Source of the DNA: Phyllosticta citribraziliensis
Taxonomy: Eukaryota
Length of the DNA stretch: 64,000 nt
Direction of reading: 5' to 3'
Assembly: GCF_038025025.1 (NCBI RefSeq)
Contig: NW_027117344.1
Location: 1,674,001 to 1,738,000, forward strand
A program made the position numbers and the translations under genes. Positions 1 to 64,000 of this stretch are shown in pieces (within the stretch, counting starts at the first letter, position 1; each line of letters opens with the position of its first letter). Under the pieces are notes generated by a model that was not told the DNA's origin, searched no databases, and worked only from the letters and a program-made list of their open reading frames with translations.

Positions 1-710
1 GAGGGAGATAAGATTGATACGAGATGCCCCGATTGTGATGACTCACGTGGTCGGCCACAGCTGAAGGGAGGTGATCGGATGCGAGCCGAGGGCTGCAGCG
101 ATGGCAGCTCAGCTTCTGGCAGGTTCGGCGTCGATCTGACAGGTTACATAGTTTGTGTGAGTAAAACGGGCGTCGCAAAAGACAGAGGATGCTTGTCGAT
201 GAGGCAGCCCACGACCGAGCAGCAAACCACACATTAGATCATAGTTGCAACATCACGTGGGCGACGTCATTGGTTCACCGGACGTCAGGTCCTCCTCCCG
301 ACGGCTCAGGCTCCGGAAGCTATGAAACGTCGATGAGAGCAAAAGGCCATCGACAGCCTCAGGTTTTCCCGTCGCGTTTGCCTGTGCTGTTTCAAAGCCA
401 CGACTTGAGCCAGTGCGTCTGGGGAACTTGTCAGATCAGAAGCCGTCCCGCGGCTCCAGCGCGCGAATCAGTCGTGACTGGACTTCACTTCCAGTGGTTC
501 CTTCGGCAATCCCCCGCCGGTACATCACGAGAAGAATCAGAAACGGCGCTCTAAACCGGTCGGGGACATTCGTGCTGCGGCCACCAGCATACCTCAGACT
601 ATGGAATTATCTATTGGCCTCTGGCATGTGGCAAGGCCGAGGCGACGTCACTGCACAGCAGAGCGACCCCACCAGTACCTGCGAGGTGCCGTGTCTGTAC
701 AGTAGAGACG

Positions 711-739
711 ACTGACTGACTGACTGACTGACTGACTGA
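711..739. repeat. (ACTG)n microsatellite
   Basis: About 7 tandem ACTG units read directly, upstream of the first gene. Confidence 0.9.
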
Positions 740-1296
740 TCTTGTGCTGCCACAGCCTTCGTGCCGCCGCTTGTGCGTGCTTACCTGCTTCCTCCCTGAC
801 AAGCCTCGCGCGCCTAAGAACCACGTCCACCTCTCTCGCTCTCCCATCCCATCATCCCCCCATCCGCTCCGCTCGGCCATCGCATCCCAACCCCAGCCCA
901 ACCCAACCAGCAAGGCCAACTCGCAACATCCCAGACCCAGCACGCTGTAGGGCCCCTACCAGCCAGCCAGCCCATCAGCGACCCCGTTAAAACCACTGCA
1001 GCCGCACGCCCGTCGCTGCCTGCCGTCAACTCCAGCCCCTCTTTCGGCCTCCTCGTTGCTTCGTTCGACTCACCCTACGTCAACCCCATCCACTTCACCT
1101 GCATACCTGGTAAGATCACTCCTCTCCTGCCATCGACCATTACCTGTCCGTTCGACCCTGACTCGCCCGCCTTCAGCCACGACCCTATTCTACCTGGATC
1201 CCGTCTCCTGTTTCACCGCAAACCCAACCTTGGCGCTTCTCTCGGTGCTTGACTTTGCCCACCGCTCACCTCCACGAGTGTTGTCAAGTCAACGCA

Positions 1297-2961
1297 ATGT
1301 CCGAGTATCGCTTCGACGAGGGCTTGCGCCGTGCGCGCACCACCCGCACTAGAGAGCCCGAGTATGTTGAAGAAACCTACGTTCAGCGCGGAAACGCCCC
1401 TGCCCAGCGTGAGCTCGTCTACAGAGGCCCACGCGATGACAGCATCGAAGACATTCCGCGCGACTTCCCCCCGCCAGGCGCTGAGTACCGCAGGACCAAA
1501 GTGCGCGAAAACTACGGCCCGCCCATCAGACGCGCCCGCTCCGTCGGTCGCCGCGACTATTACGACGACGAGTACAACGACGACTACTACCCTCCTCGTG
1601 GCCGCCCCCACCGCGAAGACGCTTATTACTCTGACGAGTATGATCGCCCCCCGCGTCGGGAGCGTCGCAAGTCTCGCGTCGAGGGCTTCCTCGAAGACGC
1701 CGGCCTGGGAGGTATCGTTGGCACCGTCCTTGGCAAATCCCGCAGCAAGAGCAGAGATCGCAGCCGCGGTCGCGAGGACAGGTACGACCACCGTGATCGC
1801 TACGACAGCCGGAGCCGCAGCCGCGGTCGTCACGGCAAGTCTGAGCGCAAGTGGCAGCAAGCCGCTCAAGCAGCTCTGGTCGCCGGTGCAGTCGAGGCAT
1901 TCCGCAGCCGCAAGGACCCAGGACCGTGGACCGGCGAAAAGGGTACCCGCATCGCAACCGCGGCCCTAGGTGCTGCTGGTATTGATGGTTTGGTTGACCG
2001 AGACCCCAACCGCAAAAGCAAACGCCACACGGCTGAGGCCGTCATTGGTGGTCTTGTCGCCAACCGCCTTGCCAACGGTCCTAGAGACCGCTCGGGCTCC
2101 CGTGGCCGTTCCCGTTCCAGGTCCATGTCGCGCGCTGCGTCCTTGTTTGGCCGTAGCCGATCTCGTGGTCGTTCCATCGGAGGTCAAGAGGGCGGAGGAG
2201 GAGGTGCCATCAAGAACCTCGCGGGTGCGGGCGCCATCGCTGCCGCTGGCAAAGCAATTTACGACCGCGTGCGCTCCAAGTCACGAGGGCGTCGTCGATC
2301 AGGAAGCTCTTCGAGTGAAGACAGCTACGTGCCCTCGCGCGGTCGTCGCTACGGTCGGTCTCGAGACGGCGGCCCAGCCGACTATTCTGGCCCGGCTAAC
2401 GGCCCACATCTGCGCAGCAGCAGCATGAGCTCCGAGTCGACTACAGACATGGAAAACCAGCGGAAGAAAATGCGAGGTAAGGAACTCCTCACGGCAGGCC
2501 TCGCCACGGTAGCCACCATCCACGCCGCACACGGGGTGTATTCATCGATGGTCGCATCGGAGAACCGACGCAAGCTCGTATCCGAGGGTGAAATGTCGCC
2601 CGAAGAGGCGCGCAAGCGCAAGAGTAAAAATATGTTGCAGGATGCGGCGGCGGTGGGTATCGCGGCGCTGGGAATCAAGTCGGCATTCAGCGAGTGGAAG
2701 GAGATGAACGAGCAGCGGCATCTGGTGCACGATCTCGAGACTAAGCGGCGCAAGAAGCGCAAGGCTCGTGAGCGTGCGGCCCAACAACAACGCGAACAAC
2801 AAATCCAGAATCAGCGTCTCCTACTCAGTAATGGCTCTGCTAACCCGTCTGGCCCGACAGCTCCGCCCGCTGGCTACGGCTATGGCGCGCCGACGTACGC
2901 AGACGCAAACCCCTACTCGGCCGGTAACCTGCCGCCCCCACCCATGGGCGCCAGATACTAA
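1297..2961 (+). CDS. Arg/Ser/Gly-rich fungal protein, DUF3824-like (about 554 aa)
   Basis: Long ORF; first ATG at 1297 (GCA ATG T). RS-rich segments alternate with hydrophobic Ala/Gly motifs (AALVAGAVEAFR..W.G.KG.RIATAALGAAG; ELLTAGLATVATIHAAH; LQDAAAVGIAALGIK..EWKE) that I recognise from this fungal family. A possible 5'-UTR intron lies at about 1110-1176. Confidence 0.8.
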   Translation: MSEYRFDEGLRRARTTRTREPEYVEETYVQRGNAPAQRELVYRGPRDDSIEDIPRDFPPPGAEYRRTKVRENYGPPIRRARSVGRRDYYDDEYNDDYYPPRGRPHREDAYYSDEYDRPPRRERRKSRVEGFLEDAGLGGIVGTVLGKSRSKSRDRSRGREDRYDHRDRYDSRSRSRGRHGKSERKWQQAAQAALVAGAVEAFRSRKDPGPWTGEKGTRIATAALGAAGIDGLVDRDPNRKSKRHTAEAVIGGLVANRLANGPRDRSGSRGRSRSRSMSRAASLFGRSRSRGRSIGGQEGGGGGAIKNLAGAGAIAAAGKAIYDRVRSKSRGRRRSGSSSSEDSYVPSRGRRYGRSRDGGPADYSGPANGPHLRSSSMSSESTTDMENQRKKMRGKELLTAGLATVATIHAAHGVYSSMVASENRRKLVSEGEMSPEEARKRKSKNMLQDAAAVGIAALGIKSAFSEWKEMNEQRHLVHDLETKRRKKRKARERAAQQQREQQIQNQRLLLSNGSANPSGPTAPPAGYGYGAPTYADANPYSAGNLPPPPMGARY

Positions 2962-4454
2962 GCCGAACCACCCCCGTTCACGGTTGGCGACCTGCTAGCC
3001 TGATGCACTTTGTTTTGCTTCATTTTTTTCTTCTTCGTTTTGACTTGCAGGTTCGATTCGAGATTTCCTTTTTCCATTTCCTTGCTGTCTATTGGTCGAC
3101 CGATGACGCCAGACGAGCGAGCGAACGAACGACAATTCGACCGACCTATTTTTGACGACGAAACGATCCACTGGGAGGATTATGGAAAGCAACAAGAAGG
3201 GATTGCCACAAGGGGCAAACGGGACGGGGGTGAAATGAGCGACGATCGGGATGGATCAACAAGACCAACTTTTGCTTTTGGGGGTCTCTTTTGCGACATC
3301 ATTGACGAGTCTCCTTTTGCCTCTTCTCCTTCTTCTTTTTGCTTGTTTGGGTCACACTACAGTTTATACCACACCTATTGCGCACACACACGATCATCAT
3401 GACCAATGGCTTTGACCACCACCAACACCTTTTCCCCCTTTCCTCCTTTCCATCACACGACACGACACTTTTGAATTCCACCACCCCATTTCAGCACAGC
3501 ACCTGCACGACGACGGATGGTCACCCAGTCAGTGGCGGGCGTCGGGATCTTTTTTGGCCTTGGTTTCTTGCTGCTCTCCATGCGCTGCTCAACTCTGGTT
3601 TGGACGGAATCTCTTTTTTTACACACCCCCAAACAAGCTCTCTTTTTTCCCTTCACTCTTCATAGCTGCTACCAATCAGAACTCAACCAAACCCCAACCA
3701 AAAAGATAGAGATCGAGGACCATGGATTTTCTTGGAAAGTGGGCTACTCGTCTCCCTCCTCCTGTCAACTCGTGTGGCTCTTTTTCTTCGTGCGCTCGCT
3801 TTGTTGCATACAAGCCTTTGGGATCTTTACGTTCGTTTTCCTCGAAGGGCGTATGAATGACGGTGGTGCTGCTGCCAGCCAGTGGGCTTCGTGTGCTGGA
3901 CTGCGGTGGTAAACGGACGCTCTCTTTCACACACACACACAGGTCTATTGCGAGGCCGTTGGCCTGTTGGCTGCGTGGCTGGTTGCTTCTCTGACTCAGA
4001 AATGCGCGGACTGAGTCGAGAGCGAAACGGTGTGCGGAAGTAGACATTGTTTGGAGCTGTGGGCGTCTGAACGGGAGAAAGACCGTTTGCGGCGCGAGAG
4101 ATGAGCAGCGGAAAGAGCGAGATGAGAGGCGCGGATGGGTTCTGTGATGTTGAACGGCGGAGCGTGCGGCGGCGGCAGAGTTGGATGCCGTGACTTGAGG
4201 TTTCAGGATTGGTGGGTAGATGAAGAGTCTATAAGGGACTGACTGCCCTGCGGTTTGCTTGCTGGCGAGGCATGGCGTACGTAGAAAGAGGAACGAAGCT
4301 TCGCTACATGGTACATGTATGTCTCCATCCAACCGTCTCACCCAAAAGAGTAAAATCCTACGTCGCTCACCAACACCACCACCACCACCACCCACCACCA
4401 CCACTTCTCCAACAACCAAAAAGAAACACATCTCGCTCCTTCTTCTTCTGCCTC

Positions 4455-4644
4455 TTCCATCGCCGAGACTCGAACTCGGGTCTCCAGATGTAACAGGCCG
4501 GTCCTCCGGTTAAAGAAAAGCGGCCATCCATCCATCCATCCTAGGTAGGAGGTCCACAGGGTCCAGGTAAATCCAGGTCCGCGAGCGTCCGTCCAGGGGG
4601 GGTTGGTGTGCGGTCTGGCGTGCTTCCAACTGCACCACGATGGA
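4455..4644 (-). tRNA. tRNA-like gene with 118-nt intron/insertion and atypical anticodon loop (nominal anticodon GCA; isotype uncertain)
   Basis: The minus strand folds into a full cloverleaf: acceptor TCCATCG/CGATGGA, D-stem GTGC/GCAC with loop AGTTGGAA, anticodon stem CCAGA/TCTGG, variable loop AGAC, T-arm CCGAG-TTCGAGT-CTCGG. Removing 4490-4607 gives 72 nt. A T5 run lies about 33 nt downstream. Confidence 0.7.
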
Positions 4645-5055
4645 TTTAGCGGTGGTATTGTTGTTGTTGTTGCAGGACCGGCGGGGTTTATGTGGTTGTA
4701 TTTGTCCAGTTTGGTGTGGGGTGTGTTGGAGGAGGAGGAGGAGCGCTGCGCTGACGTGACTGCCCGCAGTGAACCGTGAGGTGGTGGAGTATGAAGAGCA
4801 CAGGCAGAAAATAAACGAGTTGAGAGAGCGGAGTGAGGACCTTGGATGGCCAGGGACAAGCATGTGTGACTAGTCGAAGGAGGTTATATTGGAATCTGCG
4901 CTAGACGCATAGGATGAAGAAAGCTAGAGGTCGCCAACCTCCAAGTCGTGATGCAATCCTTGATCCCGCAAAGAGCTCCCATTTCATCATCCAAAGGCCC
5001 CCATGGGCCTTCCAAGAGGTCAGCCATTGAACAGCCTCCCAGTCTTCCACGACAT

Positions 5056-7443
5056 CTAACAGATACGATGCTCCGGCCTCCTCCACGGCACGCCCAGAAT
5101 CTCGAAGATCTTCTTCTCATCCGCTCCCTCAACCAACTCTCCCTCGGTCAGCTTCTCACGGCTGCGACCCCTCATGACGTTTTTGTAGAGTCCGCGCTGG
5201 TTCAGGCGCATGCCCTTGCGGCTCGCCAGGAGGCGGATGGAGCGGTTGAAGATGTCGTTGCCCGTGAAGTAGATCAGCGCAGCGCCTAGCTCGGTGTGTG
5301 GGACGAGTAGCAGATCGATGCGGCGCCACGGGCCCTCTGGGAGCTCCTCGATCTCTCCTGAGATTATCTCCGCGTGCTTGGTCGTGATGTACGCGCTGCC
5401 AGGCAAGGCGCACGCGCCGTGCCACTTGGATCCCGTCTCGCTGCGCGACGCCGCTGCCAACGCTACCTTGAGGTATCCGGCGTGCATGAGCTGTGGAACA
5501 AGCTCGTCCAGGACAACGGCGTGCAAGCGTGCTAGCGGAGCGTTAGGGTGCGAGACGAGCATGTCAATGTCGCCGCATGAAGCGGAGCCGCGACGGTACG
5601 ACCCGCCAACCGTGACGGTGAAGCCTGGGTCGATTCTGTGGAGTGCAGCCGTGACAAGCGCGGCGTGTTGCGTGACTTCGTCCCGTGGAATGCGTGTGTT
5701 GAAGTCTTGATAGTGGTCAATGCCGACTTGCTGTGCTGGTGTCAAGGGCACGTTATTGGCGCGCAGATCGTTGAGAGTCTTGAAGCCACGCATCACCCAC
5801 TTGGATGCCTGGGAGACGCCTACCCCGTAGATCTGCATGAAAGTCTGCATTGCGGCGTCCATGGGGTCGACCAGAGTAGCGTCGTAGCGGCGAAGCCGAT
5901 TCGTCCAGACAATCTCTTCGATTTTAGTCGCAAGCCGCTCGCCGATGAATGGGAGTTCAAATGCTTCCTCTTTAGACATAACCTTCTGGTCTTGTTTCTT
6001 GAGGGTACTGACGGCTCTGCGGTATGCGCGACACCGCCACTCGTCTCCAACGCGGTCGTAGTAATGGCCCATTTCAGTGAGGATTTCGATTGTTCTAGCG
6101 TTGGGGTTTTCTCTGTCGCCTTTGCCATCATTCTTCTTCATGCACTGCCAGGTCTCCTTCTGCTTGCTTGCAGACGAGTACTTTTTGGCCCTCTTTTTGC
6201 GCGGTTGGTCTTCTGCATCGGTGCCTTCATCCTCGCTCGGCACAGTCGATATCTCTTCATCCTCAGAGTCAAGAGGCTATGGATCGAGTCAGTATACTGT
6301 CGTTTATGACGAAGGACCAAGGTCAGAGCGGAATCAAATCAAAACTTCAACTGAACGCAACATGGAAGCTCATCCAGCAATGGAACCTACGAGATGCGCC
6401 GTTTTCTTCGCCTCGGCAATGATTTTATCGAGAAGATCATCGCTCTTTGGACGATGTTGAATGGTGTCAGAATCCTGAGATGATTCAGAGGGCTGCTTAT
6501 TGAAATCAGCGCTGTCGAGTATCGCTCGGACGTCGATGACGTCCTTCGTGTTTCCTAAGCTGCCTTCCTCCTGCGACTGTGTATTTGGTTCGCGGGCCAT
6601 CATGTCCTGCTTGGACGGCTTCAACTGGAGTGACTGCGATGACTGGATGCTTGATGGCTCCCCCGAGATAACCGCAGCTTTGGGGTTGGGATTATAGCCG
6701 GTGACACGGTACTGAGGCGAATCTGCGTCAGTCAAAGACTTGTATATGATGCAGTCAGAAGGCCAGCTTTCCGACACAACTTTGGCTCCTTGGGGAAAAT
6801 GTTCCGGAAAGGAGTGTTTCTTGAGCCAGTCCTTCATCTTGTCAAATTGAAAGTTCTTGTCGACAATGACGTGAGAGATGTATGGGCACCATTCCACGAC
6901 CCAGGTTGCGCCATATTCGAGAGTCTTAGTAATCCTCATGCGGCGACCAGCATGCGCGTCATTGTTTGGGAAAAAGAAGAAGACCAGGTCCTTGAAGATG
7001 CGCTGATCTTCGGGCACGAGGCTAATTTTGGCGTCACGCATCTTTGCGCCACGGCCTCGCGGTAGCTTTGCAAACGAAGTAAGAGGCGGGTCAGCGGATG
7101 CTTTGGTATCCTCATGCTGATGAAGTTCTGCTCCAGGCATTTCTTCTGCAAAAGAAATCTTGTTGTCAGAGGTGTTGGTGCGGTCAAGATCAGTGGACAA
7201 GGTGTAGCTTTGGCGAGATGTTGTGTTACGAGAAGATGAAGGGCGGGTCAAAGAAGAAGATGCAATGTTGTCTCCCAAGGATTGATGTGACTGATGATGA
7301 TGACCGTTAAAGGTCGAGTTTGTGCGTCCCAAAGAAACATTCCAGCCCTCGTTAATGTCGACGTCGTCTTCATCGTCTTGGTCCATGGCGAAAATGGCGT
7401 TGAACAAGCGCTCTTTCCTCCGGAGAGAATCGCTTTGGTCCAT
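5056..7443 (-). CDS. POL4: X-family DNA polymerase lambda (Pol4-like) with N-terminal BRCT domain
   Basis: Exons 7443-6391 and 6276-5056; intron 6277-6390 (GTAGGT..CTGAC..ATAG) joins them in frame. BRCT-like segment (IFKDLVFFFFP..GATW..SHVIVD..VSESWPSDCI), 8-kDa lyase/HhH (LPFIGERLA, IYGVG), GSYRRG..GDID, RRIDL and YFTG motifs. Confidence 0.93.
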
Positions 7444-7879
7444 GGTGTTGGGCTGCGATCATGACGAAGGCAGCAGCGGGGTGCACGAGAGACAAGAGAA
7501 AAAGCGAGATGGGTTAGGTTGCCCTGAGGTGGTAAGCAGAGGCAGCAACCGCAGTCCAAGACATGGCGGAAGCTGCCCCGCCGGTTCGCCAGGCTGGGCA
7601 CTAGCCACTCACCCGGCTCCAAGCAGCACACTCAACCACCGTTTTCCGTGGCGCAGTCTCTTACTCATAACGTCTCTCAAAATACATTCATGATACAATT
7701 ATCGTTGTCTACTGCCATCTTGTGCCCATCCCAAATCTCTACCATCATTAAACCGACAGCGCTAAGGTAACAAACAAGAGACAACCAGGAAAATTATAAG
7801 ATCATAAACGCTCAAACTGCCACTCCAGCGCCTTACGCAGGACAAAAACCGCTAAACAGCAAAAGGGGAGATGGACGCT

Positions 7880-10857
7880 TCAAGAAGACCGATCTTTCCT
7901 CTTGGCCGCTCTCATTGGCAAAACAGTGCCTTCTCTTCCAAAAGGCCGACCTACTTCCATCACAAGCATTCTGACGAAATCTCTCGAAATCCAGTAGCTA
8001 CTGTGCGCTCCCAGCATCGTCAGATACTGAATCTCGAGCGGGCCGCCGCCGTACTTGAGGAACCAGTCAATCTGTCCGTTGTCGTTGAGCGCATAAGCGC
8101 GTTCTTCGGCAATCTCTTCGCGGCTAAAGTTGTGCGTCTCCAGCTCCACGTTGGACGGCAGCCGTGGCATGCTAGCGCGAAATGGCACGACTGATGAATC
8201 TCCTCCTCCGAGAGGATTGCGGAAGGGATTCGACAGATTCAGCCAGGACGTGGCTGCGCTAGGTACAAAAGCTGGCTTAAGGGTCGCGGCGTAGTCGGCA
8301 TCGACGGTGGCGTTCAGTCGATATGCCACCGGATCGTAGGGGTTGACGACGTTATAAATATTATCAACTGCTATGCAGCCATACGTGTCTTTTTCGCCAG
8401 CAACGCCAGGGCTGAATTGATGTGGACCGCCCGGCTTCTTCCGGTCGTGCCTTGGTCTGAGAGCTCCTTTCTTCAGCAGCAGGAAAAATCCAGCTGGACT
8501 GCCACAAAGGAACAGGTCGGTCGTGTCGAAAAGGAACTGATTCTTGGGGAGATCTTCCTCGGGAGTCTTTGGATCACCAAAGGCTTTGTCGACATGAGTA
8601 GGTTGGTGACTAAGAATGTCCAGGGCCATGACGCTTCCCAGAGAATGGGCCAGGATATGCACACGTCCCCATTCCGCGAATCCTGGATTATTCTTGCACC
8701 ACAGTCGGTAGATCCGGTTCGCTTCTCCTATGCAAGCAGCAATCATCTTTGAGTGATGCTCCACAGACAAGTAGTAGGGAATGTCCAGCATGACGTCGCT
8801 TATTATATTCCGTACGGATGGCAAGGTATCCGGCGTAATGTCCTTGAGCTTAAACGGGTTGAGAGCTGGGTCCTCGACATCATCATCGCGATAGCCTCCG
8901 TCTTCGAACGAGAGGCTGAGCCGCCAATTGACCTAGATCGAGTTAGTCTGGTGACGCATCCAAGTGCAGCAAACTTACCGGAAGCACCATGATTCCTCCA
9001 ATATCCTTCCTCAGGTTTCCTCTCACACCATCACTGCCTAGCTCCACATTGACTTCTCTGCGAAAGGCATTAATGGCATGCGTGAAGTGAAAGCTTTCGA
9101 TGCGCTCAGAAAGCTTTTGACCGATGCCATGGATTACGAGAACGAGATCAGTCACCACTGGGCGGTCCGAGTGAGAGAGAGCAGAGTCGAGCTTCATTCG
9201 CCGACCAGGATGAACACCGCCCATGGAGCTGGATACGCCCTCTCTGGCCTTTTCGAATTTGGCCCCTTTTTTCGGTGGATAGATCCTGTCCCAGATTTCT
9301 TGATCAAAGCCTCGAACAACCTGAATGCCAATTTTGCGACCTTTGCGGATGTAGTTCGCTAGCGGACGTCGCCCGTAATACGCTGACGGTTGCAGGTTAG
9401 GCCGCAGAATGTACGCCTCCTTGCCGTCGGCATATATCACTTTGGAGTTCAAATAGAGTCTTTTTTGGCCATCTCTGCCGAAAAATCCGGAGCCAGATGC
9501 TTTGTTGTCCGCACCTTCTGAGCCATTGGAAATATCGATCATGTCTCGAGCGTGTTCAACTAGTTCGTCACGTTCTTTTTCCGGTGAATTGTCCGATTCT
9601 TCGCTAATGCTACAGTGTATTAGACTCAAAGATTGTGTAGAGGTTTTCCAGAGTGGTCAAGTTTTCACTTGGAGATACATGGGGCATCACAGGAAGCCAA
9701 GGCACATCGCACAAATCACTAACCTTGATAGGAGTTCACCCCGCGAGGTTCCCGGTCTACTTTCAGCCGGCTTCTTTTTTGGCTTCTCGGGCCAAAGGTT
9801 ATGGGCGACTTTTACCTCCCCGATAGCTCCGACTTCAATGGCGCTGTTTAGTTCGTCACGCCATGTCTCCGTCCATGGCTGTAGGGAGATGTAGCCTGCT
9901 TCAAGTAAATTTGCAATATCGGTTTCCACAGGCAGCATTGTGTCCTTGTAGAACCATGTGCCACGCATCACAGGCGCTGCGTCGTTCAACGGGGACCAGT
10001 ATATGGGTTCCATCCTAACGAATTAGCCAAAGTGGCGAAGAAAAATATGGGCGCACTTACTGCAGACTCGGCATGACAACTTCGTGGAGTCGAGAGATTC
10101 CCACGGGCACTTTGGCAGAGGGTCCAGCGGGCTTTTGCTTGACAGGCTTGCTTTTGCTCTCCCTCCTTGGATCGCTTCTGGGTGACCTACTCGGCGCAGT
10201 ATCCCAATCATAGCTATCCGTGTGTGCATGGCTGAGCGGGCGAGGGACGTTCCTCCTGGACGGAGCTCTGACGAAAGGTGTACCGGTGGTCGACCCCTTG
10301 TCTATGAGCATTTCGAGGTCTGCGGGGTCTAATGTGCGCAGAGACGCCGACAGGGCTCCTTGGCTACCAAAGTCCCTGGTGTTGCCACCACTTCTGTCTT
10401 CGTAGGAGCCGTAACTTCGGGACGACTGACCGCCTCTGCCTGCATCGTCGCGTGCTCCGGGAACCGTAAAGCCCCTGCGCCTCGTTTCTGGGAACCCAGC
10501 GTCAGAGCCAGATTGTGACTCGGAACTAAGCCGTGACTGCTCCACAGCATTCTTTTCCCCGCCCTGTTCCTCGTTGTACTTCAACAGCTTTTTCCGCAGG
10601 CTCAACCATGCGGTCTCGAGCTGGTGGTTGTCGAATACCGAGAAGGCGCGTGGCGGTGCTTTGGACAGGTTGCCAGAGCCGGTGACTGGCGGTGGCAAGG
10701 GACTCAACGGGTCGTCGATGGCCAGCGGGCTGGTGTAGAAGAAGCGAGCTGTGATCGGGGGAGCGGGCTCCGGAGCGTGGAGGATTTCGCGGACATATTG
10801 GTTCTCAGGCCGGGCGAAAGTGGAAGCCCGTTGGGACTTCTTGTTTGGAGCAGACAT
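7880..10857 (-). CDS. DDHD-domain intracellular phospholipase A1 (PA-PLA1 / yeast Ddl1-like)
   Basis: Exons 10857-10061, 10014-9724, 9609-8979, 8932-7880; all junctions are GT..AG and keep frame. Motifs PIYW..RGTWF, LVLVIHGIGQ, VLPVNWR, lipase AHSLG, LFLCGSP, YNVVNPYDPVAYRL, QIDW, GAHSSYW. Confidence 0.92.
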
Positions 10858-11552
10858 GGCGGAAAGGCTACCTTGGATGGGAAGAGGCGGGTGTGGGGTG
10901 CAGCGGCGCGATCATGGGCCGCTGGTCATCCGGCATGGTTTTGGGAGAATTTGGGATGCATGGCAGCGAGAGGTGTGTAGAGAAACACGTAGAAAGCGGT
11001 TTGGCGGTGTTGATGGTGCGGGCAGAGTGACCGGGTCGTGCGGGTGAGCCGGGCTGTGACGACATGGTGCCCCAGGCAGTCCCGGGCCTCGGTGGCGCCA
11101 AGCAGAGCCCCTCCACCCTCTGCATTCCCGCTCCGCTCAACTGCATTCATTCCATTACATGTACGTACTCTTCTTCAGCCAGTCACGTCCGTCTCACTCT
11201 TCACGTTCCCAGCATCCCTCCTCCTTGCTCTCCATTTCCACATTCTCTGCGCTGCCGACCTACCTACGCGTCGCGTCACCCATCACATGCTCCTCCGGGT
11301 CCCCATGGCCACATGCCGTCGTCAAACCTAAAAATATCGCTTCGATCCCGTCCCAGCCACTGCTGCTCTAACGTTGCCATCTTCCTCTGATTTAGCCGCT
11401 TATGCGCATTGATGCGTCAATTGTTGGCGCCGAAAACCCACAACAGATTCAGCATTTCGATCATAGACGTACGACACCCCCCGAACGCCAGTCTCTGCGC
11501 TTCTTCTCGTCCCACTACCGTAAATTCCCCATCAAGACAAATGCCGTGCGCT

Positions 11553-12652
11553 TCAAGAAACGCCCATGAACTTCAACAGCTTCTTCTCCGTCTGCTCCCA
11601 ACCAGGCAGCTCTTCCTCCAAATACCTCTTCGCAACTATTCCCCCGAAGTTCCCTTCGACATCATCGCAGAGGTCTATATTTCGACGAGGACCGATGACG
11701 ATTGAACGACCTGGCTTGACACTCAACTCCATTTCTTGAATGCTCCGGATGAATACTTACCGTTGATACTGGAATCTTGAGCCAGTCGCATGACAGCTTT
11801 CCGGGCAAGGCTGACCTCGCCAATCGGCATGCTGCATTCCTCGAACATATCCATCCACTCTGTCGTCATGGGCGTCGCGAGGAGCCACGGGGCGAGGTGG
11901 TTTATGCGATGCCCTCTTTGAGAGAATATCGAGCGAGCACTCCGGAAAAGACCGCGCGCCGCATACTTCGAAGCGGTATAAGCAGAAACCATCGGGATAT
12001 CTGTGTATGCCACCATTGAACCGATGAGGATGAGACACTTTGGTTCCGCCGCTGGTGACACAGGCTCCAGTTCGAAGTACTCCAGCGCCAGGCGTGCTGT
12101 GTAGTGGATTCCAACAGCATTCACTGCATATTCGTTCATTGTTGGTGGCTCTGGATCTTGACTCAGGGAAGAAACGAAAGATTGGTCTGGACGGAAAAAG
12201 GGCTCGCCGAAAATGCCTGCGCAGGCGATGACAATGTCGAGCCGACGATCAGGATGGAATTTCACCGCAGCCTTGAAGGCTTCAACCTGTTCCTCCCAGG
12301 AGTTGACATTTGCCTTTGCGAATTGCACACTAACAAATCAGCCCGCTTTCCAATGGGTGTTGAATTCATACCTCAGTCCTTTCTGTTCAAGCTGCAAGAC
12401 AAAATCCCGACCACGTCCCTCTTGAATGTCCACCACGGTGACATGCGCACTAAGCCAGAGTCAGCACTCATCTTGTTGTCAGTCAGTCTCAACACACCCG
12501 CTTTCCGCAAAGGTAGTCGCGAGGTCCGCGCCAACTCCAGAGGCGCCACCTGTGATCAACACATTCTTCCCGACCAGTGAGCTTTCAGTCACCACCTCGT
12601 TGAGATCATCGATGGAGAGCGCCGGTGAGATAGATATTGGTGAGCGAGCCAT
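11553..12652 (-). CDS. Classical short-chain dehydrogenase/reductase (SDR)
   Basis: Exons 12652-12498, 12449-12372, 12329-11761, 11710-11553. Rossmann motif VLITGGASGVG, LDIVIACAGI, catalytic YTASK. Confidence 0.9.
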
Positions 12653-13508
12653 CTCTCGTTCTCTCGAAATTTGCGGTAGGTCTTTTCGAAGCTCAGGCTT
12701 CCTCTGAATATTTATACCCTTGTCAGACGGATCTTTTTGCGCAGTCAGCCCTTGTGCAGCCCAAATCCCTGAAACAAACGACGCTCAAAGGGAGAGTAGT
12801 GTGGCTGACTTAGCCATCCTCAGCCCTGCACGACCTTACGTCCACGCAAAACCAACAAAAGAAGTGTCACCGGGACCGTGTTTTGCAAGCCATCGTGCTT
12901 GCATTGGCCGAGAATGCTGACTTCCCACAAGTGGAAAAGCCACAGGTCGAAGGAGTTGGCCACTGCTGCACCTACTTGCCATTAAAGGCGTAGGGCTTTG
13001 GCTACTGTGAGTGTCACCAGCGTCGGTGGACTGCAGCGTAGGAAAGACAATCAGTTCCAATTCTGGTGCTTGGGAAGCTACTTTTGCTTTGCTTCACAGC
13101 CCCACTGAGTCTTGGTGTATTGGATGTTCCTGATGACAGCCCAGGTGACAGAAGCCACAACACGCCACGATTCTAGAAGCTCGATAGTATTTCTCTTTGC
13201 GAACTTCAACAGATATTGGACTTCGGAAACTTCAAGCTGCTCGCAACAGCAAAACTGAAGTAGATCAGCTTTGGAAGTCCTGTTGCAATTCCGAAGTGCT
13301 GTCGGCAAGCAATCCTGGTTTCCCACCCAAACTCTTTCGCATGCAAAAGCTAAGGCTGGACTGTATCCATGGTGCCAGACGCTCTTTGTTATTTGGCACC
13401 TTTGGTCAAACTATAAGAGCGCCCTCAAAATGTCTTTTTGCGCGCTTTCATTTTTCACTCTTGCACCAAATCCATGAAAACCTGTCACTCTGACTGCCAC
13501 CACTCTTG

Positions 13509-14435
13509 ATGTTACGGCGCAAAATCTGCAGGTCTCGCAGCAACGCTGCCAAGGTCAGTGAATCCCGACCCGTGTTTCAATTCAGTGGCGTCCATATTGA
13601 CTATCATTACCAGAATTACAGCGAGCAAGCCAACCTAGCCCTTCTTCCTGCAGAACTCCTTTACACCATTGAACACTTCCTTGACGACTACGATGCCCTC
13701 GCCGCTCGCCTGACATGCCGTCGACTGCGTGCCATACTTACGTCTGACGAAAATCCCAGGAAGATTACCGACCATTTCGCAAAGGCATACCTGCGGATCC
13801 GACTTGTCGAAGACGCAATCGCGGATGAGAATGAAGGCAAAACCCACCCTGGTTTGATGCAAGTCTGCGAAGGCTGTGTCTATTTCCATGCGAAGGACCT
13901 ATTTGAGGAGGACCCAGAAACGAAGAGGCGCCGTTGTATCGGTGGAAGCCGAGTCTTCCAGCCCTGCGAGCATACATCGTGGGACTGGTTTTCGTTCATG
14001 AAAAGGTCGGGCGACATTGATCTCTGCAAAGATGAAGAATGCGATGTTCAAATTTACAAGGATAGGAGAGTCGACGGCTACATTGCGTGCTGTTGCTCGC
14101 TCGAGGGAAGAGTGGTCTTGGAGCTCAGAGCGCGTGATGGGCCTCGGAGTTTGAACTTCTTCAGCAAGTTCATCTGTGGTTGGCTTGCCGAGAGCGAGCT
14201 CAAGATCTGTTCACACCTGCGAGTAAAAGACTTGGACTTGGAAAGCATCGCCTCGCAGGTGCTTGATGACGACGAATACTGCATAGATGGCACCTGCCCA
14301 CAACAGCATTGTGAGGCGGAATACCGACTGCGCATGAACAAATCCTCTTCCAGGCTTCACTACCCACGACACTTGGTCATCGAGCTCGATGTCTACCACC
14401 GGTTTCTTGTTGGTGCAATGGACGGTCACGAATAG
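13509..14435 (+). CDS. F-box protein with Cys/His-rich C-terminal region, copy 1 (ends at TAG where paralogs have Trp)
   Basis: ATG 13509, phase-0 intron 13554-13613. F-box LALLPAELLYTIEHFLDDYDALAARLTCRRLRAIL, then HPGLMQVCEGCVYFH, CEH, ICSHL, CPQQHCEA. Confidence 0.8.
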   Translation: MLRRKICRSRSNAAKVSESRPVFQFSGVHIDYHYQNYSEQANLALLPAELLYTIEHFLDDYDALAARLTCRRLRAILTSDENPRKITDHFAKAYLRIRLVEDAIADENEGKTHPGLMQVCEGCVYFHAKDLFEEDPETKRRRCIGGSRVFQPCEHTSWDWFSFMKRSGDIDLCKDEECDVQIYKDRRVDGYIACCCSLEGRVVLELRARDGPRSLNFFSKFICGWLAESELKICSHLRVKDLDLESIASQVLDDDEYCIDGTCPQQHCEAEYRLRMNKSSSRLHYPRHLVIELDVYHRFLVGAMDGHE

Positions 14436-15091
14436 CTTGCGATCAGCGAGCCTCGTGCTTCTACTCCATGGTGGAGTAGGTAGGAGCATCCTTGCGCAGC
14501 ACAACTCAGTCTGTATCAAAAGTTCGAATTCATGATCGCGAAAGGGCTCACACGTGCTACAGCCGACGACCAGCCCGTTGTACCTTGCTACGAATCATGA
14601 GATTTTACTACACGAGGAACCTACAAAGATTTGTTGTAGACACTTCCCTCTGTTGTTCCTTCTCTGCCTCAGAGTTGGGGTTTCCGGAGTCAGCGCAAAA
14701 TCAAATATGCCCAATTCGTATATTCATCGGAATAACCGGGCCATGCCCTTCTTCAGTCATGGGAATACTCTCTTGCTGAATGGGCAGGCGGTCTGGTCTG
14801 TGCGTGGCTGGGCGCTGGAGCGCCTTCGAGGCACACAGAGGCATACAGTCACGTGGAAATAAATATATTTGGGCATGCCCAGGCGGCGCACATCGCACCA
14901 ACACCAAACAACACCACAAGTTGAAGGTTTCACCCGCTCCCAAAATCCTACGACCCTCTCTCGTGGACTTGTTCACTTTGGCCAGTCAATCCTGAGCGCT
15001 GCCTCCTCTCATCACTTCAGCGGATCTTGGCGCTGGTCTGCAATACCACCTTCACTTCAGCTACGCCGCACACGTCTGCCAACAAAAAAAG

Positions 15092-16329
15092 ATGGCTTCT
15101 GAAGATGTTACGCTCAATGGGCTGAGCGCACGAACGAGTGAACTGTCGGTTGCTAAGAGGGCCTGCGAAGAGCACGGCATTGTGAGCTCACTCCTTCTCG
15201 ACCTTCCGTCTTCATCTTCTAACATGATCTACAGACCTCTTTGGGCTTAGACGCTACTCGTCAAGTGACCGCACCTCGAAAGTCTGGCGAGCAAGACATG
15301 AAGCTCGGCAAGAACGACACGGCCTCGCCGCCAGGCCTCGACACAATGCCTGCCGAGATTCTCCTCGGAATTGACGACTGTCTCGACAAGACTAGTGCCC
15401 TCTCCCTCCGCCTTGCGTCTCGCCGTATGCAAGAAGTCTTCAAGTATACGGAAAATCGGAACAGCTTCCTCTTCACTACGAGATCATCACGAGCTCTGCG
15501 GCGACTGCTCGTCAAGGATGCGGTTAAGGCTGAGAAATCTGGACGAGTGCTCGTAGAAGATGCACTCCAAGCGGCAAAGGAAGGACAAGTTCATCCAGGA
15601 TTTATGCAGCCTTGTGCTCACTGCAAAGCCTTCCATACGATCGACTGCTTCTCCGCGGAACAGCTTCAGGAACAGCCGGCGCACCGAAAATGCCTGGGAT
15701 ACGAGCGCGTTCTCTACTTTTGTGACCACTGGATCCTGAACTACTTCCAGCTGGCGAAACTTCCTGACGGCGAGCCTCTCCAATGGACATGGTCCGAGTA
15801 TCCCCGTTTTCTCCCCGGCACATCCTTTCGCTGCGGATGCTTTCACTCACTCTCAAAGTCTGAGCAAGAGCTTCGGCCACCGACATCGACGCATCAACCA
15901 CAAGTCCATCGGCTGGAGAACAAAAGCATTCGGGTCACGATGAAGGCCGACTGCTTTCCGGTAAACGCGCGGGGTGAGCTTGATGCCAAAGAAGGTGTTT
16001 TCAGGTGCTTTGAAGAGGACAAGTGGGCGGTATGCCAACATATGCACGCAGCAACTCTTCATGACTTTGTCCCTGAGGATACCTTCTCTCAGCCCATGGA
16101 AGACGGAAAGCTTGCAACCATAAAGGGCATCATAGATGGAAAATGCCGTGCACCACATTGCCGCGCGAAGTTCTCTCTGCATTGGGAGATTGGTGGCGAA
16201 TTCCCAGATGCCTTCTACGAAGCCCATCTCGAATACTCTCGGGAGATCGAAATCTCCGGCATGAACGGACCAGAGTGGCTTGCGAATACTGAGGTCGTCA
16301 ACTGGGAGTTTTACGACCCATCGACATGA
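15092..16329 (+). CDS. F-box protein with Cys/His-rich C-terminal region, copy 2 (intact)
   Basis: Exon 1 15092-15181, phase-0 intron 15182-15234 (GTGAGC..CTAAC..ACAG). F-box LDTMPAEILLGIDDCLDKTSALSLRLASRRMQEVF, then HPGFMQPCAHCKAFH, CDH, VCQHM, CRAPHCRA, MNGPEWLANTE. Confidence 0.85.
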
Positions 16330-16746
16330 ACCCTTCCAGAGGACTCGAAAAGAGACAGTGAAGGTGAAAGGAGGAGGTCGACGAAAGTACACAGTAAGGC
16401 TGACACTGGGTCGCTGAATGAGGGTGTCTAAGGGAACGAGGGCAGGAATTTTCGGAAGGACCCTCGGCGAATATGGAACGGAAGCATGAAGAACGGAGAA
16501 GTGACTGTCGTGGGACTTTGATCTGAGGTATCACAACAAGGCCTGGTAAAAAACGATCTGGGAACACCGTAGGTGTTGAAGAGACAAAAGGGATGGGCTT
16601 GATCGGGAAATGGTGTAGATTCAATTTCAAAAACTCTCCATTCAAAAGACGCCTTTTCACTGTGACAGGAGGCATGATTTCCGGTACCTCATGGACTAGC
16701 TACATTTCTCCTGGCAAACATTGACGGCTTGTGCGTGGAATCCTGT

Positions 16747-16802
16747 TCCGTGCAGTCACCTGAGCTTGTGCGTAGGGGGAACATCCCTCCGTGCAGTCAC
16801 CT
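16747..16802. repeat. 15-bp direct repeat TCCGTGCAGTCACCT x2
   Basis: Copies at 16747-16761 and 16788-16802, upstream of F-box copy 3. Confidence 0.85.
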
Positions 16803-17142
16803 AGGCTAGAGCTTTGGTATTTGAGCAAGCTCCAGCCGCACTCAGCACCAACACTAAGCAATAACAACACCTCGCTCTCGCTCTCACTCTCGTCAGATCA
16901 AAGAACGTCCACAGGAACATTCCCCTCTAAACCACCAGACTGCTCGACTGAAGCGTCACCGATCCAAACCCGTCCCTTGGCTTGACTTGCACCTTGAGCG
17001 CACCGGCGTCTATGTGCACTTTCACCCTCACTTCGGCCGTTTGATCTTGAGCTTGGCTGGGCTTTTCTGAACACTGTTCCAAGCCCTCAAGGCATCGAGC
17101 TCGCCCAAATTCACCGACTTCACTCGCCATTCAAGGGACACG

Positions 17143-18415
17143 ATGCCACGGAAACGAAAGACACCAAAGCCATCTCGATGCGTGCCGGGAGCAGTAAGTG
17201 CAGTGCTTCTTCTGGGTTCTCAGTTCCAATCTTACCTGAGACACAGAATTTTGTCTCGCCAAAGGAACCTACCCCCCGTCACAAAAAGGTCTCCCCCCTA
17301 AAATCAAGCGCTCGTCACGATGTTACCGAAAAACATGCAGACCAAAGTCAGTCTGACAGCCCCGCTGAATCGAAGTTGGACAAGCTTCCCGCAGAGCTCC
17401 TCTACGAAATCGACGATTACCTGGACAACGACGGTGCTCTTGCCTTGCGCGTGACATGTGTCCGGATCCGCGAGGTACTGTGTGGTATTACAAACCACGT
17501 ACGGAAGAAGTCCGAAAGGGCGTTGGTAAAGAAAGTCCTTACGAATATCCTGTACGCCATATTACAGCCAAAGATCGGCTGCATTTGAGGCTCGTCAACG
17601 ACGCGATCCGTGCTGAAGAGGAGGGACGAACATACCCTGGAAAGATGCAAGTCTGCGGAGTCTGCAGCGACTTTCACGACAAGATTTGGTTCTCTGTCGA
17701 GCAGCTGAGCGCACCGCCTCGCGTGCGTGCCTGCTATAGACGGGAACGGAGGTTTCGCATCTGCGAGCACAATGACATGACCTACTATGAGCTCTTGAAA
17801 TTACCGAACAGAAAGGTGTGGAAGATTTATGGGAACACAGACTGGAAGGACATATTTTTCAAGGTCTACCGAAGTCCCCACGGTTCAGTAGTTTGCAGTT
17901 GCGACGTCCGGATCACAAAGACCCTGTCGCTCCAAGCACGGTTGCCTCGGCAGATAGGAAGCCTCATGTTCACCACAAAGCTCCACCAGAAGTTTTCGCC
18001 GGGATGGGAACGGAAATGGGCACCGCACAGCAGAATTCTTGGCGTGCGAGAGCAGGTTTACATGGCTCTCACCAGAGGAGGCTACGTCATTTGCCCGCAC
18101 CTCCAAGAAACTGATCTCTGCAGGCGCAGGCTCAGGACCTTTTGTACGGCCATCATGAAGGACAGAGCGAACTCGGGACCCTCCATACAATTCACTTGCG
18201 AGAATGAGCTTTGCGGCGCTGTATGTGAACTCAGCTGGAATCCGCAAAGGACTAATTTGTGGAGCATTCAATCGGAAGGTGCCGTTCACGTCACGATCCT
18301 CCGGAAGGTTGAAGAATTCGACATGGAAGGGCCTGGATGGTGGTTGACAGTCAGTGAACCGATTGAGCTTGATCAAATCGAAGTCTTGATAGGGCGGGAA
18401 CCGCACCTCTCTTGA
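17143..18415 (+). pseudogene. F-box protein with Cys/His-rich C-terminal region, copy 3; frameshifted just after the F-box (or carries a weak second intron)
   Basis: Exon 1 17143-17193, phase-0 intron 17194-17246. The F-box LDKLPAELLYEIDDYLDNDGALALRVTCVRIREVL is in one frame (stop at 17588). The paralogous remainder (LRLVNDAI..YPGKMQVCGVCSDFH..ICPHL..MEGPGWW) is in another frame. Deleting TG at about 17481-17482 joins them. Confidence 0.65.
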
Positions 18416-19044
18416 TGTCGACGTGTCCAAAAGACAAGAAAGAGACTCAAGAATCACGGACAGGCAGGTGGCAAGATCAAGACAGGAGAAGAACAACACA
18501 TCACAGGCGGTCGGGCAACAAAAAGAACAACGGTACGAAGGCGATCGGGATCATGATTGGAGGTGTTGCAACATGGCATGAGCAAATAAGGAGATTCGAG
18601 TAGGTACTCAAAGGCAGACAAAGGACGCAACACGGGTAGATGGTCAGCTAAGAAGTCAAGCAACTCTCATTCTGAACGAAGAACCAACACGCTCTCCCTG
18701 TCGTTATCGCTGTGTGAGGTGATTGTGCCCCTAGTCTACGCCAAGTTTTACGTACCTGGACTAGACCAACCGCGAAGAACCACGAGATACATCATGCATC
18801 TCACATGGAGCTTGTCTCAGCTCCATGACCCCAGGTGCAAGAGGCGCAAGAAGTATCTCCTACGCCCAATCTCGCCGACTAAGCTTGTCAGTTGACCTTG
18901 TCAAAGACCCGAGGAACACGAGTAAAGCAAATATCAAAATCGATTCAAGCACCCTCTACCCAATGTCTGGAGCAGCAATGAATCAAAGAGTCGTCAACCA
19001 GCCACCAACCTCTCCCCACATTAACACTCCATACTCAACTCCCT

Positions 19045-22000
19045 TCACCACTTCTTCTTATCCTTCTTCTTCCCCTTCTTGCTCTTCTTGTCCTTCTTCT
19101 TCGGCGCCTTTCCCATGCTGCTATCAGCAGCAGCATTCAAGCCCTCGCCACCATTATCAACCTCCTCCACATTATCGACCTCCTCCAAGTCACCTTCCTG
19201 CTCCTCTGCAACCCCTTTACCATCCTCCGCACCATCTTCAGACACCTGCTGACTCGTGTTGTTTTCAGGAGACCCGCCGAAGTTCTCAAGACGGAGTTGG
19301 ATGTCCAGCAAGGCCCTCATACCAGCGAGCCCCGCGATAGCCTTCGAAATAGCGTCCATTTTCTCCCCATTACCATTGGCAGCATTACCATTGGCATCGG
19401 GAGGGACACGGCCGTCGCACTGGAAGTGGCTCTGCTTGTCAGCGTCGATTTCGAAATCGTCGTAGAAGGAAGGGGTTAAGGTCTTGCCAGGCGAGTTGGC
19501 CGCCTCCACCGGCCCATTAGTTCCGTGCGCGCGGCGTTTGCCCGTGCCCTTGAGAAGCTTTTGGCAGGGCGAGAAACACTCTGATGGCTCTTCGACACCA
19601 TCGACGACTCTGCAATTGTCTTGAGACTTCGAGGTTGCTGGATGAGGACGATCAGCAGAGGAAACCTCATCGTTGTTGGAGGTGGTCGTGAGTTTACTGC
19701 TTTGGGCACCGCGCAGGTCGAGGGAGGAATGAGCTTGGTCTCCGCTTGCACCAACTCCGCCGTTGGTATTCAAGCGCTTGCAAGGAAGTAATGGCATCCC
19801 AGCGGTCAGGCTATTTGAGGCAGCGGTCGCATGAACCTCCGCCTCGTCCGATGAATCAGGCTCGCTCAGTTGCACGGGAACTGCGTACTTGGACGAAGCA
19901 GGATCGGTATCGTCCAGCTCTTGCAAAACCCCAATGGCATTGCTGCACAGGCTTTGGAACCGCTGGTCTTTGGATAAAGTATGCGTCGTGAATTTTGGGC
20001 TTGCAACGCGGCCAAGCGGTTTGGGGTCTTCGTGCTGAGCGCGACACTCCACGTGTGTTTCATCCCCAGAACGAAGGTCCTTCTCCTGTTCTTCTTGTGC
20101 TCGCTTCGCTGCTCGCTGCCTCTGCTTCTTTTGCGAGATGTTAGCCCAAGAATTTACATCGAATGTTTAGCTTCCAAACTTACTTTGGCCCTCTCTTTGG
20201 CCCTTTTACTGCTAGTCTGGCTCTGCTTTCCAGCAAGATTGATCGAATCAACATCTGCAGCATCACTGGCACAGGTTTGGGACCCTTCTACGACGCTCGG
20301 CTTCGTGTCGGCCAATGCCACCTGGGAATTTTCTGCATTTGAGGTCTGCAAAGCACGTCAGCAGTCGGTAATGCCAAGCTTGTGATCCGAAAATACCTCG
20401 TCTCTGTTTTCAGATTCCCCGGCTGCGTGGCCTGCAGTTCGAAGAGGTGCTGCTGCGTCGCCTGGTTCACCAGCCGGGGTATCTTCTGCTTTTACGGACG
20501 ACTGTTGTACATCCTCCTCATTCATGAGCTGTTGCTCCGTTTCCAGTCCCCCGTTTTTTTCCGAAATTGTCTCCGCTTGATCGCCAGATTCACTTCCACC
20601 ATCGCTCACAGTCGTAGAGTACACAGTTGAATCCAGCCCATCCGACATGGTCGATCCCAATCGAACGGGCGTACGCCTTTCGCTTCTAGACACTGTCGAA
20701 GACGTCGGCGTTAGCTGAGTGTCAAGCGTTGTTTGCTGCGTAGTCGGAATTGGGACCCTCAGCCTGGAATCAAGTATTGGTTGATGTGACTTGATTTGCT
20801 GATTCTGATTGTCGTTTTGATGAGGTGCAACTTCAGAGCTCAGGTGCTCAAAGAGTACCTGCTGATGTGGTTCAGTCGTCGTTGCCTTCGCATTAGTAGT
20901 TTTAGAGTCGTGCAACGGACCTTTGTGCTGCTCCTTCTTGTTCTTTTTGGCCTTCTTTTTCTTCTGATCCTTCTGGCGGGCAAAAGGGTGAATAGAGCTC
21001 GTCTGCTTGGGACCAGACTTGGAGCCAGAAGCTTCGACGTTGGGCGGGCGCTCCTGCATGGGGTTCTCTGGCATCACATCGAACTCAGTCTTCTGAGGTG
21101 GAGGAGTAAAGAATTGCTCCTCTCCAACGGTGGAATCACTGGCGTTTGACTTGAGAGCGACGTCGTCCTTGGTGGTGCCGCCAGCTTGAGGCGTCCTTTC
21201 GACATTGGGGGCCTCCGTGTGCTCAGGAGAACCAGCAGAGTTGAGCGCCTCAGCAGGCTTGTGAGCATCGTCACATTTGGCAGGCTCTTCGGACTTGGTG
21301 GTCTCGCCAGAGCTGATAGCTTCAGTAGGCTTGGCAGGTCCTTCAGAAATTGGCATCTTGGTAGACGTCTGAACATGTTCAGACTTCGCGATTTCCTGAG
21401 ATTTGATCATGTCCGTGGACTTGGGGGCATCAGAAGAGTCGTTTGGCTTTTGCACATCGGCACCCGAATACTCCTTAGGCGTTGTCTCTACCGACTTGTT
21501 TGTGGGAGGAGGGCCGACGACAGTAGCTGGAGAGGACGCCGAGGATGGGTGTTCATCTCCGTGGACAGTGGTGGTTGGGTTGGGAATCGTGCTTTGCAGA
21601 GACTTTTTGCCATCACGCTTCTTGGGAGCGTGCTGCCTGCCGTGCTTGTCTTTCTTGGTGACAGGGACATCTTCCTGGGCAGTTACAAAGCTCTCATCAC
21701 CTTCAGGCGAGGCTGTGGGCCCTGGTGTGCCCGTCACAGTGGACGGGGTATTCGGGCTAGCCTCTGACTTCTCTGGCTGCTCACCAGACTTTGACTTTTT
21801 CTGAGAGCCCTTCTTCTCGGGAGTCTGGAAATTTGCGGCCGCCTTGGCGTAGCTGGCACGACTGACTGATGAGGGGGTTTGAGCGTCAGAGTCAGCAGTG
21901 GTCTTCGGAGCCGATTCATGATGACCCTGCTCTTTCTTAGCGGTAGATGCCGGGATATTGGAATGCTTGACGTTCAAAGAGCTGGATTCAGAGCTTTGGG

Positions 22001-24740
22001 TGGATCCCGGCTCAGGGCTTTGTCGGTTTCGACCACAGGCAGGGGACTCTTCATATCCTGGCTTCGATGCCTTGCTGCCACCAGCGGAAGCGGATCCATT
22101 CATTGAGACAGACTGCTGGTGAGAACCAGAAGATCTGATGCTGTCCTTCTGGCTCTTCTCTGAGCTTTCCGTCTCAGAGGGTTTGCCGGAGGCGATTGCC
22201 TTGCCCTCTCCCTTGTCGTCAACCTTGACTTTGTACACGACCTGGCCGCTCTCATCGACAAGCTCATTACTCGGGTTTAGAAAGAGCTCCTTGACTTTGC
22301 GGCCACTGGATGTCTCCTCGTGGATCGTTGTAATCTTTTCTCCACCGCCCTCAGACTTGACAGAGGCGGCTTCTTCGCGGCGGGTCTTCTTCTTAGCCTT
22401 GGTCGAGGATCCCTGATGGCCTGTTGACGGAGTAGATCTGCCACTCTTCGATGATTCAGCAGTCCCTCCGTCGGCAGTCTTCTTCGCATCCCGAGAGGAA
22501 GTACTTGTTTCGGCAGTGGAGGGGCGAACGATTCCCGGGAGATGGCTACCAGAGTCCAGAGTAGGGATGGTGCTTCTAGCATCTTGAGGGGAGTACTTTG
22601 TGTTGAAAGGGCGGTTCTTGCCGTTGTTGAAAGGCCTGCGATCATTCAAATTCCGATTGCGAGGGGGTTGATTGTTACCCGCGCCGATTTTCGCAGAATT
22701 CATGGAGAAGGCCGGGTCGTGTGGGGGAAAGCTACCAGGAGCCCCTCGTAGATTGGGTTGAAATTGGGTGACGTGCAAGCGCATGCCCAGGTACTCGGTC
22801 GAATGAAGCTTCAGCGCCTCTTGAATATCGGCGACGTGAAAGAAACTGAGAAGGGCATATCGTCTGTTGGTCTTTCCAAACCTGACCATGACATTTTCGA
22901 TACTCTTCCCAATCCTGTTGGAAAAGAGGGTTCGAAGACCGTGCGCGTGCTCCATATCATTACCATAATCGGGGATGTTGGTCACGTAGATCGTGAGAGG
23001 ATTGTGATTTGTCACGTAAGAAGGGAATGGCTCGGTGTTGATACCCCCGCCCGGAGGATTGTTCGCGCCTATACCATTGTCACTTGGATGACGGTCGTGA
23101 AAGGTCCCAGCGTGACCGCCGCGGAACGAGCCTCGACGGTTCTTGCGGCCAGGAGGACCCGCCAAAGAAGAGCGTCTGTCTCTACCAGGCTGGGCAACAA
23201 AATCATGTGAATTTTGATGCGGGGGAAAGACACTGTCGATGTGCTGGACCTGCGGTGGCGGAAGGTAGTCGTTCCGAGAAGTCGACACGCGTCGCCTGTT
23301 GCCAGCTTGGGGGCCGTACTGATGCTCCATGTTTGTCATGTTTCCGAGGGCTGCACTTCCCGGGTATGGAGAAGACTGAGGGAAAGGTGGCCCAAAGGAA
23401 CCAGGGTGCTGCATGAAAGGATGCTGCTGAGTTGGATACGCGTGCTGCATCTGGGGCGTAGTCTGGCGGCTCATGTCCGCCTTGAGGGTGTTCGAGATGA
23501 ACATAGGCGGAGGATCGACAGAATTGCGATGACCGAAGCGAGTAGGGGCTTGATGTTGCTGCTGGATAGGCATGCCGCTCTGCCACTGGTTTCCATTGGG
23601 AAATGGGGCGCCAGGCATCATCGGTTGAGTCTGCATCGGCGCGAATCCCGGGCCTCCCATCAACATTTGATCCAAGCTGGCGTGGGGAGCTGGTGGGGGG
23701 GACATGAAGCCCGCAGGCGGGTGGCCGTTCCTTTGGTCATGCATGTTCATCCAGACGGGTCCCGCAGGCTGGTAAAGCGGAACCTGAGTGCCTCTGCGCG
23801 GATTGAAAGCTGGGCCCTTGTGCGTCGACGCTTGACTCTTGACATGCCTGTGTGGAGAGTTCCTTTGGTCGTTGTTGATCAGAGTAGCAGGCGAAGAAAC
23901 AGTAGTCCTCGGAGTTGGTGGGGCAAGTGTAGTGGCTTTCGTTGCGCATGGAGAGGAGGCCGATGTTTGAACGGTTTCCTGCTTCTTCCCAGACTCATTC
24001 GAGCGAGTAACGTGAGTCTCGAGCTTGGGCGGCTCCTCGGGCGAAGGCCGAATGTGATCTGCCGATTGATCGTGGTCTGTGATGTTGTCTTCAGGAGGTG
24101 GAGAGGGTGCAAGAGGCATAGAGCCTTCGTGGTGGTCTTCTGCTTGAGGCTGCGAGGAAGCAAGCTTAACTATTGGGGTTTCTTCGGAGAGAGTGGGAAG
24201 CGGAGATGCTTCAAGTGCAACAACCTCAATGTTAAGAACAGCTTCCACGGCCTGACCGGAATCAGCTTCGGCTTTCTTCTTGGCCCAGAAGACGAGATTT
24301 TTGCGAAGGATTGACAGCGCGTAAACGAGAAACATTCGGCCGCGTTCCTCAATTTCGGCCTGAGAAAAGACAGCGACGCTTTTTCCATCTCTTACCTGCA
24401 TGATTTTGCTTTTGTTTTGTGTCGCCCATGCCTCAATGAAGATGGAGCAGGCTTGGTGGTTGGTTTCGGCGATGGTGTCAAGAACCTTCCGAAGAAAGTG
24501 CGTGCCGAGGAGCTGGCAGTCGTAGGGGTCGAAATAGTCTTCAATGTCGAAGTAGCCCTGGAAGATCTGATTGCATTCATGGGGGTAGGTTTGGCGCAGC
24601 CAGTAAGCGTGCTGGTGCACTTGGAATTGAGAAGTGGCCGGGTTACGCGCAACGGGCGCGTTGGGAGGCTGCGGCGCCGCACGAGGCAGGTACCTTCCAC
24701 CTTCAGTTGAGAAGAAGGCCATTCCAGGAGCGGGGGCCAT
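19045..24740 (-). CDS. Very large (about 1,880 aa), mostly low-complexity protein with one RRM domain
   Basis: Exons 24740-20397, 20345-20184, 20127-19045; introns GTATTT..GCAG and GTAAGT..AAAG keep frame. RRM-like LTIYVTNIP..VMVRFGKTNRRYALLSF..EALKLHSTEYLGMRLHV, P/Q/M-rich region, Lys-rich patches. Confidence 0.8.
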
Positions 24741-25661
24741 GTTGAACGCTGGATCCGATGAGTGAACGCCGATGAGGGAACGTGAGATGTGCTAGAAAGT
24801 ACGCTCGTGACGTCGCTCAAATGCGACCGCGTCACCGAATCCTTAGAGCGAGCCAGATACCCAGCGGGCGAGGGATCTCTGAACGCGGCAAGGAAACAGT
24901 GATACTGAGGGTATGAGAATAAGCACAGCAGAAGCGATGCAGAGAAAGTGGAGAATCAAAGGGTCTTGGTGGGTAAGAGGAAGGGCAGAGGGGTGATGAG
25001 AGGGTGGAGTTGACGAGAGATGGAGGGCGCCGAGCCTAGGACGAGGAGTACCGCCGGCAAACAAACCTCAACAATTGACGCGTTGTCGGGGAAGGTGGAC
25101 TGGCTGCGACTTCCTTAATGAAGACTGCGGGCGCCCGCCGTCAAAACCACAAGCACACCACACGTGACTGTGACCGACTCTTCAGGAAGGCCAACTGAAC
25201 TGCTCCCTGTGTCTTCGGCCCCTGGCTTGCTCACCAACTTTGAACTCTCTCTTGAGCAGATTGCTAGACACGCCAGGCGTTGGCTTTCTCTGGATTTCGT
25301 CCTCTTTCTTAAAACAATAGATGTGGTTCTTCGCACAAACAAGAAGCAAGACAGTTTGGCAGCAAACGCTGCAGGCAGGCTTTTGATATGTCTTCTTACG
25401 GACGAGTTTGGAAGCGAGCTGCTTGCGCCACGGTTCACAAGCAGCGCAGAACTCGGTTCACCATTACTCATTCAGCAAAAGAATCTCCTTGACCTGTGTT
25501 GGCATACTTTCCTTGCATGGTTCACGAATTCAACGAGCCATCCGTGGACGGACAAGTTACCCCCAACAGTGCATACTCTTACAATTTTACCCCCGATCCG
25601 CTGATGCAATCCTAAATTGAGGCTCCTAGGAGCAGGACGGTGTAATTGTACCTCAGAATGC

Positions 25662-26280
25662 TCACGAAGAACCCTTCTTCTGGCTCTCCTTGAGCAGCTC
25701 CAGAATCTTCGACTGGTTCTCGCCAATGACGACCTTGCCAGCCATCCAGTCAACAACCTGGAAACACATCGTCAGCCCTGCACATGAAACGCCGCCATGT
25801 CGACGGCCAATCGACTTACCAACGGCCTCGAGATGCTGTTTGCGTTCAGCTTGAACTTGCGCACAGCGTCCTCCTCGGTCGACGCGCCCTGAATAATCTC
25901 GCCCGCCCTTTCCTGTCCAATGTATTCCAGAATCGTCCTGACCTGATCCGTGGTCGGTGGCGCCTCCTGGACATCCAGGTCAAACTCCTGGTGGTTGAGT
26001 TCGTGCTGAGGGGTCGAGTCGGTGGCTTGGTCAATCGTTGCCGTCGACTTTGCGTTGGCTTGCGCTTGCTTGAGGAAGGTGAGGACGCGGGAAGAAGCCG
26101 ACGAGGATGGCTCGTGGAAGACAGTTATGACGTTTTTGGAAGCATTCTGGTGAAAATGTTGGCGGTGCTCGTTGGAGGCGCGTTTGCGCGCAATCGCCCT
26201 CAAGGGCATGAAGGTGACGCTGCACTTACCTCGCCAAAGAGCTTGCCCATGATACCTCTTCTGATGAGCGTGGGAAACAT
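25662..26280 (-). CDS. DUF1687 / Fmp46-like thioredoxin-fold mitochondrial protein
   Basis: Exons 26280-26230, 26146-25820, 25757-25662. Basic N-terminus MFPTLIRRG resembles a targeting peptide. Family motifs VITVFHEPSSSASSRVLTFLKQ, FDLDV.E.PPTTDQVRTILEY, RPLVVDW..GK. Confidence 0.85.
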
Positions 26281-26751
26281 GATGCGCGTTCTGGTGGTTG
26301 TTTGTCGATGGGGGCAGTGTTGAAACGACCAGGCGAGGTTGGTTCAAGTTCGATGGCATGACGTCTGAAGCTCGAGCAAGGGCCCCCAGAGACTCCCGCT
26401 TTTCCGCTCGGGGAAGTCCGCAGCTCCGCACGTGGCACGCCGTTCGGAAAAAAGGCCTTTCCTTTTGCAGTCACCGTTATGAACCATTCCTTGATGAAAC
26501 CTGGCTTCTCTACAGCAAGATATTTACTACAGGTCTAGATATATCGACATCTCAACATGATATGTACTGCTGTCTTATGCCCAAACCTGCCACATGCAAC
26601 CGCTTCAAAAATGCTCATTTCCAAACAAAGACCCTTCTTCGCTGGCCGTCTATTCATCGCTGTAGAAATAACGCCTCGCTAGACAGAGTTTGCAATCAAG
26701 ACAAGGAATCGCAGGCTGAGAATAGCAAGAGAGGAACAAAATCAATCCGCG

Positions 26752-28599
26752 TTACCGACGCCGCGACTGCAGCAAACCGCTCCGTTCGTCCGTCTTTGAT
26801 GCATCATCTTCTGCCTCGTCATCTGCTTCGTCGTCGTAATCTTCTACGCCTTCTTCCTCATCCCAATCGTCGGCTTCGAGGCCCGCGCCGCGAATGCCGA
26901 GACTGAGCAAGAATCCGATGAAGGCCACGCCTCCAAAAACACCAAAGGCCATGGCTTCGCCCTTGGGTTGGATGCGAGTGGCTGCGGAGAAAAGACTGCC
27001 AGAAATGAAGGGGCCGACCGCACGACCTGCTGCGGAGAGGGTTTGGGCGAGACCATTTAGCGTTCCGAGGACCGAATGATTGGGTGCCGAGTTGGTAATC
27101 TACCGTTGGGTCAGTAATGTCTCGATATCCGCGTCATGAAGAGCTCATAAACATACCAAAAGAAGAGCGGACGTCAATCCACCAACCGCGGCGATGGTCT
27201 TGATGATGAGCACAAAGCCCAGTTCAATCCACATGACGGCCTTGCCTCGTCCAAGACCAAGACTCCCGTCGCCATTCTTGTAGCCCACCCACGGCATAAG
27301 CAAAAACGCCACCACGAATGCTGCCATGCTGACCCTGTACGTGACCTTGTTCCCAATCTTCTCTCGCAGCCTCCCATATATACCAACCTGAAAGATGATG
27401 GTGAATACACCGGCGAACGACAAAGATACTCCGATTTCGGTCGGGCTCAGACTGCGACCAGTAGGCGGAGGTGCTTGCGCAAAGATCGGGAAGAGGGAGT
27501 TGTAGGCAATGTTTGCGAATTGGAAAATGAGAAACGTGAGGAGGAGGAGAATCGTGTCCCGATTAAGAACCTCGCGCTGGGTAAGCTTAGAGAGTTGCTC
27601 CCCGGAAGACACATTCGGGAGGACCGCGGGTATAGAGCTGTCGGTATCGGACTCCTCCTCCTCCTCGGCATCCTCCTCTTCGCTTGATTCAACACCATTG
27701 GGCTGGTGATCTTTGCCAAAGATGCGCCGTAGGTATGCCGGACTTCGACTCGAGCTTGCAAACTGCCATACCCAGACAAACAGGTTATGGATCCTCTTTC
27801 CGAGCGGCGGCAGACTTCTCGCTTCTTCTAGACTCTCGTCCAAGAAGAACATTGTGAGGACCATGTCAATCAACAGAATGGCTGCCGAGAACAAATTCGG
27901 CGCCAAATACGGGTAAGGATTCTTGTGTCCCTTTTTGAATGGGTTGTTCTTGAAAACCATCAATCCGCCCACAATGGGCCCGGTGATTGCGCCCAAGCCA
28001 TACACCACGGGCAGATAGGTAAAGGCTTGCGACTGATTACTCTTGTCGGTGATTTCGCCCAAGCACGTCGAGACGACACCCTGGTTGCCATTGACAAGAC
28101 CCAAGCATATCTGCACGATGATGGCCTGCCACAGCGTCTTGCAGAAACCAAAGGCCACGAAACACGCCGCTGAAAATAGCGTGCCCATCAGTACCACTGG
28201 CTTGCGCCCTATGCGGTCCGACAGCCAACCCCAGAAGAAGTTTGTAACGAACTGGGCCAGAGCAAAGGACGAGGCAATCAGCCCGACGTAGAGGCCGACT
28301 TTCTCCTCCGTGACCTCTGGGAAGGTGGTGGCCATCTCCGGGAGATATGGGCTTATGGAATTGAAGGCCGTCTGCTCGGCCAACGAGATGACGGCGAGGA
28401 TGGCGAGCTGCCTGACAGGAAGCGGTGAGACGCGATGCGCGCCGGATTCGGTCGACTCATCGCTCCTGAAACCTGAGGGCGAGGACGGAGAGGGAGGGGC
28501 GCCGCGCGACGAGGGAGGTTTGATGGTCGGAAAGGTTTGATAGTGCAGGGTCGAGGATTTTCGTGCTGCTCCCAGGCTGGGCCTGGTCAATCGCTTCAT
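26752..28599 (-). CDS. Major facilitator superfamily transporter (ZIFL / YCR023C-like)
   Basis: Exons 28599-27157 and 27099-26752 (intron GTATGT..CTGAC..GTAG). MFS motif A GWLSDRIGRKP, multiple TM helices, LGTLNGLAQ..AAGRAVGP. Confidence 0.92.
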
Positions 28600-30281
28600 G
28601 GTGGGGAAAAGTGGAAAGGATGTGAGCGGGACGGGGAGTGCAGGCGCAACGGCGGCCGGGATGCGCAAGGTTGCCGTCGCTCTTGGACAGCTGCTGAAGT
28701 CCTACGACAAGCAGGCATATGCACTGGGAGTTCGCGGCGGATATACGAAGAGGGGTTGGGAAGAAAATGTCAGTCGTGCTCCGTAGTCGGTGGTCACGCC
28801 CGAACGGTTGTTTTTCCTGTCCCAACTACGTCAGATGGCCGTGCCTAGGCCGGCTGTCAGCACTAAAATTCCATCCGGGCTCACCCTGTTTCTACCCTAC
28901 CCCAACCTCGTCTCGTCTGCCAGGTCTTTGGTTCATCACCATCTTGTCTGCACGCTCGTGTTTTGAGAGATGCGCCGAGTTTTTGGTCACGGAGCGAGGG
29001 CATTTGCATGTACAAATGGTATGAATCATTCACAGTCCACCCATGAGCGAGTCTCCTCAGGAACTGCTTCTCGAAGAACATGGGATGTATGCAAGGATTT
29101 TGATAAAGTCTTCCTGTTTTGGAGCCAAGAAGCTGGCAGCAGATAGAAATGCTCAGCACTTGATTGGCTGCCCTAGGCGCCGCCAACAGGAGTGGTCGTG
29201 AGCTTAGTCCTGTCACGCACGACACAAGCATCTCCAGGAATGTAGGCTATTATTCCTGATCAGAGTCATGCCGTTTGGCGCGGGCATGACTCTTCAAGTC
29301 GAATGTCATGAGCGCTGGTCATGATTCAGCTCGATGACGAAAAGCAGGTGAATCGAGCATAGGGAGAGAAAGAATTGTCAGAAGATGAAAGAGACAAGGT
29401 ATCCAGTCGGTACAAAAGCGTGGACAGCTAAATGCCATACAGGTATTGCGCTGTTTGCCATGTCAAATGACCCGCTCCAGTCGCTCCATGAGCTGCCAGA
29501 CATGCTTCAAAGCCACTATTGAGAAGCATGGCTGCAGCTGAATAGCAGCATAAAGTGCGCGCGAGCACAAAGGGAACTTGGCCATGGCGTAGGTCGTGCA
29601 AGACGTGGCACTCGTATCTGGAAACGCCGCATGTCTGTTTCTTGGAGTGAGGAGACCCACGGCTCCTTCAAGCCATGATCGGTAGAGGCGCAAGTCGACA
29701 TCATGCGCTTGTTGCCGAGGTTGGCTCTAGGTATAATTTGACCAATTCTGTTCAAGCTGCTGCGACGACTCTGTCGCGTGATTGATCGGGAAGACTTAGG
29801 AAATGCTCGTGGTCGCAGCGTTTGAGTACTGCGAATGGCGCTGCGTGTTTTGGGCATGCCTGAGTTAGGAATCATTTCAATAATTTCGCATTCACGGTGT
29901 CGCAGCTGAATCAACTTTGAGGCGCACAACGAGCGTTTGATTGCAAGCTGTACTTTTTTTGAAAGGCACTCGCGAAACCATAAGTCCAGACAGTGCGCCT
30001 TCAATGTCCCCTTCCTCCCAGAGAAAGTCCAGGGAATCCTCGTCAAAGGTCCTCAAACGGGAATCTTGGTGTCTCCCATTCTCCGAAGGACGAGCATGCC
30101 GGTGGTTCCTTCTGATCCAGAGTCATATTCGCATTCCGTTGCCGAGTCGTGCAGGAAGAGGAAACCAGTTGAGAATTTGATCGAGTAACATCGTAAACCC
30201 TTTGATCCGCCGCCTTTTCAGAAAGCTCCTCCTTTTCCCAGAAGTTGCTCCGTCATCTTCGGTTCAGGTCGGTTGGGTTGT

Positions 30282-30657
30282 TTACGAGGTCGGGTTGGGG
30301 TTCATCTGTAGTGTGTGAGCGGGGAGGCATCAAGTTGGTTGTCCGTTGGGATTGCTCACCCTCCTCTTGCCACCGGTCATGGTGACGTTGACGAAGCGGC
30401 GAGTGTACAATATTCTCTTCTTCGCGCGGCCCTTGGGGGTCTTCTTCTTCTCCTGGGGCTCAACCTGTAGCGTATCGTTGTCAGCGTCGTGGTCCCGTAC
30501 ATCGACGGCCCTGCCGTTGCGGCCCGTAGACGCCCAGTTGCTAATTGCCTCCTCTTTGTTCTGTCTCCAGGATTTCGGGTTTCGAGAGATTTCGTACCTT
30601 GGGAGTCTGCGACTTGACCTTACCGGCACGCGCGAGGGAACCGTGAACCTTACCCAT
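30282..30657 (-). CDS. RPS30: 40S ribosomal protein S30 (eS30)
   Basis: Exons 30657-30598, 30464-30360, 30305-30282 translate to [62 protein letters not shown]. Confidence 0.97.
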
Positions 30658-30693
30658 GTTGGCGGTTGGGTGTTAACGACGAAGGTGATTTGA

Positions 30694-30835
30694 CTGAGTG
30701 GCGAAAGCGTTAGCGGTCGGGGTCGGCACAGAGCGTCTGGATGGCTCGAAGAGAGCGCCAGCGAGGGTTTTATAGACGGCGAGCGCGAGAGTGGTCCTGG
30801 GCGCGGGACGGGCTGGTGTTGGGGGGCGCACTTAC
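30694..30835 (-). other. Probable 5'-UTR intron of RPS30
   Basis: GTAAGT at 30835, branch GCTAAC, acceptor CTCAG at 30694, 36 nt before the ATG. Confidence 0.7.
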
Positions 30836-31339
30836 AGATTGGGGGTGTCGTCGGTGATGAGTCGTCGTGGGAGGGCGGCGAGGCCAAATTGGAGATGTGG
30901 GAGTCACTTTCTCGGCTGTCCGGAAAAACAACGGCGCCAGTCCTAATTGGGCCACCGCAGTTACCTTACCACCCAACCGCCCACCTCAACCATGGAAACG
31001 GTGCCAAACAACAAATTGCGTCCAAACTCCAGAATCTCCCTTGTCGAAAAGAAAGTAATTGTTGAGTGCTGCCCTCAAACACCTGTTTGGATAAGTCTGT
31101 TTACAGGTACCAGAGACGGGAGCCTCTGAATATGCCAAGCACGTGCACAGACGGCTGATTCGGCCCCGGTTATCAATCTCCGTTATCGCCACGATCAGCT
31201 GCCATCTTTCGACCATTCTCTAGACTACGACATACATCATATTGATCCTACTTCCCCGCCTCTCTATTATTTGCCCGATAGTGGTGGTTCAAGCCCTCCT
31301 CTGTCCTCCTCCTCCAAGCAGCCTGTCCAACAGTTCAAT

Positions 31340-32122
31340 ATGCATCTTCTCGCATCTCTGGCAGCGGCTTCGCTCGCAATTGTCCCCGCGGCATCATCTC
31401 TCCTCCCGCCGCCTCTGCCCGTCTTCACCAACTCCAACGATGACGCCAACGCCAACTACCGCATCCCGACGGTCCACGAGTCGGCCGTCATGGCTCGACG
31501 CATCCTGCACCTGACGCCCATTGGGACGCTCGCAACAGTCTTCCCCTCGGAAAGCTCCAAAGACTACCAAGCCGCCGAGAACCGTCCGCACGACGTGGGC
31601 AACACGCCCATCGGGCTGCCCGACTACATTGCCGACTGCGAGCACAGCACGGGCAACCCGACGCTGCTGGCCATCACGATCGCGACGACGTTCAAAAACG
31701 CAGCCGCCGGCTCCAACGTCAGTCTCTCGCTGTCGTGGACGCCGCCCGACGCCCACAAGCGCTTCTACTCGCCCGCGAGCCTGCCGCGCTTCTCGCTGCA
31801 GGGCTACTTCGAGGACTACACGCCCGCCGAGGTCCTGCAGCACGCCGTGCCCGCGTGCTTCGCAAAAGCTCACCCGGACGCCGTGAGCTGGTATCCCGGC
31901 AATCCCATCCACTCGAGCAAGTGGTCGCGGCTGGTCGTGACCGAGGTGTACTGGATCGGCGGCTTCGGCGACCGCGCTTACATTGGCTGGATCCCCGTCG
32001 AGGAGTGGAAGAATGTCACCAGGGCCGAGGTCAGGGATTGCGTGCTGCCTGGCGAGGAGAAGAGGAGCTCGTGGAGAGAATGGTTGGGCTTGGGCCCGAA
32101 GGAGAAAGTCTTTGAGTTGTAG
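31340..32122 (+). CDS. Secreted CREG-like / pyridoxamine 5'-phosphate oxidase-fold protein
   Basis: Signal-peptide-like N-terminus MHLLASLAAASLAIVPAASS. Motifs IPTVHESAVMARRIL, GTLATVFP, PIGLPDYIADCE..GNPT, LPRFSLQG, CF..HPDA..W.PGN.IH, VYWIGGFGDRAYIGWIP. Confidence 0.88.
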   Translation: MHLLASLAAASLAIVPAASSLLPPPLPVFTNSNDDANANYRIPTVHESAVMARRILHLTPIGTLATVFPSESSKDYQAAENRPHDVGNTPIGLPDYIADCEHSTGNPTLLAITIATTFKNAAAGSNVSLSLSWTPPDAHKRFYSPASLPRFSLQGYFEDYTPAEVLQHAVPACFAKAHPDAVSWYPGNPIHSSKWSRLVVTEVYWIGGFGDRAYIGWIPVEEWKNVTRAEVRDCVLPGEEKRSSWREWLGLGPKEKVFEL

Positions 32123-33973
32123 GGGATGATTGGGATATTATCGCGCGGGTACCACCCCTAAAAATGGTGAGAATACGACATTACGAGGTGATGGATCAGC
32201 GGGAGTAGCTAGCATGGAGCATTTTGGAGCGGCATTGAGCCCTGCGCCATGCAGTCGGCGCTTTTCATTATCTTTATTCCCTTGGAGTTGGTGGATAAGT
32301 TGATCAATCTCTTCTCCCAGTCTTTGAGCGAAGACAAGAAATACACGCGTCTCTCTTCTCCCATTGCAATTCTCCGACAAGAAAGAATCAAATGTGATAG
32401 TCCTCGCCCGCATCTGCCCAAGAGCAAACGAGTCCCCTTCTGCGTTCAGATTTCTGCATCTCCCAAGGTACTTGTTGATATTCGAAACTGTTTAGTGACG
32501 AGAATCAAGTCCATCCCAATGCACACACTGAACCCACCAATCTTCTCAACAAACTTACCACTTTCAGAATCATTGCGTCAAGCAACCTCTTCTGCACTTC
32601 TCAAACGAATTTTCCAAAAAGGGGTTTGCTCGGCCAAGAGAAAAATTGAAAGTGACAACACAGTACAAACCATCCTACTGCGCCCAGAATATTACTACCA
32701 CAACGCCAGGCTTCCCAAACACCACAGCACAACATCTACATGTCAACAACGAAAGGAGAAGCAAGGGATCAAGGCGCGTGCAATAGCAGATTGTCATTTC
32801 CAGTCGATCTAATTTTTGATCTAAGAGCATTACCTCCACCCACGCATTCATCCAACCACTCATCCACCCATAACCCCATCCAGGCCTTCGTCAGCTAGCT
32901 TTTGTTGTTCTCAAGACATGTTCCCTCCTCGTCATCACCACCACCAAGACGTCTGATGCGAGACGAAGAAAGGAAATTAAAGGAATGGAAAGCGAAGTGA
33001 ACGAACAAAGCGCTATGAGAGAGGCAAAGCAGCAACAGTGGGAAGCTTCGAGAAAAGACAAGTAAGGCTATCAGGACAGAGAGGACAGTCTCAATGCTGG
33101 CCAAGGGAGACAGCGCAGCACGCGACCTCTCCAACGTCGCATCCTCTTCCCGACATCAATGCAAGAACACTCCTGTCCGCTTTCCAAACAAGGATCAGGA
33201 GGAGAAAAGGAGACGGCATACGACGAAGCTTTGAACAAGAAAGAAACAAAAAGAGATGGAAGCGCAAAGATATAACGGGCAACTCTGCTGTAGTAGTACG
33301 CAAACACTAAGCAAAAACCCTCCACCAACCACCACCAGGCTCTCTCGAGACCCCCTTCCAATACCATTTTGTTTCAACCACCCTGTAACCCATCCATTCC
33401 ACCCCGGCCCAACCTGCTGCCGGTAAACATGCCGCTTCGCCTTGTAAAAGAGCAAATTTGTGTTGTTTTGGGAATCCGCCGCATTACCTAGCCAATTACT
33501 TTAAGGGTTAAAGAGCGAAAAGCAAGGGGGGAAGACAAGCAAAAGAAGTCGCAATCGAAGTGAAGTAAAAGGAAGCACGGGAGCGAAAGGACAGACCCGC
33601 AGGAAAAGAGTCGCCGCCGTGATGTAACGTAAAGGGGAGAGAGAGCAAAGGGAAGAAAACACAAGAGCTTCGAGTCGGAAGTTAGGGAACGGGTGGGCTA
33701 TTAGACATGATTGGTATAAGGCATGCTTTGCGATCCAAGTGAATGCAGAGCAAAGACAACCCAACTTCATATCACCCAACCCGGCTGGGTACCTCTGTTA
33801 AAGTTGTCAACTTTGTGTTTTCCAACAGTGGATTTGCCAATACTGATTTCAAGCGTCGAGGCCGAGGTCCGACCAGGTCTGCGGAAAGGCCCGCAATGGT
33901 GATGTACCGTGGATCGGAGCAGTGTCGCTATTGTCAATTGTAGTCGTTTGTGCGCCTCGTTTTCGAACAGCGC

Positions 33974-36900
33974 TCACAGATTCAACGTCTCGGAAATCTC
34001 CTTCCTCCGCTCCTCGTCATCGATGAGGAAGCCCTTGGCGTCGAAAATGTCTTCGAGCGTGTCAACCACCTTTCGGAAGCTGGAAGCTGCGCCCTTGGTC
34101 TGCGTGAAGCGCACAAGCGAGAGCTGCGCACGACGGCCGTGCTCCAGCACAGCAAAGAGCTCTGCATCAAATGCCACGGGCTTGATTCTCAGGTCTGACG
34201 TTGAAGGAATGTCTGGTTAGTGTTATTCCAGGCCTTTCAGCACACAGGTACGAGAGGGAGGGGCAAGGAGGCAAACACTCCAGGCAATCAACTTACGGTT
34301 GTCTTTGTCGACGCGCGCCTGGATGACATTGGTAGCGCGATCAAACACAATGTCCCGGACGCCATACTTGCGCCAGTCACGCAAAAGGCGCACGATCTCC
34401 TGCCTCACGCGTCCGCGGCCGACTTGGAAGCACAGGACTTTGCTTGCAGGCTTGATGTGGAGGAAGCGGGCCAGCCAATTCTGACCCTCATAGCGAGGAG
34501 CGCCCGGATTGTTGGGGTCGGCTTCGGCAGGATAACTGAGACCGCTGGGCACAAGTGAAGAGGCGCTGAATTCGGCACCTTCGTGGATGTTAGTGAAATA
34601 TTCTGGCGAATCTTGTGCAAATGAGGTGCAAGAGAGAAAACCTACTCAGCTCAAGCTTTTGGTCCTTCTTCTCCTGCATCTTCTTGCCAAACAATCCAGC
34701 CAAGAAAAAGGGCTTCTTTGGCTCCTTTCTGTCGTTGCGCATTGGAAACTCGGTGTAGTTGCTCAGGGCACTCTCGCTTGGCTTGTTGCCAATCCTGGGG
34801 CTTGCTGTCCTTCTCTGCACGCGATCCTCACGGTCGTCCAAGTCGCGGAACCGCGGCGGAATGTGGCTTCCAATGGTGTCGTCCGCATAGATCTGCTGCT
34901 GCTCCTGTACATCCTTTTCTTTGTCACTGGTGCGGCGACGGAACCAACTGCGCTTCTTCGTCGCCTGTTGCGCTTTGGCACCATTGCTAGACAACGGAGT
35001 GTAGCTTTGGACGGGGGTAGAACATTCGGGAACATCGAGAGATTCTCTCGCGTGCAGAATGGCGTCGTCGTATCTGCTTGCCTTGTTACGAAGCTGTGGA
35101 AGTGGCGTTGGGGTTGCAGGCAGAGCCAAATTAGGAATAACGTTGTAAGCCCGCGTAGGGGTTGGAGTTGCAGACTGAACGAAGCTGCCATTGCTTGCCT
35201 TCTTACGGATGTTGAGCGGGGCAGGCGCCGGAGAACTAGCATCAACGACTCGGATGGTGTGCTCATTCTCGCCGTAGTACCTACGAGGTGCAGAGACTGG
35301 TGCAGTGGCTGCCCTATTGCCTCCGCGCTGCCAGTTTGGTGTAAGGCTTTCAGGACAAGGCGAACGATCTTCTTCGGAAATAATCGGCAGGTGCCGGTTG
35401 TCAGGAGATTCTGGCTGAGGAGCTGACACGGAGCGCTGATCACCTTGGACAGACGCGGCGGCCCGCTTCTGGGGTCCTAGGAGCATATCGAGGGAGTGCA
35501 AGACATGGTTCCAGCGGTCGGCGCTCTGGTCTCCATTCTCGAGCGCATGAAGATGACGTGCAACACGTTCGCGGGTCTCCACGAGCTGGCAATTCAAAGC
35601 ACTGTTGGGCGAATCTTGCGTCGCGCCCGACGGAAGTGGAGGCAACGGGCGATGCGCTTCAGTCTGCCTGAGACCTGTACCGTCCGCAGCATAAGCAGAG
35701 GCTCCAGAGCCACGGCACGAGACGGACGATGGGGGTGTCTCATATTCGGCAGGCGTAGGCCTGTCATTGGTAGTCGAGCTGCGAACGCTAGAGCTGACGG
35801 AAGTACGGTTGAACGCCTCATCCAGTGCCTTCTCAAGCTCGACGCTAGCCTTGCGGACTTCTCCTTCGATGTGGTGAGTCGGCGTTTCCGATCTCTTTAT
35901 CTTCAGACGAGGCTTGGCTGACTTCAACACAGAACCAGTAGATGTGACCGGGGGACTTCTCTGGTCAGGGGTAATCGGTGTCGCAGCTGCAGGTGGAGCC
36001 AGATCTTGCTTGTGCTGCTCCTTGGAAGCACTCTGGGACTTCGACGGTTCAGGAGTGGACTGAGCGGCAACAGTACCAGACGTGAGACAGCTCACTGTGG
36101 AACTCTTGCGGAGATGTGCAAAGCTCACTCCGCGCTTGTGCGAGGAGGAAGGTCTCACAACTATAGGCGGTGAACTCGCCCAAGCCGTGCTGCTGTTCCT
36201 AGAGGACCTCGATGAAGACTTTCTGTGCGCTGATGGCACGGCTGATATCCTCTTTGAGCTTCGGGATCCGACGCTAGATAGACCAGAGCTACGGACGCCG
36301 GTCTTTTTCAATGTTTCAACACGAAGAGAGCTTGTCTGACCGAGACCGCTACGCACCAAGTTTGTAGACTTGCGGTTAGGATGACGGCTTGCATTTGAAC
36401 CACCGCGATGAATTGTGACATTCATGTATGTCGTCTTGTTGGCCAGTGAAGGTTCCCGAGAGGCTCTGAAAGGGTCGTAGCTGACCTCTGAAGGAGTTGG
36501 CTCCTGGAAGCACTGGGCAGCCTGCAAATGCTCATCATTGAGGATGGAGAACTGTGACTTGTTGCGTTGGTGCCGCGGAGCTTCCCGCTGTGGCCGCGAG
36601 AAGGATGGCTGATTGTGATGGTAGTCGCTGGCAGAGTGACCAAGACTCTGCTCCCCGGGCCAGCACTCCAACTGCTGCTCCCTGTACTTGAGGAGGGCAT
36701 TGTAAAAATACTTTTCGTGGTTGATTCTGGGATTGTGTTAGCTCGGGTTGCAATTCCAACGTTGCTTGTGAACATACTCTGAGTTCAGAATTTTCCGCAA
36801 AATAGTGTCCTCCGAGTTACTGTGCCACAGGGTCCGCATGTTCCGCAGAACCTCTCGGTCAATGTCTTGTAGACTAAGCGGTTTCCAACCCTTGAGTTGA

Positions 36901-38204
36901 GGGCGGTATCCAACCAATGCTTCCAGGTTGTTTCTGAGAGGGTCGGGCTCCATGTTCTTTGGGTACTGCTGCAAGAAGGGGTGCTTCCAGATGCCCTCGA
37001 TGTTGATGCGCTTGTTGGGGTCAGGCACCAATATCTTGCTGATCAAGTCCATTGCGCTGTGGCTCAAGCCTTCGGGCATGACGTACTTGGCTTGTGCAAT
37101 GAGCTTGAAGAGATGAGTCAGGTCTTGGTTCTCGTTGTAGTTGAATGGCGGAGTTCCCGTAAGCATCACATAGAGAATAACGCCACAGCTCCAGACATCG
37201 GCCTGTCCTCCGTCGTACTGCTTGAAGCGGATAACCTCTGGCGCTGCGTAATGAGGGCTGCCACACGGCGTACTCAGCCATGAGCCTACGGGCTGGAGGG
37301 CAGCCATGCCAAAGTCCACCAACTTGATGTCCATGGTGTGGGCGTCGACGAGAATGTTCTCGGGCTTGAGGTCACGGTGGTGGATGTGCAGACGGTGACA
37401 ATACAGCAAGGCGGCGATGATCTGACGGAAAATGTACACCACTTCCATCTCGTCGAGTCCAGTGTGTTCGTCAATGTAGGCGAAAAGTTCGCCGCCTTCG
37501 ACGTACTCCATGATGAGGTACCTGGATGGAAGATTAGTCTGCTGGCTAGGAAAAGTTGTACAAGACACTCACAGCTCGCTCCGGTTTTCCCAGACATCGT
37601 ACAGCTTGACAATGTTGGGATGGTCCAGAAGCTTCATGATGACAATCTCACGCTCGAGACCAAAGGGCATCAGCTTGCACTGGGCATTGAGCTTTGGGTC
37701 TGTCTCGGCACTCTTGTACAGGTTGAGCAAGCTCTGAGCCTTGACCTTTTCGGCCGTCTTTTTCGAGATGATTTTGGCAGCACCCAACTGGCCGGTGACG
37801 CTGTGGCGGACAATCCTTACACGCGAGCATCCTCCCTCTCCGATTGTCTTGCCCAACTGCCAAGGACCAATGTGCGTCTTGCGTTTCCTGCTGGAAGCGG
37901 TGGCGTTGGAGCCCGTGGAGATGGTCGAGTCACGATTGCTGGAGCCACGCTCTTCCTCGGCAACCCGGACCAGATGTTTATTTTCGGCAACCGGACGGTT
38001 GCTACGGACAGTGAAGGTATTACCATTTGCGACGATGCTCGCGTTGTGAGGGACGGGTTGGTTCTTGGGAGAAGCAGAAGGCCGGTTTGTTTTCTGGTTG
38101 GCTTGATGGGGTGGCGTGGCAGCATTTACCCTCGTACCAGCATCGGCAAGCGGGCGTCGAGTCCTTGGATGTTGTCCTGGAGCGGCCCTACCCGGGAGGT
38201 CCAT
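33974..38204 (-). CDS. GIN4: Nim1-family Ser/Thr kinase (Gin4/Hsl1/Kcc4-like) with C-terminal KA1-type domain
   Basis: Exons 38204-37573, 37521-36778, 36726-34646, 34578-34297, 34194-33974. Motifs IGPWQLGKTIGEGG, AAKII, MPFGLEREIVIMKL, HRDLKPEN, DFG, CGSPHYAAPE; C-terminal QNWLARFLHIKP..KGAASSF. Confidence 0.9.
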
Positions 38205-41200
38205 GATGTCTCCCGCGGTGCCCACACGCGACCAATGTTTTGTTTTGGGTTGGACGAGGTGGAAGGAGGGCTGTGTACAAGAGGAGGTTGTGCAAAAACC
38301 GGCAGAGAAGCGCGAGTTGACTCAGTAAAACGAAATACACGAAGAGAAGTGTCGTGAAGACGTGCGATGGCGAGCGCGGTGGAGGGGGGAAGCTGGCCAG
38401 AGGTCTCAGGGCCTGTCGCGGAGCTGGACAGACATGGGATGGGCTGGGGAGCGGTTGGGCGAGGTAGAGGTCAAATTGGGATTGTTGCGAACCAAGCTGG
38501 GCGAAAGAGCGGACGGCTCGGCAAACAAACCAAGACGTGCCTGTTAAGGAGACGGCGGGATGGAGCCGAGGAGGTGGTGGTGTTTGGTCGACGGAGGCGG
38601 AGGCGGAGATGGAGATGGAGACGGGGGAAACTGGAGATCTGAGATGTCCCGTTCAGGATGCTGCAAAAAGGCAGTCCCGCGTCGTGCCTTCCACCGCTCC
38701 AACCCGCACAACCCAGAGCGACAAGCAGAACGGCGATACCTTAGAGGCCGACGACCTTCTGTTCAATTGCAAGCAAACCAAGACTACGGAAGCCTGCCAA
38801 GCAAAGACGAAGAATGGGCTCGCTTGAAGCGCATGTTTGTATGCGCCAAAGGCCCCCGTTGCGGGGCTCCCAGGAATGCCGTCGGCATCGCGGCTCTCCA
38901 GTGAAGAAAATGCCACGGATTCCAGCCTAGGAACCTGCGGCATCCAGTCGACATTGACCGGGCTACGTCGACCGCGCTACGTCATGAGGCTATGGGGCCA
39001 TTGTCGGGCGTCCGTCGGGGGGGGACTGGGTGGTTGGGAGGCATGTTTGCCGCAACGACGACGCGCTACATGTACGAACACAGCCGGAGGCAAACGATGG
39101 CGATGCATCACGACGGCGCTGGGCGTGGTGTTGAGGTTTGCCTGCCGTGGTCGGTGGCCTGAGGCGCCGTCGCAGTAGCGCCGGGCGGGCTTGCGCCATG
39201 CGCGCCGATCCGAGCATCCGGCCGGCGATCTTGGGTTCTGCCGTGGGTGCAGGCAGTGCAGGATCTACCTCTGCTGTGCCAAAACACAACCTCAACACCA
39301 CGCGGCCCCTCTCAAACCTCGCAAATACCCTCTGTTTCGTCTCCTGCTTTGTGTCTCGCTGCTCCGCCGGAAATAGCTTCCCCGGCCCATTCCTTGGCGT
39401 CTTACCCTCCTACATCGTTGCTCGACTTCGCTGCCCCTGGTCTCGACACAATCTCATCGCCTCACACATGCCATTTCTGGACATTTTCCCTGTCCTGGTC
39501 GGCTGACTCTGTGCCAATTGCTCAGCCCAACGTGACGGCCGCCAAGGATGAGCCCTTTGCTTCGCTCTCGTACTGCTCACCATCACGACCAAAACCACAT
39601 GCCTCGCTCGCCGCACATCAATCGTCGCCATTGGCCGCGGTTGCGCTCCAACAGGCAAAGGCTCCGCGACACCGTGGCGCCCAACTCTAAACACCCCGCA
39701 AAAGCTCATCATCCTTCGGGAAATGTCTGTCTTGGTCTCTCGATCCGGGGGCCAGGAAACCTCCCATGCAGACCGGCCGCCACGCAGCCAGGCAATTGAG
39801 CCTTTGCTCGCTCGCTCGCTCGCCCGCCGCGGCTTCTTCCTTCTCGTCACCGTACCTACCTACCGTACCCGTCAGCAATTGGGCCTCCGCATCATGCAAT
39901 CAAATCAACACTGTCTTTGATGCGCCCGTGGCACAAAGGCGCGCCGCCACGAAACAAACCAGGGTCGGCGGTCCCGGCAATCAAGGCGTTCCGCCGCCAT
40001 GGCCGTCCGCCCACTTGCCCATTTCTTCCCATTCTTCTGCCCGCCTTGACGCAGGTCACCCGCCGCCCGGGTAGTGGCTTTGAAGGCTGGCAAAGTGCGC
40101 GGCCTGGTTGAGGGAGCGGTACCATCCGTCCGTGTCCTCCCATGCCCGCCTGGCGCCTGCATGAGTCCAAGCAAGCAAGAAAGCATATCGCGGCCTGGGC
40201 CTGGACCCAAACAAAGGACGGACAATGATGACGGCAAATCCATCATCATCCTCATCCTCATGCCCGGACGTTTGCATACCAGCAGCACATCACAAGACTA
40301 TTGCCTGTCCAAAACGAGACGGGCAAAAAAGAAACGCGCGCGAAACAAGGAAGAAGAAAGGGACTCTGGGCATGGACCGAAAAGGGGAGAAACAAACGAA
40401 GGACGAGGAAATACCAAGCTCAAACAATGCCCTCGCCCCTCTCACTCAGGCTCTCAGTCATCACGCTCTCGCTGTCTCCCGATCTCCCCGAGGCTGGGAG
40501 GCAGGCTGGCTCGCTCCGGCTCTTTTCCGCAATGGGAATGCGATGCGTCTGCGATCCGGTTGCTTCGCACAAGACCCAAACCAAACCAGGTCACAGCCAG
40601 CCAGCCCGAGGCTACAAGCAATTCATTCACACTCGCGGCAAAGGGTCGCGGGTAAGGCCCATCCATCCATCCATTCCTTTGCTTCCGGCGCGCCTCGCCG
40701 CCTTGCGCCAGTACGTACCTATCCGTGTCAGGCGGACCTTCTGCTGTGGGTTTTAGCGCGCAGATCCAGTAGATCATTAATGGAGACGTCGATGATGATG
40801 CGGATGATGATGAAACGACATCATCGTCATCAGAAGCAGGAGCGGCGGCGGCGGCAGTGGTGAGTATCGCTACGTCCTTTTTCCTCCCCAAGGACCCCTG
40901 CGCCGTGCTTCCCTGCCCCTTCTACCCCTATTCAATCCCCGTTCCCCTTGCGTCTCCGCACGCATGTGCCAGATGTGAGCCTTTCTCCATGGGTAGACAT
41001 GTACCTGGCAGGGCCGGCCACAAAGTCAATCACCACTCAGGTAGATAGACACATACAGACAAACATGGGTAAGACGCCGGTCTAGTCCATTCCAGCTGCC
41101 CAGTCATGACGGCATGCATTGTGTTTTGCTCCCTCCCTCCCCGTCGTCATCTCTTTGCTTTTTGTTCTGTTCCACTTCCAGGTACGTTTTCGCAGCAGCG

Positions 41201-43580
41201 CAGTCAGTGCGCGGCGTGTGCTTGGTCAAACGGACTGGCTGGCTGGGAGGCTGGCTGGAAGGCTGGCTGACTGAGTCTTCGGGTACCTAAGGTAGGTAGG
41301 TGCGTGAGGAGCGTGGCTGGGCGAGTGACCCGGTCGCCGGGTGGAGGACCTACCTGGTGGCTGACTGTCTGGCCGGTGCATGCCTATGGCGCTCTTCTCA
41401 CCAACATCTCACCTCGCCTGCATAGGTAGGTAGGCAGGGAGTTGGCCGGCAGTCGTGTAGGCAGCAAGGTAGTAGTTTGGAAGAAATGACAGAAAGGTGA
41501 GCCCATGGACAGAGAGGGGAGGAAGACGCGGGGGAAGCAAAAAAGGAACATCAAGGAAGCTTGTAGTAGTTGGTACAGAAGAGGAGAGAGGAGAGAACAG
41601 TGGAAAATTAAATGGAATAGACGCAAAAGTTGACAGGAATTCCGATTTCTCTCCTCCCCCTTCTTGTCACACTACCATACCTCACAATTTGCCGAGTGCA
41701 AGCAAACATTCGGGAACACACCTGGACGGGGAGAGCACGAAATGGGTGCCAGACATTGTTGGTAGCAAGTCTACAGCAGTAAAAGAGACGGCACCACAAA
41801 ATACGACGCATTTCTTGCCATTCGATGGAATAGATTTACAGGGGGGGGGGGGGGGATATGATCATGTTTTTGAGATTGATTTTGGGCGCAGCCAAGCCTA
41901 CCCTACACACTACACATGTAGGCACAAACCCTTCCATCATCCCATCTTTCTTCAATCCACCTTGCTCGACAAGCATCCGTCCCCCCCATGCCCATGTATC
42001 CTTGAACGATTGGTGCGCGAGCTTGAGCCCCTGGCCCATCCATCCACCCGTCCATCGCCCAATAGTCTGCCGTCTCGCAGGTGCGCCTTGACGTGTCGAC
42101 GACGCCCTTTGTTGACGCTTGGGACGGTGTCGCCGCGGCAAGGCCCGCCTGTCCGATTCGTGGCGGTCAGTCGATCGTACCGGCGGACATCGCTCCTGCT
42201 CCTCCTCCGGCCATTTCGAGGGGACAAGGAAGAAGGCGAGGACAAAGAGATGAGCGCTTCGCCGCTGATGTCAGACACAAATGGCCCGTCTTTGTCTTTG
42301 GTTCCCGTTGCACACAAAAAAAGGGGGATAAGGACGAGAGATGGACAGCGGCGAGCAGTGGTGTGAGAAAGAAATGATGATGATGATGATGTGATGATGG
42401 AGAGAGAAGCTAAGCTGACTGTCTGCCTGCCTGCCTGCCTGCGCCACACTGCTACACTGACCGACGACGTCCCGTACGTAAGAGGTATCCTAAACGTTCC
42501 AACAACGCTCGCTCCAACAGCAACGGACAACCCACCTCCACACTCGAGCCGAGAAGGGAGAAGGAATGAAAAAGGAGAAAGCAAGAGAAGAAGAAAAGGG
42601 GGGCGGGTAAAAGCCGAACAAAAAGAAGAAAGACATAACGAGCAAAATCCAAGCAAGAAAGCCCAACGACCAGTGACGAAAAAAGCGCGCGCGCGCGCGT
42701 TCTTTGACCATCCAATCAATCCCATCTTTTCTTTCCCGGCGCCCTGTGTCCCTTTGTCCCAAATGCCTCCCAGCAAGTATAGCAGCCAAGCCTTCCCGAC
42801 ATCCAGAGAATTGTGGAAAGATGTAGAAGCGAAAACAAAGAAAAGTTATATCCAGAGTAAAGATATTTATGGAGAAGGATAATAAGGAACAAAAGGGGGA
42901 GGAGGTTGCGCTGCGACGATCATGGCGAAAGGCTAGCTCTGGTAAGCTGAATATCGACAGCGAAGAGTATGAGAGCAGATCAGTCGGTCGGTAGGGAGGT
43001 AGACAAAGGTGTGAAGGGAAAAAAAAAAAGGATATAGGAGGAAGAAAGAAATATGATCAAAGAAAAAACCCAAGCCGTGTCCACGAAACGCCAGTCAGAC
43101 CGACTGACTACTGAATGGCTGTGCCGTGGTCCGGAAGGAGGAAGTAAAAGAAGGAACCCGGAAATTGACATGACGCGAATAGGTAATAATCGCCTTAACC
43201 CCTTCCTGCTTTCGTTCCCGACATGTATGTGTATGTGTGTGTTGTCCAATCCCCACTTCCCATCCAAGTTTGTTCCCTCTTGACGCCGGATTTCATAGCA
43301 CAAGTTGTTTGTGGCATATATCGATACAAGAATGCGGAAACGACAGATCGTACACGATTTGGTTTTTTGTGGTTGGAGACGATGATGTGATGATGTCGAA
43401 ATAAAATGATGATGATGATGAGACTTTCCGAATCGCCGTTTGCATGCGTGTAAAGATCATAATAATAAAAGAGTCGAGAAGATGAGGAAAAATCGGCCGG
43501 GTATCATGCGAATATCGAACAGCATAGGTCGAGATTCTCGAATCCCGCGCGCTTTTGGGGGCTCGGTTCTCATTATCTCT

Positions 43581-45033
43581 TTAGTGTCCGAGGCCGGGCT
43601 TGTGTTCGCTGGCTTCGCTGCCCACTTTGCTGTTGGGTGAGACGGAGCCGCCGGCCTTGTCAGCCTCGCCGGCGGCTGCCGCAGCCTTGCCGCATCCCTT
43701 GACGAGAATGTGCCGCTGGAGGAAAAGGTCAGCGCAAGAAAAGATCCGATGAAATGGAGCGTATGCTCACCTTGAGCGCATCCTTGCGCGAAAAGCTCTT
43801 GTCGCAGTGTCCGCATGGGAAAGGCTTCACCGCCAGGTGTATGCGTTTGTGGCGTTTGAGGTCGTGATTTCGATTGAAGCTCTGCGGGCACTGGTCGCAC
43901 TTGAAGGGGCGATCGTTTGGCGGCGCTTGATGCGTGGGAGGTTGGCCGTACATGTGTCCCATGCCTGCGGGGTGGCCGCTGCTTGGAAATCCAGGCATCA
44001 TGCCGTGGGGCATGCCGCCGCCGACCAGCGCAAGCTGTCCATTCGGGTTGCCCACGTTGGAGAGAACAGGTCCATGGATGGGATAGTTGCTGTACGGTCT
44101 TTGGTACGGCAGCGGCGAGTGCGAGGGTCCTGATTGCATCGATGGAATCTGTGCAGACGTATGGGCTGGCGACATTCTCTGCATGTGGCCGCCAGCGCTC
44201 AGAGGGCTGGGTTGCGACGGCGAAGGCCCGGTCGAGTAAGGAAAGCTACTCTGCTGAGGCGTCGTAGAGTGCTGCGAGTGATAGTTGTAAGTGGGGGTCG
44301 GGGGGAGCCTGTTGGGAAAGGGCTCGTTGGAGTGAATAGGAGAGTGATGCGAAGTGGACGAGGTGACTGGCGTTTGCGCGTTGAGCATGTGCGGCATGGA
44401 GTTCTGTTGCCCCGACATGGTGGGCAGAGTGGATGGTGCAGACATGGATCCTGACGAGGGAAAAGGTGGGAGGCTGAGCTCGTATGGGGGCGGAGGCAAG
44501 CCTGCTAAGCCTCGGGTCAGTTGATCACTTCCGGAAGCGAAGTTTCTTTCAGTCTTTGTTCTCGACGTACCTCGTGGTGTGGCGTATGACTGTGACGTGG
44601 AAGAAGCCTGAGGCTGGAAGCCATAAGGCGTTGTTCCTTGCGGCGGTGGCGACCATACGTATCCATTCGGATTGTAAGAAGACATGTTTTGCGACGAATG
44701 GGCGTTGGAGCTCATGCCGTCCTGCAGGTTGCTGGGAGGAGTCAGAAGGTTTCCAATGGCACCGGTCGCGGGTGAGGATTGCGAGTTGGTGACGGACGAG
44801 AAAGCAGGAAATTTCTGCTGATGATTTTGGTGTTGATGTTGATGGTGGTGTTGATGCTGCTGCTGCTGCTGCTGCTGGTGTTGATGTTGTTGTTGCTGCT
44901 GCTGCTGCTGTTGTTGCTGCTGAGAATTGGAAAGCGGCGGAGGAGGCAATTCAAAGTTGGGAAGAGACGAAGCGTTAGGCCGGCGAGCAGTAAAGCTCGT
45001 TGGTGCACCCATAGAATCCGGCCCAGGATGCAT
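43581..45033 (-). CDS. C2H2 zinc-finger transcription factor (two fingers plus HILVKGC tail); start codon uncertain
   Basis: RPFKCDQCPQSFNRNHDLKRHKRIHLAVKPFPCGHCDKSFSRKDALK, intron 43716-43770, then RHILVKGC..GH*. Probable in-frame intron 44505-44570. PolyQ/H and P/S/Q-rich activation-type region. First ATG at 45033, but the frame is open further upstream. Confidence 0.9.
44816..44921 (-). repeat. CAG/CAA/CAY trinucleotide tract encoding polyQ/H
   Basis: QQQQQQQQQQQQHQHQQQQQQQHQHHHQHQHQNHQQ in the TF frame. Confidence 0.9.
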
Positions 45034-46389
45034 ATGGGTCGGAAGAGCGACTGCGGCAGCCACGTTGGAGGTTTTGGCAAATCCCTGGCCTGCCGGCCTA
45101 TCGTTCGAGACGAGAGACGAAGAGGGAAGCGGGAAGAGAGCGGCAGCAGGCGAGTGTGGTGGTTGTGATGATGGGCGCGCACCCGACCAAGACTGACCAC
45201 TTTGTGTTCTTGAGTAATCCAGAAGGGGCTAGCGGCGGAGGATTGAAGCGGCGGAGGCGATGAATGGTGTCAAGAGAGTGAAGGTGTCGAGGCACGACGA
45301 GGAGTTAAAGAGCGCGCTTCGCCAAAATTGGATGAGGGTGACTGTAGCGGAGCGAGGAGTGGAGCTGGTGAAGTTTACCAGAGGTATCCCTGTGGAGAGT
45401 AGCACCGATCGTCTGCAGTCCAGTCCCAAAGGGCTTCCAGAAAGTCTCGGAGGGTGTGTAAGAGGGCGCGGACGGGAGGCGAGGCGGGCTGGAGCACAAT
45501 AGGCAATGGGCTTGAGGCGAGAGTGGCACCGGTGCTCCCTGGGGCAACAAGACGAACCCGGATTCTCGGTTGCGCAGACGCAGTGCGACTTGAGGGCGTG
45601 GTACGGATCTGGTGTGTGGGAAGCAAAGGTGCTCGAGGTGGAGCAGGTGGAGGAGCCGAGGGCGTGGGCGGCTGGCTTGGCCTGGTACGGTATGGTGGAG
45701 CCCCGTTATGAATTGGAGAATGGTGGAGATGTTTTCTTGGGCGGTGGGGAGGAGCTCGGGGAGTGTATATGTAGAGTCCGGGGGAGCTTGGGATATGGGT
45801 TCGCGTGGCTTCTGGGTGGGCTAGGGGCCCTGGAGCCAGTCAGGCGTCAGGTCACGACGGCAGCGGAGCCCTCTGTGAGGTCGCGCGCGAGGGTACTGTA
45901 GGTAGTGTAGGGTTGGTTCCGTCCGTGCTCGTAATCTGGATCGTCTGGTAGAGCAGAGGCCCAGAGCATCTAGAGAGTCTGGTCGCGACTTGGTTGGGGC
46001 TGGCGGCAGAAGCAAGCAAAAGGCAGCGCGGCGGGAGTGAGATTAAGGGCTAGCAGCGCCAGATCACGCCTTTTCCTTCACGGTGCCGCCGACAAGGAAG
46101 CATGGGACAAGACAAGGCCGGGATGCCCAGCTGCAACCAAGAATCCAGCGCTGCGCTGCGCTGCACGCTGCCCGGGCCCTGGACCTTGACCTTGACCTTG
46201 GCTTGACCTGGACCTGAACCTGGACCTGGACCCTGCACTGCACTGCGCGGCGCTGCAGGTGAGCCCCAACCCCAGACCATGGATGGGTGGGTGCATGCTG
46301 CCCTCGTCCTTGCAATCCATAAACTTGTGCTGCGGCGCCTGGTGACCGGTGGCAGATGGCGTCAACTGCACACTCGCAACTGAACATGC

Positions 46390-46391
<2 letters not shown>

Positions 46392-46424
<33 letters not shown>

Positions 46425-46646
46425 CACGGCGTCTTTGTTCGTCTCTTCTCCTCGACTTCGTTGCCCTCCCCTGAGTAATCCATTACCAATCCCTCGCGCG
46501 CCGCATTCCAGCCTCTGGTTAGCGGCCTAGCCGAATACGATCAGCTCAATAAATTCGGTTCTCCGCTCGGTCCTTCAAGAGGCCTGGTGACTTAGACTGC
46601 CTGAGACCGCAGAGTGAGAGAGAGAGAGAGAGAGTGAGAGAGAGAG
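46392..46646. repeat. (CT)n tract (46392-46420) and (AG)n tract (about 46612-46646)
   Basis: Read directly. The two tracts are mutually complementary and about 190 bp apart. Confidence 0.85.
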
Positions 46647-47596
46647 GTGCTGCTATTCTCGGGCCATGGAGCACTCTGGCCACATGTTTGACGCCGGGCC
46701 TGGTCTTGGCCCCGTCGCGGAGCTTGCCGCCGTGTCTGTCTGTGTGTCTGTCTGTCTGTCTGCCTGTCTGCCTGTCTGTCTGCTCGCTCCGTCGACCTTC
46801 AGTCATGACTGTCGCGCGGCGAGGCGATACCACATACGTGGGATAGATTGCTTAGCGGCGGAAAGAAGGACGGCAGGGTAGATGGAGCGCGCTCCGCTGC
46901 ACACGTCGGGCTGCGGCGCCGCGTGCGGATGTATTCCAGAGGGCTGGTTCCATGGCCAACCGCACGACCAGACCGGTGCATTCACTCGTCGACTTCAACT
47001 CTTGATCGGCGCGCCAACGCGCATCCATCCCAGAGCCAGTGCGGCGGTTTGGTTTCGTGCGCAGCGCCTCCAGCTCCACCATGAGCAGTGTCGGCGTACC
47101 GGCATGGCGTTTCAACGTAGGACGATCGTTGTGAAGACCCAAGGGCGAGAGCCGCATCGAGTGCTGAGGGTCGCACACCTCTCGGCCGTCACACGCCCAC
47201 ACCCCGGGTCCCAAAGACCAATGATGTGCCCCTGTAAGCGAGAAGGGTGAGAAGAGGTTGTGATAAAACGGCACATTCCATCCATGGGTGTGGGAGTCAA
47301 CCGTCGCTGTCACGCTGCGCCGGCGCCGGCCTAGCTGGCCTCGAGCCGTGCTAAGGGACGCCAAAGGCAAAGGGCCGACCTGATTGAGCGGTTGGAGGAT
47401 GGATTGATGGTGGTGATGGCAGCGAGATGGAGCCCGGGCAGGTTGTCGTCGCGGATCCCTGCGGAGAGGAGGGAGAGATGTGGTAGTGGTGGCCGAGACC
47501 AGCTCCCTCCACTAGCACACGCAGACCCGCGCTCCTGGGCTCTCGACGACGGGACCCACGACTTGCCGCGATGCTGCTGCCACTTCCCCGCGCTTC

Positions 47597-47738
47597 AACA
47601 CACACACGCACACACACACACACACACGACACACACGACTTGCTGGACACACACACGCACACACACAGATGGCGGCCACGCGACACGGCTGCTATGGGCA
47701 TGGCAGGCCAGGGCAGGGCAGGGCAGCGGTTTGCTTCC

Positions 47739-47775
<37 letters not shown>
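47597..47775. repeat. Compound microsatellites: (CA)n, (GGGCA)n, (GCTT)n
   Basis: Read directly. Confidence 0.85.
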
Positions 47776-47778
<3 letters not shown>

Positions 47779-50700
47779 AACCTCCATTCCAGGCTCGCCT
47801 CGCTCTCGCTCTCGCTCCCCGCTCGTCGCTCCTCGCGCCGCCCATCCGCAGCGCAGCGCTTGACTGCCTTCATTTCGGCCTTGAGCCCAAACCAGGCACC
47901 TCTGGCCGCTTCCAGCCTGGCAAGGGGCCGTCAGTCATCTGCTTGGCCGTGGTTCGCTGAGCTGGCCGGGATTCGCCAGCCTCAATGGCAAGCCTGCCGC
48001 TAGCGTCGGTGCGTCACCACATGCATTGCAGCCCGTCCGACGTCTTCTGAATCCTCTCTGGAAGCTTTCTGATTTGAGCTTGTCTGCCCGCCGCAGGGTG
48101 CAGGGGCCCCGGCCAGTGGGATCGCTCGCCAGGATCGCCAAACCGGCTTTCCGACCGCTCACTCTCCCTCGGAGCCAGCCAGTCTTGCTGCTGCTGTCAC
48201 TGCCTGTCAACTTCAGCTCCGCTCCGCGCCGCTCCCTGCTTCCAACGGCCACGACGATAATGAAGCCTTTCGATGCGCGACCATGGCACTATTGCATTGC
48301 CTTGGACATGCCACGCGAGCATGAGGGTCGTGGCTGTCGATCCGAGCCGGACAACTTGTACGAAGGAACCAAAGCCAACCACGGGCTCGCGCAACACACT
48401 CTCCTACCACCACTCCTACCACCACCACCACCACCACATCGCTGCTGATCACCTCCCCCGCGGATCTTCCCATTGCTTGTTCGCTGGGGCGCGCGCCCAT
48501 CATTGCCTTCGTCGTCACCCAGCTGGGAGGCCCTCGCTCACACTGCCCGTCCTCGAGCTGGGGCTGCCCTCGACCCGCTGCGGTTGGCTTACGCCTCCCT
48601 TTTGCCAATCTCTACTGCTTCCCCATCCAAGCGTAAGCCACCAACAACACCACCACCACTTGCTGCTGCTGGGCCCGGAAGGCTGCCATGCTGACAACTG
48701 TGACTGCTGGCGCCAGAACGCATGCGCTCCTGGGTCCCATCATTGCAGCCGTGTGCTCGGGTGCCCGATCGATTTGCCTGCCCTGTCTCAACATCTCAAA
48801 TAAAGCCAATGCACCGCTCCGGGTCAACGGCTGCTCGGGCACTGCATGGTTGAAATGAAGCCCGTGGTGACGCAAGAAGAATGAAGGAATCGACCCCCAT
48901 TTGATCTATCTTTAGCCGATGTTGCTCGTGGGCTCGCTTGCGCCCTGCCGTCGACAAGAGGAGCCGGTGGTGGTGAGCTCGTCGCCGTCGTCGAAGCATG
49001 ACCGTCATTCTCGCCGTGCAGACTGGGAAAAAAGAAACGACCCAAAACCCCCGCCGCCGAGCATCTCGCTTCCTTGCCAGTAATCCTCCTCGCCGAGCTT
49101 GCGAATCATGGCGGGGACTGGACAGCATCACCGGGCCAAGGCCATACCGCGCGTCAGCATCCCAGAGCGGTGTGAACAGCAGACGAGCAAGGCATGCCAG
49201 TTTCGCATTTAGCCGCACTCCAAATCAAGCTGAAACTCTTTTTTCTCGCTCGTCCTTTTTCGCGCTTTTTGCTTTTGCCCTTTCCGTCGCGCGCCCGTTG
49301 GCCGTCCGCTCGCTCCGCGCCGCCAGGCTGCGGTCTGCCCCTCGCGACTAGACATGACGCTTGACTCTTTGGCCAACGGGCCCGCAGCCTCGGGCTTTAG
49401 CGGCCGTCGACGGCATGGCCGAGAGATGGATGACCTGGCAATGCTAGGCTAGCCCTGTCCTTCTTCTCCTCACAGGGCTCTCTTTAGCCAGAAAGTCATT
49501 GCCCGCGGCAAGCTGCCCGCCCAATCCCGGCGTCGCAGCGCTCGGTAGCAGCGCCGCTCGACCAGCGCAAGAAGAAAAGTAATCTGTAGAGCGGCCCGAT
49601 GCTACCCTCGTCGAAGCGGTCGGCCGCCATGCCATGCGATTGACCGGGACATGGCAACTCGAGTGGACGCCGTACACCTCAGCGACTTGTGACAACAGAT
49701 CCCGACTCTGCAGACCGTAGAGTCGGCTGCGTCACCGAAAATGACCGAATTGTCCCGTTCCGATGAATGGGGTCCCGGACGTTGACGCTTCGGCAGAGCC
49801 TGGCGGGACCTAGCAGTAGAGCATGCCAACTGCCCGGTCTACTACCGCCGTAGTCGAATGTGCGGGCGGTGCTGGCGCCGCCGCCGCATGTAGGTACCGT
49901 GACTTGGCCTGCGTGTGACATGGTGTGCCGGCGCCTCTAGGCATCTACGCATCCATTGAGCCGCTTGCGCGATGAGCTGACGGGTGCGGTTGCGACAAGG
50001 CAGAAGACGAGGTGCGATTGACTGCAATCAATGCATGTCACGACAGGCGCGGACCGGGGCTGCTAAACAACCACTAGCCGAAGCTTGCTGACTTGACCAA
50101 AGCTACCTACCACTTCTATTCTTCTACCGATGCTCTAGCTTCAGCGAGACTTTCCAGCGCCAGATCGGTCAAGCCGCGATTCTCTCCTCTCCTCCTTCTT
50201 CCTATCGCTCGCAATCATCCCTCCGTCGTCCTCACACCTCCACGAAGACCCCCTGGCAACCACCCACCTCGATGCGATCTCGATTTGTCAGCCTTGACAC
50301 TCTACGCTGTACTTCGTCGCAAACGGCCCTTTTTTCTCTTGTCCTTAGGCATCACACCCTTTCATCAACGGCCAAACTATCCCTGCCATGTCTCCATCTT
50401 TCACAAGTTCTCCGATCTAGACCCGATCTTGATCTCACCATCCCCCATCGAGCGGTTACCAAGTATATCACCAAACATCTACCTCAGAATTGTTTCTCTT
50501 GACTGCGCCTTTTGCAACACGTCGACCCTGTTCCATCACACATCACTGGCGTCAAGACTTGCCCCTATTCCATCTCTCATCCTTTAACCGGTGCGCGACA
50601 GCGGCAGCCGCAGGAGCGTGCTGCCTTTTCCCTGGCTACAAGGAATACTCATGCTCGGTCCCCTGACCCGGCCGCCAACACTAAACGACTACACCCGTCC

Positions 50701-53700
50701 CCCCGACATCCCGTCTTGACGTCGCGCCGCCGCACCAACGGCGCGCAGGCACGTGTACCGCTGCTCCCTAGTCTCGCCGCGTCTCTGACGGCGCAACTGG
50801 GACCTTCCCGAGTAGCAAGACCCCGCTGCTACCACACTCGCGTCGTGACCTTTACAAACCCGGCATATTCCTTCCTGCGACATGCACAATGCTCTGCCAG
50901 CTGAAGGAGATGTGTGCGAACAAACAACCCGGGTTTGCCCTGATGAAGCTCGAGAAGGAGGTGGGGGTCGTGGTCCTGCAGTGTATGAATTGAGTTACGT
51001 ACCCTTGACTACTTTGCTGACCCTAGCCCGACAAACGTCGTCCGTTGTCTAGATCGTACCCGGGGGGCGGACAGACACGGCACGGGGCCGGCCACGGTGA
51101 CGGGTCCGGGACTGGCGTTGGCGGGCGGGCGCTGACGTTGGTGCGTTGAGGTGGCGGCTGGGCGGCTTTGGCGCCGGTACAATTGTTGGAATATCTGTTG
51201 CTGCTATGTGCAGGCAGGCAAGACGAAGGTCGACGAGGAGGGCGAGGAGCGCAATGAAGCCAAGGGCAACAAACCTCATCAGCTTGGATTCTGCACGCAA
51301 CCGAAAGTCTGGAAAAAGCGAATGCGAATGCAGTCGTAAACGACGGCACGAGCGGTACTTTGCCGGGAAACATACCATTGCTTCCACTACCGCTCGCACT
51401 GACGACGATCTGGTACTTACGACTTGCTACTCCCCTCTTCAGCCTCACCCTCAAATCTGCAAATCATCCCCACCCGCCTGTCCGTCTGCCCGGCTGGGCT
51501 CATCGGACGCTGTGCGCCTCGCCCATCCGACTCGAAGCATAGCCCTACGTATACATACTTTTTCTGTGTTGTTCAAGCATTGCCAGCAGCAGCAGCAGCA
51601 GCAGCACACCACCAAGGGCATGCGGCGGTGAGATGGAATACCTGGTGGCGGGTGGCGCCATCAACACCAGCACAAGGCAGCCATGCAAGAGGCGCTCGAG
51701 CTGGCTGTGCTCTGTTCCCGGTATTCGGTCGGTGAGGCTGGCCGCTACTGCAAAGCATACATGTGCATCTGTGTATGTACCGAAAGTACGTACATACGAA
51801 CACACACTGTGAGTGTGGGCTGAGATTATTGGGGCCGCGGCTCGGGCTCATAGGCTGCCTGACTTTGCTTTTTCCTTGGGGTTTTCATTTCTTTTGCTGC
51901 TATTCGGTAAGCGGGAGTTGCTTTTTTTCTTTGTTCCTTCTTTCTTGCGCAGCTCGCGCGCACAGCTTGGGCTCTCGCCTCATCATGATTTGATTTGCGA
52001 ATGCGAATGCTTAGGCGCGCCTGCTTGTGGATCTTGGTAGCCTTGGGAATGGCTGGTCTCTCAGTGCTACACGCTGGACGCTGAATGATTATTGTCCGGT
52101 GTGCGTTGTGAGTGAGTGTAAGTGTATTGTGCGGATCTTCCCAAAGGAGGTGGTTGGGTGTGTGCCTGGTCAATCAAAAGCACAACCAATTCCCCGCTCA
52201 CAACTCACTCGCAAGTACGAGATCGGCCTCGGATACAGCAGTCAATGGACAGTGCACACAGAGAGGAGGTGGATGGTGCTGACCTGCGTGATGCGGTACC
52301 AACCAACCAACCATCTAGGGTCCATCCTATGGACCGTACTTTTTCCACGCTACGAGTACAGGCTCAGCACCAAAAACGACGCTACAACGTTTAGCGCCAC
52401 CACGCTACCACGTCTGACCCGTGTCGTCCATTAGTCCACGACCCACGCACCCCTACTTCCTGACGTGCTGTATCGGGAGTCCCTTGTCTGCTCCAGCTCG
52501 ACGCGCCTAGATTGGTCACGGCCCAACCACGCACGCAACCGCGCCCAGAAACATCTGGAAAGGAGCATTGGCCTTCCTTGTTCTGTATGATACAATCCAG
52601 TCACTCGGTTCCATGTGCCCGCTTGACCGCCCCCTCAACCTTGCGCGTAGCGCTTCCTCTTTGAGCCTCTATGATTTGGCCCCTACATGTACCCTACACA
52701 ACGCTTCATTTTGCTTGACAAGCTTCGTCGAGTATTCCGGGACAGCAGCACGCTCGGAGGATAGCCATTCAAGTGTGCAGAGGGACAGGTAGACAGACAG
52801 AGGATCAACTCGGCTCCGAAAGACGCCGCTTGCCCTTGTACCGCCGCCATACTTTCCACCTTGCCTCAATCTAGCTCACGTACCTGGAAAACCACTTCCT
52901 CCTCGCGCATCAACCATCTCCCATCTCATAGCTGCACCTCCCCCTGCTCCTTCAATTCACCGAGACAGCATGTAGACGGGAAGTCCAGTCAGTCATAGAT
53001 CAGTAAGCCTCCGTCAGAGAGGAGGCGGTGCCGCCGCCGCCGCTACCGCTGCCGCCCAGGGGTCATGGCGGGCCGCCTTCGTCGTCGTCGTCGTCGTCGT
53101 CGTCGCCGCGGCGCAACGATCAGGCAGGTGAAGAAGGGATGGCGCTTATTTGCCTACCTTGCAGGGTTGTACTTCGATCGACCGATGTACGCCATCATCA
53201 TCGTCGCTGGGGTGGCCCTGTTTGCGCGACTCTCCTGGGATGGTAGACGAAAGAGATGCGGGTATGTACATGTGAGTGTGTGGGATGTATGGTCAGAGTC
53301 TGGGAGAGTGAGAGGAAGGTCGGGGCGGTAGTGGCTACCTATTCTGTACCTCCTGGATGATTGGGCACATACGCACGGCAGCGGTCGGTGTGAGCAGTGC
53401 CATGTGTCTTTGGTCTTTTTTTGTTTTGCTTGCTGCGCCGACGGCAGGCAGGTGGACGGTCTGACGACCGGACAAGGAGTGGCATTGTAGTGGTACACCA
53501 GGGTACCTACCTTCACGTTTTGGCCTGCTGACGGCCAAAGCCATGAATGACTGTCTGCGCGGAGGTTGGACAGTCGGAAGGGGGTCAGTCTGCTGGCACC
53601 ACAGCAACCACGCACTTGGCATGTTCGAGTCGAGAATCAAGCTGCTGCTGCTGCTGCTGTGTGATCTGTCTCTAGGTCCTCTTCGGCCCAACCACCACAC

Positions 53701-55643
53701 TTCCATCAACCCGAACATCAACTCCCCGCATCGACAGTGGGGCTATTCATCCGGACAGCCATGCTTTAGCCTACACAGGTGCTCTGATTGGATGCATCGA
53801 GCTGGCGAGTAGGACGAGTGCACGTCACGCTTACTTTCTTGCTTGGACGAACCAGCAGTAGATACGCACTGTGCCAGCGTCTACGAGGAGCCTCCGTGCT
53901 CGTTGTCTTTGACTTCGTCGCGTGACCGGCTGGCCGGTCATTTTGACTGCCATCCAGTTTTGTCCGTCAAGGGTTTGTTTCAATTTCTGATGCGATTCTT
54001 CTGGGCGCGTCTTGTGCTCCTTTTGTGTACCACAGGAAGAAGTTTGATAGAATTTTTGTCAAATAAAGATGATGCGACTCAACGTCGTCGATTGCTAGGA
54101 GCTTCGACGTCTTCCATGCCTGGCTCGCCGCATGATAGACGACCTGACCACGCGCACGTACTACCTTGGTGAGCAGCGTGACTGGGCCTAGCAGTGGATT
54201 ACTACAGCTGATCCTTTGGACGGGCACTGTAGTCAGTGAAGCAGTGGGCGAACAGACACACGGATGGATCCGCGGCAGGTGGTCGTGTGGCACACAGAGT
54301 CGAGCGACTCCTATGGCTTGTGTTGGCTTGCTTTGGTCTATCCAGTCCAGTGGGTGGCAATGGGCGCCGCAAAACCGGCTGGCTGGCTGGCTGGCTAATC
54401 ATCCACTCGAGCCCACTGACTCGATAATCAAGTCCAAAGTCCGTTTGTGGTTATTCTTTGAACCGGCCGGCCGGCTGGAGTGGTCGGTCGGAAGGCGTCG
54501 CACGTGGTGAGTGATGTGGTGAAGAAGTGTGGCCAGCCCGTCAAATGTGTTAAAGTAGAGGGAGTTGCATGGCGTTTGAAAGGCGTCGCTGTTGTCTGGC
54601 GGGTCCCGGCAGCTTGGTCCTCTCGTTTTCTCTGCCTCTGGCGCCTCATCTTGGGTCTGGCATCGGGTTCAGGGTCCGGTTCACGTCATATCGGGACTAA
54701 GGAAGGAGGAGGATGAGGAGCAGGAGGCGTTTTTCCGCCACCGCTCGTGCTGATGGTGGTGGAGACTTTCGAGACATGGTCCCGGCGAGTTTTCTGGCGC
54801 GCGCACCCCACCCGCTGGTTAGGTGGTGGGCGACATGCGTTCTGGTGCCGGCAACGGCGTGTACCAGGTCCAGTGGACGGTGGGATAGGCGGTCATGGCG
54901 GCATTCTCCTGGAGACTGGAGAGGGGTGGTTGATAGTGAAAGCTGGTTGGTGTTGTGGAAAGAGAACTGAGAAAAGATGCAGTGCCATTGCGACTTTCCG
55001 CTAACCACCGTTGAACTCTAGGCTTGCGTGCTGTCGCTTTCTGCTTTGAATAATGGCAATGCTTCTTCGTCGGTGATCAATTGTTGCGGGGTTTGGTTTG
55101 GTGGAGCACGCGAGAAGAGAGACAGACGCGAGACTGCAGTAGCTCAAGTTCTACAACGACGCACACACACCATCCTTCTATCACATTCGCAGTTCACGCA
55201 ACGAAAAGCACGTCTGCATCTGCCCACCCCAATGACCACCTCATCTGTTTCGTTAGTCTCGCCTCCCACCGACCGGCGCGCGCCACAGCTACCAAAGATG
55301 CGGCCCCAGCCCATCTCAGCCCAACGCCTCTCGCGCAGTGCTGGTGCTGGCGCAGCGCCACGATCCATCCCAGCAGCGCCTCGCCAGCGCCACGATTACC
55401 CCCTGGCTGGACTGGCCGCACTGTCGCTCGCCTCCTGAAGCCTCCGGTCCCAGATTCCTGTCTTCTGGTTCTGGCTGGCCTGGGCTGCCCCTCGCGCACG
55501 CACGCACGCACGCACGCACGGGGGGCGCCGTCGCCGCCGCTGCTGTGAGGGCAGGGTACGTAGCTAGAGGTAATGTAGGTACCTAGGCAAGCCCTCCCTC
55601 TCCCTCTTCCGCGCCTTCGCATGTCCCCTCGTCCCCTCGTGCG

Positions 55644-55699
55644 TCTTGTCCTTGTCCTCCACTCTTGGGATTCTTGTCCTTGTCCTCCACTCTTGGGAT
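55644..55699. repeat. 28-bp perfect tandem duplication TCTTGTCCTTGTCCTCCACTCTTGGGAT x2
   Basis: Copies at 55644-55671 and 55672-55699. Confidence 0.9.
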
Positions 55700-58523
55700 A
55701 ACGCAGCCACGCCACCACCACAGCATCCATCCATCCATTCATTTCTTGCGCTGGGTGCTCTATCTTGTTCCGCCGCCGTGGTCCCGGGCAAGCCCCTCTC
55801 ACCGTTTGCCCGGCAAAGGGGCGTTGTTCTTCTCGTCTCATTGCATCGTTCTCTCCAATCTTCCGTGCTGCTCCCACCGTCACGCGGCCTACCCCTACCT
55901 GTCTCTACCTGTTCCTGTAACCAAACCAGGAAGCTAATGGTAGTCAATTGCTGGCCGATTTCATAGATAAGGGTCCAAAGCATCTCTGTCTCGTTCTGTT
56001 TCTCTTAGCGCATGTGGGCTTGGTTCCTTCCATCGGAGGAAAAATCCTCTGTCCACTTGCTCCCAAAGCTTAGCAAGATGGATGGCTTGTTGGCTTATTG
56101 GCTTGCTGGCTGACTTGGGCTCACTGTACTGCTACCGCTGCCATGTGCACGTGTGAGAACTGGGCGCCGGAGCCGGCGCCGCCTGTCGTCGTCCTCTCGG
56201 TCATTTTGGCGGGTCATGGTCGATGTGTGGATGCGAGGCTGTTGAGATGCTGATCGTGCACTGCTTTGCTGTGTAACGTGCGGTGCAACGGCGAACCCGG
56301 GACATTTGTCGTGATTTTAGCCCCTCGCCCTCATCCTCTCTTACTTGATTCAAGAGAAAGCGTCTGTCATCCTTGGCTGCGCCTTAAACATTTGCAGATG
56401 AGGCCTGCAAGTAATCGACCGCGTCGTCTTTTTGCGCTAGACTTTGCAAGTGCTGAATCGCTTTCATTGTGCATGCATCCATCTTGTAAGGGGTGGGGGG
56501 CAGTAAAATCCCCATCAATGGAAGACTACCATCGGGTTCCGCATCGAAAGCTGACCATGGAGCCATGCATTACTTGCCTCGACTTACGCAGCACTTCCCA
56601 ACCAACCATCGCAATTGCAATTCCGACAACATTTCCTGCAAAAGGCTAAAAAGACCAAGGCCGTTGTTCATTCAAGCTTTGCACGCGGAAAGCCATGTTG
56701 GCCAGATTGTCGTCCACACAGAGCCCCTTCTCTATACGGCAAGTGCCAAATTCTAAACAGGGACAGGGATATGTCTGAGGGTAAAGAATGTACCGGGGTG
56801 ACATGGGGGGGAGGAAGAAGATAGGTAACTCAGTTAGAATTTATTGAATTTTGCCGATTAGGTACAACGCACGACGTGTATATGTTCCTTTTTGGCTCGC
56901 ATTAGCTGCGAGTGCTAACGAGAGTCTCGCCGTGACCTTCCTATCTCCCTTGTCGTTTTCTCTCTCCGCTGTACGACGCGTGCTTGCTTGACAAGTTTGC
57001 TAGCGAAAAGTTTAAAAGCGGGAGGGTTTGCGTCTTTCGGCGGGGATGCTCTGGCATGGGGGCCGGCGTGTTGGGGTTGGGATCGCGCTTCTCTTTTCCC
57101 TTGGAGACGTTTGTTAAATTGCGCAATGGCTCGAGCCGTGGTTTCCGTTAGTTCAAGCGCGCTCCAGCGGTCGATATACTTCTTTTTGTAATCTGAGCGT
57201 GCTTTGTTCCAGAGACGACGTGAACGTAGAGAGGCCCGACTATCACGAATACGCGGGATGACCGAAAGGCAATTTGATCATTTTCGAATTCAATGTCGGA
57301 CACGCCGACATCGCGAGTCGCGCAAGGAGTTGATCTGGTTCATCTCGCGGCCGAGAAGTCCTCTGTACAAGCCACCAAGAATTCCCGCTACTCATTGTTG
57401 CATAGAGGACGTGCTGCTGTTTCTCTTGCGCCCCTCCCAGTTGCGCAGCTCAAACACCGTGTCTCTCTCGACGTCCTGTTTCAGTATTGCAAGACGCACC
57501 TTACCACGTAATCGACCTCGAAACCGCGCACCGTAGCCCTCTGAAGCCACGATGCGGCCAACCAACCGGCTGATCAGCGTCGATCAAGTGCCACAGTCTG
57601 AATACTGGCTGGTAGGCTGGCAAGGCGGCTGACTGGAAATAACGGGGGAGTGAGAATGAGGTTTGAGTGCCCTGTCGTCCGCATCTCGGGCAAGAAAGAC
57701 GAAGAAAAGACAAGATCGCCAGCATCGTGAACAGAAAGAAGCAGACTGGCTTGCTTGCATGGCTTCCCGCCTCCCCACCCATGATGAGTGAGATGAGTTG
57801 CCCTCGGCCCTGTCTCTCGCCGTCGTGGTTGGCTCCACTCCGCTGCGGTCAGCTCGGTGGATGACGCCGCGTTTGCTCGTTTTGGCTGCGGTTGGCTGCT
57901 TGTGCTCATTTTCTTCGTCGTTATAATGCCGCGTCACGCGCACGACCAACGGCGATCGCGTATATGTTGCTCAACTTATTCCTCATTCCATCTTCGGTGA
58001 ACCCGGATTGCGTCTTGTGTCTACGTGCATTGAATGCTTCCCTGGTGGTCGCCTCGTGGGCTGGCTGATGTTGAAACATGGTCGGATGAGGCTGCGGAGA
58101 CTTGCAGACGAGGCGACGTCACCTGCCTATGTTGAGTGCGTCCGGCTGAGTCGCTTCCTTTCTTTCTGTTTCGCGGTATTCGTTGCGAAAATGCAATTGA
58201 AGAGTTGAGTGATTGTGCGCGGTGCTGCGTGAACTGATGGCGAGCTGCGAAACAGAGAATAGGAGAGGATAGTAGAGTCGCCAGAGAGTTCCTTGTGGAG
58301 GAAGACCAGTTGGAAACCCCTCTGAACATTCATGTACCACGCGCATTGTGTCTGCTGTCCCTTGCAGTCACCCAAGGCTCTTCTGGATTCCAGAGAAATT
58401 GGAGGCCTCAAGCATCTCATCATTCAAAAGCGCATCGTCTTGAGTGGTCATAGTGGCAACAGAAATTCGACATTTAATGCTCATAACCATACAAGACAGG
58501 GTATACTTACACCACGCTTTGAA

Positions 58524-61500
58524 TCAAATCCAACACTGCTCGCCAATGCAAAGGCAAGCTTCCCCACACATTTTGTGAACTGCATATCCACAATTCGCGC
58601 ATGTTCTGTACAGCCCGTCCAGCTGTAACCAACAGACCATGCAAACTCTACTTTTTGTCTCACTCGCTTTGTTCATGCCGCCCACTTCGGCGTGCGTTGG
58701 AGAAACTTTTGTCGAACTTGGTCTTGACGAGGCAAGCCATGGTAGCAAGTCAGTCGAGGACACTGTGGAGCCACACGGTAGAGTTTCCAAGGCCAGGGTA
58801 TCAGACTCGATAATCGAACGGATCTCCGTCTCTTTGCTTGCAGCCATCCAGTCTGATGCTTCCCTTGGCTCTTCGTCGACCCAGTAGCTCACCATGCCGT
58901 TAAACTTCAAGACTTCGCAGCGTTCGCGAACAAGGCCCCACGCCATGAGTTCTTGGTCAGCATAACTCTGGCGGTAGCTAAGGTGCAGCCATTCCTTGCT
59001 CTGGTCGAGAAGTGGCACGGACAGGTGGCCATCGTCATCAAACTGGTCTTGATTTTTTAGAGTAACTTGCACAATGACGTCTCGTCCGCCAAGCGCTGTG
59101 CCATCCGAGTGAGTGATGAGGCCCGAGGAAGAGGATTCGGGAAAGGGCGATGGCGCGCCGTAGGATGAGACCGAGTCATCATCTGATTGATTGGACTCAT
59201 CCTCCTCACGCGGGCTGAAAAGACCTCTAGGAGGTGTCTGACTGAGTCCTGTGCGGGTCCGCTTGAGCTGCCCAGTTGACGAGCGGCCTTGAGAGGAAGA
59301 GGGGTCATAGACGGTGTTTGGGCCCCATGTCACTCCGCTTTTCTCTGGCGCAGAGCTTGATAGATCGGCTGTTCGGCCGTTGACTGGCGGAGATGGTGAT
59401 GGGCCAGCGTTTGTAAAGGGGCGAGAGAACGTCGAGAATGCGGTGCTAAGATTGCTCCTCTTGTTTCGCTCAGGAGACGAGGCAATGCTGGCAAACCCAC
59501 TCGCGCGATATGGATTGACGCGAGAGAATAAAGGCGGAGTGTTACTCGTCGAGTGAGGTACAGGAGTGCTTGACATTACGTCACCACTCCAGGGGCCATT
59601 CGATGACCCAGCAGATCCAAAGGTATTTAGACGACGGTCTGATTTACCAAACGCCGGTTCCGAGCCCATTGGATTACGCTCGTATCCATTGGACGGGTCT
59701 GTAATTGAAAGGGTTGGTTGGAAGAGACTTGAAGCAACTTCTTTTGTCGGATAGTAATCCAAGGAGAAGGCTGGCGTTCGCATTGAAAGGTGCAAATCAG
59801 CGTGAGGAAGACGCATCATCATTCCGTTTGTGACCCCTTCACTAGCAGCGGGCTCGTGGAACATGCAAGACAGCATGGCAAGCATTTGCGTATCGGCGAG
59901 CCTTTCAAAGTGATCAAAGAGCCGCGCCACAAGAGCTTGAGCAAAGGGGTGATTCCCCCACTTGACCCGGCCTTTAAGTTTGGGCCTCGAAACAGCGTCT
60001 GGCTCGTCATACGAAAGATCAAGACCACTGTCCCTTTTCTTGATGTGCACAGCGGAGCGGCGCGCTACAATAAGGATAGGCTCTCGTCGATAGCTTTGCT
60101 GCATAATCTCCAGAGGCACCTCATTCGCAAGTATCAGGCCAACAAGGTTCCAGATGTCTGCAAGATCGGCGTATCCATGCTCTCGCGCGACTTTGGCATT
60201 GTGGTTGCAAACCGATGGCCCTTCTCCGAAGATTTCGTAGTTTTCTGCAAGCTCTTTTTTCGCTGGAAGCAAGTCCGCAAAGTTATAGATGGTGATGATT
60301 GATTTTGGCTTCGGTGCACTTGGCCTGCTTTCGTATCCTGCGCTCGAGTGTTGCGAGGACCTCTGGAATTTCAGTGGTCCGCCACGCCATGCTACTGGTG
60401 GAGCGATTCCCGAGATCCCACCCATGACGGGTGATCCTGATGAGGAGCTTGAGGACGTCTCCCAAGATCCTTGCGACTCTGCATCGTCGTGGCTCATGGT
60501 CGAGGAGTCTTTGCGGTCAGGCTCAGGAGAGCCAGTCTTGAGGCGGCCCAACATTTCAAAGATTCTCTTGCTCTTGTAGGTGCGACTATCACTGCTCAAT
60601 GTAGCCAGATTAGAGAACATGGGCTTTGGCTCAGGTTTCGGAGGGAAGAAAGTGACGAGCCGACCATCAGGAGCCCAAATCGCACCACATTGCTTGGGCA
60701 AGGGAACGTTGGCGTTTGCATTCACAGGGCCCAAGATGTCGGTGCCGCTCATCTCCATGGCAGGTGTTCCAGAGAAGTCACCGCCAACCTCATCCTCCTC
60801 ATCACTCGAGCTTTCCTCGTCGACGCTGCTTGCACCTTCACCGGCCTCTGAAAGCCAGCTGATGCTCTCTTCCAGTCCACGTTCGCCAAGCAAATAGCTT
60901 ACGATTGCATCAAGTGAGCCCCTTTTGCGATTCTTGTAGACCTCGGCAAGTGCCTTGATTTCGCTTTCCAGTCTGTCCTCGGTCTCGGGTGAGATGAACG
61001 AGGTAGTTTTTTCAATCTTGCAGTCTGGGGTAGCAGAGACGGGGTAGTCTGGCGGAAACCTGATGCTGATCCGCATAAATACGGGGTCTCCATTTTCCCC
61101 CCAGGGTCCATTGAGCGTCACGGTGGCCGTCCGCTTTGGTATCTCGACCTCTTCGAATTTGACCTTCTTGTACTTGCTTCCCACATGTGTGATTTCATCC
61201 CCTAAAGAGTCAGGAGAGTCCCACACGAGATGTTGTTCAGGAGAAAGGATGTCTGGTCTTGACCCGTGCCGGTTGAACTGCCCGTTTGGACCTCCAATCT
61301 TGACCCCCTGCATCCACGTGAGCTTGTCCACCGTCTTCTTTTCCCGGGTTCGTGCTTGCATAGTACCAGAGGTCCCAATGAGGCCCCGCTCTCTTGCACT
61401 TGCACCTGGTCCTTGAAGGGCTGTCTGGGCATAAGGCAGGCTTGGTTTGCTCATTCCCGCAGATTGGAAAAGGGCACTCAGTTGGCTCGGTGCTGTGGAG

Positions 61501-62663
61501 AATGCGTGTGGGGGCTGCGTCGTTTTGCCTGGGACTGAAGAAGTGGGCGTCTCGTCATGAAAGGTCTTGTAGACCGCCCCTTGACGAGTATGTTTGTAGC
61601 TCGGCCGGACGGGCGCTCCAATTTCATGACCAACATGTCCGAGGATGGACGCGTCAACACGGTACAGGTTGAGCTGGCGATCACTTCCCCAAGATACTAA
61701 TTGGAACTCGCGCTCATCGATGCCATCTGATATACCTCCACGGGTACGCCAGAGAAACTCTTTGACTTGGTCGTTGTGGCCTTTGAAGGTGTGGACTGGT
61801 CTTACAACAGTATCTTTCTTCTCACCTTCGCCCAAGCGCCGATCATACAGATGAAGATCAAAGTCACCGCGCTGGGGCATTGCCAGTGTTCCCCATCCAA
61901 AAGGAGTATGCCTGGCTCGCCAGACTCCAAAGGGAGTTCGGATGACGCGCTCTAGCATGGACTCCTCGTCTTTGGTGTAGTCCCAAAACTTTATTGACCC
62001 ATCTAAGGAGCAGGTCAATATTCCACCAGCCCGCATGCGATTCCAATCCACCCCGTATATTTTGCTCCTGTGTGCCTCGATGGTCCGCAAGGGGTATACA
62101 CCTTTGCGTTCGTCCCAAATGCAGAGAAACTTGTCGTGGGCGGAGGCAAGAATGTGCGAGTCCTGCCGATTCCATTTGACTTGGGCGGCCCCACCATCCC
62201 ACTGCGCGTAGGAAAAGACTGGTCTATCTGAGGCCCGTAGATCCCACTTGTGCACGAACGTATCCACAGCGCAGGTTGCCAAAATGTCGGGATGGTGTGC
62301 GGAGAGATTGATGTCCGTAATGGCCCTGGAGTGCGCGTGGAGGGTGAGCGGAGGCTGCGTCGCATGATTGAGGTCCCAAATCAAAGCCTTTTGGTTTGAA
62401 GTGCTCGCGACCAAGCCGTCCCTGCAAGCAAAGGGTGACCACTGGACGTCGGCGACCTCCCACAGCGTACGGTGGGCCAAATGTCGCGGCGGAGAATATG
62501 GATTGTCCAAGTCGATGATGTGCAATCCTTCTCGAGAAGCCAGGACAACGTCGCGACTGCTGGGCGACATGGAGGCCGAGCCCACGGGCTCATCGACGCG
62601 GATGGAGGCATCGCGGCCAAACGTGGGGCTGTCGAATGGAGAGCTGTCCCCGTGGGACGGCAT
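58524..62663 (-). CDS. MTC5: WD40 + RWD protein WDR59/Mtc5/Sea3 (SEACAT/GATOR2 subunit)
   Basis: 1379-aa single ORF. Motifs SPSSRDVVLASREGLHIIDL..WEVADVQWSP, HSRAITDIN, QVKWNR, FKGH.DQVKEFLWR, RWD (FPPDYP), NVPLPKQCGAIW..G.LV.F, WGNHPF, DTQMLAMLSC, C-terminal Cys cluster. Confidence 0.92.
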   Translation of the reverse strand: MPSHGDSSPFDSPTFGRDASIRVDEPVGSASMSPSSRDVVLASREGLHIIDLDNPYSPPRHLAHRTLWEVADVQWSPFACRDGLVASTSNQKALIWDLNHATQPPLTLHAHSRAITDINLSAHHPDILATCAVDTFVHKWDLRASDRPVFSYAQWDGGAAQVKWNRQDSHILASAHDKFLCIWDERKGVYPLRTIEAHRSKIYGVDWNRMRAGGILTCSLDGSIKFWDYTKDEESMLERVIRTPFGVWRARHTPFGWGTLAMPQRGDFDLHLYDRRLGEGEKKDTVVRPVHTFKGHNDQVKEFLWRTRGGISDGIDEREFQLVSWGSDRQLNLYRVDASILGHVGHEIGAPVRPSYKHTRQGAVYKTFHDETPTSSVPGKTTQPPHAFSTAPSQLSALFQSAGMSKPSLPYAQTALQGPGASARERGLIGTSGTMQARTREKKTVDKLTWMQGVKIGGPNGQFNRHGSRPDILSPEQHLVWDSPDSLGDEITHVGSKYKKVKFEEVEIPKRTATVTLNGPWGENGDPVFMRISIRFPPDYPVSATPDCKIEKTTSFISPETEDRLESEIKALAEVYKNRKRGSLDAIVSYLLGERGLEESISWLSEAGEGASSVDEESSSDEEDEVGGDFSGTPAMEMSGTDILGPVNANANVPLPKQCGAIWAPDGRLVTFFPPKPEPKPMFSNLATLSSDSRTYKSKRIFEMLGRLKTGSPEPDRKDSSTMSHDDAESQGSWETSSSSSSGSPVMGGISGIAPPVAWRGGPLKFQRSSQHSSAGYESRPSAPKPKSIITIYNFADLLPAKKELAENYEIFGEGPSVCNHNAKVAREHGYADLADIWNLVGLILANEVPLEIMQQSYRREPILIVARRSAVHIKKRDSGLDLSYDEPDAVSRPKLKGRVKWGNHPFAQALVARLFDHFERLADTQMLAMLSCMFHEPAASEGVTNGMMMRLPHADLHLSMRTPAFSLDYYPTKEVASSLFQPTLSITDPSNGYERNPMGSEPAFGKSDRRLNTFGSAGSSNGPWSGDVMSSTPVPHSTSNTPPLFSRVNPYRASGFASIASSPERNKRSNLSTAFSTFSRPFTNAGPSPSPPVNGRTADLSSSAPEKSGVTWGPNTVYDPSSSQGRSSTGQLKRTRTGLSQTPPRGLFSPREEDESNQSDDDSVSSYGAPSPFPESSSSGLITHSDGTALGGRDVIVQVTLKNQDQFDDDGHLSVPLLDQSKEWLHLSYRQSYADQELMAWGLVRERCEVLKFNGMVSYWVDEEPREASDWMAASKETEIRSIIESDTLALETLPCGSTVSSTDLLPWLASSRPSSTKVSPTHAEVGGMNKASETKSRVCMVCWLQLDGLYRTCANCGYAVHKMCGEACLCIGEQCWI

Positions 62664-63044
62664 CGTTGGATGCGCGGGGAGCTACCCCTCGTGCGCTGCT
62701 CATTGATGCGCGAGAAAGGTCATCAGGACGGCGGTGGGTCGGGCGCGGGATCGAAGTTTTCGAGAGAGTTGAGGGAATGGCAGCGGGAAGCTTGAGGCGG
62801 GAGAGGTGCCCGGGCAGGTGGGAGGCCGGTGGGTGACGCAGAAGCCGCGGCGTGTGCCGCTTGGCCGATGACGAGCAAACATACATTCGTGCCCCACGAT
62901 ACCGTCCCTCTTCAACACCACGCTTCCGCTTCGCACCGGCAAACCCACCTTTCTCCTTGCGCGAATCGGCCCATCAGTCGTGCGCAATACTCTCACGCCT
63001 CTCGACAAAGACCCCCGACAACCCCACCGCCTCTGACGTTCACC

Positions 63045-63773
63045 ATGGCGCTCCCCAAGCGTATTGTGAAGGAGACGGAGCGTCTGATGGCAGAACCGTG
63101 AGTCTCGCCTCCTACCAAGCTCTTGCTTCTTTCGGCGTCACTGTGTTTCTTTCGGCTGACTTGTGGCTTTTCAGGGTTCCCGGCATCAGCGCTGTTCCCC
63201 ACGAAGACAACCTGAGATATTTCGACGTGACGGTCCATGGACCCTCGCAGTCCCCTTACGAAGGTCTGTCCTACGGCCCTGCCGACAATAGACACCGCTG
63301 CGTCACTTGATTCATCTCCACCGTTTTGGAGCCGAGTTACGACCTCTGCCGACATTGTGGCGTTGCAGAGGATAGGACAATCAGAGCTGACTTGTGTGCT
63401 GCTGCCTAGGTGGTGTTTTCAAACTCGAGCTCTTCCTTCCCGACGACTACCCCATGACTCCGCCCAAGGTCCGCTTCCTGACCAAAATCTACCACCCGAA
63501 CATTGACAAGCTTGGTCGTATTTGCCTGGACGTCCTGAAGAGTAAGAAGACACCATACCGCAAGTTCTGCCGCGCGCTTCCTAACCAGTAACAGGCAACT
63601 GGTCCCCCGCTCTCCAGATCCGCACCATCCTTCTCTCTATCCAAGCGCTCCTCGGCGCCCCGAACCCGGACGACCCCCTTGCAAATGATGTCGCTCAGCG
63701 TTGGAAGGAGGACCAGAATGCCGCCATTGCGACGGCACGTGAATGGACGCAGACTTATGCGAAACCCCAATGA
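63045..63773 (+). CDS. UBC13: Ubiquitin-conjugating enzyme E2 Ubc13 (K63 chains)
   Basis: Exons 63045-63097, 63175-63263, 63410-63541, 63595-63773 translate to [73 protein letters not shown]. Confidence 0.96.
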
Positions 63774-64000
63774 TTGAACGGAATACAGCCTAGCGACTGC
63801 GTCGTGGATGGGCAAGAACATCGACTGGATATGCAAGCAGTTTAGGAGGATTCTGACGCGCAGTCGAGCCGGTCGCCGTACGGATTGACGGAGAGCGTTG
63901 AGGCGAAACATGGTATAGATGCATCTTTGTTGGTAGGGCCACAAGGGCGTTTGTGGATTTCGCTGCTTGGAACCTCACATTCAGTTCTTTACCCGGTTGC

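Follow-up and report, generated by a model that had tools for sequence, protein, structure and literature searches.

The locus at 4455..4644 on the minus strand of the window (the whole stretch of 64,000 nt that was analysed) is best explained as a diverged member of a nuclear tRNA gene family that is present in many copies in an ascomycete-like fungus. At the 3' edge of their anticodon loops, the members of this family appear to be interrupted by long intervening sequences that differ from copy to copy. The copy is most likely decaying or sidelined and not a new kind of RNA. The fuller reading, that it is a diverged and probably non-decoding paralogue, a pseudogene or sidelined isodecoder that may still bind Pol III, is about evenly balanced between right and wrong. 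Considered by itself, this well-preserved and probably non-decoding tRNA copy is mainly a cautionary case, being missed by standard tRNA finders and misnamed as Cys or Asn by intron-tolerant ones.

Gene body, Pol III signals and detection

The gene lies on the same strand as a DNA polymerase gene, the stop codon of which is found 411 nt upstream of it. Its parts and its immediate surroundings are listed here from 5' to 3' of the minus strand, in window coordinates.

5056..6243, minus: last exon of a family-X DNA polymerase (POL4/lambda-like), on the same strand as the tRNA gene
4455..4644, minus: whole tRNA-shaped gene, 190 nt (position 1 = 4644, A73 = 4455)
4638..4644, minus: 5' strand of the acceptor stem, positions 1-7, beginning with U1; 7/7 Watson-Crick pairs with 4456-4462
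4626..4637, minus: A box, positions 8-19 (by comparison with the A-box consensus)
4620..4635, minus: D arm with the 8-nt loop AGTTGGAA; D stem 4635-4632 / 4623-4620
4614..4618, minus: 5' strand of the anticodon stem, CCAGA, pairing with 4488-4484
4608..4613, minus: loop positions 32-37, CCGCAC (C33, GCA, C37), from ARAGORN and script
4490..4607, minus: 118-nt insert, edges ambiguous by 3 nt, with a C7 run and (GGAT)4.5 at 4524-4541
4484..4489, minus: A38 and 3' strand of the anticodon stem, TCTGG (scripted pairing)
4480..4483, minus: variable loop AGAC, 4 nt (scripted pairing)
4463..4479, minus: T arm including the B box; T stem 4479-4475 / 4467-4463
4467..4475, minus: B box, G53-C61, read from the letters
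4455..4462, minus: 3' strand of the acceptor stem and discriminator A73 (scripted pairing)
4418..4426, minus: TTTCTTTTT, candidate Pol III terminator, 29-37 nt beyond A73

Pairing of the minus strand 4644..4455 by a coordinate-based script gives Watson-Crick pairs at all 21 positions of the four stems (7+4+5+5), with 125 nt separating the two strands of the anticodon stem in the window copy. The perfect stems claimed by the sequence-only reading are confirmed by this count, as are, by script and ARAGORN, its spliced length of 72 nt, its AGAC variable loop and its A73 discriminator. All bases involved in tertiary contacts are standard (U8, A14, G15/C48, G18, G19, T54, T55, C56 and A58), and the cloverleaf and invariant bases are those of a eukaryotic nuclear tRNA gene of Pol III type 2.

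The intactness of all 21 pairs and of the tertiary-contact bases counts against a decaying or sidelined copy, and the locus differs from tRNA pseudogenes and diverged isodecoders in that no stem pair has been lost. It resembles them in being one deviant among many copies, in having its changes concentrated where decoding is affected, and in a terminator that sits farther off. Odd insertions in single tRNA copies are usually deemed pseudogenes according to PMC4090602, where insertions in the D and T arms are concerned.

The internal A and B boxes and the downstream T-run are the signals of a Pol III tRNA gene. Reading of the letters agrees with the earlier claim of intact boxes and of a T5 about 33 nt downstream: the boxes are ~150 nt apart in the window copy, and T5 stands at 4422-4418 behind TTTC, the whole run beginning 29 nt and T5 itself 33 nt after A73. 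The T-runs of the paralogues described below start 2-14 nt past the 3' end, compared with 29-37 nt in the window copy. This distance is not disqualifying, because the T-runs of A. niger His and Gly genes sit 25-38 nt downstream (PMC6108506 Supplementary Table 1); by the His/Gly standard it is normal, which speaks against a sidelined copy.

When made to place the intron at 37/38, ARAGORN identifies the locus as tRNA-Cys(GCA), 72 nt long after removal of a 118-nt intron. Left free to choose the intron position, the program prefers tRNA-Asn(GTT) with a 116-nt insert at 32/33, at the price of a C.A mismatch and of an irregular region around 26, where two bases share that position. In bacterial mode without introns the gene goes undetected, and in an Rfam search at the gathering threshold and at E up to 10 the tRNA covariance model does not match the unspliced locus; the 118-nt insert is the likely cause of this missing match.

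When introns of up to 300 nt are allowed, 60 shuffled versions of the window with dinucleotides preserved yield four ARAGORN calls, two of them with long introns, and the call made by the program is therefore weak evidence on its own. Together with the decision of the A. niger authors to drop 14 ARAGORN models whose introns exceeded 100 nt (PMC6108506), these shuffled calls would be in keeping with a chance cloverleaf, a false positive of the long-intron setting. The probability of such an accident is next to negligible in view of the 21 pairs, the full set of invariant bases and the matches of the 33-34-nt 3' half, and of the first 16 nt with their leader, to true tRNA genes in three runs. 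Each tRNA half is unique within the window, and none of 100 shuffles matches either half. At the level of sequence, homology demonstrates a tRNA-derived origin, both halves matching other tRNA loci in three public runs.

Anticodon loop, identity and insert

A direct repeat of 3 nt, ACA, is present at both ends of the insert (window 4487-4490 and 4605-4610), and four cut registers therefore yield one identical loop, the 118-nt excision giving CCGCACA in each of them. The repeat could be insertion microhomology, or chance (about 1 in 64).

U33 and a purine at position 37 are near-universal in decoding tRNAs, and the discriminator of tRNA-Cys is U73. The spliced 7-nt loop contains C33 and C37, and its GCA anticodon is combined with A73 instead of U73. 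The loop had been described as non-decoding in appearance, lacking U33 and purine-37 and joined to an A73 unlike tRNA-Cys, and this description holds, any simple excision leaving CCGCACA. To judge from these bases, a loop with C33, C37 and GCA in a gene with A73 does not look like that of a decoder or of tRNA-Cys.

The family body is Asp/Glu-like, with U1:A72, the 4-nt AGAC variable loop and A73. Acceptor stem and discriminator are nearest to A. niger Glu12, and the variable loop is like that of A. niger Asp genes. The isotype is not assignable by likeness, because neither the same D arm, nor the same T arm, nor CTGGAGAC was found in the A. niger tRNA set.

That the locus is a genuine decoder with a very long canonical intron, either as GCA/Cys or as Asn-GUU, is very improbable, even though ARAGORN yields both forms, the tRNA body is intact and the intron length is within the known eukaryotic range. 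The Cys form would have to accommodate C33, C37 and A73, and is unlike the A. niger Cys genes, four of four of which end in T (PMC6108506 Supplementary Table 1). The Asn form entails the 32/33 intron, a doubled position 26 and the C.A mismatch, and is unlike the A. niger Asn genes. A body of another identity that reads Cys codons would also be expected to mistranslate.

Eukaryotic tRNA introns span 6-133 nt according to PMC4090602, and the fit of the 118 nt within this range is a point against a sidelined copy; for fungi, the A. niger authors state in PMC6108506 that no tRNA introns over 100 nt are known. Nuclear tRNA genes with very long canonical introns, such as Drosophila tRNA-Tyr-GTA-1-9 with its 113-nt intron (PMC8450103), share with the window copy an intact cloverleaf, a split of more than 100 nt by the anticodon, the boxes and a multi-copy state. 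These long-intron genes have U33, a purine at position 37 and a proper anticodon, whereas the window copy has C33, C37 and no 32/-3 pair.

The missing pair follows from the letters, position 32 being C and intron position -3 being U on the 37/38 reading. Thus, the position of the insert is compatible with a canonical tRNA intron, but the anticodon-intron pair is absent. Among A. niger genes with canonical introns, the 32/-3 pair is seen by eye in Asp, Gln2, Glu8, Tyr1 and Met1, and not in Phe9. The window insert is not of spliceosome type either: there is no GT near its 5' boundary, its 3' end is ACA, and the only motif is CTTTAAC in a T-rich stretch ~22 nt before the insert end.

The insert appears neutral, containing a microsatellite, having a weak fold score and no Rfam match, and being single-copy in the window. 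Its fold scores z -1.37 against shuffles and that of the precursor z -1.24; special structure was rejected for both, as 19 of 200 shuffles fold equally well in each case. Even at E up to 10, no Rfam family was matched within the insert. Beyond matches to the GGAT microsatellite, the window holds no second copy of the insert, which led to the rejection of a repeated element; a box C/D or H/ACA RNA was rejected because neither a UGAUGA nor a CUGA motif is present and Rfam gives no match. A tRNA-derived SINE was discarded as well: the 3' half closes the acceptor stem, the insert is single-copy in the window, and the paralogue inserts are unlike it. The earlier suggestion that the locus carries or releases an insert RNA is thus left without support, the insert being unstructured relative to shuffles, outside the Rfam families, single-copy in the window and partly made up of (GGAT)4.5.

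The paralogue family and its intervening sequences

Logan contigs from four public runs were compared with window 4000-5300, X2 being the run of organism A and X5 that of organism B. In X2, the entire compared stretch is present without a difference. At least seven further X2 contigs and at least one X3 contig match only from 4455/6 to 4484-4488, with 1-2 differences; the shared 3' span of 33-34 nt comprises the discriminator, the T arm, the variable loop and the 3' strand of the anticodon stem. Over the 3' half, the summed depth of X5 is ~45-60x as great as for the syntenic contig. A joint seen both in X2 and in X5 connects the 3' half to 4629-4646/8, i.e. to the first 16 tRNA nucleotides plus leader. 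The paralogue trailers contain T5-T7 runs 2-14 nt past the 3' end in four of four consensuses. The straight run into these T-runs indicates that the paralogue loci are, judged by their sequence, real Pol III tRNA genes to which the window copy is related.

One X2 paralogue has G73 where the window gene and the other paralogues have A73 (at the loose end 4456). The word depth in X2 is 3875 for the locus contig and 24-237 for the paralogue contigs, one of which reaches 2013. This spread is unlike that of a uniformly covered single genome; the run type (RNA or DNA) is a guess in the record.

Past position 39, all five junction consensuses are unlike the window copy over 30 letters, and the one that derives from a single contig has no 5' half within its 30 letters. 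Since the paralogues diverge at the same junction in three runs, the insert position is a family trait and the long insert is not locus-specific. Four of the five paralogue junctions end in TCAG directly before position 39 (sense strand) and the fifth in CTGG, while the window insert ends in TTACA, not TCAG. Of the four TCAG-ending consensuses, two have A and two have U at position 39; the 31:39 pair would be compensated if position 31, lying outside the consensuses, changes accordingly. The fifth consensus disagrees with the window TCTGG in its first two letters.

The D loop of the paralogues is AGTGGTA (three X5 contigs in agreement, with a loose end at 4629). Relative to it, the window loop AGTTGGAA has an extra U17, and A20 replaces U20. 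The window copy appears to be set apart in four ways, by its D loop, the lack of TCAG, the lack of an anticodon-intron pair, and C33/C37, the comparison covering the D loops, the 3' ends of the inserts and the 3' halves of the paralogues. The deviance from its paralogues that would mark a pseudogene was seen in the D loop and at the insert end, compared by sequence. The placeable differences, however, fall in variable loop positions (17 and 20), which is the pattern of a functional isodecoder and weighs against a sidelined copy.

A metagenome scan with the D arm and anticodon stem of the window copy found no loci with the query AGTTGGWA, where the paralogues have AGTGGTA, and a scan with the window D arm returned 74 loci, all of them prokaryote-type intronless tRNAs or chance matches in coding sequence. 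As these queries rely on a D loop foreign to the paralogues, their blanks are uninformative on the family. The first 19 nt gave 14 loci in a scan of genome contigs, all chance matches in bacterial coding sequence; scans of viral contigs gave none, and a literal sequence search of papers one chance match only.

The TCAG ends bear on the alternative that the window copy is a normal member of a family with introns between 38 and 39 that are not removed by the endonuclease but, for example, are of spliceosome type. In four of five paralogue inserts, TCAG before position 39 resembles a YAG-like 3' splice site, and the TCAG-ending paralogues likewise have no 32/-3 pair on the 37/38 reading. The CTTTAAC motif in its T-rich stretch ~22 nt before the end of the window insert points the same way, as do the GT...AG-like inserts at non-canonical places in 17 A. 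niger models. The alternative is nevertheless quite unlikely for this copy, which has neither GT nor AG at its boundaries and would hence be unspliceable by that route, each simple excision register again leaving CCGCACA; the paralogue evidence consists of the 3' ends of the inserts only.

The 17 A. niger models, by an own count from PMC6108506 Supplementary Table 1, have inserts of 53-65 nt with GTAAGY/GCAAGT...CTAAC/CTAAT...YAG/AAG at non-canonical places. Seven are Asn-GTT models split in the D loop and filed as Phe, SeC or Pseudo, five are Trp-CCA models split at 28/29 and filed as Ala or Pseudo, and two are Pro-TGG models split in the D loop; three further insert models are filed as Ala-TGC. 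Most of the 17 carry a wrong label (Phe, Ala, Asp, SeC or Pseudo). The table contains no intact Asn-GTT gene and a single intronless, defective-looking Trp gene.

The presence of GT...AG inserts in all Asn and most Trp models of A. niger would suggest, at sequence level, a spliceosome-type class, and A. niger-like introns at 38/39 would be compatible with the TCAG ends seen in the paralogues. Both sets occur in tRNA genes, those of A. niger being filamentous-fungal with 53-65-nt inserts outside 37/38, and the inserts of the window's paralogues end in the YAG-like TCAG. The A. niger inserts, in contrast, are located in the D loop, at 28/29 or at ~34/35 and not at 38/39, and the window insert has neither GT nor AG. 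A literature search, with most subscription journals outside its reach, found no paper on nuclear tRNA genes of fungi in which the introns are long or of spliceosome type.

A bolder proposal, to which a decidedly low probability is attached, is that of a lineage-specific family in which each copy has its own long intervening sequence abutting position 39, removed in spliceosome fashion, the window copy being a derivative that is devoid of splice sites and persists as a stable tRNA-like transcript. A wider point, if it holds, is that filamentous fungi may have whole tRNA families with long or non-canonical inserts that are dropped or misnamed in annotation; resolving this would alter tRNA gene counts and bears on the splicing of Pol III transcripts.

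The copy in organism B, constraint and predicted transcript fate

An X5 contig of 897 nt is collinear with 4253-5104 and covers the downstream flank, the gene, the insert and the end of the polymerase gene. By alignment, the locus in organism B is syntenic and alignable across the insert. The search for syntenic homologues that had been advised thus finds a copy in a sister organism, and the locus is therefore neither an assembly or sequencing error nor a very recent mutant.

The flanks of A and B differ in 36 of 281 letters (4002-4282) and in 9 of 78 (4253-4330), which is ~11-13%. In 4332-4534, four substitutions are found among those listed (4438, 4450, 4500 and 4534) in ~112 assessable positions, 4455-4488 being blind, as paralogues swamp the 10% threshold there, and 4362-4418 being masked. 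The retention of the locus and its aligned insert in B, with these four listed substitutions, is a further argument against a sidelined copy. By arithmetic from contig offsets, B has net 12 extra letters within 4451-4499, and 48 letters are missing somewhere in 4535-4897. If the 12 extra letters sit at the insert end, the window copy may have lost a paralogue-like end by deletion.

A copy that was dead before the A/B split would be expected under neutrality to have acquired ~4 changes in 72 nt, at ~5-6% per lineage, and the chance that none of them broke a stem is, as a rough estimate, about 0.1. Although this estimate tells against a sidelined copy, it makes perfect stems only mildly unexpected if neutral, and with gene conversion as an alternative, the selection on the scaffold that had been postulated is not borne out. 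Gene conversion among dispersed tRNA genes, as treated in fission yeast work, might preserve both halves. A and B are so closely related that constraint and elapsed time are not separable between them.

This closeness also limits the case for a selected, non-decoding tRNA-like Pol III gene, which would serve as a stable RNA, an insert carrier or a TFIIIC-bound boundary element and which is judged unlikely. Such a gene would account for the perfect stems and tertiary-contact bases, for the confinement of the placed paralogue differences to variable loop positions, for the presence of A box, B box and T-run, and for the retention of locus and insert together in organism B; the insert, however, is no more structured than shuffles, bears a microsatellite and matches no Rfam family. 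The intact A and B boxes could bind TFIIIC regardless of any use of the RNA, by analogy with tDNA insulators and extra-TFIIIC sites of yeast, but they are ~150 nt apart. In the one yeast case cited in PMC4090602, a 19-nt intron abolished the insulator activity of a tDNA, which insulated only once the intron was removed.

For the preferred reading, a diverged and sidelined paralogue, the following course can be envisaged. TFIIIC and Pol III could still load on boxes ~150 nt apart and would produce a precursor of ~220 nt that terminates in TTTCTTTTT. The tRNA splicing endonuclease, which gauges the distance from the tRNA body, would cut this precursor poorly at best, and any 72-nt product would present the loop CCGCACA and would not support normal decoding. 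The tRNA shape would be kept by recent origin or gene conversion, and not by a new function.

Of the two neighbours that had been named, the POL4-like polymerase gene is present, whereas the 'DUF3824-like' one corresponds to an ORF at 1249-2958 (+) of 570 aa, rich in Arg, Ser, Asp and Gly, that matches no Pfam family at E 0.001. Trinucleotide microsatellites are found on both sides of the tRNA gene, with CAC x12 at 4368-4404, TTG x5 at 4658-4672 and GGA x5 at 4728-4743. Farther away, the ORF at 7883-8824 (-) contains a DDHD domain of phospholipase type (E 9e-33).
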